This document shows positions 1 through 64,000 of a stretch of 64,000 bases of DNA, one piece after another. The DNA comes from an uncultured Bacilli bacterium (GTDB taxonomy: Bacteria; Bacillota_I; Bacilli_A; RF39; UBA660): positions 76,172-140,171 of the forward strand of contig CAKOHI010000001.1 in NCBI GenBank assembly GCA_934085585.1, in the 5' to 3' direction. How positions within the stretch are numbered: position 1 is the first letter of the stretch; each line of letters begins with the position of its first letter. The position numbers were made by a program, and so were the translations under genes. Under the pieces are notes generated by a model. The model searched no databases. It was given only the letters and a program-made list of their open reading frames with translations, and had not been told where the DNA came from.

Positions 1-732
1 TGGTATAAAGTAAATAACATGATTTTTGATCTTCAATATTGTAACTTGCTTTGTAGTCATTTGAAAATGTCCATAATCTATTGTCACCTTTTTCTTCTTG
101 CATAACAGAAAAATCTATGGAATCTTTCTTTATTCTTTGTGGTGTACCTGTTTTTAATCTAATTATTTTTAGACCATATTCTTTTAATTTTGTAGATAAA
201 TAATTACTTCTTCTTTCTCCATGTGGTCCACCTGGGGTATTTTTGCTACCTACGAGTATATTTCCACATAAATATGTACCCGTTGTTAAAATAACAGTTT
301 TACTTTCAATTCTTTCGTTGTTTTCTGTAATTATTCCTTTAACTACATTATTTTCTATTATTAAATCTTCAACTAATGCTTCTTTTATTGTCAAGTTAGG
401 CATATTTTGTAAATATTCTTGCATCTTTTTGGGATATGTTACTTTATCAGCTTGAGCACGAAGACTTCTTACTGCTGGACCTTTAGAATTATTAAGCATT
501 TTAATTTGAATGTGAGATAAATCGGCGATGCGCCCCATTAAACCTCCGAGAGCATCTACTTCTCGCACTATTATACCTTTAGCTGTTCCTCCGATTGAGG
601 GATTACATGGCATATCTCCGATATTTTTTATATTTCCAGTTATAAGTAATGTCTTTTTTCCTAATTTGGCAGATATGTGACTAGCTTCAATTCCAGCATG
701 GCCTCCACCTACTACTATAACATCATACATTT
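1..732 (-). CDS. mnmG: tRNA uridine 5-carboxymethylaminomethyl modification enzyme MnmG (GidA), N-terminal part; gene continues past window start
   Basis: Minus-strand translation from ATG at 730-732 gives MYDVIVVGGGHAGIEASHISAKLGKKTLLITGN...NPSIGG...GERRSNYLSTKL, the FAD-binding GidA N-terminus; synteny with mnmE. Confidence 0.85.
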
Positions 733-739
733 AAATCAC

Positions 740-2089
740 CTACTTTCCTAAACAAAAATTACTAAATATTTTGTCTACTAATTCGCCTTCATAACTATCT
801 CCCATAATTTCTCCAAGATAGTCCCAGGCACTTTTTAAATCTATTTCAATCATATCTACAGAAAAACCAGCATCCAAATTATATTGAGCATTTTTTAATG
901 CTTCATGAGCTTTGTTAACTAAATCTATCTCTCTTAAATTGCATAAATAACTCATATCTTTATTTACAATGCTTTTTAAATCAAGTTTTTCTATTATTCT
1001 TTCTTTTAATTTGTCTAACCCACTTATTTCAATGGTATTACCATATATAACATCTTTTATATTATTTGGTAATATTAATCTTTGTTCAAGATCCATTTTA
1101 TTGACAAAAACAATTAATTTTTCATTATTATATTTTTCTAACATTAATTTTTCTTCTTCACTAATTCTTTCATTATTATTTAAAACAAATAAAATTATAT
1201 CTGCGGCATCAGCAGTTTTTTTACTCTTATCTACCCCGATTTTTTCAACAATATCTTCGGTTTCTCTGATTCCTGCGGTATCAATTAAATTTATAGCAAC
1301 GCCATTTAATGTAATTGTTCCTTCGACGATATCACGAGTTGTTCCTGGAATATTTGTTACAATTGCTTTTTCTTCATCAAGTAAAGTATTTAAAATACTA
1401 CTTTTTCCTACGTTTGGTTTACCAATTATAGCTACATTTACGCCATTTTTTATTAATCTACCATTTTTAGCACCGGAAACAAGTTTTTCTAGTTCATTAT
1501 TTATTTCATCTAAATATCCGTGCATTAAATCTTCGGTTACTTCAAGTTCATCAGTATATTCTGGATAATCTATATTTACTTCAATATTTGCAAGTATTTT
1601 AGCTGTTTTTTCTCGTAAGTTACTAATTTGTTTTGTTAATTTTCCATCAACATTATTGATTGCTAAAGTTCTTGCTGCATCAGTTTTAGCAATAATTAAA
1701 TCATTTACAGATTCAGCTTCAAGAAGATTAATTCTGCCATTTAAATATGCTCTTTTTGTAAATTCTCCTGGTTCTGCTAATCTACATCCATTTGCAAGTA
1801 ATATTTCCATTATTTTTTTAGTAGTATTAACTCCGCCATGGCAATTTATTTCAATTGTATCTTCAGTTGTATAAGTTTTAGGTCCACGCATTAACATTAC
1901 TAAAACTTCATCAATTATTTCATTTTGATATTTAATGTGTCCATAATGTATTGTGTGGCTTTGAGCATTTTTTAGGTCATGGTCAAAAATACTGTCAACA
2001 ATGTTGATAGTTTCAGGTCCAGTTACACGTACGATAGATATCGCTCCGATACCCATTGATGTTGATATAGCACAAATTGTATCTTCCAT
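740..2089 (-). CDS. mnmE: tRNA modification GTPase MnmE (TrmE)
   Basis: G-domain motifs GKPNVGKSS, DTAGIRE, NKMD and the C-terminal CLGK tail; start moved to the internal Met (MEDTICAIST) preceded by GGGAG RBS, since the ORF-track start adds a 14-aa extension. Confidence 0.9.
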   Translation of the reverse strand: MEDTICAISTSMGIGAISIVRVTGPETINIVDSIFDHDLKNAQSHTIHYGHIKYQNEIIDEVLVMLMRGPKTYTTEDTIEINCHGGVNTTKKIMEILLANGCRLAEPGEFTKRAYLNGRINLLEAESVNDLIIAKTDAARTLAINNVDGKLTKQISNLREKTAKILANIEVNIDYPEYTDELEVTEDLMHGYLDEINNELEKLVSGAKNGRLIKNGVNVAIIGKPNVGKSSILNTLLDEEKAIVTNIPGTTRDIVEGTITLNGVAINLIDTAGIRETEDIVEKIGVDKSKKTADAADIILFVLNNNERISEEEKLMLEKYNNEKLIVFVNKMDLEQRLILPNNIKDVIYGNTIEISGLDKLKERIIEKLDLKSIVNKDMSYLCNLREIDLVNKAHEALKNAQYNLDAGFSVDMIEIDLKSAWDYLGEIMGDSYEGELVDKIFSNFCLGK

Positions 2090-2188
2090 AAAAAAATACT
2101 CCCTTTCATCGGAAGTTATTATAACACACATTCACACAAAATTAAAGATTTATTGTAATTGAGTCATTCCCTTGATAACTTTATTGGG

Positions 2189-2302
2189 CTAGCTTATAAT
2201 CTTTTCTTCATATGAATTATTAGCGTTTATATAAGTAAAAACTACTAGAACTATTGCTATGACTAATATTATCATTGACATCATTTTTCTTTTATTTTTC
2301 AT
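2189..2302 (-). CDS. small hydrophobic protein (37 aa, MKNKRKMMSMIILVIAIVLVVF...)
   Basis: Short ORF below the ORF-track threshold with an AGAGGT RBS 6 nt upstream and a single TM helix; no homology recognised. Confidence 0.3.
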   Translation of the reverse strand: MKNKRKMMSMIILVIAIVLVVFTYINANNSYEEKIIS

Positions 2303-2418
2303 AGACTTACCTCTTATTATTCATTATCCTTATAATTAAAAATATTATCATAAAAAATATTTTTGCTATTTATAGTAAGCCATTTTGGAATATGTTATCC
2401 TAAATCCATTGTTGATAT

Positions 2419-2456
2419 AGAAAAAACAAGTTCAAAATAATTAATAAGAACTTGTT
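2419..2456 (-). terminator. rho-independent terminator downstream of the XRE regulator gene
   Basis: 9-bp inverted repeat AACAAGTTC...GAACTTGTT with a flanking A/T run. Confidence 0.4.
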
Positions 2457-2789
2457 TTAATTTGTAACTTTACTATTTAATGAATCAGCATAACCTATTA
2501 GCTTTAGTTGATCTTCTGTTGCTAAATAGATGAATTTATCTAACAATTCCTTTTCTTTATCATTTAGATTTCTATTCATAAACTTAATTGGTGTATCATC
2601 ATCTGTTAATCCTAGTAAATAATCCGTACTAGTTTCTAAATACTTTGCTAATTTTATTAATATTGTTGCACTTGGATAGCCAATACCTGATTCATACATA
2701 CTTATGGATTCTTGAGTAACTCCGACTGCTAATGCAACATTTAATTGATTTTTATGTCTTTTTTCTCTGATTATACGTAAATTTTCCAT
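2457..2789 (-). CDS. XRE-family helix-turn-helix transcriptional regulator (110 aa)
   Basis: N-terminal HTH_XRE pattern (LRIIREKRHKNQLNVALAVGVTQESISMYESG) followed by a C-terminal extension. Confidence 0.7.
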   Translation of the reverse strand: MENLRIIREKRHKNQLNVALAVGVTQESISMYESGIGYPSATILIKLAKYLETSTDYLLGLTDDDTPIKFMNRNLNDKEKELLDKFIYLATEDQLKLIGYADSLNSKVTN

Positions 2790-2984
2790 TTTACTTATTC
2801 CTTTCGTAAATAATTTTATAATATTAATTTATATTAGAAATAAGTATATATTATATTTATAATAAATTTAATTTATACAGATAATAATTTAATTTTATTT
2901 TTATGTTTTTTCTTTTAAAAATACACATTTACAAAAAATTCCTGTTTTTTTTGGCTATTTTTATTCATTTTTCCAAAATTTATT

Positions 2985-3013
2985 CAATTAAAAACCACTA
3001 TTTAAAGTGGTTT
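2985..3013 (-). terminator. terminator hairpin at the jag 3' end
   Basis: AAACCACT-ATTTAAA-GTGGTTT stem-loop overlapping the jag stop, with a T-run on the minus strand. Confidence 0.4.
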
Positions 3014-3607
3014 AATAACGATATGTCTGTTTGGTTCTTCCCCTTCACTTTCGGTTTTTACACCTTTAAAGTCTGTTAAAGCATTATGTATTATTCTTCT
3101 TTCATATGAAGTCATATTATCAAGTGCTACAGGAATGTTTGTACTCACTACTTCTTTAGCAGTTTTTTTAGCTAATCTTTCTAATCTTTTTATATTTTTT
3201 TCTTTGTAATTTGATACATCTAGATTAAATTTATAATATATTCCCGTTGTGTTTTGAATATATTGTTTTGCTAATGTTTCTAGGGCTTTTAATGTAGCAC
3301 CTTCCTTACCTATTAAAATATAATCTTTATTTGAATACATTCTAATAGTTACACGATCATCTTTGTTACTCATTTCCATGGTTACTTCAAGTCCCATGTT
3401 TTCTACGACTTTTCTTAAAAATTCTTTAATTTCATTATTGATATCTGTTTTTAAGTATGCTGTTACTTCATAGATTGTACCTTGAAAAAGTTTTCCCTTT
3501 TTAACTGTGCTTGTATAAAGAAATTCTTCTTTTGATAAATTGTTTTCTTCCATTAATGCACTTAACGCTAGTTCAACATCTTTTCCCTCTTTAATTATCT
3601 TTTCCAT
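3002..3607 (-). CDS. khpB: RNA-binding protein Jag/KhpB (KH + R3H domains)
   Basis: Typical Jag architecture and position downstream of yidC; C-terminal R3H-like ERRIIHNALTD... motif. Confidence 0.8.
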   Translation of the reverse strand: MEKIIKEGKDVELALSALMEENNLSKEEFLYTSTVKKGKLFQGTIYEVTAYLKTDINNEIKEFLRKVVENMGLEVTMEMSNKDDRVTIRMYSNKDYILIGKEGATLKALETLAKQYIQNTTGIYYKFNLDVSNYKEKNIKRLERLAKKTAKEVVSTNIPVALDNMTSYERRIIHNALTDFKGVKTESEGEEPNRHIVIKPL

Positions 3608-4631
3608 ACTTCATACCTTCTTTCTTAACTAATTTATCTTTAATTTTATCTTTTTTATTTTTATCTTGTTTTTTATTAGTTAAGTCTTTATTATTAACTT
3701 TATTTATAATAATATTTTGAATCGCTATAAATGCGTATGTTACTATCCAGTAGAATGCTAGTGCTGTTGGTAATGTTAATGACGCATATGTAATCACTAC
3801 GAGCATAACATATAACATTATTTTCATTTGTTTTGCTGCTTCTGGAGATTGTGATCCCGCTTGAGACATTGTTTGTCTAAATGAAAAGTATGTTGATACT
3901 GCAATTAAAACTAGAAGTAATAAATATAGATAATTACCGGTTTTAATACCAACAAGTGGTGTCATACCTAAATTAAATGTTAATAATGATTCTTCATATA
4001 TTGCTGGTGTTCTATAAATTGCTTGTAAGAATGCAAAGAATAGTGGTAATTGGATAAATGCCATGAGACACCCTACCATTGGATTTACCTTATATTTTTT
4101 ATAAACCATTATTGTTTCTTGACTTTTAGCCATTAATGATTCATTATCTGTTCTATTACGATATTTTCTTTCTATTTTTTCTATTTCAGGTTGAGCTTTT
4201 TTCATATTCATTGTTTGATTTGTACTTTTAATTGTAAATGGTAATAATACTAATCTTATAGCTAAACCTATTAATATTAATGATATACCTAGATTACCTA
4301 CGAGATTACCTAAAACTAATATTAAATATGCTAAAGGTTTAACAAATAAAAATTCCCATAATCCAGTTGATTCATTTGATGTTATTTTAAAATCTTCGCA
4401 AGCTGGTAAATCTTCAAAATCAATATTTAATTGATCACTATATTCTTTATATATATTATATAGTTCACTATCTTTTTCTGGTAAACACAAAATATCTTTT
4501 TCAAGCATTTGACCTGTTTCTTCATATGTAACTATTTTTTTATCTTTATCTTGTATATATTTGCTATTTCCACATCCACTAGTAAGTAATAATACAAATA
4601 CTAATAGAATTGCCATTATCTTTTTTTTCAT
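3591..4631 (-). CDS. yidC: membrane protein insertase YidC/OxaA family (lipoprotein)
   Basis: Lipobox LLTSGC at the N-terminus and multi-TM 60-kDa inner-membrane-protein core; conserved rnpA-yidC-jag order. Confidence 0.85.
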   Translation of the reverse strand: MKKKIMAILLVFVLLLTSGCGNSKYIQDKDKKIVTYEETGQMLEKDILCLPEKDSELYNIYKEYSDQLNIDFEDLPACEDFKITSNESTGLWEFLFVKPLAYLILVLGNLVGNLGISLILIGLAIRLVLLPFTIKSTNQTMNMKKAQPEIEKIERKYRNRTDNESLMAKSQETIMVYKKYKVNPMVGCLMAFIQLPLFFAFLQAIYRTPAIYEESLLTFNLGMTPLVGIKTGNYLYLLLLVLIAVSTYFSFRQTMSQAGSQSPEAAKQMKIMLYVMLVVITYASLTLPTALAFYWIVTYAFIAIQNIIINKVNNKDLTNKKQDKNKKDKIKDKLVKKEGMKYGKDN

Positions 4632-4957
4632 GAAATTCCTTTCTTTAGTGTATTTATTAAATCTTTTTCTAAATCACTATATGAAGCATTATTTGCTTCT
4701 CTTTTAATCATTATAATATAATTATGATTATTTTTAAAGAGAAATCTATTATTATCCACAATATTTCTAAATTGTCGTTTAAATTTATTTCTAACTACGG
4801 CATTGCCTAGTTTTTTTCCAACAGCTATACCAAAGTTAGGTTTTGGATATTCTTTTTCTTTTGAAAATATAAATACGTATTTTCCTTTTATTTTTGTACC
4901 TTTATTTATAATCTCATTAAATTCTTCATGAGATTTTACCATTTCATATCTTTTCAT
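4628..4957 (-). CDS. rnpA: ribonuclease P protein component
   Basis: 109-aa basic protein with the FGIAVGKKLGNAVVRNKFKR motif; 4-bp overlap with the yidC start; lies downstream of rpmH. Confidence 0.85.
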   Translation of the reverse strand: MKRYEMVKSHEEFNEIINKGTKIKGKYVFIFSKEKEYPKPNFGIAVGKKLGNAVVRNKFKRQFRNIVDNNRFLFKNNHNYIIMIKREANNASYSDLEKDLINTLKKGIS

Positions 4958-4968
4958 AATGATTTTTT

Positions 4969-4994
4969 CTAAAAAAAACCACGTTAAAGTGGTT
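4969..4994 (-). terminator. terminator/attenuator hairpin between rpmH and rnpA
   Basis: AACCAC-GTTAAA-GTGGTT stem-loop with an 8-nt U-run on the minus strand. Confidence 0.35.
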
Positions 4995-4995
4995 T

Positions 4996-5118
4996 TTATT
5001 TACATAAAACTTTACGTCCTTTTCTACGACGATTCTTTAATATATCAGTTTCTTTACGAGCAAAAAATCCATGTTTTTTAGCTGCTTTTCTTTTATTTGG
5101 TTGATATGTTCTTTTCAT
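4996..5118 (-). CDS. rpmH: 50S ribosomal protein L34
   Basis: Not in the ORF track; minus-strand translation gives [40 protein letters not shown] (40 aa) with a GGAGA RBS. Confidence 0.9.
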
Positions 5119-5217
5119 AATACAATTTCTCCTTTTCTTTAATAGCGTTATTATTATAATATTAAAGATGGGAATAAGTCAAGAAAAATCGTGTTTTGAT
5201 TATTGTTATGTGTCAAA

Positions 5218-5883
5218 TTATTTGTTTTTTAAATAATAATCTTGATGAAGTTGATGAGTAAAGGTTATTCCTGGCATAGTTCTTACTAGTTTTTGTTCTT
5301 TTCTAATAATTCTTAAATTTCTATTTATTTCTTTTGTATTTGTTACTGGACTCATACTTTCAAATGGAATTTTTTCTAAAGAAAGTTCTTGAAGTAATAA
5401 TGTATGTAATTTATGAGACATAGCACTTTTTTCTAAAAATTCATCTTTTATTTTTTGTGAAACATTACCATCGCATGATAGATAAATGTCATTTATAATA
5501 GAAATATTTTTATATTCATTAAAATTGTATAAAATTCTAATTAATCTACACAATATGTATTCATCACTACATGGTGGTTTTACTAATCCTTGCATCTCAT
5601 ATGAATCATTATTTGAAAATTCATCAAAACTAATAAATTTTGTAGTGTTTAAATTTGTTAATAATCTATCTATAATATGGTATATATTGTATAGAGCTAT
5701 TTGATAATAAAGATCATTTTCTATAAGTGATTCTCTTTCTTTTATACTTATATAATCTTTTGTAACTGCAAATTCAAGTTCTATAAGTGAATTTAAATAA
5801 TCGAATAATTCAGTTGTAAAATTATTTTTATTTGCTAATAATATTTGTTTTAATTCTTCTTTTCTTTCTAAAATATTTGCCAT
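5218..5883 (-). CDS. hypothetical protein (about 221 aa), first gene of a two-gene insertion between rpmH and oriC
   Basis: Long ORF; likely start is ATG at 5883 (MANILERK) with a GAAGGGAAG RBS, while the ORF-track start is an upstream TTG; no recognisable motif. Confidence 0.5.
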   Translation of the reverse strand: MANILERKEELKQILLANKNNFTTELFDYLNSLIELEFAVTKDYISIKERESLIENDLYYQIALYNIYHIIDRLLTNLNTTKFISFDEFSNNDSYEMQGLVKPPCSDEYILCRLIRILYNFNEYKNISIINDIYLSCDGNVSQKIKDEFLEKSAMSHKLHTLLLQELSLEKIPFESMSPVTNTKEINRNLRIIRKEQKLVRTMPGITFTHQLHQDYYLKNK

Positions 5884-5940
5884 ACCAAAACTTCCCTTCA
5901 AATTAATAGATATTTTATCATAATTTTTATAATTATGCCA

Positions 5941-6759
5941 CTATTTTAGGAAGGTTATATATAAATGTATAAATGTAAATTTATAATAATTCGTTTTAAG
6001 ACTTTTATTGTAGTCATACATTTTAGAAAATTTAGTGTTATACTCTATTCCATCTTTTAACATATATAGTATTATGTTTACCCATTCAGGATTTTCTTTA
6101 TAATAATTACTTTTTATATAATAGTCTTTTACTTCATTATAATCATATTCTAAAATAATTTGATCATATATTATTAATTCATCAGAAATGGAAATTATTC
6201 CAAACGTAGAAACTTTTCCTTTACCCACGAATAAATTTACTGCTCCGGAGTTTACAAATAACCTATTTTTGTAATTTGCTTCAAAACATCTGTGAGTGTG
6301 AGCAAATAGATAAATATCTGCATCGTAATTATCAATCAATTTATCAAATTTTTCATACGATGTTTTAGTTATTATATCCCTACTTTTATATGGACTTCCA
6401 TGAGATAGACATATTCTTTTATTAGCTATTTCAATAATTTTTGATGTTGGTAAGTTGTTTAAAAATTCTAAATTTTCTTTCGGTAAATTTTGATAAGTAT
6501 AATAAAATGAATAAAATTTTTCGGTTATTTCATTACTAGATGATGAAAGTTTTAATAATGATTCTTCTCTATTACCTAAGATTATTTCTGAATCTAGACT
6601 TTTTAGTGTATCTATTATTTTGTTATCGTCTGGACCATCCGTCAAAAAATCACCACAGATTAAAAATTTGGATATGTTTTTATCCTTTAAATAATCTAAA
6701 GCTTTATTAAGTAAAAATAAATTACCATGAATATCATTTAAAACTGCTATTTTCTCCAT
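5941..6759 (-). CDS. calcineurin-like metallophosphoesterase (YfcE/MJ0936-type phosphodiesterase) with a C-terminal extension
   Basis: Phosphoesterase motifs DIHGN, GDxxxxGP, GNRE, SHGSP and AHTHR. Confidence 0.75.
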   Translation of the reverse strand: MEKIAVLNDIHGNLFLLNKALDYLKDKNISKFLICGDFLTDGPDDNKIIDTLKSLDSEIILGNREESLLKLSSSSNEITEKFYSFYYTYQNLPKENLEFLNNLPTSKIIEIANKRICLSHGSPYKSRDIITKTSYEKFDKLIDNYDADIYLFAHTHRCFEANYKNRLFVNSGAVNLFVGKGKVSTFGIISISDELIIYDQIILEYDYNEVKDYYIKSNYYKENPEWVNIILYMLKDGIEYNTKFSKMYDYNKSLKTNYYKFTFIHLYITFLK

Positions 6760-6789
6760 TTTACATCTTTATTATTATATCATACTTTT

Positions 6790-7090
6790 TTGTTAATAAC
6801 TAGCCATTTTTGTGGATTGTGGATAATTTGTGGATAAGTATTAAAAATAATCCACATAATTAACAACATTTTATCAAAATTGGGTTTGTGAATAGTTTGG
6901 GGATAAGTATTAAGTGTATAATTTTTTGTTGATAGTGTTGATAACTTGTTTAAATAGGCATAAATATGGCTTTTTTTGTGTTGATAATTTTGGGGATTAA
7001 AAAAAAGTTATCAAAATTGCAAATTTAGTCTTTTTTTTTTTGGGAAAATAGAGTAAAATTTTAGTTAGGAAATTTAGTTAGCGGGGTGAG
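6790..7090. promoter_or_regulatory. oriC upstream segment: DnaA-box cluster plus AT-rich unwinding element
   Basis: Perfect TGTGGATAA boxes at 6818-6826 and 6829-6837; near-consensus TAATCCACA at 6848-6856 and TGGGGATAA at 6898-6906; TGTTGATAA variants at 6936-6944 and 6979-6987; A/T tracts at 7000-7050 directly upstream of dnaA. Confidence 0.7.
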
Positions 7091-7093
7091 GTT

Positions 7094-8437
7094 TTGAAAA
7101 CTGATGAGCTTTTTTTACGTTTTTTAAATGACATTCAGACACAAGTAAGTGAAACAGCATATACAATATGGTTTTCAAAATTAGAACTCTTGTCGATTGT
7201 CAACAATGTAGTAACAATAAAAGTACCAATGGAAGTACATAAACAAATGCTCGGTGAAACCTATAAAGATATTATAGATAATGCCTTTTTTGCAATGACT
7301 GGGATTAATTATACATTTAAATTTATTACTGAAGATGAAGTAGAAAACTTTATTCAACCAGTTGTACCAGAAGAAGTAATGGAAAAAGAAATAGAATGGA
7401 CTACAAATTTAAATCCTAAATTTACTTTTGATAATTATGTTGTAGGAAATTCAAATAGATTAGCATTCGTTGCTGCTAGAGCTGTTGCAGAAGCACCTGG
7501 AACAATACATAATCCATTATTTATTTATGGACGTAGTGGAATAGGGAAAACCCATTTAATGCAAGCAATTGGTAATTATATTAAGGATCATTCTAAACTT
7601 AAAGTATTATATACAACAAGTAATGAGTTTAGAGATGAATTTACTGGTATTGCCACAAGTAGTAATAAGATGGGATATGCTAATGATTTTAAAGATAAAT
7701 ATCGAAATGTTGATGTGTTAATAATTGATGATATACAGTTTTTAGTAGAAGCAGAAAAAACCCAACAAGAGTTCTTTCATACATTTAATGCACTTCATCA
7801 AGCCAATAAACAAATTATTATAAGTAGTGATAAGAGTCCAGATGACCTAAAAAAAATAGAAGAAAGATTAAGAAGTAGATTTATGTGGGGATTACCCGTA
7901 GATATTTATCCACCAGATTTTAATCTTCGATGTGATATAATAAGGTCGAAGGTAAAAAATACTAGTATTGAAGATAAATTAAATGATGATGTAATAGAAT
8001 ATATTGCAAATTCGTGTGTTAATGATGTTAGGCACATCGAAGGAACTATAAACAGGTTGCTAGCTTACACGGCAATGATGGTTCCTGATAAAATTACTTT
8101 GGATTTTGCTAATGAAGCTCTTAATGATTATGTTAATACTAACATATTTATCAACAATTCGATTGGCTCAATTCAAAATGCTGTGGCGGAATACTTTAAA
8201 ATATCGGTTGATGATTTAAAAAGTAAGCGAAGAACTAATACAGTAGTTAAACCAAGGCATATAGCAATGTACTTATGTAGGGTTGAAACAGATGAAAATT
8301 TACAGAAAATAGGGTTAGAATTCGGGGGTAGAGATCATTCTACAGTATCTACAGCATGTGATAAGATAAAAGAAGAGTTAGAAACAAATCCAAATTTAAA
8401 TAACATGCTAAAAGAAATAAAATCAAAGTTACAATAA
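7094..8437 (+). CDS. dnaA: chromosomal replication initiator protein DnaA
   Basis: AAA+ Walker A GIGKTHL and Walker B LIIDDIQF motifs; C-terminal DnaA-box-binding signature; TTG start with a GGGGTGAGG RBS. Confidence 0.95.
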   Translation: MKTDELFLRFLNDIQTQVSETAYTIWFSKLELLSIVNNVVTIKVPMEVHKQMLGETYKDIIDNAFFAMTGINYTFKFITEDEVENFIQPVVPEEVMEKEIEWTTNLNPKFTFDNYVVGNSNRLAFVAARAVAEAPGTIHNPLFIYGRSGIGKTHLMQAIGNYIKDHSKLKVLYTTSNEFRDEFTGIATSSNKMGYANDFKDKYRNVDVLIIDDIQFLVEAEKTQQEFFHTFNALHQANKQIIISSDKSPDDLKKIEERLRSRFMWGLPVDIYPPDFNLRCDIIRSKVKNTSIEDKLNDDVIEYIANSCVNDVRHIEGTINRLLAYTAMMVPDKITLDFANEALNDYVNTNIFINNSIGSIQNAVAEYFKISVDDLKSKRRTNTVVKPRHIAMYLCRVETDENLQKIGLEFGGRDHSTVSTACDKIKEELETNPNLNNMLKEIKSKLQ

Positions 8438-8565
8438 TGTTGATAAGTTGGGTATAAATTTGATATATTTTAGAAGAAAAAATAAGGTATTTTAAAAGTT
8501 ATCCACGTTATTAACGCTATTAATAAATATAATAATATAAACTTAAAAGAAAGAAGGAATAAAAA
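8438..8565. promoter_or_regulatory. dnaA-dnaN spacer carrying DnaA boxes (second oriC segment)
   Basis: TGTTGATAA at 8440-8448 and TTATCCACG at 8501-8509 in an AT-rich spacer, as in bipartite Firmicute origins. Confidence 0.5.
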
Positions 8566-9684
8566 ATGAAATGGACAATTGAAAAAAATGTTATTTTAGA
8601 AGCATTAAATAATGTTACTAAAGCTTTAAGTCAAAGAACAACTATTCCAGTATTAAATGGTATTGTTTTTGATGTAAATGAAAATGGTATGGAATTACTT
8701 GCAAGTGATTCAGAATTAACAATTAAAGTATTAATTCCTCATGAAAATATTAAAATGCTTGAAGGAAAAGGAAGAGTTATTATTCAAAGTAAATACTTTG
8801 TTGATATGATTAGAAAAATGCCTAGTGATGTAATTGATTTTGAAGTTGAAGATAATTTAAAAATAAAAATTAGTACACCTAATAATCAATATAGATTAAA
8901 TTGTTATAATCCAAGTGATTATCCAAATATTGGGTTAGATAAAAGTGGAGATGTAATTAATGTATCTTCTGAAAAGTTAAGAGAACTTATAAATCAAACT
9001 TCATATGCGTTGTCAACTCAAGAAGTAAGACCACTTCTTACAGGTATTAACTTTAAAATAAATGGAGATATTTTAGAATGTATTTGTACAGATTCTTATA
9101 GATTATCAAAGAAAAATATTAAATTAGATACACCATGTGGAAAACAAGTTAATATTGTTATACCTGGTAGAAGTATTACAGAACTTGAAAAAATACTTGT
9201 AGATGATGAAATAGTTGAAATATATGTATTTACTAATAAAATATTATTTGTATATAAAAATATCTTTATTCAAAGTAATTTGTTAAGTGGAACATATCCA
9301 GAAACTAGTCATTTTATACCAAATGATTTTGCTTATATGATTAATTTAAATATGAAAGAATTTTATGATGCTGTTGATAGAGCTTCATTGCTTGCTCAAA
9401 ATAAAGATAAGAATATTATAAAAATGCACATTCAAGATAAGGATATGGTTATTACATCAACGAGTAATGAATTAGGAAATGCTGAAGAAAAATTACATAT
9501 TGATTGTAATAATAAAGAAAAAATTGAAATATCTTTTTCTAGTAAGTTTATGATGGATGCCTTAAAGGTTATAAAGGAAGAAAATATCTTGTTACTTCTT
9601 AATACAGATGATAAACCAATATTAATAAAACCAGTGGTAGATGAAACATTAACAGAGTTGATTTTACCTATAAAAACATACTAA
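8566..9684 (+). CDS. dnaN: DNA polymerase III beta sliding clamp
   Basis: 372-aa protein of typical three-domain clamp length beginning MKWTIEKNVILEAL; conserved position after dnaA. Confidence 0.95.
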   Translation: MKWTIEKNVILEALNNVTKALSQRTTIPVLNGIVFDVNENGMELLASDSELTIKVLIPHENIKMLEGKGRVIIQSKYFVDMIRKMPSDVIDFEVEDNLKIKISTPNNQYRLNCYNPSDYPNIGLDKSGDVINVSSEKLRELINQTSYALSTQEVRPLLTGINFKINGDILECICTDSYRLSKKNIKLDTPCGKQVNIVIPGRSITELEKILVDDEIVEIYVFTNKILFVYKNIFIQSNLLSGTYPETSHFIPNDFAYMINLNMKEFYDAVDRASLLAQNKDKNIIKMHIQDKDMVITSTSNELGNAEEKLHIDCNNKEKIEISFSSKFMMDALKVIKEENILLLLNTDDKPILIKPVVDETLTELILPIKTY

Positions 9685-9698
9685 TTTTAAGAAAAATT

Positions 9699-9727
9699 GA
9701 ACAAATTGAACTTTGTTCTTTTTTTTC
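9699..9727 (+). terminator. rho-independent terminator after dnaN
   Basis: GAACAAA-TTGAAC-TTTGTTC hairpin followed by T9. Confidence 0.45.
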
Positions 9728-9782
9728 GACAAATTTTTTAAAAACTTTGTGATATTATAGCCCATTAAGAAAGGAGGATATT

Positions 9783-10211
9783 ATGTTTAGAATTAGTAAT
9801 AATACCCTTTTTATAGAGTTTAATGGCTATGAAACAGTAGTTAAAGAAATTGATACTGATTATAATTTTGCGGGTAATTTAATTAATTCAATTTTAAATA
9901 TGAGTTGTATATATTATGGAAGTTCTTTAAAAGGAAGGATAAAGGGTAGTAAAAGTATTTTAGGTGGAAGTTATAAATTACCAATTATGATTAGTGAAAA
10001 AAATAATATTATATTCTTTCCCATTAAAGATCAAAAGAATTATACTTGGATTAATTTTAATAATGTAAAAAGTTTTGAAAAGATGGATAGTGGTATAAAT
10101 GTGGTATTTAAAAACGAATTAAAGAAGTTTTTTAATGTAAGTTCTACGATATTTAATAATCAATTATTAAAATCTAGTAGATTGTGGTTAGTTTATTTAA
10201 CAAGAGGGTAA
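9783..10211 (+). CDS. comK: ComK-family competence transcription factor homologue (compact, 142 aa)
   Basis: By-eye alignment to B. subtilis ComK: CIYYGSSLKGRIKGS...YKLPIMISEKNNIIFFP...YTWINFNNVKSFE...RLWLVYL matches CRFFGSSYAGRKAGT...HKPPIMVDPSNQIFLFP...CGWISHVHVKEFK...TAWLRTKF. Confidence 0.55.
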   Translation: MFRISNNTLFIEFNGYETVVKEIDTDYNFAGNLINSILNMSCIYYGSSLKGRIKGSKSILGGSYKLPIMISEKNNIIFFPIKDQKNYTWINFNNVKSFEKMDSGINVVFKNELKKFFNVSSTIFNNQLLKSSRLWLVYLTRG

Positions 10212-10324
10212 ATTTTTGTAAATTTTTCTTTTATTAGGGCATTTTTTATGGTATAATTATTATGTGTATAGGTATACCAAAATGCCTTAAATTTTTATTA
10301 TAGGGCAACAGAGGGGGTTATTTA

Positions 10325-11413
10325 ATGAAATTAGATAGTTTATCACTAATGAATTTTAGAAATTATGAATCATTAAATATCTCATTTGGAAATTTAAACA
10401 TTATATATGGGTTAAATGGAAGTGGTAAAACTAACATAATTGAAGCTATATATATGCTTGCACTAACTAAATCATTTAGAATAAATAATGAAAAAGTATT
10501 GATTAAGAAAGGAAAAATTAAAAGTAAAATTAAGGGAAATGTTTTTAAAAAAAATGATGAAAATGAGTTTGGAGTAGAAATTAGTAATGAAGGGAAAATA
10601 GTTACAATTAATGGGGAAAAACAAGATAAAATAAGTGATTATGTATCAAGAATAAATGTTATTTTGTTTAATCCGAGTGATACGAGATTAATAGATGATG
10701 CTCCTTGTGAAAGAAGAAAAATGCTTAATATTGAAATAAGTCAAATATATAAAGAGTATTTAATTATTTTGGCTAATTATCAGAAAATTTTAAAACAGCG
10801 TAATTTTTACTTAAGAGGTATGTATGTTAATGGTAATTATACTAGTACATATTTGGATATTCTTACTAAAAAGTTGATTGAATATGGGAAAAGTATTTGT
10901 AAGTATAGAGAAAATTTTATAGAAAATATAAATAAGTATATTACAAGTAATTATGAGAAAATATTTGGTAGTGGAACTTTAAAAATAAGATATGTATCAA
11001 CATTTAAAAATAAAGATGAAGATGCTTTGTTTAAAAGATATCAAGAAAATTATCAAAAAGAACTTGGGATTGGTAAGACTTTAGAGGGAATTCATCATGA
11101 TGATATTGTATTTGTTTTAGATAATAATAATTTAAAAGAATGGGGAAGTGAAGGGCAAAGAAAGAATGCTATTATTTCCTTTAAGTTAGCGGAAATTAAT
11201 GTTATTAATGATATAAAGGGTTACTATCCAATACTTATTTTAGATGATTTGTTTAGTGAGTTAGATAAGGAAAAGATTACTAATTTGTTGGGGATGCTTG
11301 ATAGAGATATTCAGACATTTATTACAACTACGGATATTAAAAATGTTAGTAAAAAAGTAATCAATGATGCTAAAAAATTTAAAGTAATTAATGGTATATT
11401 AGAGGAGGAGTAA
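10325..11413 (+). CDS. recF: DNA replication and repair protein RecF
   Basis: Walker A GLNGSGKTN near the N-terminus; SMC-like signature and Walker B ILILDD toward the C-terminus. Confidence 0.9.
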   Translation: MKLDSLSLMNFRNYESLNISFGNLNIIYGLNGSGKTNIIEAIYMLALTKSFRINNEKVLIKKGKIKSKIKGNVFKKNDENEFGVEISNEGKIVTINGEKQDKISDYVSRINVILFNPSDTRLIDDAPCERRKMLNIEISQIYKEYLIILANYQKILKQRNFYLRGMYVNGNYTSTYLDILTKKLIEYGKSICKYRENFIENINKYITSNYEKIFGSGTLKIRYVSTFKNKDEDALFKRYQENYQKELGIGKTLEGIHHDDIVFVLDNNNLKEWGSEGQRKNAIISFKLAEINVINDIKGYYPILILDDLFSELDKEKITNLLGMLDRDIQTFITTTDIKNVSKKVINDAKKFKVINGILEEE

Positions 11414-11416
11414 AAA

Positions 11417-13339
11417 ATGAAAGAAACACATTATACTGATAGTGATATACAGGTTTTGGAAGGACTTGAAGCAGTTAGAAAAAGACCTGGTATGTATATA
11501 GGATCAACTGGTGAGCGAGGTTTACATCATTTAGTTTGGGAAATTGTGGATAATGCAGTTGATGAAGCTTTAGCTGGTTTTTGTGATGATATTGAGGTTA
11601 TGATTAATAAAGGCGATATTATTGAAATAAGAGATGATGGTAGAGGTATACCAACAGGTATTAATGCTAAAACTGGGTTATCAACAGTTGAAACAATATT
11701 TACTGTACTTCATGCTGGTGGTAAATTTGGTGGTGAAGGTTATAAAGTTTCTGGGGGACTTCATGGTGTTGGGGCTAGTGTTGTTAATGCTTTGTCTAAA
11801 TGGCTTGAAGTTAAGATTTATCGTGATGGGAATGTATACTATCAAAGATTTGAAAATGGTGGACATCCAGTTGAACCATTAAAAATTATTGATACTTGTG
11901 ATATTGAAAGAACAGGTAGTACGGTTAGATTTAAACCTGATGAAGAAATATTTACGGAAACAACTGTATATAACTATGATACTTTATATAAAAGATTACA
12001 AGAAATTGCATTTTTAAATAAGGGATTAAGAATTAATTTATATGATTTAAGAGAAACAGTAGAAAAACATGATACTTTCCTTTATAATGGAGGGATTATT
12101 GAATACGTTGAAATGCTTAATAAGAGTAAGACTCCGATTCATGATGATATAATTTATATGGATGGTTCTGAAAATGGTATTGAAGTTGAAGTTGCTTGTC
12201 AATATAATGAAACTTATTCACCAAGTATTTATTCATTTACTAATAATATTAATACTTATGAGGGCGGTACTCATGAAGATGGAGTTAAAGCTGCCTTAAC
12301 TAAAGTTATCAATAGTTATGCTAAAAATGCAAAGATTTTAAAAGAAAATGATGCTGCTTTAATTGGGGAAGATTGTCGCGAAGGTTTAACAATGATTATT
12401 TCTTGTAAGCATCCAGATCCTCAATTTGAAGGACAAACTAAGACTAAGTTAGGTAATAGTGAAGTTAGAAAAATAGCAAGTGATGTATTTTCACAAGGTT
12501 TCGAAAGATTTTTAATGGAAAATCCTAATGAAGCTAGAACTATTGTGGAAAAATGTATTAGTGCTTCACGTGGTAGAATTGCAGCTAAAAAAGCAAGAGA
12601 AGCAACAAGAAGAAAAAGTGATTTAGATATAGTTAACTTTGGTGGAAAACTAGTTGATTGTAAGGAAAAAGATCCAAGTGTTTGTGAAATATTTTTAGTC
12701 GAAGGGGATAGTGCAGGTGGTTCTGCAATTAAGGGAAGAAATAGTATGACACAAGCTATACTTCCTTTGAAAGGTAAAGTATTAAATGTTGAAAAAGCAA
12801 GACTTGATAGAGCTTTAAGTAATGATGAGATTAAAACAATTATTACGGCTTTTGGTACTGGAATTGGACAAGAATTTGATTTAAGTAAAATGAGATATCA
12901 TAAAGTTATTATCATGAGTGATGCCGATGTCGATGGTTCTCATATTAGAGTACTTCTTTTAACATTATTTTATCGTTTCTTTAAACCAATTGTAGAAGCA
13001 GGTTATGTTTATGCTGCTCAACCACCTTTATATTGTATTAAACATGGACAAACTATTAAATATGTTTTAAATGATGATGAAAGAGATGAATATATCAAAA
13101 CATTAAATGAAAAAAATGTTAGATATGATATAGCAAGAATGAAAGGTTTAGGGGAAATGGATGCTGAAGAATTAAATGAAACCACTATGGATATAGATCA
13201 TAGAATTCTTCGTAAAATAACTGTTGATGATGCTATTAGTGCTGATGCAGCATTTAGTAAATTAATGGGTGAAGAAGTTGAACCTAGACGTAAGTTTATT
13301 GAAGAAAATGCAACTTATGCAAAGAATTTGGATTTTTAG
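11417..13339 (+). CDS. gyrB: DNA gyrase subunit B
   Basis: GHKL ATPase motifs ([24 protein letters not shown]), the TOPRIM motif EGDSAGG and the conserved gyrB tail. Confidence 0.95.
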
Positions 13340-13348
13340 GAGGTTAAT

Positions 13349-15859
13349 ATGGATCATAGTAGAGATAGATTACAAGAAAATAATATTGTAAGTGAAATTG
13401 AATCATCTTTTATTGAATATTCAATGAGCGTTATTATTTCCAGAGCTTTACCAGATTTAAGGGATGGTTTAAAGCCAGTTCATAGAAGAATTATTTATGA
13501 TATGTTGGAAAATGGTTTAACACCAGATAAAAAGCATCGTAAGAGTGCGACGATAGTTGGGGATGTTATGGGGAAATATCATCCACATGGAGACTCATCA
13601 ATATATGATGCTATGGTAAGAATGGCACAAGACTTTAATTATCGTTATTTACTTGTTGATGGACACGGTAACTTTGGTAATATTGAATATCCTAGAGCAG
13701 CTGCTTATCGTTATACTGAAAGTAAGTTAGCAAAGATATCAATGGAACTTTTAAGAGATATCAACAAAAATACGGTTAATTTTGTACCAAATTATGATGA
13801 ATCAACTGAAGAACCTGAAGTTTTACCTTCAAGATTTCCAAATATTTTAGTTAATGGAACAATGGGGATTGCTGTAGGTATGGCAACAAATATTCCTCCA
13901 CATAATTTAGGTGAAGTTATTGATGGATGTATTGCTTATATAGATAATCCTGAAATTACGACAGAAGAATTAATGCAACATATTAAGGGTCCAGATTTTC
14001 CAACTGGTGGTATTATTCTAGGTAATTCTGGGATAAAGAAAGCTTATGAAACTGGTAGAGGATCAATAACTATTAGAAGTAAAGCAACAATTGAAGAAAA
14101 GAATGGTAGACATTACATTGTTATTGAAGAAGTACCTTATGGAGTTAATACTCTAGATTTAAAACAAAAAGTTGCGGATTTAGTACATAATAAAATACTT
14201 GAAGGTATTACTGATTATCATACTGATTTAAAAGATGGTATTAAGATTACTATAACACTTAAAAAAGATGCTAATCCTCAAGTAGTATTAAATAATTTAT
14301 ATAAACATACGGCTTTTCAAACAACTTTTGGTATTATCTTCTTAATGCTTGATAAACAAACACCTAGAACTTTAGGTTTAAAAGATATTATTAGTAAATA
14401 TGTAGATTATCAACAAGAAGTTATTATTAGAAGAACTCAATTTGAATTAGATAAAGCTGAAAAGAGAGTACATATCTTAGAAGGTTACCAAATTGTATTT
14501 GATAATTTAGATGAAGTTATTAAGATTATTAAAGAATCTAAAGCTGATGGTGAAGCAAAAGCTAAATTAATGGAACGTTTTGGATTAACTGAAGCTCAAA
14601 CTGATAATATTCTAGAAATGAAATTACGTCGTTTAACGGGTCTAGAACGTGAAAAGATTGAAGAAGAATTAAATGCTTTAAGAATTGAAATAGAACGCTT
14701 ACGTGGCATTTTAGCGGATAATAATAAGGTATTAGGTATTATTAAAGACGAAATGACTGAGATTAAGAATAAATATGGTGATGAAAGACGTACAAAAATT
14801 GATATGACTGCGGTTGATTATATTGAAGATGAATCATTAATTCCAGAAGAAAATATCTTGGTAGTACTTACTAACAAAGGTTATATTAAGAGAACTACAT
14901 CTGATACATTTAAGTCACAAAATCGTGGTGGCGTTGGAATCAAGGGAATGACTACGAATGATGAAGACTTTGTTGAACACATGATTAACTTATCAACACA
15001 TGATTATATTTTATTCTTTACTGATAAAGGTAAAGTCTATAGATTAAAAGGTTATGAAATTCCTGAATTCTCACGTCAATCAAAAGGAATTCCAATTGTT
15101 AACTTACTTCAAGTAGAAAAAGATGAAAGAGTTAATGCTGTTATCCAAATAAATCGTGAAGAAGAATGTAAATACTTATTATTTGCTACTGAAGGCGGAG
15201 TTGTTAAGAAAACATTAATTAGTGAATTTGCTAATATTAGAAATAGTGGTAAGATTTGTATCTCATTAAGAGATAATGATAAATTGATTGATGTTAAAAA
15301 AACAACTGGTAATGATTTAGTTCTTTTAGGTAGTGATAATGGAAGAATGGTTAAGTTTAATGAAGAAGAAATCAGAGTAATGGGACGTACAGCTTCAGGT
15401 GTTCGTGGTATTTCATTAGATGGAAGTAAGTGTATTTGTTCTGAAATTGTTAAAGAGGATGATACTATATTGCTTGTTACTGAAAAAGGTTTTGGTAAAC
15501 AAACAAAGGTAAGTGAATATCGTCAAACAAGAAGAGGTTCTAAAGGCGTTAAAGCTATGAATATTACGGAAAAGAACGGAAATCTTGTTAGTGTTAAAAT
15601 AGTTTATGAAAATAAAGAACTTGTTTTAATGACTAATTCAGGTATGACCATGAGAATGCCACTTGATCAAATATCATTATTAGGTCGTGTAACTCAAGGA
15701 TTAAGACTTATTAATTTAAAAGATAATCAAAAGGTTTCTACGATAAGTTTAGTAGATAAAGAAGAAAATGAACCTGAAAATACTACTGAACAAAGTGAAA
15801 ATGTTGCTAATGAAAATATGGAAACAGCGGATAGTATACAAAATAATGAGACTGAATAA
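13349..15859 (+). CDS. gyrA: DNA gyrase subunit A
   Basis: Active-site region AAYRYTE, a quinolone-resistance-determining region, and the C-terminal beta-pinwheel repeats. Confidence 0.95.
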
Positions 15860-15983
15860 GTCTTTTTATTTTTGAATTTATAGTATATACAATGTGTATA
15901 CTTAATAAATTTAATTTTTTGATAATATTTATAATCACTAATAAATATTATTGTAAGTATATTATATAGAATTATATATTTAT

Positions 15984-16759
15984 TGTTTCACGTGGAACAT
16001 AATGTTAGTAATAATTTTGTAATTTTTATATTTTAGTTATTATAAAATAATTTTATAATTAATTAAATTTTTTTAATTTAAAAATAATTTATATGTTTCA
16101 CGTGAAACATAGTGTTGATAACTTGTGAAATATTTATAATTTTTAATTTATTTATTTTTTTGATTATTATTAATAACAATGATGGATATGATGTTTCACG
16201 TGAAACATCATGTTGATAATTTGTTATTTTATATTAATAATTGTATGTTTTTTGATAATTATTAATTATTATTGATTATTATTTTGAAATGTTTCACGTG
16301 AAACATTGTTGATAAGTAGTTGATATTAATTAATTGGATTTTTTTAATATGATTGATTATAATTTTGCTTCATATACGTTTCACGTGGAACATAATGTTT
16401 ATAGTTTGTTTTTAAAAGTAATAGATTTTATCTTTAAATAATTTGGATTTGTCTATTTTTATTTATATTTACTATGTTCCACGTGAAACATAGTGTTAAT
16501 AATTTGTTAATTACTAGCATATTATAATAAACTAATACTCCTTTATTACAATTTTATAGGTAAATTAAGTGATGTTTCACGTGAAACATCATGTTGATAA
16601 AAAGTTTATTAATTTTAAATAGATCACGCAAATAAATTATATTGTTATCTAATAGCTATGTTCCACGTGAAACATTGTTAATAAATTGTTTATAAAATGA
16701 AGTCAATTTTATTAAGTTTGTTAATATGAAATTTATAAGTATATGTTTCACGTGGAACA
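15984..16759. repeat. tandem array of nine parS (ParB/Spo0J-binding) palindromes, each adjacent to a DnaA-box-like 9-mer
   Basis: 16-mers at 15984-15999, 16093-16108, 16192-16207, 16290-16305, 16377-16392, 16475-16490, 16573-16588, 16659-16674 and 16744-16759; all match TGTTNCACGTGAAACA or its reverse complement; the site at 16475-16490 is the exact B. subtilis consensus TGTTCCACGTGAAACA; the site at 16377-16392 has C in place of T at position 1; spacing 84-118 bp. Confidence 0.8.
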
Positions 16760-16984
16760 TTATATTTATAGAAGCTAGTATAATAAAGTGCCAAACAAAT
16801 GTTTGAAATAGATAAAAGCTATCTTGGGAAATGTTTGGTTGACATAATATTTTTATGAGTATTTAAAAAAATAGGAAATATTTAAAAATTATATTTTGGT
16901 TTTTGTAAGGTTAAATAAGGGATTTATGAAGATTTTGTTAATAGAAAAAATTAATATAATTTAATATTTGATTTTTATTAAAAT

Positions 16985-16998
16985 TATTTCCCGGGAAA
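16985..16998. promoter_or_regulatory. Noc-binding-site-like palindrome ATTTCCCGGGAAAT
   Basis: Perfect 14-bp palindrome identical to the B. subtilis NBS consensus; it extends to an 18-bp palindrome TTATTTCCCGGGAAATAA at 16983-17000. Confidence 0.5.
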
Positions 16999-17104
16999 TA
17001 ATTAGTTAACATAATATTTTTGTCGTTTTATGTGTTTTTGGTGATATTTATTGAGATTTTAGGTTACTTTGCTAAATTTAAAAATGAGTTATTAACAAAT
17101 AATC

Positions 17105-17133
17105 TTGACAGTTATTATATTATTTGGTAAGAT
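17105..17133 (+). promoter_or_regulatory. sigma-A-type promoter for ffs
   Basis: TTGACA, a 17-bp spacer, then TAAGAT; a transcription start around 17140 matches the SRP RNA 5' end. Confidence 0.6.
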
Positions 17134-17139
17134 GTAAAC

Positions 17140-17218
17140 GTGCAACAAATATGCTGTAAATTGGTCAGGATTGGAAAATAGCAGCCACATCAGCCTATGT
17201 TTGTGTGCACTTTTTTTT
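17140..17218 (+). ncRNA. ffs: signal recognition particle RNA (4.5S/small SRP RNA)
   Basis: Domain IV motif GGTCAGGATTGGAAAATAGCAGCC (compare E. coli GGUCAGGUCCGGAAGGAAGCAGCC); terminal helix GUGCAACAAAUAUGCUG paired with CAGCCUAUGUUUGUGUGCAC; U-run; consensus promoter upstream. Confidence 0.75.
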
Positions 17219-17228
17219 GGAGGAAATT

Positions 17229-17651
17229 ATGAATAACAATTATTTAGAAAAATTAATAGAATTAGCTAGTAAATCATTAGAAACAGATGATGTTCCGATT
17301 GGAGCTATTATAGTAAAAAATGATAACATAATTGCAGAAGGGGTTAATACCCGTCAAAAAGATCAAAATATATTGGGCCATGCTGAAATTAATGCAATTT
17401 TGCAAGCTCAAAAAATAATTAATAATTGGAATTTAAGTGATTGTGATTTGTATGTAACATTAAAGCCTTGTTCAATGTGTATGGAAATAATCAAACAAAG
17501 TAGACTTAAAACTGTTTATTATTTATTGGATAAACCTAGTTATAAGAAAGAATTTTATAAAACTGAAATAAAAGAAATAGATAATTTAGAAATAAAAGAA
17601 ATGTATGCTAAAAAATTAAGTGATTTTTTTAAAAAAATGAGAGAAAAGTAG
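17229..17651 (+). CDS. tadA: tRNA-specific adenosine deaminase TadA
   Basis: CDA zinc motifs HAEINAI and PCSMC; GGAGG RBS before MNNNYLEK, while the ORF-track start lies upstream inside the ffs terminator. Confidence 0.85.
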   Translation: MNNNYLEKLIELASKSLETDDVPIGAIIVKNDNIIAEGVNTRQKDQNILGHAEINAILQAQKIINNWNLSDCDLYVTLKPCSMCMEIIKQSRLKTVYYLLDKPSYKKEFYKTEIKEIDNLEIKEMYAKKLSDFFKKMREK

Positions 17652-17686
17652 AAGTATTTATGGTATAATGTATAGGGAGGTTTCTA

Positions 17687-19270
17687 ATGAATTACAAAGT
17701 TTTATATAGAAAATATCGACCTGATGGATTTGATACATTAATTGGTCAAAAACATGTTGTAGAAATATTGAAAAATTCTATTAAAGAAAACAAAATAGCT
17801 CATGCATATTTATTTTCTGGTCCAAGGGGGACAGGAAAAACATCTACGGCAAGAATTCTTGCAAAATCTATTAATTGTTTAAATCCCAAAAATGGAACAG
17901 CTTGTGAAGAATGCGAAAACTGTCTATCTTTTAATGGAAATCCAGATATAATTGAAATTGATGCAGCTTCAAATAATGGAGTAGATGAAATTAGAGAACT
18001 AATAAATAACGTTAAAATAATGCCAACAAGTTTAAAATATAAAGTATATATTATAGATGAAGTTCATATGTTAAGTCAAAGTGCTTTTAATGCTTTATTA
18101 TTAACTTTGGAAGAGCCACCGGAACATGTTATATTCATACTTGCTACGACAAATTTAGAAAGTGTTCCAATAACTATTGTATCTAGATGTCAAAGATTTG
18201 AATTTCATAGAATTAATGAACATGATATCATTGATAGATTAAAATATATTTGCGATAAAGAAAATATTAAATATGAAGAAGATGGGTTAAAAGAAATATC
18301 AGTTTTGGCTGATGGAGGACTTCGCGATGCCCTTAGTATTTTGGATCAATTATCAAAAAGTGATGAAGTTATTACAAGTACGTTAGTTTCTAATGAAGTT
18401 GGAAGTATTTCAAACAAAAAAATATCAGATTTAATAGAGAATTTGAATGATAATGAAATAGAAAATATAAATAAAATATTTAATGAGTTAGAAAGTGCTA
18501 ATTTAAGTTATAAAGTATTTGTAAAAAAATTAATATTAAGTTTAAGTGAATATAGTATTAAATTATTAGAAGATCCTGATCAATCTAGATTAAGTTTTGA
18601 TGATTGTAAAAATATTGTTATAGAATTAAATGATATTTTAATGAAAATTAATATAAGTGTTAACCCTTATTTAATAATAAAAATGATTTTTTTAAGTTAT
18701 ACAAAAAATGCAAAAATAGAGATAAATAAATCAGAAAAAAATATAAAAAGTAACGTCGAAAATTTGGCTGAAGTTCCAAGAAAAACTGAAGTAAAAAATG
18801 AAAAAAAATTAATAAAAAATGATGTTATGCAAATGGTGGATATTAGAATAAATAATTGTTTTGTAAATGCCACTAAAAATTATTTAAATGAAGTAAAGGA
18901 AAAATGGAATAATTTTGTTAGTGAGACAGAAGATGCTATTATAAAAGGGTTAGTAAGTGATACATTGATCGTGGCCGCTTCTGATAATTATGCAATTGTT
19001 GAAGTTACAATTCCACATAAAGATGAAGAATTGAATGATTCTATAGAAAAATTAGAAAATATGTTTAGTGAATTAAATAAAATGTATTATAAATTTGTTT
19101 TTATAGATGAAAGAAAGTGGAATGAAGAAAAAGGAAAATATATTAAAAATTTAAGAAATGGCTATAAATATGAGCTTATACCAGAAAATAAAAAAGTAGA
19201 AGATAAAAATGAATTAGATATATCTGATGTTGCGGATATATTTGATATAGAAAAAATTGAAATTGAATAA
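17687..19270 (+). CDS. dnaX: DNA polymerase III subunit tau/gamma
   Basis: AAA+ motif GPRGTGKTS, a CxxC zinc module, and Walker B/sensor motif IIDEVHML. Confidence 0.9.
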   Translation: MNYKVLYRKYRPDGFDTLIGQKHVVEILKNSIKENKIAHAYLFSGPRGTGKTSTARILAKSINCLNPKNGTACEECENCLSFNGNPDIIEIDAASNNGVDEIRELINNVKIMPTSLKYKVYIIDEVHMLSQSAFNALLLTLEEPPEHVIFILATTNLESVPITIVSRCQRFEFHRINEHDIIDRLKYICDKENIKYEEDGLKEISVLADGGLRDALSILDQLSKSDEVITSTLVSNEVGSISNKKISDLIENLNDNEIENINKIFNELESANLSYKVFVKKLILSLSEYSIKLLEDPDQSRLSFDDCKNIVIELNDILMKINISVNPYLIIKMIFLSYTKNAKIEINKSEKNIKSNVENLAEVPRKTEVKNEKKLIKNDVMQMVDIRINNCFVNATKNYLNEVKEKWNNFVSETEDAIIKGLVSDTLIVAASDNYAIVEVTIPHKDEELNDSIEKLENMFSELNKMYYKFVFIDERKWNEEKGKYIKNLRNGYKYELIPENKKVEDKNELDISDVADIFDIEKIEIE

Positions 19271-19289
19271 TGAATGGAGGAATTAATTT

Positions 19290-19586
19290 ATGAATATGCA
19301 ACAAATAATGCAACAAGCACAAAGAATGCAAAGAGAAATAACAAAGAAAAAAGAAGAAATTGACAATACTGATTTTAGTGGTAAATCAGAATGGGTAGAA
19401 ATAGTATTTAATGGGAAAAGAGAAATAAAATCTTTTAAAATCTTAAAAGATGGTGTTATTGATGCTGATGATAAAGAAATGCTTGAAGATATGATTATGA
19501 TAGCAATTAAGGATGCTTTTTCAAAAATTGATAAAGAAACTGAAAGTAAACTTGGTAATTATGCTTCAATGAGTGGATTATTTTAA
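19290..19586 (+). CDS. ybaB: nucleoid-associated protein YbaB/EbfC
   Basis: 98-aa protein between dnaX and recR with a typical MNMQQIMQQAQRMQ start. Confidence 0.85.
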   Translation: MNMQQIMQQAQRMQREITKKKEEIDNTDFSGKSEWVEIVFNGKREIKSFKILKDGVIDADDKEMLEDMIMIAIKDAFSKIDKETESKLGNYASMSGLF

Positions 19587-19588
19587 AA

Positions 19589-20188
19589 ATGATATATCCT
19601 GAATCATTAGAAAAACTAATAAATTATTATAAAAAATTACCAGGTATTGGAGAGAAAAATGCAGAAAGATTAGCATTAGCAACATTGAATTTTAAAGAAA
19701 AAGATATTGATTCTTTTTCAGAAGCATTGTTAGATATAAAAAAAATTCATAAGTGTAGTATTTGTGGACATTTAACAGAGTCAGATATTTGTAATGTTTG
19801 TAGTGATCCAAGTAGACAAAAGAATTTAATTTGTGTAATTGAAGATTATAAAAGTGTTTTTTCTTTTGAAAAAGCTGGTAATTACCATGGTGTTTATCAT
19901 GTTTTAAATGGTTTAATAAATCCTGCTGAAAATATAGGACCTGAAAATATTAATTTATCAAGTTTAATAAAAAGAGTAGAAGAAGTAGAAAATCCCGAGT
20001 TAATACTAGCTTTAAAATCAACAATTGAAGGCGAAACAACTACTTTATATATTAAGAAAATATTTGAAAAGAAAAACGTATTGATTTCTAGATTATCTTA
20101 TGGGTTACCAATGGGAGCTGAAATAGATTATTTAGATATAATTACACTAGATAAAGCATTGGAAGATAGAAAAAAAATTAGTGATTAA
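19589..20188 (+). CDS. recR: recombination protein RecR
   Basis: C4 zinc finger (CSICGHLTESDICNVC), TOPRIM domain and Walker-B-like region. Confidence 0.9.
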   Translation: MIYPESLEKLINYYKKLPGIGEKNAERLALATLNFKEKDIDSFSEALLDIKKIHKCSICGHLTESDICNVCSDPSRQKNLICVIEDYKSVFSFEKAGNYHGVYHVLNGLINPAENIGPENINLSSLIKRVEEVENPELILALKSTIEGETTTLYIKKIFEKKNVLISRLSYGLPMGAEIDYLDIITLDKALEDRKKISD

Positions 20189-20224
20189 TTATTCTTTTTT
20201 TCATATAGTTTAATGGAGAGACTT

Positions 20225-20413
20225 ATGAAAAAAGTAATTTTTGTAGTAATTAAAAAAATTGTATTAGCTATATGTTTAGTGTATGCTTTTAATTTATTAG
20301 CATCTGGACTTAAAGTATTTATTCCAATAAATGTAGTAACAGTAAGTGTAGTAGCATCTCTTGGAATGAGTGGTCTTTTAGCATTGGTAGCAATATATTT
20401 TGTTTTGTTGTAG
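20225..20413 (+). CDS. bofA: BofA-like small membrane protein (pro-sigma-K processing inhibitor family)
   Basis: IPINVVTVSVVASLGMSGLLALVAI aligns with B. subtilis BofA VPINLVTTAISGILGIPGIAALVVI; same position after recR as in Bacillus; GGAGAG RBS. Confidence 0.55.
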   Translation: MKKVIFVVIKKIVLAICLVYAFNLLASGLKVFIPINVVTVSVVASLGMSGLLALVAIYFVLL

Positions 20414-20421
20414 GAGGAAAA

Positions 20422-21288
20422 GTGGAAGTAAAAGAAATAAAAAATTTAGTTAAATATTATCATGAGAATAAAATGGCTCATGCTTATTTAATTGAAACAA
20501 ATAATATTGAAAAATGCTTATCAGATTTACTTGTTGTAATAAAGCAAATATTTTGTCAAAATGAATTTAAAGAAGACTGTAATAAGTGTAATATATGTAA
20601 TTTAATTAATCAAAATTATTTACCATCTTTAATAATAATATCTCCGGATGGAATGAACATAAAAAAAGATCAAATTATTGAATTAAAAAAGAAATTTAGT
20701 ACAGTACCTGTTTATACAAAAGAAAATATATATGTAATAAAAAATGCAGAAAAGTTAAATGGGGCATCTGCTAATACAATGTTAAAGTTTTTAGAAGAGC
20801 CTGAACCAAATATCTTGGGATTTTTTATTACAGATAATGCTAATAATGTAATATCAACTATAAGAAGTAGATGTGAAATAATAAAATTTATTTATGATAG
20901 TGATGAGCTTAATATAAACTCAATAAAAAATGAGTACAATGATAAGTATTTAGTAGCAATAGATTATATTTATGGATTAGAAGTAGAAAAAAGTAAGGGA
21001 ATATTATATAATAGAGATGTTATTTTATGTAAGTTTAAAGAACGAGATAATATTAAGTTAATATTTAAGATAATGCTTATAATTTATGAAGAGCTATTAA
21101 AAAAAGTAATGGGATTAGAAAATGATTTTGATTTTTTAAAAATTGATAAATTAAGTGAGTTAACAAAAAATGATATTTTAAAAAGAATTAATTTAATTAT
21201 CCAATTTATTGAAGATATAGATAGTAATGTAAATATAGAATTATTGTTAGATAAGTTTGTTATAGAATTAGGTGATTATTGTGAATAA
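20422..21288 (+). CDS. holB: DNA polymerase III delta' subunit
   Basis: Degenerate clamp-loader AAA+ fold (AHAYL, CxxC module, LKFLEEP); GTG start after an AGGAGG RBS. Confidence 0.8.
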   Translation: MEVKEIKNLVKYYHENKMAHAYLIETNNIEKCLSDLLVVIKQIFCQNEFKEDCNKCNICNLINQNYLPSLIIISPDGMNIKKDQIIELKKKFSTVPVYTKENIYVIKNAEKLNGASANTMLKFLEEPEPNILGFFITDNANNVISTIRSRCEIIKFIYDSDELNINSIKNEYNDKYLVAIDYIYGLEVEKSKGILYNRDVILCKFKERDNIKLIFKIMLIIYEELLKKVMGLENDFDFLKIDKLSELTKNDILKRINLIIQFIEDIDSNVNIELLLDKFVIELGDYCE

Positions 21289-22054
21289 AATATATGGTGT
21301 AATATTTAATGGTATTGATAAAAGGTTTTATTATAAATCGGAAGACGATTATGAAGTAGATTCTTTAGTTATAGTTGAAACTGAAAGAGGGCAACAATTA
21401 GTTAAAGTTGTACAAGTTTTAGATGATTATAAAGAAGAAATAACAGATGAAATTATTAGATTAGCAACTGCAGAAGAATATGAAAAGTATTTAGAAAACT
21501 TAAAAGATGCTGATAGAGCGTTAAAAAAATGTATTACGTTTGCAAAAGAACTTGAGCTAGATATGAATATTGTTAATGCTCAATTTAATTTAGATCGAAG
21601 CCAATTATTATTTAATTTCACTGCTGATGGAAGAATTGATTTTAGAGAATTAGCTAAAAAACTAGCTAGTATTTATCATACAAGAATTGAATTAAGACAA
21701 ATTGGAGCTAGAGATAAAGCTAAAGAAGTTGGTGGAATTGGTGTTTGTGGTGGAGAACTTTGTTGTTTGAGGTTCTTAAAAAAGATAGACACTATTAGTA
21801 TGAATATGGCAAAAAATCAAAATTTAGCTTTAAATCCTTCTAAAATAAATGGAGCATGTGGAAGACTTTTGTGTTGTCTTGCATATGAAGATGAAGCTTA
21901 TATTGAAGCTGCTAAAAAAATGCCGAAAGTCGGGGATAAGATTGATACTCAGGCTGGTGAGGCACAAGTTGTAAGTGTTGATATAATTAATCAACGAGGT
22001 AAAATAATGATTAATGGAGAAAAAGTTGATTATGACTTCAAAAGTGAAGAATGA
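21272..22054 (+). CDS. ricT: PSP1-domain protein YaaT/RicT
   Basis: PSP1 C-terminal domain with conserved Cys clusters (CGGELCC, CGRLLCC); position after holB. Confidence 0.8.
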   Translation: MIIVNKIYGVIFNGIDKRFYYKSEDDYEVDSLVIVETERGQQLVKVVQVLDDYKEEITDEIIRLATAEEYEKYLENLKDADRALKKCITFAKELELDMNIVNAQFNLDRSQLLFNFTADGRIDFRELAKKLASIYHTRIELRQIGARDKAKEVGGIGVCGGELCCLRFLKKIDTISMNMAKNQNLALNPSKINGACGRLLCCLAYEDEAYIEAAKKMPKVGDKIDTQAGEAQVVSVDIINQRGKIMINGEKVDYDFKSEE

Positions 22055-22754
22055 TTTATTTGATTATCCAAATAGATATATTATGCAAATGAAAGATGGT
22101 TTTAAATTTTCATTGGATTCTATTTTGCTTTCTGAATATGTTGTCATTAAGAAAAAAGATAAAAATATATTAGATATGTGTACTGGAAATGCTCCGGTTC
22201 CTTTGGTATTAAGTTTGAAAACTAATGCTCAAATTGTAGGTTTTGAAATACAAGAAGAAATTAGTAAATTAGCTATAGAATCAGTTAAGATTAATAGAAT
22301 TAACAATATAAAAATTGTTAATGATGATATAAAAAATATAAATAATTATTATGATAAAAATTATTTTGATATAATAACATGTAATCCACCATATTTTAAA
22401 ACAAAAGAAGGTGGATTTAGAAATAGAAATGATTACTTAACACTTGCAAGGCATGAAGTTTCCATAGATCTTGAAACAATTTTTAGCATTGTGGCTAAAT
22501 ATTTAAAAGATAATGGGGTATTTTATCTAATTCATCGAGTAGAAAGATTAGATGAAATAATTTTGTATGCTAATAAAAATAGAGTTAATGTTAAGGAAAT
22601 ACAATTTATATCGACGAAAAAAGGTGAAGTTGCTAATACGGTAATAGTAAAATGTGTTAAAAATAGCAAGTTAGGTGTTAAATTAAGAAAAATGGTATGT
22701 GTTGATAACGTAAGCACTTATCAACATATTTTTGAAGGGAGTAGTTCTAAATGA
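22014..22754 (+). CDS. N6-adenine-specific tRNA methyltransferase (TrmN6/YabB-like)
   Basis: SAM-binding motif DMCTGNAP and the NPPY catalytic motif (ITCNPPYF); the real start may be the internal ATG at 22032. Confidence 0.7.
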   Translation: MEKKLIMTSKVKNDLFDYPNRYIMQMKDGFKFSLDSILLSEYVVIKKKDKNILDMCTGNAPVPLVLSLKTNAQIVGFEIQEEISKLAIESVKINRINNIKIVNDDIKNINNYYDKNYFDIITCNPPYFKTKEGGFRNRNDYLTLARHEVSIDLETIFSIVAKYLKDNGVFYLIHRVERLDEIILYANKNRVNVKEIQFISTKKGEVANTVIVKCVKNSKLGVKLRKMVCVDNVSTYQHIFEGSSSK

Positions 22755-23302
22755 AATTAATTGTGGGATTGGGTAATCCAGGTAAACAATATGAAAATAC
22801 AAGACATAATATTGGATTTATGGTTTTGGATAATTATTTGAAAAATGAAAAATGGGGTAATAAATTTAATGCAATGTATGTTGAAAAAAACATTAATGGG
22901 GAGAAAGTTTTATTTGTTAAACCTTTGACATTTATGAATAACTCTGGGAATGCTGTCGGAGAATTTGTAAGATACTTTGATATTTTAGCAAGTGATATTT
23001 TAGTTATTCAAGATGATCTAGATTTAGCAGTTGGTAATTATAAATTAAAGGTTCATTCATCTAGTGGTGGACATAATGGAATAAAATCTATTATTTCTTG
23101 TTTAGGTAATCAAGATTTTCCTAGGTTAAAAGTAGGAATTGGAAGTGTTAATAAGGATCAAGTAATTGACTATGTGTTAGGAAAATTTAATAAGATAGAG
23201 TTAGAAATAATAAATAATTTAATGCCTACGTTTGTAAAAATAATAGATTCTTTTATAAATGATGGAATAGATAAAACAATGAATGTTTATAATACTAAAT
23301 AA
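22751..23302 (+). CDS. pth: peptidyl-tRNA hydrolase
   Basis: MKLIVGLGNPGKQYENTRHNIGF signature. Confidence 0.9.
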   Translation: MKLIVGLGNPGKQYENTRHNIGFMVLDNYLKNEKWGNKFNAMYVEKNINGEKVLFVKPLTFMNNSGNAVGEFVRYFDILASDILVIQDDLDLAVGNYKLKVHSSSGGHNGIKSIISCLGNQDFPRLKVGIGSVNKDQVIDYVLGKFNKIELEIINNLMPTFVKIIDSFINDGIDKTMNVYNTK

Positions 23303-23311
23303 AGAGGAAGT

Positions 23312-26300
23312 ATGAAATTTTTAGATGAATATTTTAAATATGAAATTGGTACAGAAATATCAGGTTTAACAAGTGAGTTAAACATTTTTTACATTCTAAA
23401 ATTATGTGAAAAAAATGATAGAAATATTATTGTGCTTACTAGTTCTTTATTTGAAGCAAATAAAATATATGATTCGTTATATATAATTCATGAAAATACT
23501 TTACTTTTTCCAATGGATGATTTTTTGTCATCAATGATTATTGCAAGTAGTCCTGAACTTAAATATAAAAGATTAGAAACATTAGATAAGTTAAAAGATA
23601 ATAAAAAGTATGTAATTATTACAAATTTAATGGGATATTTAAAATATTTACCTAATAAAGGTATAAAAAACTATTTAGAACTAAATACTGGCGATGAAAT
23701 AAAAAGAGATGAATTAGTATCTTCATTAAGTGCTTTAGGATATCATAGAGAATCTTTAGTAACAATGTCTGGTGAATATGCTGTTCGTGGTTTTATTGTG
23801 GATTTGTTCCCAATAGATTGTGATCATCCGATTAGAATTGAGTTTGATGGAAATAAAATAGATAATATTAAATATTTTAATGAAAATAGTCAAATGTCAA
23901 TGGATGAAGTAAAAAGTTTAAAAATTAAAGCTATTGATGAAATGATTTCAAATGATAAAAGTTCATTATATGAGTACGCTAATGAACCTTTGGTTGTTTA
24001 TGTTGATAAATCACAGATTGATGCTTCATATACTCACTTATATGATGATATTGTAGAATATAAAGAGTCTAATAATATTAATGAAGATTTAATGTTTACA
24101 ATGGATGATATTAATGATAAGGATAGAATCTATGTAAATTTATTTTCTACTAGTGGGATCAATTTAAAAGCAGAAAGTATTATAAATTATAAAGAAAATT
24201 TTGAAAAATTACAAAATGATTATGATAAATGGATTCGAGAAGGAAAAGAAGTATATTTTTATTTAAGTAGATTAGAAGAAAAGAAAAAAATATTGAAATT
24301 AATACCTAGTGCCAATGTAGTAATGAAGGAACTTGCTCATGGATTTATATTAGATAAATATGTAGTTATTTCTGAAAATGATATTGAAGAAGTAAAGAGT
24401 GTTCGTGGAGTATATAAAAATAATTTTCATGTTGGAAAGAGAATAAAAGATTTTAATCAATTAGAAAAGGGAGATTATGTTGTTCATGTTGCTCATGGAA
24501 TTGGTATTTATCAAGGAATTACAACACTAACAGTTCGTGGAGTTCAAAAGGACTTTTTAACAATTTATTATGAAGGTACAGATAAAATTTATGTTCCGGT
24601 GGAAAAAATAGATTTAATATATAAATATACTGGTAAAGATGGAATTAAACCAAAAATTAATAAACTTGGAAGTACAAATTGGGAAAAAACAAAGAAATAT
24701 ATAAGTGAAAAAGTAAAGGATATTTCTAGAGAGTTAATTCTTCTTTACAAAAAGAGATTGGAACTTAAAAAAAAGCCTTATAAAGATTATCCTGAAGAAG
24801 AAGTTTTTGCTAGTGAGTTTAAGTATTCGTTAACTAAAGATCAAGAAAAAAGTATTATAGAAATTAATAATGATTTAAGAAAAGATAATCCAATGGATAG
24901 ATTACTATGTGGTGATGTTGGTTTTGGCAAGACGGAAGTAGCGATGAGAGCAATGTTTAAAGCTGTGCTAAATAATGAACAAGTTCTTTATTTGTGCCCC
25001 ACGACGATTCTTTCTAAACAACAATATAATGTTGCAAAAGAAAGATTTAAAAATTGGCCAATTGAAATAGCACTTTTAAATCGACATATAAGTGCTAAAG
25101 AAACACATCGTATTTTAGATGATTTGAAAAAAGGTAGGATAGATATATTATTTGGTACACATAGAATATTAAGTGATGATGTGTCTTGTAAGAATTTAGG
25201 TATGCTTGTTGTAGATGAAGAACAAAGATTCGGAGTTACTCACAAAGAAAAAATTAAAACTATGAAAAGCGATGTTAATGTCTTAACTTTAAGTGCTACC
25301 CCGATTCCTAGAACTCTTAAAATGGCTATGTCGGGGCTACGTGATTTATCTGTAATTGATACCCCACCAGTTAATAGGTATCCAGTTCAAACTTATGTTG
25401 CTGTGGAAGATGATTTTTTAATTAAAGATGCAATATATAAAGAACTTGCTAGAAATGGTCAAGTATTTATTCTTTATAATAGAGTGGAAACGATAGAAAA
25501 ATATATGAATCATATTCATGAACTTGTGCCAGATGCTAGAATTACTTATGCTCATGGGAAGATGGAAAAAGATGAATTAGATGATATAATGACTTCATTT
25601 ATTAACAATGAATTTGATATTTTAATATGTACAACTATTATTGAAAGTGGCATAGATATACCAAATGTTAATACATTAATAATTCATGATGCAGATAGTT
25701 TTGGATTAAGTCAACTTTATCAAATTAGAGGTCGTGTAGGTAGAAGTGATAAAATTGCTTATGCTTATTTGATGTATGAAAAAAATAAAATGTTAAATGA
25801 TATAGCTATAAAAAGACTTAATACAATTAAAGAATTTACTGAACTTGGTAGTGGTTATAGAATTGCTATGCAAGATCTTAATTTACGTGGAGCAGGTGAT
25901 GTTTTTGGAGCTTCACAAGCTGGATTTGTTGATAGCGTAGGTATTTCGCTTTATATGAAAATGGTTGAAGATGAAATCAAACGTCAGCAAGGGGAAAATG
26001 TGGAAGAAGATGATACGGATACACAAGCTTTAATTAATGTTAATACTCACATAAGTGATAATTATGTATCAGATGAAGATATTAAAATTGAAATACATCA
26101 AAAGATTAATGAAATTGACTCTTATGAAAAAATGTTAGAAATAAAAAATGAACTAGAAGATAGATTCGGTAAAGTTACTGATGATATGCTTGTTTATATG
26201 TATGAAGAATGGTTTGAAAAACTTGCAAAGAAATATAATATTAAACAGGTTGTTCAAACGGATAGAAGTATTGAAATTACTTTGCCTGAAGAAATATCAA

Positions 26301-26461
26301 GTAATATTAAAGGAGATAAACTTTTAATTGAAGCGATGAATTTATCGAGATCTTTTAATATAAAATATGTTAATAAGAAAATTAGTATTTTACTGTATAC
26401 TAAAGATTTACCTAAACATTTTATATTTTATATAGTTACTTTGTTAGAAAAAATACTTTAA
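23312..26461 (+). CDS. mfd: transcription-repair coupling factor Mfd
   Basis: 1049 aa with UvrB-homology N-terminus, superfamily 2 helicase motifs (GDVGFGKTEVA, DEEQRFG) and TRCF C-terminal domain. Confidence 0.9.
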   Translation: MKFLDEYFKYEIGTEISGLTSELNIFYILKLCEKNDRNIIVLTSSLFEANKIYDSLYIIHENTLLFPMDDFLSSMIIASSPELKYKRLETLDKLKDNKKYVIITNLMGYLKYLPNKGIKNYLELNTGDEIKRDELVSSLSALGYHRESLVTMSGEYAVRGFIVDLFPIDCDHPIRIEFDGNKIDNIKYFNENSQMSMDEVKSLKIKAIDEMISNDKSSLYEYANEPLVVYVDKSQIDASYTHLYDDIVEYKESNNINEDLMFTMDDINDKDRIYVNLFSTSGINLKAESIINYKENFEKLQNDYDKWIREGKEVYFYLSRLEEKKKILKLIPSANVVMKELAHGFILDKYVVISENDIEEVKSVRGVYKNNFHVGKRIKDFNQLEKGDYVVHVAHGIGIYQGITTLTVRGVQKDFLTIYYEGTDKIYVPVEKIDLIYKYTGKDGIKPKINKLGSTNWEKTKKYISEKVKDISRELILLYKKRLELKKKPYKDYPEEEVFASEFKYSLTKDQEKSIIEINNDLRKDNPMDRLLCGDVGFGKTEVAMRAMFKAVLNNEQVLYLCPTTILSKQQYNVAKERFKNWPIEIALLNRHISAKETHRILDDLKKGRIDILFGTHRILSDDVSCKNLGMLVVDEEQRFGVTHKEKIKTMKSDVNVLTLSATPIPRTLKMAMSGLRDLSVIDTPPVNRYPVQTYVAVEDDFLIKDAIYKELARNGQVFILYNRVETIEKYMNHIHELVPDARITYAHGKMEKDELDDIMTSFINNEFDILICTTIIESGIDIPNVNTLIIHDADSFGLSQLYQIRGRVGRSDKIAYAYLMYEKNKMLNDIAIKRLNTIKEFTELGSGYRIAMQDLNLRGAGDVFGASQAGFVDSVGISLYMKMVEDEIKRQQGENVEEDDTDTQALINVNTHISDNYVSDEDIKIEIHQKINEIDSYEKMLEIKNELEDRFGKVTDDMLVYMYEEWFEKLAKKYNIKQVVQTDRSIEITLPEEISSNIKGDKLLIEAMNLSRSFNIKYVNKKISILLYTKDLPKHFIFYIVTLLEKIL

Positions 26462-26515
26462 TACATAAAAAAAATAATTTGCTCCACAATAAGTAATGAA
26501 GTGGAGTGAATTTTT

Positions 26516-27028
26516 TTGAAACAAACTGGTGTAACAAGAAAGATAGATGAACTTGGAAGAATAGTTATTCCAAAAGAAATTAGAAAGAATTTAGGTATTA
26601 GAGATGGAGAAACTTTAGAGATATTTACTAGTGAAGATAGTATTATATTAAAGAAATATTTTGAGGTTAGAAAGTATGAAGATTTAAGTAATAAGTTATG
26701 TGAACTTATTAAGAATATTTATAACATTGATTTAGTTATAACTGATAGAGAAAAGGTAATTACCTCATCAAATAAAGAAATTGTAGAAAACTCTAAACTT
26801 AATAACAAACTTTTAGAACTTATTGATAATAGAGAAATGTTTATAACTAAAGAGTTGTTAACAATAAATTTAGGTATTGATATAAGTGGATATTTTACCG
26901 TAATTCCAATTATTGCATCAAGTGATTCTTTGGGACTTGTTATTTTAATTAGTGAGACAAGAATTGATTATAGTTCTTTAGGAAAGTTACTAGCAAAGAT
27001 AATTGCTGATAAAATTGATATATTTTAA
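26516..27028 (+). CDS. spoVT: AbrB/SpoVT-family transition-state regulator (SpoVT-like, 170 aa)
   Basis: SpoVT/AbrB swapped-hairpin N-terminus (TGVTRKIDELGRIVIPKEIRKNLGIRDGETLEIF) plus a GAF-like C-terminus; location after mfd as in Bacillus; TTG start. Confidence 0.7.
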   Translation: MKQTGVTRKIDELGRIVIPKEIRKNLGIRDGETLEIFTSEDSIILKKYFEVRKYEDLSNKLCELIKNIYNIDLVITDREKVITSSNKEIVENSKLNNKLLELIDNREMFITKELLTINLGIDISGYFTVIPIIASSDSLGLVILISETRIDYSSLGKLLAKIIADKIDIF

Positions 27029-27064
27029 CTTGAATTAATCGTTAATATATGATAGACTATGTTT

Positions 27065-27265
27065 AGTTTAACAAAGAAGGAAAGAGTAGGTATCATTCGT
27101 TTCATAGAGATTTCTTGGTTGGTGGAAAAGAAAAAATGAAGATATACGAACATGGCTCTGGAGTTAAAATCGGGTAATTACGTTATAAATTTTAAGTTGC
27201 ATGATAAATCATGAATTAAGGTGGTACCGCGGGTTATACTCGTCCTTAGTTTGTGATTTTTTTTT
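27065..27265 (+). promoter_or_regulatory. T-box riboswitch leader (probable Met specifier) controlling dut-metG
   Basis: Conserved T-box sequence AATTAAGGTGGTACCGCGG at 27214-27232, an upstream AGAGTA GA-motif region, and terminator-like pairing ending in a U9 run at 27257-27265. Confidence 0.6.
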
Positions 27266-27275
27266 GGAGGTAAAT

Positions 27276-27773
27276 ATGAGAAAGTTTGAAAAAATAAGTT
27301 ATCCTGAATTTGTTAAAGTTTTTGGAGATAATAAAACTTTGTATGATGATTATATGCTCCCTTTAAGAGGGACAAAGTGTAGTGCAGGTTATGATTTTTT
27401 TGCTATAAAAGATTATGTTATAAAACCAAATGAAATTTTAAAAATACCAACTGGTTATAAAGCTACATTTGAAAGTGATGAAATGCTAATGCTTGTTGTA
27501 AGAAGTAGTATGGGTTTCAAATATAATGTTAGACTTACAAATCAAGTGGGAATAATTGAAAGTGATTATTATAATAATCCTGATAATGAAGGGCATATGT
27601 GGATTTGTCTTCAAAATCATGGAGATAAAGAATATATAATTAATAAGGGAGATGCTTATGCTCAAGGGATATTTGTTAAATTTTTAACAACAGATGATGA
27701 TTGTGTTAATAAAACAAGAATTGGTGGGCTAGGCAGTACAAATAAAAAGAAAGAAGGAAATGAAAATGAATAA
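27276..27773 (+). CDS. dut: dUTP diphosphatase (YncF-type dUTPase family)
   Basis: dUTPase motifs SAGYDF, VVRSSMG, GIIESDY and the C-terminal RIGGLGSTN; GGAGG RBS; the ORF-track start lies upstream inside the leader. Confidence 0.7.
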   Translation: MRKFEKISYPEFVKVFGDNKTLYDDYMLPLRGTKCSAGYDFFAIKDYVIKPNEILKIPTGYKATFESDEMLMLVVRSSMGFKYNVRLTNQVGIIESDYYNNPDNEGHMWICLQNHGDKEYIINKGDAYAQGIFVKFLTTDDDCVNKTRIGGLGSTNKKKEGNENE

Positions 27774-29298
27774 AAAATATTATATTACTACACCAATATA
27801 TTATCCAAGTGCGGATTTTCATATTGGACATTGTTATACAACAATTATTGCAGATGCTATTGCAAGATATAAAAGATTAAATGGCTATGATGTGTTTTTC
27901 CAAACAGGAACTGATGAACATGGAGCAAAAATTGAACAAAAGGCTAAAGATGCTGGTGTAACACCAAAAGAATATGTTGATGTTATAATTGAAAATGCTA
28001 AAAATTTATGGAAAAGTTTAAATATTTCATATGATTATTTTATTAGAACAACTGATGAATCACATGTTAAGGCTGTGCAAGCAATATTTAAAAAATTATA
28101 TGATAAAGGAGATATTTATAAAGGTTCTTATGAAGGTTTATATTGTGTTCCGTGTGAATCATTTTGGACTGAAACTCAACTTGTGGATGGAAAATGTCCA
28201 GATTGTGGTCGTGAAGTTAAAACAGTTACTGAAGAAGCTTACTTTTTTAGATTATCAAAATACCAAGACAAATTAATTGAATTATATGATAAGAATCCTG
28301 AATTTATTTTACCAGTTTCAAGAAAAAATGAACTTGTAAATAATTTCATTAAACCAGGACTTGAAGATTTATGCGTATCAAGAACTTCAGTTAAATGGGG
28401 AATTCCTGTAGATTTTGACCCTAAACACGTGATTTATGTTTGGATTGATGCTTTATCAAACTATATTACTTCTTTAGGTTATCCAGATGAAAATGCCCCA
28501 TTATTTAAAAAATATTGGCCAGCAGACTTACATTTAGTTGGTAAAGAAATTACAAGATTCCATGCAATTATTTGGCCTGCACTTTTAATGGCTTTAGGAA
28601 TTGAAATACCTCACCAAGTGTTTGGACATGGATGGTTAATTATTAATGGTGGTAAAATCTCTAAATCATTAGGTAATTATAAAGACCCTCGAGAATATAT
28701 AGAAGCTTATGGTGTTGATGCAGTTAGATATTTTGCATTAAGAGAGGTATCTTTTGGTAGTGATGGTAATTTCTCTGAAGAAGCTTTAATTAATAGAACA
28801 AATACAGATTTAGTAAATAATTTAGGAAACTTGATTAATAGAACTATAAGCATGAGTCATAAATACTTTGATGGAGTGGTAGAAAATCCAAAAGTAAATG
28901 AAGATATTGATACTGACTTAATTAGTGCTGTTACAAGTTTAAAATCTAAAGTTGATGAAAAAATGGATGGTTTAAAAGTAAATGAAGCTTTAGAAGAAAT
29001 ATTTGAAGTATTAAAAAGATGTAATAAATATATTGATGAAACTACACCATGGATTCTTGCTAAAGATGATGCAAAACATGACAGATTAAAAACGGTTTTA
29101 TATAATATTTTAGAAAGTATTAGAGTTTGTGCAATACTTCTTGAGCCATTTATTAATGTAACAAGTGAAAAAATATTAGATGAACTTAATACAAAGGAAA
29201 GAAGCATTGAAAGTATAAATGAATTTGGTAATTTAGAATGTGGAATTACTTTAAATAAACCAGAAATCTTATTTAATAGGATTGAGATAAATGAATAA
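27760..29298 (+). CDS. metG: methionine--tRNA ligase
   Basis: HIGH motif (DFHIGHCYT), KMSKS (KISKSLGN) and a CPDC zinc knuckle. Confidence 0.9.
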   Translation: MKMNKKYYITTPIYYPSADFHIGHCYTTIIADAIARYKRLNGYDVFFQTGTDEHGAKIEQKAKDAGVTPKEYVDVIIENAKNLWKSLNISYDYFIRTTDESHVKAVQAIFKKLYDKGDIYKGSYEGLYCVPCESFWTETQLVDGKCPDCGREVKTVTEEAYFFRLSKYQDKLIELYDKNPEFILPVSRKNELVNNFIKPGLEDLCVSRTSVKWGIPVDFDPKHVIYVWIDALSNYITSLGYPDENAPLFKKYWPADLHLVGKEITRFHAIIWPALLMALGIEIPHQVFGHGWLIINGGKISKSLGNYKDPREYIEAYGVDAVRYFALREVSFGSDGNFSEEALINRTNTDLVNNLGNLINRTISMSHKYFDGVVENPKVNEDIDTDLISAVTSLKSKVDEKMDGLKVNEALEEIFEVLKRCNKYIDETTPWILAKDDAKHDRLKTVLYNILESIRVCAILLEPFINVTSEKILDELNTKERSIESINEFGNLECGITLNKPEILFNRIEINE

Positions 29299-30061
29299 TT
29301 ATTTTGTTGATACACATTGTCATGTATTTAAATCTGATTATGCAAACATAGATGAAATACTAGAAAATGCAAGTAACAAATATATAAAATATGTTATTAA
29401 TAATGGAAGTAATAATGAAACTAATAAAGAGGTATTAGAATTGATTAAAAAATATCCGAATATGTATGGTGCAATTGGTATTCATCCAGAAGATGTTGAA
29501 GGGGTAATGCCAGATGACATTAAGTTTATAGAAGATAATTTAGGTAATGAAAAAATTGTTGCAATCGGAGAAATTGGTTTAGATTATTACTATACTAAAG
29601 AAAATAAAGAAGAACAAATTAAATTATTTGAATCTCAATTAGCTTTAGCAGAAAAATATAATATGCCCGTGATTGTTCATTCAAGAGATGCAACCGAAGA
29701 TACAATTAATTCTTTAAAAAAGTTTAAGTGTAAAGGTGTAATTCATTCTTTTTCTGGTAGTTTAGAAACTGCAAAAATTTATATTAAAATGGGTTATTTA
29801 TTAGGTGTTAATGGTGTTATTACATTTAAAAATGCTAAAATTAAAGATGTGATAAAAGAAGTTGGACTTAAAAATATTGTTTTGGAAACTGATAGTCCAT
29901 ATCTTACTCCGGTACCTTTTAGAGGTACACAAAACAATCCTGGTCATGTTTTAGAAATAGCACAATTTGTAGCAGATTTATATAATATTTCATTAGAAGA
30001 ATTAGCAGAACAAACAAATAAAAATATTACAGAAATGTATAAAAAGATAAAGTTGGATTAA
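29291..30061 (+). CDS. tatD: TatD-family metal-dependent DNase/hydrolase
   Basis: DTHCH start, GEIGLDYY motif and HSR/HSF metal ligands. Confidence 0.85.
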   Translation: MNNYFVDTHCHVFKSDYANIDEILENASNKYIKYVINNGSNNETNKEVLELIKKYPNMYGAIGIHPEDVEGVMPDDIKFIEDNLGNEKIVAIGEIGLDYYYTKENKEEQIKLFESQLALAEKYNMPVIVHSRDATEDTINSLKKFKCKGVIHSFSGSLETAKIYIKMGYLLGVNGVITFKNAKIKDVIKEVGLKNIVLETDSPYLTPVPFRGTQNNPGHVLEIAQFVADLYNISLEELAEQTNKNITEMYKKIKLD

Positions 30062-30080
30062 TTTTCAACTTTATCTTTTT

Positions 30081-30350
30081 TTGACTAATTTAAAGTAGAC
30101 TCCCTGACTAATTTAAAGTAGACCCCCTGACTAATTTAAAGTAGACCTCCTGACTAATTTAAAGTAGACCTCCTGACTAATTTAAAGTAGACCCCTTGAC
30201 TAATTTAAAGTAGACCCCTGACTAATTTAAAGTAGACCCCTTGACTAATTTAAAGTAGACCTCCTGACTAATTTAAAGTAGACCTCCTGACTAATTTAAA
30301 GTAGACCTCCTGACTAATTTAAAGTAGACCCCCTGACTAATTTAAAATTC
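30081..30350. repeat. tandem direct repeat, about 12 copies of the 23-bp unit TGACTAATTTAAAGTAGACCYCC
   Basis: TGACTA recurs at 30081, 30104, 30128, 30151, 30174, 30197, 30219, 30242, 30265, 30288, 30311 and 30335 (period 22-24 bp); variation is confined to the CYCC tail. Confidence 0.9.
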
Positions 30351-30370
30351 ACATATAAAGATATAGATTA

Positions 30371-30399
30371 TTGATATAGATTAAAAATTAGTGTATAAT
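30371..30399 (+). promoter_or_regulatory. sigma-A-type promoter for the downstream surface-protein gene
   Basis: TTGATA, 17-bp spacer, TATAAT; located between the repeat array and the RBS AAGGAG. Confidence 0.5.
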
Positions 30400-30422
30400 T
30401 AAATTAATAATAAGGAGTAGAA

Positions 30423-31883
30423 ATGAAAAAAAATATTTTGTTAGTTGGGCTATTATTATTAGTTGTATTCATGCCAAATAAAGTGTTTGCATTAAGTAAT
30501 GATGAGATTATTAATATAATAGCTACAGATGGAAAAAATGCGGTATTTAAAATGAAACAACCTACTAGTGAAAAAGAAGCAAAGGTAAATTTAAACAATT
30601 ATGTTAATTATGTGTTACAGAATTATGGATATTTTGCAGATATAATATGTGATAGTGAAACATATTCTAAATGTGATTTAAATATTTATAGTAGTGATTA
30701 TGAATCATCTTATGATGTAAATCTTAAAGATTATGTAACTAAAAAGGGATGGACAAGTAAGTATGCTATTAATGTAACTTATGATGCACCGAAAGAAAAT
30801 GCAAATATTAATAAAATTGTAGAAAATATTACTGGCCTTCCTGAAGAGTGGGATAGGAATGATGTTCCTAAATATTATATTTTATCGGATTTATCCTTGA
30901 TAAATTATCATTATAATTATTCAAAATATTTATATAATTTTGGATCTACTAAAATAGCATTTAAATATAGTTCTTTAAATAACTTTCTTTATGGAACTAA
31001 TATAGAAGTTTATTTGGATCTTGTTACTGGAGAAGATGATTCAGAAAATATGATAAGTTTTGGATTTGGGCCGATGAGCATATTTTATGATGGATACTTA
31101 TATGCCACAAAAAACGAAGGTATTTATTTAAGGAGATTATTATATATTCCAGAAGATACTCCGGATACACCGGAAGATTATGTGAAAGCTGCACAAAAGA
31201 GAATTAATGATTATTTAAAAAATGATTTTGTTAAAGTTACATATGGAGGTAAAATTGCTGATATAAGACCTAATGAAGAAGATGCTTATATACCAATAGA
31301 AACCGATGGAAATTATTATGATTTTCAATTTGGAGATAATCATTTTATGTTTTATATTGTAAAAGGAAATGCTGAACAATTAAAAGCGCCTGTATATTTA
31401 AGTAGTGATATAAATACAAATATAGAAGTTGAAACAAATGATTCATCAGTGCCTTTAGATACAATAATTAAAGTGAAAGATGTTACTTCCGAATTTACAA
31501 AGGAAATGATTGGAACAGAAAACTTTGTATCTTATGATATAAAATTATATTCTAATAGTTTAGCAGCACACGTTGAAAAGCTTGATTCAGGAACATTTGT
31601 TGTAAAAATACCTATACCTGAAATGTTAAATGGTAAAAAATTAATTGTTTATTATTTTGACGAGGATAATAATAAAATATCATATGATGTTACAATAAAA
31701 AATGGGTTTGCTGAATTTAATACTAATCATTTTAGTGTTTATACTTTAGCTGAATACGAAGATAATGTTAATGAAGTCATAGAAAATCCTTCTACATCAG
31801 ATAGTGTAATGTTGTATTTTTCTTTAAGTTTATTAAGTGTGGTAGGAATGGTTATTGTTTCAAAAAAAATAATTAATAAATAA
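30423..31883 (+). CDS. secreted/cell-surface protein with signal peptide and C-terminal membrane anchor (486 aa)
   Basis: Signal peptide MKKNILLVGLLLLVVFMPNKVFA; C-terminal hydrophobic segment followed by basic KKIINK; no LPXTG motif. Confidence 0.6.
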   Translation: MKKNILLVGLLLLVVFMPNKVFALSNDEIINIIATDGKNAVFKMKQPTSEKEAKVNLNNYVNYVLQNYGYFADIICDSETYSKCDLNIYSSDYESSYDVNLKDYVTKKGWTSKYAINVTYDAPKENANINKIVENITGLPEEWDRNDVPKYYILSDLSLINYHYNYSKYLYNFGSTKIAFKYSSLNNFLYGTNIEVYLDLVTGEDDSENMISFGFGPMSIFYDGYLYATKNEGIYLRRLLYIPEDTPDTPEDYVKAAQKRINDYLKNDFVKVTYGGKIADIRPNEEDAYIPIETDGNYYDFQFGDNHFMFYIVKGNAEQLKAPVYLSSDINTNIEVETNDSSVPLDTIIKVKDVTSEFTKEMIGTENFVSYDIKLYSNSLAAHVEKLDSGTFVVKIPIPEMLNGKKLIVYYFDEDNNKISYDVTIKNGFAEFNTNHFSVYTLAEYEDNVNEVIENPSTSDSVMLYFSLSLLSVVGMVIVSKKIINK

Positions 31884-31985
31884 AAAATTAGGATGCAAAA
31901 CTCTAATTTTTTTTGTAAAATATTGTCAATTGCTTTATTAACATAATAATGATATAATTAAGTTGTCCAGAAAGGTGGATAATTA

Positions 31986-32513
31986 ATGAGAATTATAAAT
32001 TATTTTATTAGAATGTCAGTAATTATATTTGTTTTAGTAATTGCTAAAAGTAGTTCTGATATAAAAATAGCTACGGTAGAAAATGATAATTTAAATAAAA
32101 CTGTTAATTTAACTACGATGGCTATGAAAATAATAGAAGTTGAAGATACAATTAAATATACTCCGATAGCAACTTATACTGGAGATTTAACTGGGTATGC
32201 TTATAATTGTCCTTTGTGTGGAGGGACACTTGGGTGTATGCCAAAATATAATATTAAAGATGGAACAACAACTTATGATGACTATGAATATGGTACAGTT
32301 AATATTGTTGCATCAAGTAAAAACTTACCATGTGGTTCTATTGTTAGATTTTCTAGTAATAAAGTTGGTGAAGGAGAAAGTTTTGCAATTGTATTAGATC
32401 GTGGAGTTCGTGGTTATTCATTAGATTTACTTACTCCGAGTGAAGAATATGCTTCTAAATATATTGGAAGAAGTCAAATAACATATGATGTTTTAAGGAG
32501 CGGGTGGGAATAA
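31986..32513 (+). CDS. 3D-domain protein (YabE/MltA-like)
   Basis: N-terminal signal anchor and C-terminal 3D-domain pattern (TGYAYNCPLCGG...VASS...GS...LDRGVRG...LDL); position after tatD matches Bacillus yabE. Confidence 0.6.
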   Translation: MRIINYFIRMSVIIFVLVIAKSSSDIKIATVENDNLNKTVNLTTMAMKIIEVEDTIKYTPIATYTGDLTGYAYNCPLCGGTLGCMPKYNIKDGTTTYDDYEYGTVNIVASSKNLPCGSIVRFSSNKVGEGESFAIVLDRGVRGYSLDLLTPSEEYASKYIGRSQITYDVLRSGWE

Positions 32514-32531
32514 ACCCCACTCGAATTTTTT

Positions 32532-33317
32532 ATGAAAGCAAAAAAAAGGTTAGGACAAAATTTTTTAATTGATAATAATGTCATTAACAAAATTGTTGAT
32601 GAAGTTTCAGCATGTAAAGATGATCTAATAATAGAAATAGGTCCTGGTAAAGGGGCTTTAACAAGCAAACTAAAAAATAAAGGATGTAAAATTATTGCAT
32701 ATGAACTAGATACTGATTTAAAGAATGTATTAAATTCTTTAGAAGATAGTAATTTACATGTAATATATGGAGATTTTTTAAAGAGTAATATTAATGATGA
32801 TATTAAAGAAATAGAGTATAAAGATTTATATTTGGTTGGGAATTTGCCATATTATATAACTACTCCGATAATAGAGCATATTATTTTACAAAAAATTAAA
32901 TTTAAAAAATTTACAATTATGATTCAAAAAGAAGTAGCAGATAGATTTATGGCTCAAAGTGGAAGCAAAGATTATGGTTATATAACATTAGTATTAAGAT
33001 ATTATTTTAATGTATATAAAGTATGTGACGTATCTAGATTTGCATTTAATCCAGTACCTAAAGTGGAAAGTAGTGTTATAAGCTTTGTTTTAAGACATGA
33101 TATACCAAATATTGATAGTAATAAATATTTTCAGTTTTTAAAAATAGCATTTAAACAAAAACGTAAGAATTTAAAAAATAATTTGAGTGGATTGTATGAT
33201 TTAGATAAAGTATTGAAAGTATTAGAAAAGTATAACTTAAATTTAAGTGTTAGGGCAGAAGCTTTAGATGAAAAAGTATTAATTGAAATATTTAAAAGTG
33301 TAGTGAATGATTCCTGA
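32532..33317 (+). CDS. rsmA: 16S rRNA (adenine1518/1519-N6)-dimethyltransferase RsmA/KsgA
   Basis: LGQNFLID start, SAM motif EIGPGKGALT, and NLPY catalytic motif. Confidence 0.9.
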   Translation: MKAKKRLGQNFLIDNNVINKIVDEVSACKDDLIIEIGPGKGALTSKLKNKGCKIIAYELDTDLKNVLNSLEDSNLHVIYGDFLKSNINDDIKEIEYKDLYLVGNLPYYITTPIIEHIILQKIKFKKFTIMIQKEVADRFMAQSGSKDYGYITLVLRYYFNVYKVCDVSRFAFNPVPKVESSVISFVLRHDIPNIDSNKYFQFLKIAFKQKRKNLKNNLSGLYDLDKVLKVLEKYNLNLSVRAEALDEKVLIEIFKSVVNDS

Positions 33318-33359
33318 TATAGGAATTTTTTTTTGTAATTTTCATAAAATTTATTGGTG

Positions 33360-34145
33360 ATGAATATTTTGAATATAGAAAAGGGAGATTATGTAACTAG
33401 AAATAGTTATGATAATGATACGGTTTTTAAAGTAATAAATATTAAAAACGGCATTGTATATTTAAAGGGTGTGGAAGTAAGACTTATAGCTGATGCTGAT
33501 ATTACGGATTTAAGAAAAGAAGAAGATATTGTGTCTGATGATGTCATAGATGATATTGATTTACTTGATGATAATTTAGAGCGGGGAGAGTTTTTTTATT
33601 TGCCTGCGAAAGCTTTACATATTGATTCTGATGAAGAGTATTTGGCGAGATGTTTAAAGTTTTATAAAAGAAATGGCATTATGGCTGTGGGTAAAAAAAT
33701 AAATGAAAAAAATGTTTATGAACAGTTGCCAACGCTATTAAAAGAATTTAAACCTGATATTGTGGTAATAACTGGACATGATGCTTATTACAAGAAAAAG
33801 GGAGATATTAAAGATATAAAGAATTATAAAAATTCAGCATATTTTGTTAAAGCTGTGAAAGCTGCTAGAAATTATGAAAAAAGTCATGAAAAATTGGTTA
33901 TAATTGCTGGGGCTTGTCAAAGTGATTATGAAGATTTAATTAAAGCTGGAGCAAATTTTGCTTCAAGTCCCAAGAGAGTAAATATACATGCTTTGGATCC
34001 AGCTATTATTGCTAGTACAGTTGCTTTGACAGAACGCAATAAAGAAATAGATTTAAAGAAATTACTCGAAAAAACTAAATATAAAGAAGAGGGTATGGGG
34101 GGGCTTATTTGTAATGGACTTATGTATGTTGGGTATCCAAGATAA
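33360..34145 (+). CDS. yabG: sporulation-specific protease YabG
   Basis: N-terminus GDYVTRNSYDNDTVFKVI...VRLIADADITDL aligns with B. subtilis YabG GDMVARKSYQMDVLFRII...VRLIADSDFSDL; ksgA-yabG-veg order. Confidence 0.75.
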   Translation: MNILNIEKGDYVTRNSYDNDTVFKVINIKNGIVYLKGVEVRLIADADITDLRKEEDIVSDDVIDDIDLLDDNLERGEFFYLPAKALHIDSDEEYLARCLKFYKRNGIMAVGKKINEKNVYEQLPTLLKEFKPDIVVITGHDAYYKKKGDIKDIKNYKNSAYFVKAVKAARNYEKSHEKLVIIAGACQSDYEDLIKAGANFASSPKRVNIHALDPAIIASTVALTERNKEIDLKKLLEKTKYKEEGMGGLICNGLMYVGYPR

Positions 34146-34154
34146 GGAGATTTT

Positions 34155-34367
34155 ATGAATATTAATATTATAAAAGAAGAAATAAAAAGTAAATTAAATA
34201 AAAAAGTATTAATATCTGTTTATGGAATGCGTAATAGAGTAAATAGGTTAGAGGGTATTTTATATAAATCATATCCAAATTTATTTACTGTAATGGTTGA
34301 TGGTGAAGAAAAAAGTTTTTGCTATAGAGATGTTATTACAGGTGATGTGAAAATTAAATATTTATAA
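34155..34367 (+). CDS. veg: Veg protein (DUF1021)
   Basis: 70-aa protein with the Veg-like SYPNLFTV core; conserved position after yabG. Confidence 0.75.
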   Translation: MNINIIKEEIKSKLNKKVLISVYGMRNRVNRLEGILYKSYPNLFTVMVDGEEKSFCYRDVITGDVKIKYL

Positions 34368-34446
34368 AATATAATAAAAAAATATTGCAAAAATTAAAAA
34401 TATGCTTTAAAATTAGATTAGTAATACAACATAAGGAGGTAAAGTT

Positions 34447-34722
34447 ATGGAAATTACAAGATTAGAAATTCATAGAAGAGAAAAGGAAGGTTCAAGACTT
34501 AAAGCTTTTGTTGATTTTACCCTTGATGATTGTTTAGCAATTAGAGGGGCTAAAATTATTGAAGGAAATTCAAGAATATTTGTTTCAATGCCAGGTAAAA
34601 TGAATAAAGATGGTAAAGAGGATAATGTAGTATTTCCAACTAATCAAGAAACTAGAGAAAAATTTGAAAAAGTAATCTTGGATGAATATAATAAATTATT
34701 AAATGAAGAAACTAACGAATAA
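34447..34722 (+). CDS. spoVG: septation/regulatory protein SpoVG
   Basis: MEITRLEIHRREKEGSRLKAFVDFTLDDCLAIRGAKIIEGNSRIFVSMPGKMNKDG pattern. Confidence 0.85.
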   Translation: MEITRLEIHRREKEGSRLKAFVDFTLDDCLAIRGAKIIEGNSRIFVSMPGKMNKDGKEDNVVFPTNQETREKFEKVILDEYNKLLNEETNE

Positions 34723-34819
34723 TGTTAGTTTTTTTAATTAAGTTCATAAATAATATTTTGTTGACATATAATCTATATGTGGTATAATTAAGTTCGTCGC
34801 TTAAAAAGGAGTGAAAAAA

Positions 34820-35302
34820 ATGTTATATAGTATAGAATATGTTACTGATAAAGATAAAAATGAAAAAGAAGTTCTAAAAGGTGCTAAAATCTTTGGATTT
34901 AATGGAGAAGATATTAGTGTTAAAGAAGTTTATGTTGGATTAAAATATAGTTTGGAAGAAATATTAAATAATGAAATAATAGCTAAATTTTTAGGAATTA
35001 ATAACTTGGAAGTTTTTAAAGCTAAATATGAAAAAGTTGGAGCTACAGGAGTTATATACTTTCCTGAATTAAATAAATATGAATATTTAGAAGAAGGAGA
35101 TGTAGTTATACCTTTTGTAAATTCTAGATTAGTTAAAGATTCATTAGATAAAGTTTTACGACCATACAAAAAAGCAGCGACGAATAGAATTGTAAAACAA
35201 AAATTAGAATCTAAAAAAGTTTGTAGAGAAGATTTAGATCCAGCAGATCCATTAATTGAACTAAAAGATTTATCTTTAAGTAGACATGTTTCAAGTAGAT
35301 AG
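34820..35302 (+). CDS. hypothetical protein (about 160 aa)
   Basis: ORF with an AAGGAGTG RBS before MLYSIEY; no recognised motif. Confidence 0.5.
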   Translation: MLYSIEYVTDKDKNEKEVLKGAKIFGFNGEDISVKEVYVGLKYSLEEILNNEIIAKFLGINNLEVFKAKYEKVGATGVIYFPELNKYEYLEEGDVVIPFVNSRLVKDSLDKVLRPYKKAATNRIVKQKLESKKVCREDLDPADPLIELKDLSLSRHVSSR

Positions 35303-35345
35303 AATAAAATATCTACTTTTTTCATATTATTTAATGGTGATATTT

Positions 35346-35624
35346 ATGGGAGAAGCAAGCTATGGTAATCAAGAAGTAAAAATGATTGATAGAAGTAGCA
35401 TAAGTATTAATGGAGTTAATAAACTGATTAGTTTTGATGATGAAGAATTTTTAATGGAAACGGTAATGGGAAATTTAAGAATTCTTGGAAGTAGTTTAGA
35501 ATTACTTAAACTAGATACAACCGAGGGTATTGTAAAAATAAAGGGTAAAATTAATTCATTTATGTATATAGATGGCAAACATAAAAACAAAGAAGAAAGT
35601 ATAATAAATAAACTATTTAAATGA
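35346..35624 (+). CDS. yabP: sporulation protein YabP
   Basis: ISINGVNKLISFDDEEFLMETVMGNLRILGSSLELLKLDTTEGIVKIKGKINSFMY aligns with B. subtilis YabP (EISGVQEVESFDNEEFLLETVMGFLSIRGQNLQMKNLDVDKGIVSIKGRV); start position approximate. Confidence 0.65.
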   Translation: MGEASYGNQEVKMIDRSSISINGVNKLISFDDEEFLMETVMGNLRILGSSLELLKLDTTEGIVKIKGKINSFMYIDGKHKNKEESIINKLFK

Positions 35625-35932
35625 ATAGTTATGTTCAAGTTTTGTCTTTTGTAGTTTCTTTTATTTATGGATTAGTTTTTTATTTGTTATCTTATGTTAA
35701 TAAAATAATGATTAATAATAAAAATAATGTTATTAAATTGTTAATAACATTAGTATTTGTTATAGATATGGTAATTTTATATATTTATATTATGTATAAA
35801 ATTAATTATGGAATGATACATCCTTATTTTGTTGCTGTGGTATTTATTGGATATATAGTTATGATGTTTACATTTGATAAGTGTATATTATGTTTTAAAA
35901 ATATTTTAAAAAATTTAAAAAGACCATCATAG
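35621..35932 (+). CDS. yabQ: YabQ-like small integral membrane protein (spore cortex biogenesis family)
   Basis: Three predicted TM helices, translationally coupled to yabP (4-bp overlap). Confidence 0.55.
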   Translation: MNSYVQVLSFVVSFIYGLVFYLLSYVNKIMINNKNNVIKLLITLVFVIDMVILYIYIMYKINYGMIHPYFVAVVFIGYIVMMFTFDKCILCFKNILKNLKRPS

Positions 35933-35942
35933 GTCCTTTTTT
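35918..35942. terminator. possible bidirectional terminator hairpin at the convergent yabQ/membrane-protein gene ends
   Basis: AAAAAGACC-ATCATA-GGTCCTTTTT imperfect stem with A/T runs on both sides. Confidence 0.3.
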
Positions 35943-36547
35943 CTTGATCTTATTAATGGTCTATCTTTTTGCAATTCAGTTTTATTTGGTAAATTATTTG
36001 CTGTTTGTATTTTTTTTGATAGTTCTTCTTGAATCTTTTCTAAATAGTTATTAAATTCCATAATTTGTGAGTCATAACTTATTTGGGTTAAATCTATATC
36101 AGTAAAAGATTTTGAGCCTAAGTTTTCTAATAATTGATTTTTAGTTGCTTGTATTTCTGATATATATTTGTTTTTTTCTTCTTCTGGTAATTGATTTAAT
36201 AAACATTTAATTGTTTTAAATTCTTCTAAAATATTTTGTTTTATATTTATCTTTTTGTTTTCTTGTTGTAATGAATTTTGTATTTGATCTTCTTCAATTT
36301 GACTCATATTATTAGATTTTATTACATTTATAATTGTTCCAATTGCTAGTGCTATAATATCAGCAGTTAAAACTAATGATAATCCAAATAATAAGATAAT
36401 TGCTGGAAATCCCATGATTAAACCTAATATTAATAAGATAAAAACAGCTGGTGCTTCCGATAAAGTTAATGTTAGTACATAATCATTAATAAATGTTTTC
36501 ATATTTTTTTTGAAAAGTTCAAATTTAGATATTTTTTCTTTTTCCAT
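35927..36547 (-). CDS. hypothetical membrane protein with coiled-coil C-terminal half (206 aa)
   Basis: Two TM helices (FILLILGLIMGFPAIILLFGL, ADIIALAIGTIINVI) followed by a Q/E/K-rich heptad region; no homology recognised. Confidence 0.55.
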   Translation of the reverse strand: MEKEKISKFELFKKNMKTFINDYVLTLTLSEAPAVFILLILGLIMGFPAIILLFGLSLVLTADIIALAIGTIINVIKSNNMSQIEEDQIQNSLQQENKKINIKQNILEEFKTIKCLLNQLPEEEKNKYISEIQATKNQLLENLGSKSFTDIDLTQISYDSQIMEFNNYLEKIQEELSKKIQTANNLPNKTELQKDRPLIRSRKKDL

Positions 36548-36753
36548 AATATTTCCCTTTCTTTGATTAGATATTATAACACGTATAATACTGATTAGTA
36601 AATGAATTGTTTTTAAAAATTTGATTATTTCTTCATTTGCTTATAATATTTATTAGCATATTAGTAAAATATACGTAAAGATAAAACAAAATAACATTAT
36701 AATTATTTACAAGAAAAAAAATATTAATTATAATTCTGGTAAGAATGGGGAGG

Positions 36754-37047
36754 ATGTCGGAAATGAAAAAAACTAAAAAAGAAAAAAAACGGCTTTTTGT
36801 TATTTCAACCGTTATTATTCTTCTTATTGTGTCTTTAATTAGTTCCGTTGCTGGTGATTGGACTAAAATTATGGAAAATAAAAGCAAAATTACTAGTTTA
36901 AATAAAAAATATAATGATTTATTAAGTGATGAGGAAAAATTAGTTAGTGAAGTTACTAAATTGCAAGATGATGAATATATTTTAAGATATGCAAAAGAAA
37001 AATTTATGTATTCTGAAAATGGAGAAATTATTATTAGAATGAACTAA
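36754..37047 (+). CDS. divIC: septum formation initiator DivIC/FtsB family
   Basis: Basic N-terminus, one TM helix, then coiled coil ([28 protein letters not shown]); GGGGAGG RBS; the ORF-track start at 36745 is an alternative. Confidence 0.6.
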
Positions 37048-37061
37048 AATTCATTCTTTTT
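37034..37061. terminator. bidirectional terminator spanning the overlapping divIC/clpP stop codons
   Basis: Perfect 8-bp stem AGAATGAA/TTCATTCT whose loop CTAAAA contains both stop codons (TAA on + strand, TAG on - strand), followed by T6. Confidence 0.5.
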
Positions 37062-37622
37062 TATGATGTCATCTATTAAGCCATATTCTTTAGCTTCTTT
37101 AGCACTTAAAAAATTATCTCTTTCAGTATCTTCGTATATTTTTTCAAGTGGTTGATTAGTGTTGTCTGATAAAATTTTATTTAATTTTTCTTTTAATTTT
37201 ATGATGCGTTCAGCAGCGATTTTAATGTCTGTTGCTTGACCTTGGGCTCCGCCGAGTGGTTGATGAATCATGACTTCTGCATTAGGTAAAGCATATCTTT
37301 CATCTCCGCTTGATAATAGGAATGCTGCCATACTTGCACACATACCAACACCGATTGTAATTACTTTACTTTCAATAAATCTCATTGTATCATAAATACC
37401 CATTCCAGATGTAATAGCCCCACCGGGAGAATTTATATAAATATAAATATTTTCATGATTAATATTATCTAAATAAAGTAGTTCACTTATAATAATGTTT
37501 GACATAGTATCATCAATTTCACCAGTAAGAAAAATAATTCTGTCTTGTAAAAGTCTAGAATATAAATCATAAGCATATTCTTTATTATTAGTCTTTTCGA
37601 TAACTGTTGGAATAATATTCAA
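37044..37622 (-). CDS. clpP: ATP-dependent Clp protease proteolytic subunit
   Basis: Catalytic Ser-His-Asp context ([17 protein letters not shown]; MIHQPLGG). Confidence 0.9.
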
Positions 37623-37718
37623 AATAGATCACCTAAGTAAATAATAGTAAATAATGTTAATTTTTATTCACAAATTTAGAAAAAATTGATATAATTATAA
37701 AGAATAGAGGGAGATTAG

Positions 37719-39365
37719 ATGGATATAGTTAAAGTTACATTTAATGATAACCAAGTTCATGAGTACAAAAAAGGTACTTCGTTTTATGATGCTAGTAAAG
37801 ATTATAATATGGAAGATATTGTAGGTTATAAAATAAATAATGAAGTATTTTCTTTAGATAATAAAATATTAGAAGATGTTAAAATTGAATTTATAAATAC
37901 TAATGATTTAATTGGAAATAGAATGTATAAATCAGGACTTAAATTTTTGTTTTTAGTGGCACTTCAAGAAGTATTTAAAGGTTTTGATGTATCATATGAG
38001 CATAGTGTACCTAGAGGAATGCTGGGAATTATTGAAGGTCCAAGAATACTTACTCACGAAGATATTTCATTAATAAAATCTAGAATGTGTAAGATTATTA
38101 GTGATAATGAAGTTATTACAAAACTTAATGTATCGCCGAAAGATGTAATAAAATATTATAATGAAAAAAAAGAGTATGAAAAAGCAAATAATATCCAAAA
38201 TATAAGTGATAAGGTAGTTAATTTATATAAATTAAAAAATAATATTAATTATTTTTATACATTGATGCCTTATAGTACAGGAGTGCTAGGTAAATTTGAA
38301 CTAGTTTACTTGGGAAATAATAGAATCATTTTACTTTTTCCAACTACAAGAAGTCATGGTGTTGTTCCTGAATATGTACATTATGATAAAATTATTGAAA
38401 GCTTTAGTGATGGTAAAAATTGGCTTAATAATTTAAATATGCCATATATTACTGATTTAAATAAAAATATTGGTAATGGTAAAATAATAAATTTTATTAA
38501 ATCATGTGAGCTTATGTTTAATTTAAATATTTCTGATGTAGCAAGAAAAATTGAAGAAAAAAAAGATATAAAATTTATTTTAATTGCAGGTCCTTCTTCG
38601 AGTGGTAAAACTACGACAACGAGTAGGTTAGCATCTTTCTTTGATGCTATGGGGTATAATCCGATTAAGATTAGTTTGGATGATTACTTTGTTAATAGAG
38701 ACGATAATCCAAAAGATGAAAATGGAAATTATGATTTTGAGTGTTTAGAGGCTTTAGATGTTAAGCTCTTTAATGAAAATTTAAATAAATTATTAAATGG
38801 TGAAAGTGTAGTTTTTCCAAAATATAATTTTATGACAGGTTTAAGAGAGTATTATAAAGATAAAGTTACTATGACTGAAAAAAGTATATTTTTAATTGAA
38901 GGATTACATGCGTTAAATGAAGAATTAACTAAAGAAATTGATGATAAATATAAATATAAAATATATTTAAGTCCATTTATTCCTTTAAGTATAGATAAGT
39001 ATAATTATGTGTCAACTCTTGATTTGAGATTATTACGTAGAATTGTTAGAGATAATAGAACAAGAGGATATGATGTTATTAAAACAATAGATAATTGGCA
39101 AAATGTTAGGAATGGAGAAGAAAAACATATATTTCCATATATCCATCAAGCTGATGTGATAGTAAATACGGCATTGCCTTATGAAGTCGGGGTTTTGAAG
39201 GTTTATGTTGAACCGCTTCTTTTGTCGGTAAGTGTAGAAAGCATTTATTATGAAGAAGCAAGAAGATTAGTGGATTTCTTAAAACAATTTTTCCCAATCC
39301 CGGGTGAATATGTTAATGATGAATCAATATTGCGTGAATTTATAGGAGGAAGATATAATGATTAA
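37719..39365 (+). CDS. uridine/nucleoside kinase family protein with N-terminal TGS/ThrRS-like domain (548 aa)
   Basis: N-terminal TGS-like fold and a C-terminal P-loop kinase domain (ILIAGPSSSGKTTTTSRLA). Confidence 0.7.
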   Translation: MDIVKVTFNDNQVHEYKKGTSFYDASKDYNMEDIVGYKINNEVFSLDNKILEDVKIEFINTNDLIGNRMYKSGLKFLFLVALQEVFKGFDVSYEHSVPRGMLGIIEGPRILTHEDISLIKSRMCKIISDNEVITKLNVSPKDVIKYYNEKKEYEKANNIQNISDKVVNLYKLKNNINYFYTLMPYSTGVLGKFELVYLGNNRIILLFPTTRSHGVVPEYVHYDKIIESFSDGKNWLNNLNMPYITDLNKNIGNGKIINFIKSCELMFNLNISDVARKIEEKKDIKFILIAGPSSSGKTTTTSRLASFFDAMGYNPIKISLDDYFVNRDDNPKDENGNYDFECLEALDVKLFNENLNKLLNGESVVFPKYNFMTGLREYYKDKVTMTEKSIFLIEGLHALNEELTKEIDDKYKYKIYLSPFIPLSIDKYNYVSTLDLRLLRRIVRDNRTRGYDVIKTIDNWQNVRNGEEKHIFPYIHQADVIVNTALPYEVGVLKVYVEPLLLSVSVESIYYEEARRLVDFLKQFFPIPGEYVNDESILREFIGGRYND

Positions 39366-40362
39366 AGTAGCAATTAATGGTTTTGGTAGAATAGGTAGAT
39401 TAGCATTTAGACAAATAGTTACACAAACTGATTTTGATATTGTAGCTATTAATGACTTGACTAGTGCAGAAGATTTAGCATATTTAGTAAAATATGATAC
39501 TGTTCATGGATCATTTCATGAAGATGAAATTAAAGCAGAAGGCAATGAAATTGTTGTAGCTGGTGTTAAAAGAATTAAAGTTTTTAGTGAAACTGATCCA
39601 GCAAATCTTCCATGGGGAGAACTTGGAATTGATTTAGTACTTGAATGTACTGGAAAATTTACTCAAAAAGAAGATGCAATGAAACATATTACAGCTGGTG
39701 CTAAAAAGGTTTTAATTAGTGCTCCAGGAAAAGGAGAAATGAAAACTGTTGTTTATGGAGTAAATGATAATATTTTAACCAATGATGATGTTATAGTTAG
39801 TGCTGCAAGTTGTACAACAAATTGTTTAGCTCCGGTTCTTAATATAATACATAAAAATATTGGGGTTAAAAAAGGATTTATGACAACAGTTCATGCTTAT
39901 ACAAATGATCAAGCAACACTAGATATTGCTCATAAAAAAGGTATTAAATCAAGACGTGGTAGAGCTTGTGCTCAAAATATCGTACCATCTAGTACAGGCG
40001 CTGCAAAAGCTATTGGTTTGGTTATTCCTGAACTTCTTGGTAAGCTTGATGGTAATGCTTTAAGGGTTCCAACTGCGGATGGTTCTGTTGTGGATTTAAC
40101 TTTAGAACTAAATAGGAATACAAGTGTTGATGAAATTAACAAGTTGTTTCAAGATAATCAAAATGAAACAATTAAGTTTACAATGGATCCGATTGTTTCA
40201 AGCGATTGTTTGGGAAAAAAGGTTGGTGCTATAGTTGATGGACTTTCAACAAGTATTGTTGAAGCTGAAGGAGCTCAACTTGTTAAAGTAATAGCTTGGT
40301 ATGATAATGAATATGGTTATACTGCTCAAATGCTTAGAACAGCAAAGAAAATGTTTCAATAA
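39358..40362 (+). CDS. gap: glyceraldehyde-3-phosphate dehydrogenase
   Basis: NAD-binding motif INGFGRIGR and active-site motif ASCTTNCLAP. Confidence 0.9.
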   Translation: MIKVAINGFGRIGRLAFRQIVTQTDFDIVAINDLTSAEDLAYLVKYDTVHGSFHEDEIKAEGNEIVVAGVKRIKVFSETDPANLPWGELGIDLVLECTGKFTQKEDAMKHITAGAKKVLISAPGKGEMKTVVYGVNDNILTNDDVIVSAASCTTNCLAPVLNIIHKNIGVKKGFMTTVHAYTNDQATLDIAHKKGIKSRRGRACAQNIVPSSTGAAKAIGLVIPELLGKLDGNALRVPTADGSVVDLTLELNRNTSVDEINKLFQDNQNETIKFTMDPIVSSDCLGKKVGAIVDGLSTSIVEAEGAQLVKVIAWYDNEYGYTAQMLRTAKKMFQ

Positions 40363-40370
40363 AAAATAAT

Positions 40371-40396
40371 CTCTCATTAATTTGAGAGTTTTTTTG
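40371..40396 (+). terminator. rho-independent terminator after gap
   Basis: CTCTCA-TTAATT-TGAGAG hairpin followed by T8. Confidence 0.5.
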
Positions 40397-40469
40397 TTAA
40401 AACAAATGATAATAAGCCAACTATGTTTACAAAAGTTGACAGAAGTTTTTGGGGGGGAAAGCTGGTATA

Positions 40470-40498
40470 TTGACTTTTTTCTTTTATTTTTATATAAT
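40470..40498 (+). promoter_or_regulatory. sigma-A-type promoter
   Basis: TTGACT, 17-bp spacer, TATAAT, about 30 bp upstream of the 40531 ORF. Confidence 0.45.
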
Positions 40499-40530
40499 TT
40501 TAGTGTAAAGTATTTACAAGGAGGAAAATA

Positions 40531-41208
40531 ATGAGAACATTTGAAGAAGCAAAGTCAAAAGTGATGTCTAGTTTAATGAGAAATATGGAACGTTATAAAA
40601 AAGAATTAGAAGATCAAAGATTAAATGAAGGAGTAAAAGCGGCTGTAAAAAAAAATTTGCTATTCACTCAACATGAAATTGAAAATATTGATGAACTTAC
40701 ATTAATAGAAATAGGAGCTGCTGTAAATTATTTAATTGAAAAAATAAAAATGTATTATAGAAATAATGGCAATAATGGTACTATGTACTTTCAACAATTT
40801 GATTCTTTTATGGAAGAATTTTGTTTAAAAGAAGTTCCTGGAAGAGATCTTGTCTGCATACAAGCTGATTTGTTGGGCTTATCTAAAGAAGATTTGCAAT
40901 GTCTTAAAGACACAGTGCCAATCAACGCTAATTTTGGAGACGAATTACGACAAAAAGTTAATTTTGCGATGGGAACTAAAATACCAACTAGTGAAGAGAT
41001 GCTTATGTTACAGACAGAATTTAATAATACTCAAAGATTAGATATTAATGTTAGTGAAGAAATTAAAGATCAAGCTCTTGTGGATTACATGGAGATGCGA
41101 AGAAATGCTGGAATGGATAAACGCTTAATGCCTGTTGATAGTCCTTTTTTAGCAGATAATCCTAAATATCAAGCTGCAAAAGATCGTCTTTCAGGAAGAT
41201 CATTATAA
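40531..41208 (+). CDS. hypothetical protein (225 aa)
   Basis: ORF with a strong AAGGAGG RBS; locally higher GC than surrounding genes; no recognised motif. Confidence 0.5.
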   Translation: MRTFEEAKSKVMSSLMRNMERYKKELEDQRLNEGVKAAVKKNLLFTQHEIENIDELTLIEIGAAVNYLIEKIKMYYRNNGNNGTMYFQQFDSFMEEFCLKEVPGRDLVCIQADLLGLSKEDLQCLKDTVPINANFGDELRQKVNFAMGTKIPTSEEMLMLQTEFNNTQRLDINVSEEIKDQALVDYMEMRRNAGMDKRLMPVDSPFLADNPKYQAAKDRLSGRSL

Positions 41209-41265
41209 TTAGTTCTTGATAAATATAATATATTTGTGTTTTAAACTTAAATAAATTGCAAAATA

Positions 41266-41290
41266 AAATCTCTCTTTATTTGAGGGATTT
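41266..41290. terminator. bidirectional terminator hairpin
   Basis: AAATCTCTC-TTTATT-GAGGGATTT stem-loop with A-run upstream and T-run downstream, between convergent genes. Confidence 0.4.
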
Positions 41291-41325
41291 TATTTTGCAT
41301 AAAAATGTATTAATTAATTTTATAT

Positions 41326-41556
41326 CTATTTTAATATTGATTTTTGGTATGGTTTTCTTTGATCGGTTCTGTAAGTGAGATAATCTATGCTAGTTTTGTA
41401 ATAGTCTGCGAGTATGTTTATTTTTTCTAAGGGGATAGCATTTATTCCTAATTCATATTTATTATATTGTTGTTGTGTGATTCCGAGAATATTGGCAATA
41501 TCTTTTTGATATAAATCATTATCTTCACGAATTTCTTTAAGTCTTGAAATGTTCAT
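41326..41556 (-). CDS. XRE-family HTH regulator (76 aa); paralogue of the gene at 47802-48032
   Basis: MNISRLKEIREDNDLYQKDIANILGITQQQYNKYELG HTH; AGAGGTGA RBS; ORF-track start trimmed to the internal Met. Confidence 0.7.
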   Translation of the reverse strand: MNISRLKEIREDNDLYQKDIANILGITQQQYNKYELGINAIPLEKINILADYYKTSIDYLTYRTDQRKPYQKSILK

Positions 41557-41673
41557 AAAGTTCACCTCTAAATAAATTTTACTATACAACTAAAAATTGT
41601 ATTGAATTATACAACTTTAGGTAGTATAATAAAATTAGTGTACAACTGTAAGTTGTTTGGATTGGGGTAAGTA

Positions 41674-43161
41674 ATGAAAAGAAAGTATATTGTGATTTTA
41701 GGATTGGTGTTAGTAACTTTAATGTTATCAACAATATTATTTAAAAACAAAGTATTATTAGATGATTATAACCAATTTGGTAAGAATGATAATACGATGT
41801 TATCGATGATGCTTGAAACAGATGATGGTAGTGGAGAATATAAAGCTACAACAATGAGTTCTTGGCCAACAGATGGATATACATTTAATAAAGAATTATC
41901 AAGATGTGAAAATGGCGGAGAGTTATCATGGGATGATACAAAGAAAATTGTTATCATGAGTGGTAATGTTTCTGATAAATGTTATGTTTATTTTGATGTA
42001 AATACTGTAAAGCCTTTAATTGATTATGTAAAGTCAAAATATACTGGTGTACAGGGAGATAATAGTTTGTATTATCATGATTCTAGTCTAACTAATGGAA
42101 TTAATGATAATTCATACAGATATGTAGGAAGTGATTATCTTTTAACAGATGTTGGAAAAGCAACAGGTGCAACAATGTTAGTTGGTTATGATGCAACTGC
42201 TACGACAGCATTAATAGATTTTTATTGTAATGGAACAAAATCGTATGTTGGTTATGCTTGTGCAAGTTCATATTCTCATTATTATTTAGTAAAGGGAGAT
42301 ACAACACAATATCAAACTTATAATGAAACTCTGAATGTTGCTTTAACTAAGGGTTATATTACTAAAGATAATGTTAAAAATTTTGTATGTTTTGGAACTG
42401 ATGCCACTACCTGTCCAATAGATAATTTATATCGCATCATCGGAGTAATAGATGAAAAGGTGAAATTAATAAAATGGGATTATGCAAAAGCTAGTTTACT
42501 TGGTACTAATGGTGATTATGCACGGGAATATTCTTATAGTTATTTTAGTGGAGAACGAGGGGAAAGTCCAGCTAGTAATGCAACTTATTATTGGAATAAT
42601 ACAACAAAAACAAATACATGGAGTGAAAGTAATTTAAATAAAGTTAATTTAAATACTAACTATTTAAATAATATTGGAACTGAGTGGGCGAATAAAATAG
42701 TCACAACAACGTGGAAAGTCGGAGGTAATACATTTAGCAATATTGCAAATGTTACTCCGTCGTCATCATATAAAAATGAGATAAAATCTCCGGCGGCATC
42801 AACAACGTATAGTGCCAAAATAGGATTAATGTATGTAAGTGAATATTTGTATTCTGCAAATCCATCTTATTGGATGTATATAGTTAGCACTTCATATAAT
42901 GATGGAACTCCATCAAACGACTATAGAGCTACGAAGGGAGATAATTGGTTATACGGAGGCAGTTGGGAAGGAATGATTACACGGGTTTCTGATGATACCA
43001 CGCTAGCTTTTTATATAGATTATAATGGGTTTGTGGGTAATAATAGTGTATCTATTGCTCCGAATAGTGGTAAAGGAATTAGGCCTACATTTAATTTAGA
43101 TACTTCAGTAAATTATACAGGTGGTACAGGAACTATGGATGATCCAATCCGCATAAATTAA
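41674..43161 (+). CDS. secreted/membrane-anchored Cys-containing protein, unknown function (495 aa)
   Basis: N-terminal signal anchor MKRKYIVILGLVLVTLMLSTILF; Cys pairs; Ser/Thr/Asn/Tyr/Gly-rich extracellular-type composition. Confidence 0.55.
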   Translation: MKRKYIVILGLVLVTLMLSTILFKNKVLLDDYNQFGKNDNTMLSMMLETDDGSGEYKATTMSSWPTDGYTFNKELSRCENGGELSWDDTKKIVIMSGNVSDKCYVYFDVNTVKPLIDYVKSKYTGVQGDNSLYYHDSSLTNGINDNSYRYVGSDYLLTDVGKATGATMLVGYDATATTALIDFYCNGTKSYVGYACASSYSHYYLVKGDTTQYQTYNETLNVALTKGYITKDNVKNFVCFGTDATTCPIDNLYRIIGVIDEKVKLIKWDYAKASLLGTNGDYAREYSYSYFSGERGESPASNATYYWNNTTKTNTWSESNLNKVNLNTNYLNNIGTEWANKIVTTTWKVGGNTFSNIANVTPSSSYKNEIKSPAASTTYSAKIGLMYVSEYLYSANPSYWMYIVSTSYNDGTPSNDYRATKGDNWLYGGSWEGMITRVSDDTTLAFYIDYNGFVGNNSVSIAPNSGKGIRPTFNLDTSVNYTGGTGTMDDPIRIN

Positions 43162-43171
43162 AAACTTCAGC

Positions 43172-44794
43172 TTATCTTGCTGAGGTTTTCTTTCTTTTAA
43201 GTTTATTTATAAATCTATTACCAACTAATTCGTTTAATAACTCTTTATTCATTAAGTAGTAAAGTATTAATGAAACAAGTCCAATACATGCTAGAGCAAG
43301 TAACATAGGCATTTTTCTAGTTATGTGATTAAATATTAATGGTTTTAAAATTAGGCATATGATTATTAAAATAACTATTGTTACTACTAGTTTGGGTATT
43401 GATTTAATAGTATCTTTATAACTAAAGCTATATTTGTGATGTAATGTGTAAAGTGGAATAGCAAGTGATAGTAAATAACCTATTGTAGTTGCTAGTATTG
43501 CACCATGGAATGGATAAATGCCTAATTTGTTAAATAAGAATATTAATGGTATATCTAATATTGTTTTGGTAATTAAACCAGTTGCACAAGATATATAAAT
43601 TAGTTTGGTTTTAGATAGTCCTTGAAGAGCACTGCATATCATAATATAGGCTGAGTCTAATATTGCAAGTAAGATTGTATATTTAAATATTAATGGTCCA
43701 TAGAAACTTTCACCATAAAATATTGTCCATACTTGTTTTGAGAATATGCTCAAGAAAATTGATAAAGGAAGGATTACATAAAGCAAAACTTGTAATGTTT
43801 TATTAAATTGAGAGTTTACTTCTTTCATATCTTTTTTAGTGTATGATTCTACGATTGTAGGTATTAAACTTATTACTAAGCCAGTCGCTATTGCTGTTAC
43901 TACACTTACGAGTTTACTTCCCCAGGTGGTAAATACTGATGAAATTGTTTCAATATCACTGGCAGGATAACCTATCCAATTTAATCCTTTGATTACTAGA
44001 ATCATATCAACAGTGTTATAAATACTATTAGCAACATTTATAATAATAAATGGGATACAATAACCAATTAATTTTTTTAAAATTGTTTTCTTTTCAGATG
44101 CAGATACTTCTTCATATGGCACAAATAATTCATTTTTTACTTTGTTTGTTTTAATAAGTAAGTATGCGTATGATACTAAAGCCCCAGCACAGGCTCCGAA
44201 TACTGCAATACCAACAGCTTGAGCAGTTGATAAGTGAAATACTTTTAAAGCAAGAAAAGAACCAACAATAATAACTAAAACTCTTACAAATTGTTCAATA
44301 ACTTGACCAATTGATGGTGCTGAAATATAGTGATGGCCTTGTAAATAGCCTCTGAAAATACTTAATAGGGGTACAACTAATATGGCAAATGATACACATT
44401 TAATTACAAAAGCAACATCTGATACAGTATTTCCTCCGGTTAAATCTCCGACGATAGCATTAGCTATTAAGTTTGCTCCGAAAAAACATATACAAAATGA
44501 TACAATAGAAAATATTCTAATTATTTTTTTAGAGTATTTAAACATATAAGTTTTTTCTTTTAATTTTCCTAATGTGTTATATTCACTAGTAATTTTACTT
44601 ATAGCAAGTGGTATACCTGCGGATGATATAATTAAGAAAAAGTTATATATATTGTAAGCATAGCCATAAAGGGATCCTCCGTTTTCACCGATTATATTGT
44701 AAAATGGAATTACATAAAGAACTCCGAGAATTTTTGATAAAATTATAGCTATTGTGGCAATTAATGCTCCTTCGATAAATTCATTTTTTTTCAA
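43172..44794 (-). CDS. MOP-superfamily polysaccharide/lipid II flippase (YabM/SpoVB/MurJ-like)
   Basis: 540 aa with about 14 TM helices; the N-terminal motif GALIATIAIILSKILGVLYVIPF is typical of Wzx/MurJ/SpoVB flippases. Confidence 0.75.
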   Translation of the reverse strand: MKKNEFIEGALIATIAIILSKILGVLYVIPFYNIIGENGGSLYGYAYNIYNFFLIISSAGIPLAISKITSEYNTLGKLKEKTYMFKYSKKIIRIFSIVSFCICFFGANLIANAIVGDLTGGNTVSDVAFVIKCVSFAILVVPLLSIFRGYLQGHHYISAPSIGQVIEQFVRVLVIIVGSFLALKVFHLSTAQAVGIAVFGACAGALVSYAYLLIKTNKVKNELFVPYEEVSASEKKTILKKLIGYCIPFIIINVANSIYNTVDMILVIKGLNWIGYPASDIETISSVFTTWGSKLVSVVTAIATGLVISLIPTIVESYTKKDMKEVNSQFNKTLQVLLYVILPLSIFLSIFSKQVWTIFYGESFYGPLIFKYTILLAILDSAYIMICSALQGLSKTKLIYISCATGLITKTILDIPLIFLFNKLGIYPFHGAILATTIGYLLSLAIPLYTLHHKYSFSYKDTIKSIPKLVVTIVILIIICLILKPLIFNHITRKMPMLLALACIGLVSLILYYLMNKELLNELVGNRFINKLKRKKTSAR

Positions 44795-44931
44795 AAGTTA
44801 TCATCTCCGTATGTATATTATATTAAAATTAAGCTTATCTAGCAAGAGTGGACAAGTTAAATCTATGTAAATTACATAAATTTGCCATTTATAAAATTTA
44901 AAAATGATGCTATAATTAGTATGGAGGATCC

Positions 44932-45634
44932 TATGAAGTTTATAGAATTTAAAAATGTTAATAAAACTTATAAAAACGGAATTACTGCGGTTGCTGATAT
45001 GACAGTAAGTGTTTCAAAGGGTGAGTTTGTTTTTGTTATAGGTCTTACTGCAAGTGGTAAATCTACATTTATTAAAATGCTTTATAGAGAGGAAAAACCT
45101 ACGAGTGGAACTGTTTATGTAGGTGGTTTAAATGTGGGAAAAATTAGAAACAGAAAAGTGTATAAATTAAGAAGAAAAGAAGGAATAGTTTTTCAAGATT
45201 TTAAATTATTACCTAGACAAACTGTTTATGAAAATGTAGCATTTGCTCTTGAATGTATGGGATTAAAAGGATCAGAAATAAGACCTAAAGTTATGAATGC
45301 TTTAGAGCTTGTTGGTTTAAAAGAAAAAGTTCGTTCATTTCCTGGGGAATTATCTGGTGGAGAACAACAAAGAGTTTGTATTGCTAGAGCTATAGTTAAT
45401 GAACCTAAATTATTAATTTGTGATGAACCAACTGGTAATTTGGACCCTGAAACTAGTGAAGAAATTATGAAAGTTATTGAAAAAATTAACAAAGAACTTG
45501 GTACAACAATAATTATGGCAACTCATGATAAAGATATTGTAAATAGAATGAAAAAAAGAGTTTTAGTTATTAATCATGGTGTACTAGTTGGAGATTATGT
45601 GAAAGGAAGTTATAAGACAAATGAGAGCGTTTAG
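44932..45634 (+). CDS. ftsE: cell division ATP-binding protein FtsE
   Basis: Walker A GLTASGKST, ABC signature LSGGEQQR and Walker B LLICDEPTGNLD; GGAGGA RBS; ORF-track start trimmed. Confidence 0.85.
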
Positions 45635-46514
45635 AATATTTTTTAGAAGTATAAGAGACGCTTTTAAGAGCGTTATTAGAAACTTTTCTTTAAGTTTTGC
45701 ATCTATTATGTGTACCACAATTACATTAATTTTAGTAGCTGTGGCAGTTGTTTGTGCTGCGAATATTAATAATGCTACGAAAATGATAGAAAATGAATTA
45801 ACTATTATAACTTATTTAAAAAAGGATGTAACGGAAGAACAAATAGATAATATTACAACTGAATTAAAAAGCTATAAGAACATTGAAGAAGTAGTTTATA
45901 AAAGTAAAGATGAATGGAAAATGGAAATGAGTAATCTAGCAGATGAATATAAAACAATATTAGATTATTTTGATGAAAATCCATTGATGGATTCATTTGT
46001 ATTAAAAGTTAATGATGTTAAAAAATTAAGTGAAACTAGCGAATATATTAAAGCAATTGATGGTGTAGATACTGTTAAGTATGGTGAAGAAATGGTTGAA
46101 CAAGTAATATCAGTATTTGATGTTGTTCAAAAAATTGTAGTAGTTGTAGTTATTGCTTTAATATTAGTAACAGGATTTTTAATAAGTAATACTATAAAAT
46201 TAACAATATTTAGCAGAAGAAATGAAATTGAAATAATGAGACTTGTTGGTGCAAGTAATATAACTATAAAACTTCCGTTTTTATTTGAAGGGTTTATTAT
46301 TGGGTTAATCGGAGCGATTATTCCGGTTTGTATAACAATATATGGTTATGTAATTCTTCATTCAATATTACATGGTAAATTATTTTCTAATATGATTATG
46401 TTAATAAAACCTTATCCATTTGTATTTGGAGTATCCTTGATTATAGTTTTAATCGGAGCTTTAGTTGGTATGTATGGAAGTATTAAAGCTGTTAGAAAGT
46501 ATCTGAAGGTGTAG
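45621..46514 (+). CDS. ftsX: cell division permease FtsX
   Basis: FtsX topology of one N-terminal TM, a large extracellular loop and three C-terminal TMs; translationally coupled to ftsE. Confidence 0.8.
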   Translation: MRAFRIFFRSIRDAFKSVIRNFSLSFASIMCTTITLILVAVAVVCAANINNATKMIENELTIITYLKKDVTEEQIDNITTELKSYKNIEEVVYKSKDEWKMEMSNLADEYKTILDYFDENPLMDSFVLKVNDVKKLSETSEYIKAIDGVDTVKYGEEMVEQVISVFDVVQKIVVVVVIALILVTGFLISNTIKLTIFSRRNEIEIMRLVGASNITIKLPFLFEGFIIGLIGAIIPVCITIYGYVILHSILHGKLFSNMIMLIKPYPFVFGVSLIIVLIGALVGMYGSIKAVRKYLKV

Positions 46515-46516
46515 AT

Positions 46517-47770
46517 ATGAATGTAAAAAAGTTAAGTGGATATTTTTTGAGATATTTTTTAGCGATATTTATTTTTGTATCTTCTTTTATATTTAAACCC
46601 ATGGTTAGTGAGGCTAAATCGGCGAATACTTTGGCTGGTTTAAGGGCAGATTTAAAAGATTTGGAAGCTCAAAAAAGAGCAAATGATAATCAAAAAAGTT
46701 TAACACAAGGACAAATTAATAGTAATAAAAATGCTATTAATAATGCGAATCAAGAAATTGATAATTCGAGAAAGAAAATTGAAGATGCAAAAGTCTTAAT
46801 TGAAGAAACAAATAATAAGATTAAAGATTTAGAAGTAAAAAATGAAAATTTAATGGCTTATTTTCAAATAATGCAAGGTAATAATTTATATATGGAATTT
46901 ATTACAGAATCAACTAGTATGACAGAACTTATAATGCGAGTTGATGCTATTAAAGAGTTAGCTAGTTATCAACAAGATAAGTTAAAGGAAATGGATACTT
47001 TAATAAATGAACAAGAACAATTACAAGTTGATATGAAAAAATATGAAGATACGTTAGAACAAAATATTGTTACATATCAAAATGCTGTGTATTCTTTACA
47101 AGGTAATTTAGCAAATTTAAATGAGATTAGTATGGATATTAGTTCCCAAATAAGTTCTCAAAAAGAATTAATTAAAGTTTATGAAGATATGGGCTGTAGA
47201 GAAGATGAAGATTTAGATGAATGTTCAAGAGTTATGGGTAATGCTTTATGGTTGAAGCCTTTAAATAAAGGAAGAGTAAATAGTAACTTTGGTAGAAGAG
47301 AAAATCCTTTGAAACCAGGTACTTATAAAGTTCATCAAGCTGTAGATATTGGAGGTAATGGAGAAGGAACTAAAGTTTATGCAGTAGGTTCAGGTTCTGT
47401 TGCTATGGTAATAAATGCTGAACAAGTTTATAATAATAAAAAAACTAAAACTTGTGGTGGAAATCAAGTATATATTTGGATGAAAGTCGGAGGAAAATAT
47501 TATACTGTTCAATATGCTCATTTGCTTCAAATATATGTTAAAACTGGGGATGTTGTAACTAAAGATACTGTTATAGGTCTTCAAGGTGGTGGATCTGGTA
47601 CTAGAAAATGGGAAAGTTGTTCAACTGGAACACATCTTCATTTTGGAGTATCGGAAGGCAAAATTGCAAATAATAAATATTTTATTAGTAATTGGATGGC
47701 ACATGCTGTAAAACCGGAAGGTTATCCATCTGCAGGCGGTTGGTTCTATTCAAGAACACAATGGTTTTAA
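46517..47770 (+). CDS. M23-family peptidoglycan endopeptidase with N-terminal coiled coil (PcsB/EnvC-like FtsEX partner)
   Basis: Signal peptide, long coiled-coil region, and C-terminal LytM motifs (HQAVDIGG; HLHFGV). Confidence 0.75.
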   Translation: MNVKKLSGYFLRYFLAIFIFVSSFIFKPMVSEAKSANTLAGLRADLKDLEAQKRANDNQKSLTQGQINSNKNAINNANQEIDNSRKKIEDAKVLIEETNNKIKDLEVKNENLMAYFQIMQGNNLYMEFITESTSMTELIMRVDAIKELASYQQDKLKEMDTLINEQEQLQVDMKKYEDTLEQNIVTYQNAVYSLQGNLANLNEISMDISSQISSQKELIKVYEDMGCREDEDLDECSRVMGNALWLKPLNKGRVNSNFGRRENPLKPGTYKVHQAVDIGGNGEGTKVYAVGSGSVAMVINAEQVYNNKKTKTCGGNQVYIWMKVGGKYYTVQYAHLLQIYVKTGDVVTKDTVIGLQGGGSGTRKWESCSTGTHLHFGVSEGKIANNKYFISNWMAHAVKPEGYPSAGGWFYSRTQWF

Positions 47771-47796
47771 AAAAACGCAAATTTTGCGTTTTTTTT
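47771..47796. terminator. bidirectional rho-independent terminator
   Basis: AACGCAAA-TTT-TGCGTT perfect stem flanked by A7 and T8. Confidence 0.55.
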
Positions 47797-47801
47797 AAGG
47801 C

Positions 47802-48032
47802 TTATTTTAATACTGATTTAGGATAGGGTTTTCTTTGATCTGTTTTTCCTAATAAATAATCTATTGAGGTACTGTAGAAATCAGCTAAATCTGATAAGTA
47901 ATTTATTGGGATTAATCTTTTTCCAATTTCATATTCACTATATTGTTGCTGTTTGATGCCTAAAGCTTTAGCCACTTCACTTTGTTTTAAATCTTTATCT
48001 TCTCTAATCTCTTTTAATCTATTTATGTTCAT
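47802..48032 (-). CDS. XRE-family HTH regulator (76 aa); paralogue of the gene at 41326-41556
   Basis: MNINRLKEIREDKDLKQSEVAKALGIKQQQYSEYEIG...TDQRKPYPKSVLK; most positions match the 41326-41556 protein by eye. Confidence 0.7.
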   Translation of the reverse strand: MNINRLKEIREDKDLKQSEVAKALGIKQQQYSEYEIGKRLIPINYLSDLADFYSTSIDYLLGKTDQRKPYPKSVLK

Positions 48033-48251
48033 AAAACACCTAAACGATATAAGCGCAGCATTCAGTTCATCCTACATTTTTCCTTTTATCATCTGTAATT
48101 TATGATTCTGGAGATGGGACTTTTGAAAACCCAATTCATATGAGCCTATCAAGTTAACTAGACCTTTTGTAAGAACGCATGATAATTTAGTTTAAGAATT
48201 TTTCTCTTTTATTTTTAAGAAAAATAGTGTAATATTTAATTGGTGATATTA

Positions 48252-48749
48252 ATGGATATTAAAGTATTAGTTGTTGGTGCTTTGCAAGAAAATTGCTATG
48301 TATGTAGTGTTGGAGATAAAGCCTTTATTGTTGATCCTGGTGATGAAGCTGATAAAATAATCGAAGCATGTAAAGATAAAAATGTTGTTGAGATAATTGT
48401 TACTCATCATCATTTTGATCATATTGGAGCTTTAGATGAGTTAAAAAAATATTTTGGAATTGAAGAAAATGTAAAAAGTGGAATGTTTGATTATGAAGTA
48501 ATTGAAACTCCGGGTCATACAAGTGATAGTAGAAGTATATATTTTAAAAATGAAAAAGTGATGTTTACCGGAGACTTTTTGTTTTATCGTTCAATTGGAA
48601 GAACTGATTTAGATACTGGTAGTGATATAGATATGATTAAAAGTTTAGAAAATATTAGTAAATATCCAGATGATGTAACTATTTATCCGGGACATGGACC
48701 TAAAAGTATATTGGGAAGAGAAAAGAATAATTTTAAATATTATTTTTGA
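48252..48749 (+). CDS. MBL-fold metallo-hydrolase
   Basis: THHHFDHIGA metal-binding motif. Confidence 0.7.
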   Translation: MDIKVLVVGALQENCYVCSVGDKAFIVDPGDEADKIIEACKDKNVVEIIVTHHHFDHIGALDELKKYFGIEENVKSGMFDYEVIETPGHTSDSRSIYFKNEKVMFTGDFLFYRSIGRTDLDTGSDIDMIKSLENISKYPDDVTIYPGHGPKSILGREKNNFKYYF

Positions 48750-48767
48750 AATATTTGAAAATTAAAA

Positions 48768-48797
48768 CTGATAGATTGTGCTATCAGCTATTTTTTT
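48768..48797 (+). terminator. rho-independent terminator after the MBL hydrolase gene
   Basis: CTGATAG-ATTGTG-CTATCAG hairpin followed by T7. Confidence 0.45.
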
Positions 48798-49158
48798 AAT
48801 AAGTTTTTTCTGAAAAACTATGAGAGTAAATAATAGGTTCCATGAATTCTACATAATTTAGATAAATAATTCTTATTAAATACCACAAATTATTGGTGTT
48901 ATCACGTACTATTAAATGATCTCGTCCGGCTTCTTCAATAATGCCTTCGTAAATTTTGTTTTGCCAAGCACTACTGTCTGGATATGACACATATGCTTTT
49001 ATTTTTCTTCCTTTGTTAAGTCTTAAAATATTTTCGATGTAACTTTGTTCTGTAGGCAAAGTATTGTTGTTATTAACTTCTGTTACAGACATATTTCCTG
49101 GTGGCGTTTGAAAACTTTGCGTAGGAAATGTTGGATTTTGGTAAAAATTACCATTCAT
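48796..49158 (-). CDS. gerQ: spore coat protein GerQ-like
   Basis: Q/P/N/T-rich N-terminus, then YIENILRLNKGRKIKAYVSY...QNKIYEGIIEEAGRDHLIVRD...YLIRIIYLNYVEF matching B. subtilis GerQ(YwdL) from memory. Confidence 0.65.
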   Translation of the reverse strand: MNGNFYQNPTFPTQSFQTPPGNMSVTEVNNNNTLPTEQSYIENILRLNKGRKIKAYVSYPDSSAWQNKIYEGIIEEAGRDHLIVRDNTNNLWYLIRIIYLNYVEFMEPIIYSHSFSEKTY

Positions 49159-49257
49159 TTATAAATTCACCTCTAAAACAATATATGTTTTTTTATAATA
49201 ATAATTGCTAAAAAATTTATAATAGTTTATAATTATTATAGAAAAGTGGTTGAGAAT

Positions 49258-50133
49258 ATGGAAAAAATTAATTACAAAGAAATAATTATTGATGGATGTT
49301 CTTTAGTGTTTGGATTATTTTTTTATGCTTTATGTTTTAATTTATTTTTAACTCCGAATGATTTGGTTGTTTCAGGTTTTAGTGGAGTATCAATTGTTAT
49401 GCAAAGACTTTTTGGATGGACGCCTTCAATATTTTTGTTATGTTCTAACATAATTTTATTAATAATTTGTTATATCTTTTTGGGTTGGAAAACTACCAAA
49501 AAAAATATTATTGGTTCACTTTTATATCCTTTGATGGTTATAATTACAACTCCGATTGCTTTGTTTTTAACTCCATATTTAATAACAGATGATTTTTATT
49601 TAACTTTGCTTTTTGCGATTGTCTTATATGGTATTAGTAGTGGTTTTATTTATAGAAGTGGTTTTACAGCTGGAGGATCTGATATTATAATGCAATTAAT
49701 TAATAAATACTGTAAAGTTAGTGAATCAAAGGCTATGTTATTTGCAAATGGCTTAATTATTCTTTGCGGAATGCTTGTTTTTGGTTTTACTAAAGGTGTT
49801 TATTCATTTATAATTTTATATTGTTCAACTTATTTTGTAGATAAAATTATGTTTGGCATATCTGATAGTAAATTATTTTATATTCATACAAAGAAAACTA
49901 GAAAGATTAAAAGCTTAATATTAAATGAATTTGAAACGGGATTTACCACAATACCAGGTACTGGTGGATATTCACATAAAAATGGTATCTTAATAATGTG
50001 TGCTGTATCTAATAATGATTATTATCAATTAAAGAAAAGAATATTAGAAATTGATCCGAATGCTTTTATGATTATTGATAAGTGTTATGAAGTAAATGGA
50101 GGAGTTAAAAGAAGTAATATTCCATTTTTATAA
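49258..50133 (+). CDS. YitT-family membrane protein (DUF161/DUF2179)
   Basis: Multi-TM N-terminal domain plus a C-terminal DUF2179-like soluble domain. Confidence 0.7.
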   Translation: MEKINYKEIIIDGCSLVFGLFFYALCFNLFLTPNDLVVSGFSGVSIVMQRLFGWTPSIFLLCSNIILLIICYIFLGWKTTKKNIIGSLLYPLMVIITTPIALFLTPYLITDDFYLTLLFAIVLYGISSGFIYRSGFTAGGSDIIMQLINKYCKVSESKAMLFANGLIILCGMLVFGFTKGVYSFIILYCSTYFVDKIMFGISDSKLFYIHTKKTRKIKSLILNEFETGFTTIPGTGGYSHKNGILIMCAVSNNDYYQLKKRILEIDPNAFMIIDKCYEVNGGVKRSNIPFL

Positions 50134-50164
50134 CATTTGTGATAAACTAGTATTGTGATTGCTT

Positions 50165-51118
50165 ATGAAAAAGATTGTTATATTTGGTGGGGGAAGTGGT
50201 CTTTCTCAACTCTTAAAAGGAATAAAGCTATTTCCGGTAGAAATAACTGCAGTAGTTTCCGTGGCTGACAATGGTGGAAGCACAGGACTTCTTCGTCGTG
50301 AGTTAAAAATACCTGCGGTCGGAGATATTACTAAAGTAATGTTAAGTATGGCTGATACAAATCAAGACGTTATAGATTTGATGAATTATAGATTTACTAA
50401 ATCAAAAACTTTGGGAATACATTCTGTAAAGAATTTGCTTTTGATTGCCTTGATGGATTTAAAGGGAAATTTTGCTAATGCAATGCCTGTGATGGAAAAA
50501 TTACTTGATGTAAAAGGAAATATTTTACCTTTAACTGAAGATAATGTTAATTTAGTAGGTATTACATCGAATGGAAAAAAGGTTATCGGAGAATATCAAT
50601 TAACTAAATGTGCAAGTAAAATTGTAGAAGTTAAATATGATAAAGATATAACTGTTAATCCAAAGGTTATAAAAGCTGTTAATGAAGCTGATTTAATTAT
50701 TTTTTCATCTGGAAGTCTTCTTACAAGTGTTGTGCCTCATTTAATTGATAAGGGTTTAGTTAATATAATAAATAAAGCTAAAGCAGAAAAAGTTTATATT
50801 TGTAATTTATTTACTCAACCTGGAGAAACTGATGATTTTACTGTCAAAGATCATATTGATTATATAGAAAAATATCTAGGTAAAGGTAATTTAGATGTTG
50901 TAATTGCTAATAATGAAATAATAAATAGTGATTTAGCAGAAAAGTATGCAACGGAAGAACAAAAAGATCCGGTTATTTTAGATATGCACGAACTTGTTGA
51001 TAGTGATATTTATGTTATTCAAGATAAATTGTTTACTATTGAAGATGGTTGGTATAGACATGATGCTTTAAAAACAGGTTATTTGTTATTTTCATATTTA
51101 ATGGATGGTAGAAAATGA
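50165..51118 (+). CDS. yvcK: gluconeogenesis factor / UPF0052 family protein YvcK
   Basis: IVIFGGGSGLSQLLKG start and VSVADNGGSTG motif. Confidence 0.85.
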   Translation: MKKIVIFGGGSGLSQLLKGIKLFPVEITAVVSVADNGGSTGLLRRELKIPAVGDITKVMLSMADTNQDVIDLMNYRFTKSKTLGIHSVKNLLLIALMDLKGNFANAMPVMEKLLDVKGNILPLTEDNVNLVGITSNGKKVIGEYQLTKCASKIVEVKYDKDITVNPKVIKAVNEADLIIFSSGSLLTSVVPHLIDKGLVNIINKAKAEKVYICNLFTQPGETDDFTVKDHIDYIEKYLGKGNLDVVIANNEIINSDLAEKYATEEQKDPVILDMHELVDSDIYVIQDKLFTIEDGWYRHDALKTGYLLFSYLMDGRK

Positions 51119-52053
51119 CTTTTACAACTAGTATAAAAGAAGAAATTGCTAAAACTGATATTAATGTAATTGAAGCTAGATATGAGCTTATTGCATTTTT
51201 AAATAGTGTGGCAAAATTTAATAAAGATGAAATAAATATTACACTTGAAAACGCAAGTATTACTAGAAGAATATATAAAGAGATAAAAGAAATATATGAT
51301 GTTAATCCAAATATAATAATACGAATTCAAAAGAGATTTAAAGTAAAACAAATATATATATTAAATATTAAAGATAAAGTGGAATTTATAAAAAAGGATA
51401 TTAGTTTGGGAACAAAAATAAATGTTGAAGATTTAGTTAGTGATGAAGAAAAAATTGCTTTTTTACAAGGAGCATTTTTGGCAAGTGGTAATATTTCAAA
51501 TCCTAGTACAAGTGGTTATCATATGGAATTTATATTTACTAAAGAAAGATTAGCTAAACAAGTATTGAATCTACTTACATATTTTAATTTAAATGCTAAA
51601 ATTATAAAAAGAGGTTATAAAAATATTGTTTATATAAAAGCTAGTGAACATATAAGTGATTTAATAAAGAGATTTAAAGCTATAAATTCATTGTTTTATT
51701 TTGAAGATATAAGAATATATAGAGATCATAAAAATATGGTTAATAGACTAAATAATTGTGAAATTGCTAATCAAGAAAAGACATTTAGAACTGGACAAAT
51801 TCAACTTGCTAATATTAATTATTTAAAAGATAATGATTTATATAATTTACTTGATGAAAAATCACAGATAGTTGCTAATGCTAGAGAAAAATATCCAGAG
51901 GTTTCAATGCAAGAGCTTGCTGATATTATAACTTTAGAAGAAGGATATAAAATTGGAAAATCTGGAGTTAATCATCATTTTATTAAAATAGCTAATTTAG
52001 TAAAAAGACATAAAGAAAGAAGTGATTGTAATGGTGGTAAGACTAGCTGCTGA
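51115..52053 (+). CDS. whiA: DNA-binding protein WhiA
   Basis: Degenerate LAGLIDADG-type N-terminal domain and C-terminal HTH; conserved yvcK-whiA linkage. Confidence 0.85.
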   Translation: MTFTTSIKEEIAKTDINVIEARYELIAFLNSVAKFNKDEINITLENASITRRIYKEIKEIYDVNPNIIIRIQKRFKVKQIYILNIKDKVEFIKKDISLGTKINVEDLVSDEEKIAFLQGAFLASGNISNPSTSGYHMEFIFTKERLAKQVLNLLTYFNLNAKIIKRGYKNIVYIKASEHISDLIKRFKAINSLFYFEDIRIYRDHKNMVNRLNNCEIANQEKTFRTGQIQLANINYLKDNDLYNLLDEKSQIVANAREKYPEVSMQELADIITLEEGYKIGKSGVNHHFIKIANLVKRHKERSDCNGGKTSC

Positions 52054-52528
52054 TATACAACCTGATAGCATATTAGATGGTAGTGGAATTAGAACTGTTA
52101 TATGGTTTCAAGGTTGTTTACATAATTGTAAAGGTTGTCAAAATCCTGAAACACATGATTTAAATGGTGGTATTGTTTTTGATGTTGATGAAATAAAGAA
52201 AAAACTTAAAAAATTGAAATATCAAAGCGGTATTACTTTATCTGGTGGAGATCCTTTTTTTCAACCAGATGCTGCCTTGGAAATAGCTAAATTTGCTAAA
52301 GAAATTGGATTAAATATTTGGGCTTATACGGGTTTTACATATGAAGCTTTACTTAATGGCGATAAAAAAAGATTGGAATTACTAAAGCTGGTAGATGTAT
52401 TAGTTGATGGCAAATTTATAATGGATAAAAAAAGTTTAAACTGTAAATTTAGAGGAAGTACAAATCAAAGATTAATTGATGTAAAGAAAAGTTTGGAAAA
52501 TGGTGGTGTGGTTTTATATGATGTTTGA
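52031..52528 (+). CDS. nrdG: anaerobic ribonucleoside-triphosphate reductase activating protein (radical SAM)
   Basis: DGSGIRTVIWFQGCLHNCKGCQNPET motif (CxxxCxxC cluster). Confidence 0.8.
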   Translation: MVVRLAADIQPDSILDGSGIRTVIWFQGCLHNCKGCQNPETHDLNGGIVFDVDEIKKKLKKLKYQSGITLSGGDPFFQPDAALEIAKFAKEIGLNIWAYTGFTYEALLNGDKKRLELLKLVDVLVDGKFIMDKKSLNCKFRGSTNQRLIDVKKSLENGGVVLYDV

Positions 52529-52994
52529 TGAAGGTGTTAATTATACAATACTTGCTAATAATGCAGATAAGGTTTTTATGTCAAAACTGGGAAGTTTTCC
52601 AATTATTGAAGGAGACTTTAGTTATGAAAAATTAAAAGAAAAATTAGAAATGTTTCCGAATAAAAGATTAATTTTTAAAAATAGTTTGTATGGATTAAAA
52701 AAAGAAGAAAAAAAAGACATTATAAATTTATTAGCTAAACAAAATATTAATTTTGTAAATGTTACTTGTGATGTAGAAGAATCAATATTAAGTGATTATA
52801 TAGTTGTTTATGATGAAGATAAAAAAGTATTAGAAGGAAATATGGAATCAGTATTAAGAAATGAAAAAGTGTTAAAAAAATTAGGTTTTGGTGTTCCTTT
52901 TGTAGTTGATTTATCAATACAACTTAATTATTATGATGTTTTAAAAAGAGTTTATTTTGATTTAGATGAATTAGTAGGTGTTTTATGGAATTAA
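52518..52994 (+). CDS. degenerate EcfA-like protein lacking Walker motifs (about 158 aa)
   Basis: C-terminal segment VLEGNMESVLRNEKVLKKLGFGVPFVVDLSIQL resembles the EcfA C-terminal tail; no P-loop present. Confidence 0.4.
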   Translation: MMFDEGVNYTILANNADKVFMSKLGSFPIIEGDFSYEKLKEKLEMFPNKRLIFKNSLYGLKKEEKKDIINLLAKQNINFVNVTCDVEESILSDYIVVYDEDKKVLEGNMESVLRNEKVLKKLGFGVPFVVDLSIQLNYYDVLKRVYFDLDELVGVLWN

Positions 52995-53527
52995 AGGGAA
53001 GTATTATTGGTATTGTAAGCAATGATTATATAGAAGAAGGATTAAAGGGAACGGTTAAGGATATAGTTCTAAAAAAAAGTAGTGATGCTTTAAAGATGGT
53101 GGGACTTGATGATTCATATTTAGATAAAGATTTTAGTGATTTATCAGATAGAGATAAGAATAAAATTATTTTAGCAAGTAAGTTACAAAATAAAGAAATA
53201 AAATTAATAAATTTTAGTAAAGGGTTAACTAATAAAGATATTGAATTTTTTAAAAAATTATTTAAAAAAATTGTTAGTTATGGAAGAAAAATTATTTTAG
53301 TTGATAAAAATAGTAATATGTTTATGAATTGTGTTGATAACTTATATGTTATTAACAAAGAAATAATTTTAGAAACAGATGATTTATATAATGAGGAATT
53401 AAAAAAATATATAGATGTTCCAAGTATTGTTGAATTTACACATAAATCTTTAGAAAATGGAATTAAGTTAAATCATTATAATGATTTAGATGATTTGTTG
53501 AAAGCTATTTATAGGATTAAATCATGA
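52985..53527 (+). CDS. degenerate ABC/EcfA-like pseudo-ATPase (180 aa)
   Basis: A degenerate Walker-A-like segment GSIIGIVSNDYIEEG and an LSDRDKNKIILASKL segment where the ABC signature (LSGGQ) would be expected; located where ecfA1-ecfA2-ecfT normally precede truA. Confidence 0.45.
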   Translation: MELKGSIIGIVSNDYIEEGLKGTVKDIVLKKSSDALKMVGLDDSYLDKDFSDLSDRDKNKIILASKLQNKEIKLINFSKGLTNKDIEFFKKLFKKIVSYGRKIILVDKNSNMFMNCVDNLYVINKEIILETDDLYNEELKKYIDVPSIVEFTHKSLENGIKLNHYNDLDDLLKAIYRIKS

Positions 53528-54240
53528 GATATTTAATTAGATTTAGTTATGCTGGTACAAAGTTTCATGGCTTTCAAAGACAAAATGATGTTAGAAATGT
53601 TCAAGGTACATTAGAGAATATTTTATCTAATGTTTTAAAGGAAAATATTCTTATTAAAGGGAGTGGAAGAACTGATGCTGGTGTTCATGCTCATGATCAA
53701 TGTGCTCATTTTGATTGTAGTGGTAAAATTTTATTTAAAGATATTGAAAAAATAAATTATTTGTTAGGTAAAGATATTGTTATTAATAAATGTGTACCTG
53801 TTAAAGATGAATTTCATGCTAGATATGATGTTAAAAAGAAGATGTATGTTTATAAAATAAATAATGGAAAATATAAAAATGAATATGAAGGATATTATTA
53901 TCAATCTAAATGTAATTATGATATAAAAAAGATGAAAAAAGCTAGTAAATTATTAATAGGGACTCATGATTATCATAATTTTGTTAGTGGTTATAGAGAT
54001 GAATATACCTCGACGATTTATAAAATTAGTATTAAGAAACGTGGAGATATTATTATTTTAAAGTTTATTGGTATTGGCTTTTATAGATATATGGTAAGAC
54101 ATTTAGTTGGGTCTTTACTTGATGTTGGTAAAGGTAAAGTAGATGTACATGTTATTGAAAATATGCTAGATAAAGATATTAATAAAACTTTAAGTGTCGT
54201 TCCAGCGGATGGTTTGTATTTAGAAAAAATTTGGTTTTAA
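53524..54240 (+). CDS. truA: tRNA pseudouridine(38-40) synthase TruA
   Basis: YAGTKFHGFQRQ start and catalytic motif GSGRTDAGVHA. Confidence 0.85.
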   Translation: MRYLIRFSYAGTKFHGFQRQNDVRNVQGTLENILSNVLKENILIKGSGRTDAGVHAHDQCAHFDCSGKILFKDIEKINYLLGKDIVINKCVPVKDEFHARYDVKKKMYVYKINNGKYKNEYEGYYYQSKCNYDIKKMKKASKLLIGTHDYHNFVSGYRDEYTSTIYKISIKKRGDIIILKFIGIGFYRYMVRHLVGSLLDVGKGKVDVHVIENMLDKDINKTLSVVPADGLYLEKIWF

Positions 54241-54354
54241 AAATAGCGGAGTATGTTTGTATTTTGCTATTTTATATTTATTTTTTTGTTTCTTCGATAA
54301 ACAAAACACAAACAATTAAAAAGACTTGAAAATTGTTTGTCAAAAATGGCCAAT

Positions 54355-54383
54355 TTGACAAAATACGTAAAATGTTGTATAAT
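54355..54383 (+). promoter_or_regulatory. consensus sigma-A promoter overlapped by an inverted-repeat operator
   Basis: TTGACA, 17-bp spacer, TATAAT (perfect consensus); inverted repeat TTGTCAAA-N9-TTTGACAA at 54337-54361 overlaps the -35 element. Confidence 0.55.
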
Positions 54384-54406
54384 GTGTCTAATTAGAGGGG
54401 GATTTT

Positions 54407-54697
54407 ATGGATAATACTAAAAATACTTGCCGTTTAAATATGTTTAATCTTGTTACCTTGGATGACGATAAAAAATATTTAGTGGTAAATACTATAAAAG
54501 TTGACAACAATAATTATGTTTTATTGGTTGAAGAAAACAATGTTAATAATTCAAAGCTGCTTGAGGAAGTTTTGGTAGACGGTGAACTTATTTTAAGAGA
54601 AGTTTTAGATGAAATAAAATTAGAAAAAATTAAACTACAAGTTTTAAAAAATAGTGCGGAAATACTTAAAAAATTAAAATCAGAAAATATAGTTTAG
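54407..54697 (+). CDS. DUF1292-like small acidic protein (96 aa)
   Basis: Composition and pattern (L..LVTLDDDKKYLVV...YVLLVEEN...) resemble the DUF1292/UPF0473 family. Confidence 0.45.
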   Translation: MDNTKNTCRLNMFNLVTLDDDKKYLVVNTIKVDNNNYVLLVEENNVNNSKLLEEVLVDGELILREVLDEIKLEKIKLQVLKNSAEILKKLKSENIV

Positions 54698-54709
54698 GGG
54701 GAATTTGAA

Positions 54710-55282
54710 ATGGAAAAGGAAAAAGAAATTAAAACACCCAGAGAATATAAAATAAAGAAAATAGAAGAATTGAAGGAAAAATTGCCAGAACGTTGGGAAG
54801 AAATTGCATTTAAATTTTTGAATTTCATATATGTGTGGAATATTAATGGTGTAGAAAAATCTACATTCCAACCACTTTTTTCAATTATGCCAATTGTTGT
54901 TTTGACAGCTTTTCTAAATAAGAAAATTTATAAATATCGTAATTTAATGGAAATAGATAAGTTAGAAACAGATTTGAAATTAGATGGAGTAACAGAAAGC
55001 GAGTTTATAAAAATACTTGAAGATAAAAAACAAGAATTGTCTGAATTAAACGATGATAATTATAGTAAATTTATTTTTTATGGTGCTTTAGGAATTATAT
55101 CAATCATATCGGCATGTGCTCTACAAGCTTTGGATGCCCCGATGCCTTTATTATCTTTGGTTTCAGCGTATGGTTTTTTAGAATTTATTGATAAAAATTA
55201 TGAAATGAGAGAAATCGATGCAAGAATTAATCAAGTTGAAGAAAAACAAGAAATGTTTGAATTAACAAGAAAAAGAAAATAA
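54710..55282 (+). CDS. hypothetical membrane protein (190 aa)
   Basis: Three hydrophobic segments with charged helical linkers; GGGGG RBS. Confidence 0.5.
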   Translation: MEKEKEIKTPREYKIKKIEELKEKLPERWEEIAFKFLNFIYVWNINGVEKSTFQPLFSIMPIVVLTAFLNKKIYKYRNLMEIDKLETDLKLDGVTESEFIKILEDKKQELSELNDDNYSKFIFYGALGIISIISACALQALDAPMPLLSLVSAYGFLEFIDKNYEMREIDARINQVEEKQEMFELTRKRK

Positions 55283-55495
55283 TATACAATATGAAGAAAA
55301 ATGAAAAAATTAGATAATACTGTTCTTGCAAAAGAACTTAAATATATTGTTCAAAGTAATGATGGTTCAATATTGTAGGGCAAAAAAATTACTAATATAG
55401 TGGTAAAATTGATGATGATGAGTTAATATCTAGAGATGATTTTGCTCTTAAAATAGTAAAAATGTAATAAAATTTTGAAAAATGGCTAAAAAGAT

Positions 55496-55524
55496 TTGAC
55501 TTTTTGCTATTTTTTTCATATAAT
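55496..55524 (+). promoter_or_regulatory. sigma-A promoter of the rplM-rpsI operon
   Basis: TTGACT, 17-bp spacer, TATAAT. Confidence 0.55.
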
Positions 55525-55602
55525 TTTAATCGGTACATTTTATTTATGTGATTTGTTTAGTCGTGGGAAAATTAAACAATGAACATAGTGAAAGGATTAG
55601 TA

Positions 55603-56034
55603 ATGAAAACATTTATGCAAAAAAAAGAAAATATCGAACGTAACTGGTATGTAATTGATGCTGAAGGTAAAACTTTAGGTCGTGTTGCAACTAAAGCTGC
55701 TCATGTATTACGTGGAAAACACAAAGTTACTTATACTCCATATGTTGATTGTGGAGATTATGTAATTATTGTAAACGCTGATAAAGTAGTTTTAACTGGT
55801 AATAAACTAGAAGATAAGAAATATTATAATCATAGTGGATTCCCAGGAGGATTAAGAGAACGTAATGCTAAAGAAATGATTGAAAAATACCCAGAAGAAA
55901 TGGTTGAAAGAGCTGTTAAAGGTATGCTTCCTCACAATAGATTAGGAAGAGCTATGGGTAAAAAATTATTTGTATATCGTGATGCAAATCATAAGCATGA
56001 AGCTCAAAAGCCAAAGGCTTTAGAAATTAATTAG
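55603..56034 (+). CDS. rplM: 50S ribosomal protein L13
   Basis: [29 protein letters not shown] matches the L13 N-terminus; the ORF-track start lies upstream. Confidence 0.9.
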
Positions 56035-56042
56035 GAGGAATT

Positions 56043-56462
56043 ATGGCTAAAAAACAAGAATGGACAGCAACTGGTAGAAGAAAAAGAAGTGTAGCAAGAG
56101 TTAGACTTGTAGGTGGTACTGGTAATATTACTGTTAATGGTGTTGATGTTAATGACTATATGCCTTATGCAACATTAGTAATGGATTTAAAACAACCATT
56201 AGTAGCTACTGGAAATGAAAACAGATTTGACATTGATATTAATGTTAAAGGTGGTGGATTTTCTGGACAAACTGGAGCAATCCGTTTAGGTATTACAAGA
56301 GCATTATTATTATTTGATGCTAATACTGATCAAACTAGAGAAGATAGCTATAGACATATTCTTAAAAATGCTGGATTTATTACAAGAGATCCAAGAGTTA
56401 AAGAACGTAAGAAATATGGTCTTAAAAAAGCAAGAAGAGCTCCACAATTTAGTAAACGTTAG
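56043..56462 (+). CDS. rpsI: 30S ribosomal protein S9
   Basis: [10 protein letters not shown] motif and C-terminal [14 protein letters not shown]. Confidence 0.9.
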
Positions 56463-56475
56463 TAGATATTTATTT

Positions 56476-56497
56476 CCACGGGTTTCCGTGGTTTTTC
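56476..56497 (+). terminator. rho-independent terminator after rpsI
   Basis: CCACGG-GTTT-CCGTGG hairpin followed by T5. Confidence 0.6.
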
Positions 56498-56627
56498 TTT
56501 GTAAAAAATGTAAAGTTTTTTATTTGCAATATTGTATATACTAAAATAAAATGATAGAATAAATTTATAGATAATAGCTAGTGAAAAGTTTATTTATTGA
56601 CTAGCTTTTAATTAAGTAGGTGATATT

Positions 56628-58643
56628 ATGAAATTTTTAAAAGAAAAAAAAGGATTTTCTTTAACAGAGTTGATCGCTGTTTTAGTAATTTTGTCTATTT
56701 TAATAACTTTAGGGGTTGCCATATATATGAATACTAGAAATAGTGTTTTAAATAAGTCATATGAAAATTTAAAAACTTATTTAGAAGCAAAAGCTATTGA
56801 GTATGCAAATGAAACTAGTATCACTACGATTAGTGTTGAAGATTTAATTAAAAATGGATATGTTATACCTGATGATCAAACTGATATTTATAATCCAATT
56901 AATAGAGAAAGTATGAATTGCTTTATTATAAAATCTAAATTAGTTGATGGAGAATATATTGCTGAATTATCTGAAAATTTGGATCGTAATAGTGAAGGTA
57001 AATGTAATGAATATACTCAAACAAGTGATTTCCAAATTTGTAGATTTGATGAAGAAAAAAATGAATGTTTAGATATTGATGAAAATTATTGGTTTAATGA
57101 TAATATATTCTTGGGAGTTAAGAAAATTAATGTTGATTTGACTAATGCAAAATATAGTTGGAGTAATAATATGGGATTTTCTGATGATAAAGAAATAATT
57201 AAAACTAATGTTGTATCAGTAAGTAGTAGTATTTATAAATGCGAGATAGTTTTGTCAAATAATGAGAATGGTGTAGCTACAAAGAAAATCCAAATAGATA
57301 AAGAACCACCACAAATTAAAGAAATCATTTTTGATAAAAATGTAAGTACCAAAAAAATTGTAGAGATTATTGCTAGTGATGGTACTGGTTCTGGTATAGG
57401 TGGATATAAAATTGTTAAAAATGGAGAAGCTTGTGAAGGTACTTTTGAAAAAGATAATAAAATATCTGTAACTGAAAAAGGTAATTATACAGTTTGTGTA
57501 AAAGATAAAGCGGGTAATGTAGCAAAAAAAGAAAATATAGATATTACTTCGATTGATAATACACAAATAAAAATAACATCTAAAGGCTCTGATACGATTT
57601 TTGTTGGAGTTAACAATGAAACAATATCTTATTTTAATGTAGAATACCCTGATAGTGGTGGTTATGTGATTTGTGATCCTGAAACCACTGGAAAATTAAA
57701 GGTTGGCAAACATACCCTTAAATGTACTGCTTATGGGAATAATGGTACAAAAGCAGAAGCTACAAGTGAATTGACAGTAAAATCTAGAATTCCTTCAACT
57801 CCTAAAATTGTAGCAAAATATGAAAATAGAAATGGTGCTGTATATACTGGTGCTTTAACTAATAAATCAATATTTGTTAGTTTTGAACCGGGAGAAGAAA
57901 CGGATCTTGTTACTAACTATTATTATAAGTATGGAAATGGTTCTTGGCAAAGTCCTAGTTGGATTTCTATGAATAATAGTGTTGGAACTTTTACTTATAC
58001 TACTGATATTGATAAAACGGTTTATATTAAAGCTTGTTATAAGGATGAAAGTGGTGAGAAATGTAGTGCCTCTTCTTCTGGTCAAGTTTTAAGAATTGAT
58101 AAAACATCACCGACATGTAAATTATCTGTTGGAAGTACAGTTTCAATAGGAACTAAATCATCTGATGTAGCTAAATATGGCGTTTCTAGAAGCTCTACGG
58201 TAAGTTATGGTACTTCAAGTTTAAGTACAAGTACAGGTACATTTTATGGATATGTTATAGATAACGCTGGTAATACTGGAAACTGTAGTGCATCTGTAAC
58301 TAGTACAACTAAAGTTGAAATAAATAGTACGTGTTCGGAGGATTGCAGTAAAACTGAACCAGTATGTAAGTATGTTTGTTATAGATATATGACAGATGAA
58401 GAAAAGAAAAAGAATAAATGTAATGGAACTGCATTAGAACCAAGTTATGGTACTTGTTGGAGGTGGAGTTCAACATCAAATTGTACATCCCCACTTCCGT
58501 ATCGTGATACATCACCAAATGCTACACAATGTCAATCAGTAAACGTTCCAAGTACCTGTGATGTTCCATGTGTTAAAACTAGCTATACATGTTCTAGTGG
58601 TTACTCAAAAGCTAATAATAGTTATTGCTATAAATTAAGTTAA
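56628..58643 (+). CDS. large type IV pilin-like / competence pseudopilin-like protein (671 aa) with Cys-rich C-terminus
   Basis: Class III prepilin leader and N-methylation motif KKGFSLTELIAVLVILSILITLGVAIY (G|FSLTE); large Ig-like, Thr/Ser-rich extracellular region; C-terminal segment with more than 20 Cys. Confidence 0.65.
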   Translation: MKFLKEKKGFSLTELIAVLVILSILITLGVAIYMNTRNSVLNKSYENLKTYLEAKAIEYANETSITTISVEDLIKNGYVIPDDQTDIYNPINRESMNCFIIKSKLVDGEYIAELSENLDRNSEGKCNEYTQTSDFQICRFDEEKNECLDIDENYWFNDNIFLGVKKINVDLTNAKYSWSNNMGFSDDKEIIKTNVVSVSSSIYKCEIVLSNNENGVATKKIQIDKEPPQIKEIIFDKNVSTKKIVEIIASDGTGSGIGGYKIVKNGEACEGTFEKDNKISVTEKGNYTVCVKDKAGNVAKKENIDITSIDNTQIKITSKGSDTIFVGVNNETISYFNVEYPDSGGYVICDPETTGKLKVGKHTLKCTAYGNNGTKAEATSELTVKSRIPSTPKIVAKYENRNGAVYTGALTNKSIFVSFEPGEETDLVTNYYYKYGNGSWQSPSWISMNNSVGTFTYTTDIDKTVYIKACYKDESGEKCSASSSGQVLRIDKTSPTCKLSVGSTVSIGTKSSDVAKYGVSRSSTVSYGTSSLSTSTGTFYGYVIDNAGNTGNCSASVTSTTKVEINSTCSEDCSKTEPVCKYVCYRYMTDEEKKKNKCNGTALEPSYGTCWRWSSTSNCTSPLPYRDTSPNATQCQSVNVPSTCDVPCVKTSYTCSSGYSKANNSYCYKLS

Positions 58644-58756
58644 ATTAATTCAAGGTATAATCCTTGGATTTTTTTAAAATTTACTTGATAGCTAAAAAAA
58701 CGTGTGTTACAATATGGTTGTTTTATATTTTAATATCATTAATAAGTGAGGTATAT

Positions 58757-59623
58757 ATGAGAATTAGCAATGAATGGAAAGATTATGAATGTATAAATGC
58801 TGGAGATGGGGAAAAATTAGAACGATGGGGAGAAGTTATTTTAAGACGTCCTGAACCTTTAGCAATGTGGCCAATAGAAAAAGATAAATCATGGAATATG
58901 GTAGATGGTATTTATTATAGATTTAAAGATGGCGGTGGTCATTGGGAATTTAGAAAAAAATTACCTGATTATTGGACAGTTAATTATAAAGATTTAAAGT
59001 TTAAAGTAAGTCCTACCAATTTTAAACATACTGGACTTTTTCCCGAACAAGCTGTTAATTGGGATTTTATGATGAATAAAATAAAAAATGCTAATAGACC
59101 TATTAAAGTACTAAATTTGTTTGCCTATACAGGTGGTGCTACGATCGCATGTAGTAAAGCTGGTGCTTCTTTGGTGGTTCATGTTGATGCTGCTAAAGGT
59201 ATGGTTGAGTGGGCAAAAGAAAATGCTAAATTATCTGGAGTTGAAGATAATTATATTAGATTTTTAGTTGATGATTGTTTAAAATTTGTAGAAAGAGAAA
59301 TTAGAAGAGGAAATAAGTACGATGCAATTGTAATGGATCCTCCGAGTTATGGAAGAGGACCTAATGGAGAAGTTTGGAAGTTAGAACATAATCTTTTGGA
59401 ATTGGTGAGTAGATGCGTATTGCTTTTAAGTGATAAACCATTATTTTTCCTAATTAATGCTTATACCACTGGGGTTTCTAGTACAGTACTTTATAATATT
59501 TTAAAACTTACAGTTGGTGCTTCATATGGTGGCAATATTGATGCTGGTGAAATTGGACTTCCAATAAGTAATAATGATCTAGTTTTACCATGTGGAATTT
59601 ATGGAAGATGGCAAGATGAATAA
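58757..59623 (+). CDS. class I SAM-dependent rRNA methyltransferase (RlmI/RlmK-like, no PUA domain)
   Basis: SAM-binding motif LNLFAYTGGATIA and catalytic motif DAIVMDPPSYGRG; GTGAGG RBS; ORF-track start trimmed. Confidence 0.7.
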   Translation: MRISNEWKDYECINAGDGEKLERWGEVILRRPEPLAMWPIEKDKSWNMVDGIYYRFKDGGGHWEFRKKLPDYWTVNYKDLKFKVSPTNFKHTGLFPEQAVNWDFMMNKIKNANRPIKVLNLFAYTGGATIACSKAGASLVVHVDAAKGMVEWAKENAKLSGVEDNYIRFLVDDCLKFVEREIRRGNKYDAIVMDPPSYGRGPNGEVWKLEHNLLELVSRCVLLLSDKPLFFLINAYTTGVSSTVLYNILKLTVGASYGGNIDAGEIGLPISNNDLVLPCGIYGRWQDE

Positions 59624-60284
59624 TGTTATATATGAAGATAATCATTTGTTAGTTGTAGAAAAACCAAGAAATGTTTTAGTACAAAGTGATAATACTCATG
59701 ATGATGATTTGCTTTCGATGTTAAAAAAATATTTAAAAGAAAAATATAATAAACCTGGAGCTGTGTATTTGGGATTAGTTCATAGATTAGATCGCCCAGT
59801 TGGTGGTGTTATGGTATTTGCTAAAACTAGTAAGTCATCCGGCAGATTAAGTGAAATGGTAAGAAATCATTCATTTCAAAAAACTTATTTTGCAATTGTT
59901 GAAGGAAAAATAAAAGAATCTGGTATTTTTGAAGATTATTTATTAAAAAATGAAAAAGAAAATAAAACTGTTGTAGATAATCGTGGCAAATATGCCAAAT
60001 TAGAATATAGAGTAATAAAATATATAAATGGATTAAGTTTAGTTAAAATAAATTTAGAGACTGGAAGATCTCATCAAATAAGAGTTCAATTTTCATCGCG
60101 GGGATTTCCGCTTTGGGGAGATCAAAAATATAATAATAATGCAAAAACTGGTGAGCAAATTGCCTTGTGGGCTTATAAATTAGAATTCAATCATCCCGTT
60201 ACTAAAGAATTATTAACATTTAAATGTAATCCTTATATAAATGAATATCCATGGAATTTATTTGGGAGCGATTGTTTTGAATAA
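59616..60284 (+). CDS. RluA-family pseudouridine synthase
   Basis: VVEKP, the catalytic Asp motif HRLDRPVGGVMVFAK and a C-terminal GRSHQIR motif. Confidence 0.75.
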   Translation: MNNVIYEDNHLLVVEKPRNVLVQSDNTHDDDLLSMLKKYLKEKYNKPGAVYLGLVHRLDRPVGGVMVFAKTSKSSGRLSEMVRNHSFQKTYFAIVEGKIKESGIFEDYLLKNEKENKTVVDNRGKYAKLEYRVIKYINGLSLVKINLETGRSHQIRVQFSSRGFPLWGDQKYNNNAKTGEQIALWAYKLEFNHPVTKELLTFKCNPYINEYPWNLFGSDCFE

Positions 60285-61011
60285 TCAAAAAATATTTTTA
60301 GAATATGTAAGTAAATTTAATTGTAAAGAAAAAGAAATAAAAAGAAAAGTTGATCATTCTATTCGAGTTAGTAAACTTTGCAGAAACATTGCTGAAAATT
60401 TATCTTTGACTAAAGGAATAATCGAAGTAGTGGAATTTATAGGTTTAGTTCATGATATAGGTAGGTTTACACAGTGGCAAGAGTATAAAACTTTTGATGA
60501 TTTAAAAAGTGATGATCATGCTTTGATAGGTTTGCGTGTATTATTTGATAACAATTTAATTGATTTATTTAATATAGATAGATTTTGGTATAAAACAGTA
60601 TTTTTGGCAATTAAAAATCATAACCAATATGATATTTCTAGTGATACAAAAGATTTAGATTTGGTTATATCAAAAATATTAAGAGACGCTGATAAAGCTG
60701 ATATATTATATTTAATAAAAACTAAAGAATTGATTTTAGAAGAAGATAATAGTAATATTAGTAGGAAAGTAAACAAAGCTTTTTTAAGCAATGAAGAGAT
60801 ACGGCATACAATAAAGATGACGGTTTCGGAGAAAATATTATTAAAATTTGGATTTATATATGATATAAACTATAAATGGACTTTAAATTATATAAGAAAT
60901 GAATGTATATTAGAAAGTATTTATAATGGTTTAAAATATAAAGATAAAATTAAAAAATATTATATACATGTAAATAAATATTTGATGGAGGCATGTAATG
61001 GAAAGATATAA
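60241..61011 (+). CDS. HD-domain phosphohydrolase
   Basis: HS...H...GLVHDIGR HD motif. Confidence 0.65.
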   Translation: MNIHGIYLGAIVLNNQKIFLEYVSKFNCKEKEIKRKVDHSIRVSKLCRNIAENLSLTKGIIEVVEFIGLVHDIGRFTQWQEYKTFDDLKSDDHALIGLRVLFDNNLIDLFNIDRFWYKTVFLAIKNHNQYDISSDTKDLDLVISKILRDADKADILYLIKTKELILEEDNSNISRKVNKAFLSNEEIRHTIKMTVSEKILLKFGFIYDINYKWTLNYIRNECILESIYNGLKYKDKIKKYYIHVNKYLMEACNGKI

Positions 61012-61825
61012 AGAAATAGAAAGAAGTATTATAAAAAAATATAGAAAAGATATTTGGGCTAAATTTGTTAAAGCTGTTAAAGATTATAAACTTATTAATG
61101 AAAATGATAAAGTGATGGTTTGTATTTCAGGGGGGAAGGATTCTTTTTTGCTTGCTAAATGTGTCCAAGAATTACAAAAACATGGAGGTATACCGTTTGA
61201 AGTATCTTATGTGTGTATGAATCCTGGGTATAATGAAATAAATAAAAAGAAGATATTAGAAAATGCTAAAATACTTAATATTAATTTAGAGATGTTTGAT
61301 AGTGATATATTTGATGTTGCTAATAGTTTAAATGAAAAAAGTCCTTGTTATATGTGTGCTAGAATGAGAAGAGGACATTTGTATAATAAAGCAAAAGAGT
61401 TGGGATGTAATAAAATTGCTTTAGGACATCATTTTGATGATGTAATAGAAACTACATTACTATCTATGTTTTATGGTAGTGAGGTTAAAACAATGTTACC
61501 AAAACTTCATAGTGAAAATTTTCAAGGATTAGAGCTTATTAGACCACTTTATTTAGTGAAAGAATATAGTATTATATCTTGGGCAAAATATAATAATCTA
61601 GAATTTATTAATTGTGCATGTAAGTTTACTGAAAAAGTAAGTAATAGTGATGAATCTATAAGCAAGAGAAAAGAAATGAAGGAACTAATAAAACATTTAA
61701 GAGAATTAAATCCAGATATTGATTATAATATATTTAAATCTTTAGATAATATTAATTTGAATTGTGTGTTAGGTACTAAAAAAAATGGAGTTTATAAAAG
61801 TTTTATGGATGAATATGACAAATAA
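60998..61825 (+). CDS. PP-loop ATPase of the TtcA/tRNA-thiolation family
   Basis: PP-loop motif CISGGKDS and CxxC Fe-S/zinc motifs (SPCYMC, NCACK). Confidence 0.7.
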   Translation: MERYKEIERSIIKKYRKDIWAKFVKAVKDYKLINENDKVMVCISGGKDSFLLAKCVQELQKHGGIPFEVSYVCMNPGYNEINKKKILENAKILNINLEMFDSDIFDVANSLNEKSPCYMCARMRRGHLYNKAKELGCNKIALGHHFDDVIETTLLSMFYGSEVKTMLPKLHSENFQGLELIRPLYLVKEYSIISWAKYNNLEFINCACKFTEKVSNSDESISKRKEMKELIKHLRELNPDIDYNIFKSLDNINLNCVLGTKKNGVYKSFMDEYDK

Positions 61826-61891
61826 AAACTAGAAAGTTAATTTGAAAATTAATGTCAGGTAATTGTTTCTATGATATAATAAAAGTTAGAG

Positions 61892-63565
61892 GTGATTACT
61901 TTGCATAAAAATATAGAAGAACTAAATAGAATTTTGGATGAACTATTATTAAATCCAGAAAATGAATGTGTAGAATTTAAAAAGGCAAAAAATAGTTTCG
62001 ATATGGATGTATTAGGTAAATATTTTTCCGCTTTGGGTAATGAAGCAAATTTAAAAAATAAGCAATATTCTTGGATAATTTTGGGTATTGATGACAAATC
62101 ACATGAATTAACTGGTACTAATTATTTTAATGATAATAATTTTAATAAAGTGAAGAAACAAATTTCTGATAATACAACTGATAATATAGGTTTTATTGAA
62201 ATATATGAGTTTAAGAAAAATAATAAAAGAGTTATTATGTTTCAGGTTCCTGCTGCTTCTGGTACACCAATTAATTGGAAAGGGTTTCCATATGGAAGAA
62301 ATGGCGAATCCATCGTTCCATTAACTTTAAATAAAATTGAACAAATTAAATCAACTGCTAATTGTGATTGGTCTAGACAAGTAATTGATGAAGCCACAAT
62401 AACTAATTTGGATAAAGAAGCAATTGAAGTTGCTAGGCAACAGTTTAAAATAAAACATAAAGGTAAAAATATAGCACTTGAGATAGACAGTTTATCTGAT
62501 ATAGATTTTTTAAATAAAGTAAAATTAACATTGAATAGTAAAATTACTATGGCTTGTATGTTGCTTTTGGGTAAAAATGCTGATGATTATTTAATGAATG
62601 GTTATACACCAAAGTTGACTTGGAAACTTTATGATGAATTTAATGTTGTTGATTATGAACATTTTGGTATACCATTTATTATTAATGTGGAAAAATTAAA
62701 ATCAAAAATACGAAATTTAAGGTATAGATATATGGTTAATGATAATTCTTTGTTTCCAAATGAAGTAGATCAATACGATAACTATATTCTCCGAGAGTTA
62801 ATAAATAATTGTATTGTACATCAAGATTATAGATTACATGGCAATGTAAATGTTATGGAGTATAAGGATAAGTTAATAATAACTAATGAAGGTAATTTTA
62901 TTCCTGAAACGATAGAAAATGTTTTAAAAGACGGTTTTTCATCGCCATATTACAGAAATCAGTTTTTAGCTAATGCTATGGTTAATTTAAATATGATTGA
63001 TACTGTTGGTAGTGGAATAAAAAGAGTTTATGATATTCAGAAGAAAAAGTTTTTTCCGTTGCCTGATTATGATTTAAGTAAGCCTAGTCGTGTTAAAGTT
63101 ACTTTGTATGGAAAGGTAATAGATGAAAAATATAGTAAGATATTATTTGAAAAAACTAATTTGGATATAGATAAAGTAATGTTGTTAGATAGAGTACAAA
63201 AAGGATTTGAAATTACAAAAGAACAAAGTGATTATTTAAGAAAAGACAATTTAATTGAAGGAAGATATCCTTACATTTATATTTCGTCTGATATTGCAAA
63301 AATAACAAATAAAGAAAAGGATTATATTGATAATAAAGGTTTAAACAATACATATTATAAAGATTATATTTTAACATATATTGAAAAGTTTGGAAAAGCT
63401 ACAAGGGAAGATATTAATAATTTGATTTACCCTAAATTGCCAATAAATATGAGTGATAAAAATAAAAATAATAGGGTTAGATATATTATATCTCAATTGA
63501 AAAAAGAAAATAAAATAGAAAATCAAGGTTCGTTAACAAAATCCTCTTGGGTTAAAAAAAAATAA
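61892..63565 (+). CDS. AlbA_2 (Schlafen-like divergent AAA) domain protein with RecG-C-terminal-like/HATPase_c_4 region; putative DNA-binding regulator (about 555 aa)
   Basis: N-terminal E.ECVEFKKAK...LGKYFSALGNEANL pattern typical of AlbA_2 domain proteins; TTG at 61901 is a possible alternative start. Confidence 0.45.
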   Translation: MITLHKNIEELNRILDELLLNPENECVEFKKAKNSFDMDVLGKYFSALGNEANLKNKQYSWIILGIDDKSHELTGTNYFNDNNFNKVKKQISDNTTDNIGFIEIYEFKKNNKRVIMFQVPAASGTPINWKGFPYGRNGESIVPLTLNKIEQIKSTANCDWSRQVIDEATITNLDKEAIEVARQQFKIKHKGKNIALEIDSLSDIDFLNKVKLTLNSKITMACMLLLGKNADDYLMNGYTPKLTWKLYDEFNVVDYEHFGIPFIINVEKLKSKIRNLRYRYMVNDNSLFPNEVDQYDNYILRELINNCIVHQDYRLHGNVNVMEYKDKLIITNEGNFIPETIENVLKDGFSSPYYRNQFLANAMVNLNMIDTVGSGIKRVYDIQKKKFFPLPDYDLSKPSRVKVTLYGKVIDEKYSKILFEKTNLDIDKVMLLDRVQKGFEITKEQSDYLRKDNLIEGRYPYIYISSDIAKITNKEKDYIDNKGLNNTYYKDYILTYIEKFGKATREDINNLIYPKLPINMSDKNKNNRVRYIISQLKKENKIENQGSLTKSSWVKKK

Positions 63566-63573
63566 TTTGTTTT

Positions 63574-63628
63574 GCAAAGAATTCGCAAAGAATTCGCAAA
63601 GAATTCGCAAAGAATTCGCAAAGAATTA
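63574..63628. repeat. 11-bp tandem repeat GCAAAGAATTC, five copies (each carries an EcoRI site)
   Basis: Perfect period-11 direct repeats immediately downstream of the 61892-63565 gene. Confidence 0.85.
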
Positions 63629-63764
63629 AATAATGTCGTTTAAAGTATAAATAGATTTTTTAGGTTACTAATTAATAAATAGAGTTAGATAACATAGATT
63701 TAAATATTTATTGATATTTATATGTAATTTTAAATTAAAACAAAAATGAAGCATAATATTTAAT

Positions 63765-64000
63765 ATGAAAAGATATTATGTTGGTGTTATTTTTGTTTTT
63801 TTTGTTTTATTTTTAGCTATGTATAGTTATCCAGTTAGGGCTGATTTGCCTTTGCAAGGAAAAGTTATAGCAATTGATAGTGGACATGGTGGTTTGGATC
63901 CTGGTTCTTTATATAAGGATATATATGAAAAAGATATCACTCTTTCAATTGGAAAATATTTAGAAAAATATTTAAGTGAAATGGGTGCTACGGTTATTAT
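63765..64000 (+). CDS. cwlD: N-acetylmuramoyl-L-alanine amidase (CwlD-like, Amidase_3), N-terminal part; gene continues past window end
   Basis: Signal anchor followed by VIAIDSGHGGLDPGS, the Amidase_3 zinc-ligand motif. Confidence 0.65.
   Translation, partial: MKRYYVGVIFVFFVLFLAMYSYPVRADLPLQGKVIAIDSGHGGLDPGSLYKDIYEKDITLSIGKYLEKYLSEMGATVI

Follow-up and report, generated by a model that had tools for sequence, protein, structure and literature searches.

The window, that is, the whole stretch of 64,000 nucleotides (64 kb) that we analysed, carries at 56628..58643 on the forward strand an open reading frame for a 671-residue protein. It is flanked by rplM-rpsI on one side and by genes for an rlmI-like methyltransferase and an rluA-like pseudouridine synthase on the other, which bears out the original prediction that the gene lies in isolation between rplM-rpsI and rRNA-modification genes. 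The open reading frame is a real gene. The identical 671-residue protein is present on 14 metagenome contigs, and 605 homologues were detected at E ≤ 1e-3 among 8000 scored candidates, so that the family comprises at least 605 clusters; together with the low dN/dS over residues 1–494 described below, these results put the open reading frame beyond chance. The features recognised in and around the gene are:

56476..56491, forward: terminator-like hairpin closing the rplM-rpsI unit, CCACGGGTTTCCGTGG and then a T-run
56524..56552, forward: promoter-like site, TTGCAA, 17 nt, TAAAAT (consensus match only)
56618-56623, forward: likely ribosome-binding site AGGTGA, upstream of the giant pilin ATG
56628..58643, forward: coding sequence of the 671-residue putative modular prepilin, with ATG start and stop codon at 58641-58643
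56628..56654, forward: predicted leader peptide MKFLKEKKG, residues 1–9, ending in Gly-1
56644-56651, forward: A8 tract within the leader-coding part
56655..56816, forward: predicted alpha1 helix of the pilin module, residues 10–63, with Phe+1 and Glu+5 (AF2 helix 12–63, 52 residues)
56817..57089, forward: predicted small globular head, residues 64–154, with conserved C98, C126, C138 and C147, its first part ComGC-like
57055..57061, forward: A7 tract
57090..57305, forward: PKD-like beta-sandwich, residues 155–226, with a conserved IDKEPP linker at its end
57306..58109, forward: three Ig/FN3-like stalk domains, residues 227–311, 312–386 and 387–494
58110..58343, forward: HYR-like Ig domain, residues 495–572, bracketed by C497 and C553 (weak PF02494 HYR match)
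58344..58640, forward: Cys-rich tip module, residues 573–671 (99 residues), 12 Cys, C-terminal end ...YTCSSGYSKANNSYCYKLS
58647..58670, forward: terminator-like hairpin immediately 3' of the stop codon
58090..58790, forward: recombination block of ~700 bp, comprising the stalk end, the tip, the terminator, the intergenic spacer and the first ~130 bp of the methyltransferase open reading frame (58664..59623)

Flanked by the two terminator-like hairpins (56476-56491 and 58647-58670) and preceded by the promoter-like site (56524-56552), the gene looks like a transcription unit of its own. Terminator-like hairpins with a T-run occur at three sites in the region as against 0.6 expected from shuffled sequences; promoter-like matches are not above shuffles in such AT-rich DNA, and an Rfam search found no RNA element near the gene. 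The description of the gene as stand-alone holds for the genome of the window, in which it is present in a single copy, but not for its relatives, whose equivalent site carries two to four tandem paralogues. Tandem arrays of two to four genes are frequent among family members, and one related genome (L137) has no giant pilin at the equivalent site.

The N-terminus had been called a textbook prepilin peptidase site, and the motif is indeed correct: MKFLKEKKG is followed by FSLTELIAVLVILSILI (mature start FSLTE), with glycine at -1, phenylalanine at +1 and glutamate at +5, and the leader continued into FSLTELIAVLVILSILITLGVAIY constitutes a class III signal peptide. The whole protein scores above the cut-offs of both PF07963 in Pfam (22.3 bits; cut-off 21.2) and TIGR02532 in NCBIfam (25.9 bits; cut-off 16.3). 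Prepilin cleavage is predicted to leave a mature protein of 662 residues, in line with the size of about 650 originally put forward. In an alignment of 23 diverse homologues (A2), F10, L12 and E14 (F+1, L+3 and E+5) are invariant, which is unexpected for a plain membrane anchor; at -1, alanine replaces glycine in 20 of 96 relatives, which is unusual for PilD substrates. Residues 7–37 form the sole hydrophobic segment of the protein, and neither an LPXTG motif nor a C-terminal anchor is present in its 671 residues. A sortase-assembled Gram-positive pilin was rejected on these grounds (no LPXTG-like motif, and no hydrophobic segment that begins after about residue 19).

Judged by its sequence, the putative pilin module is ComGC-like, a point that the original prediction overlooked. 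The NCBIfam model of ComGC, the major pilin of the Com pilus of monoderms, matches residues 7–90 (NF040999; 32.8 bits, E 5.8e-8), and the leader, alpha1 and the short segment that follows align over 82 of 84 profile positions. As the cut-off is 75 bits, the protein is not a member of ComGC, although its alpha1 is of the ComGC type; ComGC, moreover, is a protein of ~100 residues that lacks any extension, and a comG operon context is absent here. In a PDB profile search, matches were restricted to the alpha1-N of Geopilin, MshA and PilE1. The AF2 model, with a pLDDT of 81–83 for the N-terminal helix and beta head, places in the head a short helix (70–75) and strands at 99–106, 109–117, 135–141 and 146–148. 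Foldseek searches with the model of residues 1–225 returned PKD domains only and no pilin structures, and the proposed pilin fold of the head is therefore drawn solely from the AF2 secondary structure.

The head is followed by what appears to be a stalk of five beta domains. The first resembles the PKD domains of collagenase and PrtV (Foldseek target TM-scores 0.57–0.65, E ~1e-3), and its residues W155, W178 and Y203 are invariant. The Ig/FN3-like region is modelled as all-beta with a pLDDT of ~85–94. Beyond the N-terminal motif, searches of Pfam and NCBIfam gave nothing further, the Pfam matches to BiPBP_C and Big_13 in the stalk being weak. Searched with the full model, Foldseek retrieved proteins with Ig/FN3 domains in strings, among them GhpA (1.7e-11), contactins, SbsB and a large adhesin repeat. 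The best of these matches, to Ig-repeat adhesins and fibres (the GhpA grappling hook, 9flp/9flw; the large adhesin repeat, 6xi3; SiiE, 2yn5; SbsB, 4aq1), share with our protein an extended Ig-like string; this is a likeness at the level of fold only (10–14% identity), and those proteins use other routes of secretion or anchoring and lack a prepilin N-terminus. The HYR-like unit recurs four to eight times in proteins of 1000–1200 residues. In the model, the stalk of a PKD-like and four Ig/FN3/HYR-like domains looks rigid. The layout as a whole, a pilin module (residues 1–154) extended by one PKD-like and four Ig-like domains with a Cys-rich tip at the end, is that of a modular pilin in the sense of Raynaud et al. 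2021 (PMC8179133), in which the N-terminal pilin module is joined to at least one further structural or functional module; this architecture is new among modular type IV pilins.

The C-terminal 300 residues are rich in serine and threonine, as had been stated (29%, compared with 15% in the first 371). The same stretch had been credited with more than 20 cysteines in CxxC/CxC-type spacing, which does not agree with the sequence: it holds 16 of the 25 cysteines of the protein, CxxC and CxC are absent from all 671 residues, and CxxxC occurs three times (at 569, 580 and 644). Comparison of alleles and of related species or genera shows 10 invariant and two mostly conserved cysteine columns in the tip, with variable loops between them. 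AF2 modelled residues 576–641 with low and 650–670 with high confidence. Among 1.84 billion representative proteins, only about 12 span the tip module from end to end, and no relative of known function was detected for it. The module also terminates other surface proteins, P0280, which has a prepilin N-terminus, and P0302, which has a plain hydrophobic one. That a secreted protein of a gut anaerobe should contain 25 cysteines needs an oxidising or metal-binding explanation. Elsewhere in the window, the ending of a 495-residue membrane protein (41674..43161) resembles one tip class; we rejected it as a relative of the tip, since phmmer detected no likeness between it and any giant pilin.

The first reading of the sequence had missed that the C-terminal tip recombines as a cassette, of which there are two old allele types. 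Within the species of the window, residues 1–494 are 96–100% identical, while over the last ~177 residues two types can be distinguished, with no more than 56–66% identity between them; in one pair of proteins (L135 and L136), the N-terminal part is 100% and the C-terminal part 57% identical. The borders of the exchanged block are sharp in the DNA of this pair: identity is 98–100% up to ~58087, then 85–88%, falls to ~50% over 58327-58555, and is again 100% at ~58794. The cassette begins inside the HYR-like domain, in which identity to close strains falls to 73%. Each of the two tip types is found in further species or genera as well, and in one of these both are present as paralogues within a single genome; the two types predate the species. 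One allele, P0470, is carried by a 1.2-Mb contig (ERZ28658488 scaffold_1). In 11 of 12 domain comparisons over residues 1–494, dN/dS was 0.0–0.5; the exception, a ratio of ~1 for the Ig-like domain at residues 227–311 compared with L053, means little because dS is merely 0.02. In the tip, dS is raised 6–8 fold.

Exchange of this kind recalls the antigenic variation of Neisseria pilin, which proceeds by gene conversion between pilE and pilS: in both cases a conserved N-terminal assembly part is combined with a surface-exposed, variable C-terminal part that is replaced by recombination. In contrast to Neisseria, the variation seen here is between strains and between paralogues, and the unit exchanged is a whole module with its downstream spacer. 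No silent cassettes were found near the gene.

The family is unnamed, and its carriers are low-GC uncultured gut Bacilli (CAG:460, CAG:609, and UMGS and Hadza MAGs). Its largest members have 1210 mature residues, and a distant relative has 1940 or more. The RplM sequence of the window is indexed in 2608 blocks of the metagenome collection. The literature on RFN20 with pili and on CAG-460 yielded nothing useful.

Consistent with the original statement that no pilus assembly genes are adjacent, motif searches and tblastn detected no PilB, PilC or PilD in the 64-kb window. When these scans covered the window and 106 loci, machinery was found in L042 and in PilB-anchored loci only. Among the roughly 100 giant-pilin loci examined, L042 is the only one with PilB, PilC or PilD. 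In L042, genes for PilC, PilD, PilB and small pilins lie on one contig ~3 kb from the distant relative of 1940 residues. Machinery is present as well on gut contigs of 26–27% GC, some of which (L107, L112-L121) have sporulation genes nearby; PilD is encoded on the similar Bacilli contigs L042 and L049, and PilB, at 69–87% identity, in more than 120 protein clusters. The machinery is minimal: apart from a few pilins it comprises an ATPase, a platform protein and a peptidase, and neither PilT nor PilMNO was seen adjoining it. The small pilins of the L042, L049 and L107 clusters have weak ComGE/GD/GF-like similarity in NCBIfam, of the minor-pilin kind.

Attempts to place machinery and giant pilin in one genome gave the following results. 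By length of the longest contig, the lists of PilB matches and of giant-pilin matches share no entry, and the pilin-bearing contigs of 1.14–1.2 Mb, reached via the RplM and RpsI of the window, are absent from the PilB lists. PilB and the giant pilin co-occur in one sample (ERZ27287511), on the contigs L109 and L046 respectively, which is evidence at the level of the sample only. The RpsT that adjoins PilB in the L112 species is carried by contigs of up to 1,168,076 bp; the 1.2-Mb contig of the window-like species therefore does not carry this exact RpsT, which provides no link between PilB and the giant pilin. A tblastx comparison of the PilB loci with all other loci showed no shared region, and the PilB contig Ga0334897_000005 was not matched in the scan of the metagenome collection. 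A scan of reference genomes gave no close match to the species of the window.

We consider it most likely that the giant pilin is a polymorphic adhesin and that it is probably displayed on a pilus. The reading that we favour, at a probability of roughly 0.6, is that of a type IV pilin of modular ("giant") build, one of an uncharacterised family that occurs in uncultured gut Bacilli of low GC content, which would serve as a filament-displayed adhesin with a swappable tip. The original suggestion, a large minor pilin in the role of tip adhesin, remains the best reading, and it fits the modular-pilin concept (PMC8179133). A PilD-type prepilin peptidase would cleave after Gly9 and methylate Phe10, and a PilB/PilC-type machine encoded elsewhere would build the protein into a type IV filament by its alpha1 helix. 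Given the bulky C-terminal extension, the giant pilin would most likely be inserted at the tip of the filament or at low abundance. The stalk would keep the tip clear of the filament and the cell wall, and the tip may bind an external ligand, for example another cell or the mucus or glycan of a host. Pressure of a balancing or diversifying kind, exerted by ligand range, host antibody or phage, could then maintain the alternative tips in the population.

Among known systems, the closest precedents are the modular type IV pilins of Streptococcus sanguinis, PilB (pilin and vWA) and PilC (pilin and lectin) (Raynaud et al. 2021, PMC8179133). They share with our protein a class III signal peptide, a small pilin module, one or more C-terminal functional modules, a monoderm host and a predicted role in filament-displayed ligand binding; they differ from it in that here the pilin module bears a five-domain stalk and a Cys-rich tip without any Pfam or InterPro signature, the gene lies outside any pil operon, and tips are exchanged between strains. 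Whereas the largest modular pilin in that survey has 860 residues (PMC8179133), the present family reaches the sizes given above. CofB, for which a position at the tip of the filament and a role in binding have been proposed (PMC8179133), and TcpB-type proteins are likewise large minor pilins in which extra beta domains are joined to a pilin module. However, we found no match to them in sequence or fold, and they are diderm type IVb pilins encoded in a pilus operon, with neither a Cys-rich tip nor cassette exchange.

The alternative that survives best, although we regard it as unlikely, is a surface adhesin that is never polymerised, in which the prepilin-like N-terminus is an anchor (cleaved or not) or a short pseudopilus stub, and the five-beta-domain stalk, long enough in principle as modelled, spans the wall and presents the tip. 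The archaeal bindosomes, whose binding proteins have class III signal peptides, offer a likeness for such an arrangement. It accords with the lack of assembly genes nearby and with the occurrence of alanine at -1. In addition, P0264, P0270, P0302 and a 285-residue protein of L046 share the stalk repeats or the tip and have a plain hydrophobic N-terminus, so that filament display is not obligatory for these modules. An adhesin of this type, however, would hardly explain the strict conservation of Phe+1, Glu+5 and a ComGC-like alpha1, nor does it sit well with the presence of machinery and minor pilins in similar organisms, where they adjoin a distant relative.

Two further readings differ from the favoured one in the place that they give the giant pilin in the filament. 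In the broader of these, which we hold to be decidedly unlikely, a "bottle-brush" filament of giant ComGC-type principal subunits bears interchangeable, Cys-knot-like tips as alleles or tandem paralogues, in some branches with a small paired membrane protein, and would represent a polymorphic recognition system borne on filaments, not just one minor adhesin. The narrower, that giant pilins are the main and not the minor subunits, of ComGC type, and that paralogues with near-identical pilin modules co-polymerise into such a fibre with stalks radiating from it, seems to us highly improbable. It draws on four observations: (i) no ComGC-like gene was found in the three machinery clusters scored (L042, L049 and L107; the L112-type cluster was not among them); (ii) the match of the giant pilin to ComGC is the best of any pilin seen; (iii) paralogues are 76–78% identical over their first ~320 residues; and (iv) in the window and the first 45 loci, leaving aside the L042 machinery cluster, a motif scan of open reading frames of at least 40 residues detected no small pilin of the major type. 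Such a pilin may nevertheless be encoded elsewhere in the genome, and a single copy in the species of the window, with none at the site in L137, would be odd for an essential structural subunit. We know of no filament that is built wholly of pilin subunits of ~660 residues.

Capture of DNA by a component of a competence (Com) pilus, akin to the DNA-receptor role that the original prediction had also offered, is very improbable. Apart from the ComGC-like N-terminal ~90 residues, nothing specifically supports a DNA receptor; the minimal machinery, without adjoining PilT or PilMNO, would suit a Com pilus, but in NCBIfam its ATPase and platform protein score far higher as GspE/PilB and GspF/PilC than as ComGA/ComGB. 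Neither a DNA-binding domain nor a DNA-binding signature was detected in the tip, and tip alleles, together with paralogues that have unrelated tips, fit recognition of variable ligands and not of DNA.

Least credible is a polymorphic contact-dependent effector, with a delivering N-terminus, a variable C-terminal toxin and a cognate protective protein: a conserved N-terminus with a cassette-swapped C-terminus is in keeping with it, as is a distant family branch in which the tip classes have downstream small membrane proteins of their own (in 8 of 10 cases for one class and 6 of 6 for another), but these partners are predicted to be extracytoplasmic and belong to no known family, no small partner gene accompanies the gene of the window or any other gene of its tip class (tip class 1), and the tip has no catalytic signature and looks like a small disulfide-type scaffold. 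A polymorphic toxin system was also rejected as a class, since a terminator and a housekeeping methyltransferase gene lie downstream and no toxin family was matched in Pfam or NCBIfam. A phage receptor-binding protein or tail fibre was rejected likewise; a tblastn search of 50,697 phage records was negative, and the neighbours are housekeeping genes.

MAGs of the CAG:460 and CAG:609 types are common in human gut metagenomes; they are uncultured, have genomes of ~1.1–1.2 Mb, and no surface biology is known for them. The family is a concrete candidate for the main adhesin of these gut Bacilli. Identical backbones with alternative tips amount to a natural experiment that points to the ligand-binding part, and the tip would be a new small scaffold, a 12-Cys framework with hypervariable loops and no known relatives. 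The modular-pilin idea would be extended to very large, multi-domain, polymorphic subunits that are encoded apart from their machinery, and should the protein be no more than a regular minor pilin adhesin, labels can still be given to over 600 protein clusters now without a name.

A minor observation concerns the A7 tract at 57055..57061. In one orthologue (L054) the tract is reduced to A6 and the reading frame is shifted, which could reflect slipped-strand switching or an assembly error.

The giant pilin, a 671-aa protein composed of a pilin module, an Ig-like stalk and a Cys-rich tip, is encoded in the following setting (window positions):

56476-56491: terminator-like hairpin 5' of the giant pilin gene
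56524-56552: promoter-like site
56628..58643, + strand: giant pilin gene, ATG start, 671-aa product
58647-58670: terminator-like hairpin 3' of the giant pilin gene

Because of the flanking hairpins and the promoter-like site, the gene looks like a transcription unit of its own, with rpsI on one side and an rlmI-like methyltransferase gene on the other, consistent with the solitary placement by rplM-rpsI and rRNA-modification genes described in the original prediction. The window is an origin-proximal region (26% GC) of a spore-forming Firmicute, containing dnaA, dnaN, gyrB/A, spoVG, a spoVT-like gene, yabP/Q, gerQ and whiA; as had also been claimed for the adjoining genes, a search of its 64 kb for PilB (assembly ATPase), PilC (platform protein), PilD (prepilin peptidase) and comG genes found none.

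The N-terminus consists of the leader MKFLKEKKG and a mature part beginning FSLTELIAVLVILSILITLGVAIY, with Gly in position -1, Phe in +1 and Glu in +5. It passed the curated cut-offs of both PF07963 (22.3 bits, cut-off 21.2) and TIGR02532 (25.9 bits, cut-off 16.3), in agreement with the prepilin peptidase site first proposed, and the predicted mature length of 662 aa is close to the ~650 aa expected. The protein has a single hydrophobic segment (aa 7-37), and neither an LPXTG motif nor a C-terminal anchor was found in it. The description of the C-terminal 300 residues needs correction: rather than more than 20 Cys, they contain 16 (25 in the entire protein), and neither of the claimed spacings, CxxC and CxC, occurs, whereas CxxxC does so three times. 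Ser and Thr are indeed enriched there (29%, versus 15% in the first 371 residues). An A8 tract lies in the leader codons (56644-56651) and an A7 tract at codons ~143-145 (57055-57061); an orthologue on a related locus (L054, 5001-5483) carries A6 instead of this A7 and has a frameshift, which could reflect slippage phase switching or an assembly error.

The gene is real and constrained. An identical protein occurs on 14 gut-metagenome contigs with unchanged neighbours, and at least 605 homologues at E <= 1e-3, none of them named, were found among the 8000 candidates scored from 5.8 billion protein clusters. Compared with close-strain orthologues, aa 1-494 have a dS of ~0.1 and a dN/dS of 0.0-0.5, the exception being aa 227-311 versus L053, where a dS of just 0.02 underlies a dN/dS close to 1. 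Scanning one genome per GTDB species identified 37 loci, which by record title belong mostly to uncultured gut Bacilli or 'Tenericutes' MAGs (including Firmicutes bacterium CAG:460, Clostridium sp. CAG:609, UMGS686, UMGS910 and Candidatus Onthocola), among them MAGs sampled from Hadza people and animals; a minority is titled Agathobacter, Muribaculaceae or Clostridia, the two Clostridia matches being weak and confined to Ig domains. A metagenome scan added 55 loci, the named ones from human gut. Since the closest match in the GTDB-species set is only 49% identical, that set does not seem to include a genome of the window's species.

From these loci we took 96 different complete large pilin-like proteins, with mature lengths of 376-1210 aa (median 729) and a median of 24 Cys. 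The -1 residue is Gly in 76 of the 96 and Ala in the other 20, for example in all CAG:460-type paralogues (KKA/FTLTE); Ala before the cleavage site is unusual among prepilin peptidase substrates. The first ~310 residues are well conserved (motifs IDKEPP, ASDGxGSG and KDKAGN), and beyond them the family is modular, with Ig domains inserted or repeated and C-terminal ends of six or more mutually unrelated kinds. No domain signature except the N-terminal motif captures the family.

A full-length AlphaFold2 model (alignment of 33 sequences, mean pLDDT 81) and a second model restricted to residues 1-225 (pLDDT 83) both contain a 52-residue helix (12-63), a short helix (70-75) and four short strands within 99-148, in the predicted layout of a small pilin module, which has conserved Cys at C98, C126, C138 and C147. 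The NCBIfam ComGC model aligned to aa 7-90 over 82 of its 84 positions, at 32.8 bits far under its cut-off of 75, and in the PDB the family profile had no matches other than to alpha1-N of Geopilin, MshA and PilE1. As Foldseek with the N-terminal model returned no pilin structure among its matches, we have for the pilin fold of the head the predicted secondary structure only. In the model, aa 155-226 form a PKD-like sandwich (Foldseek matches to collagenase and PrtV PKD domains, target TM-scores 0.57-0.65) and aa 227-572 four Ig/FN3-like domains; with the full model, Foldseek matched Ig-domain strings of fibres and adhesins, namely GhpA (1.7e-11), contactins, SbsB and a large adhesin repeat. 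The last Ig-like domain (aa 495-572), which weakly matches the HYR family, is a unit occurring 4-8 times in proteins of 1000-1200 aa. The tip has 12 Cys in its final 99 residues, and AlphaFold confidence there is low at 576-641 and high at the terminal hairpin.

Among 12 alleles of the window's species-level group, residues 1-494 are 96-100% identical, while the last 177 residues fall into two types, A (window, L132 and L135) and B (the other nine, among them P0470, which lies on a 1.2-Mb contig), which are only 56-66% identical to one another. The proteins of L135 and L136 share 100% identity in the N-terminal part and 57% in the C-terminal part. Their DNA is 98-100% identical until ~58087, 85-88% in the next stretch, ~50% across 58327-58555 and 100% again from ~58794, a point within the 5' end annotated for the following ORF (window positions); a block of ~700 bp, terminator and spacer included, has therefore been replaced. 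Since dN and dS are both raised in the tip (dS 0.7-0.8 vs ~0.1), the data point to imported old alleles and not to fast local mutation. Tips from other species or genera (P0004, P0007 and L011_7326; 56-60%) resemble the window's tip just as closely as do the type B tips found in its species, and one genome (L011) has both types on two tandem paralogues. All the compared tips share ten Cys columns, and two further columns are almost invariant, with differing intervening loops. Residues 495-671 gave only 49 matches at E <= 1e-3 in 1.84 billion representative proteins, about a dozen of which cover the whole tip. The tip behaves as a portable module, because two proteins of this dozen that are built differently, P0280 (prepilin N-terminus and Listeria-Bacteroides repeat) and P0302 (plain hydrophobic N-terminus and glycine-rich domain), both finish in its ...C..GYTKLNxSYCYK module.

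Copy number at the rpsI site varies from one gene in the window to two tandem genes in CAG:460 (664 and 803 aa) and four in another strain (664, 896, 285 and 803 aa). As a related genome with an RpsI identical to the window's (L137; ERZ28615023 scaffold_350, 3001-4410) has no giant pilin after rpsI, the gene is an accessory insertion at this site; in L137 the methyltransferase gene immediately follows rpsI and a Mob_Pre gene lies nearby. The 285-aa protein between tandem giant pilins (L046 12706-13563; also in 11 loci, e.g. L073 7405-8259) has a plain hydrophobic N-terminus without the Gly-Phe...Glu motif and weak homology to the pilin head and first Ig domain, and seems to be a relative of the pilins in which the prepilin site was lost.

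Machinery is linked to a pilin-like giant on the same contig only in L042, from a Bacilli MAG, which encodes a >1940-aa pilin-like protein and, ~3 kb upstream of it, the ATPase PilB, the peptidase PilD, a platform protein resembling PilC and a pair of small pilins; the family profile matches the N-terminal 186 residues (i-E 4.8e-7) and Ig domains of the >1940-aa protein. This type of PilB is common and highly conserved (>120 clusters at 69-87% identity), and on gut contigs of 26-27% GC its loci form a small cluster adjoining ylbJ- and ylbL-like genes. The L049 cluster (PilC-PilD, PilB and two pilins) is near sigA-dnaG and mutS; in L107 and L112-L121, PilB and two pilins lie between holA and rpsT, beside gpr and spoIIM, with no PilC or PilD adjacent to PilB. 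Scored by NCBIfam, the ATPase and platform are GspE/PilB-like and GspF/PilC-like rather than ComGA/ComGB-like, and the small pilins of L042, L049 and L107 weakly match the minor pilins ComGE, ComGD and ComGF. No indirect route linked PilB, PilC or PilD to the window's species or a close relative. The pilin-like genes at PilB clusters, two per cluster and of 147-173 aa, are at:

L107 8122-9895
L112 8981-9901
L049 8886-9913

One of the two in L107 is enlarged to 421 aa, and those of L049 and L107 have weak ComGE-like similarity.

The best-supported reading is that the giant pilin is a modular type IV pilin sensu Raynaud et al. (PMC8179133), whose pilin module would insert into a filament and there carry the stalk and a ligand-binding tip. 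Its main rival is a membrane-anchored protein that stays unpolymerised; relatives bearing the same modules on plain hydrophobic N-termini indicate that filament display is not obligatory. Three observations speak for a real pilin function rather than a mere anchor: the family never departs from Phe+1 and Glu+5, its alpha1 helix resembles that of ComGC, and similar organisms have matching machinery. A further possibility is that the giant pilins themselves are the main ComGC-type subunits, in a bottle-brush arrangement, as no ComGC-like major pilin was seen in the machinery clusters scored with NCBIfam (L042, L049 and L107). For the modular pilin, the adhesin-like stalk and the polymorphic, surface-exposed tip suggest a role in adhesion; readings as a DNA receptor or a toxin find little support for this gene.

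Large modular pilins are already known as a kind, a survey having recorded 264 architectures among >1200 proteins of up to 860 aa (PMC8179133). Compared with these, the giant pilin family differs in its multi-domain stalk, in a 12-Cys tip without known relatives that is swapped between strains, in being encoded away from the machinery and in forming tandem arrays.

In a more distant branch of the family, every giant pilin gene has immediately downstream of it a gene for a small protein (160-200 aa) with an N-terminal membrane anchor, whose type follows the C-terminal class of the preceding pilin. Pilin ends of the form 'YxYWxYxITIxYY' are paired with a 186-aa type in 8 of 10 cases and 'CxCC..W.G.G.C' ends with a 176-aa type in all six; Pfam gave no family for either type, and no small partner gene for the window's tip class was seen in the loci:

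186-aa partner type: L021-L026, L029, L031-L033, L035, L037, L098
176-aa partner type: L015, L019, L025, L028, L032, L033, L035

If these proteins are true partners, or if the giant pilins are main subunits, the family would be of greater interest.

Other features of the window are:

17134-17219: small SRP RNA (Rfam 54.7 bits)
27065-27250: T-box leader (Rfam 106 bits), upstream of the metG region
30423-31883: 486-aa protein with a signal peptide and a C-terminal hydrophobic tail, no Pfam family
41674-43161: 495-aa protein with an N-terminal membrane anchor, no Pfam family
52500-53527: two ORFs of 164 and 180 aa, no recorded Pfam match, between an nrdG-like radical SAM gene and truA
61892-63565: Schlafen/AlbA_2 and HATPase_c_4 protein

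The 486-aa protein is probably another surface protein. The 495-aa protein, which ends in ...GTGTMDDPIRIN, has no detectable similarity to giant pilins, and its relatives at the syntenic site range from 379 to 500 aa through internal deletions. The place of the 164- and 180-aa ORFs, which are conserved in relatives, is taken in many Firmicutes by ecfA1-ecfA2-ecfT; by eye, the 180-aa ORF contains a degenerate ABC-signature-like stretch. The Schlafen gene is missing from CAG:460-type loci, and its spot is therefore variable and defence-like; an Abi_2 protein is encoded further downstream of it (L001 18171-19106). The T-box and the small SRP RNA are the only Rfam matches within the window, and since the listed ORF 27201..27773 overlaps the T-box, its true start is probably further downstream.
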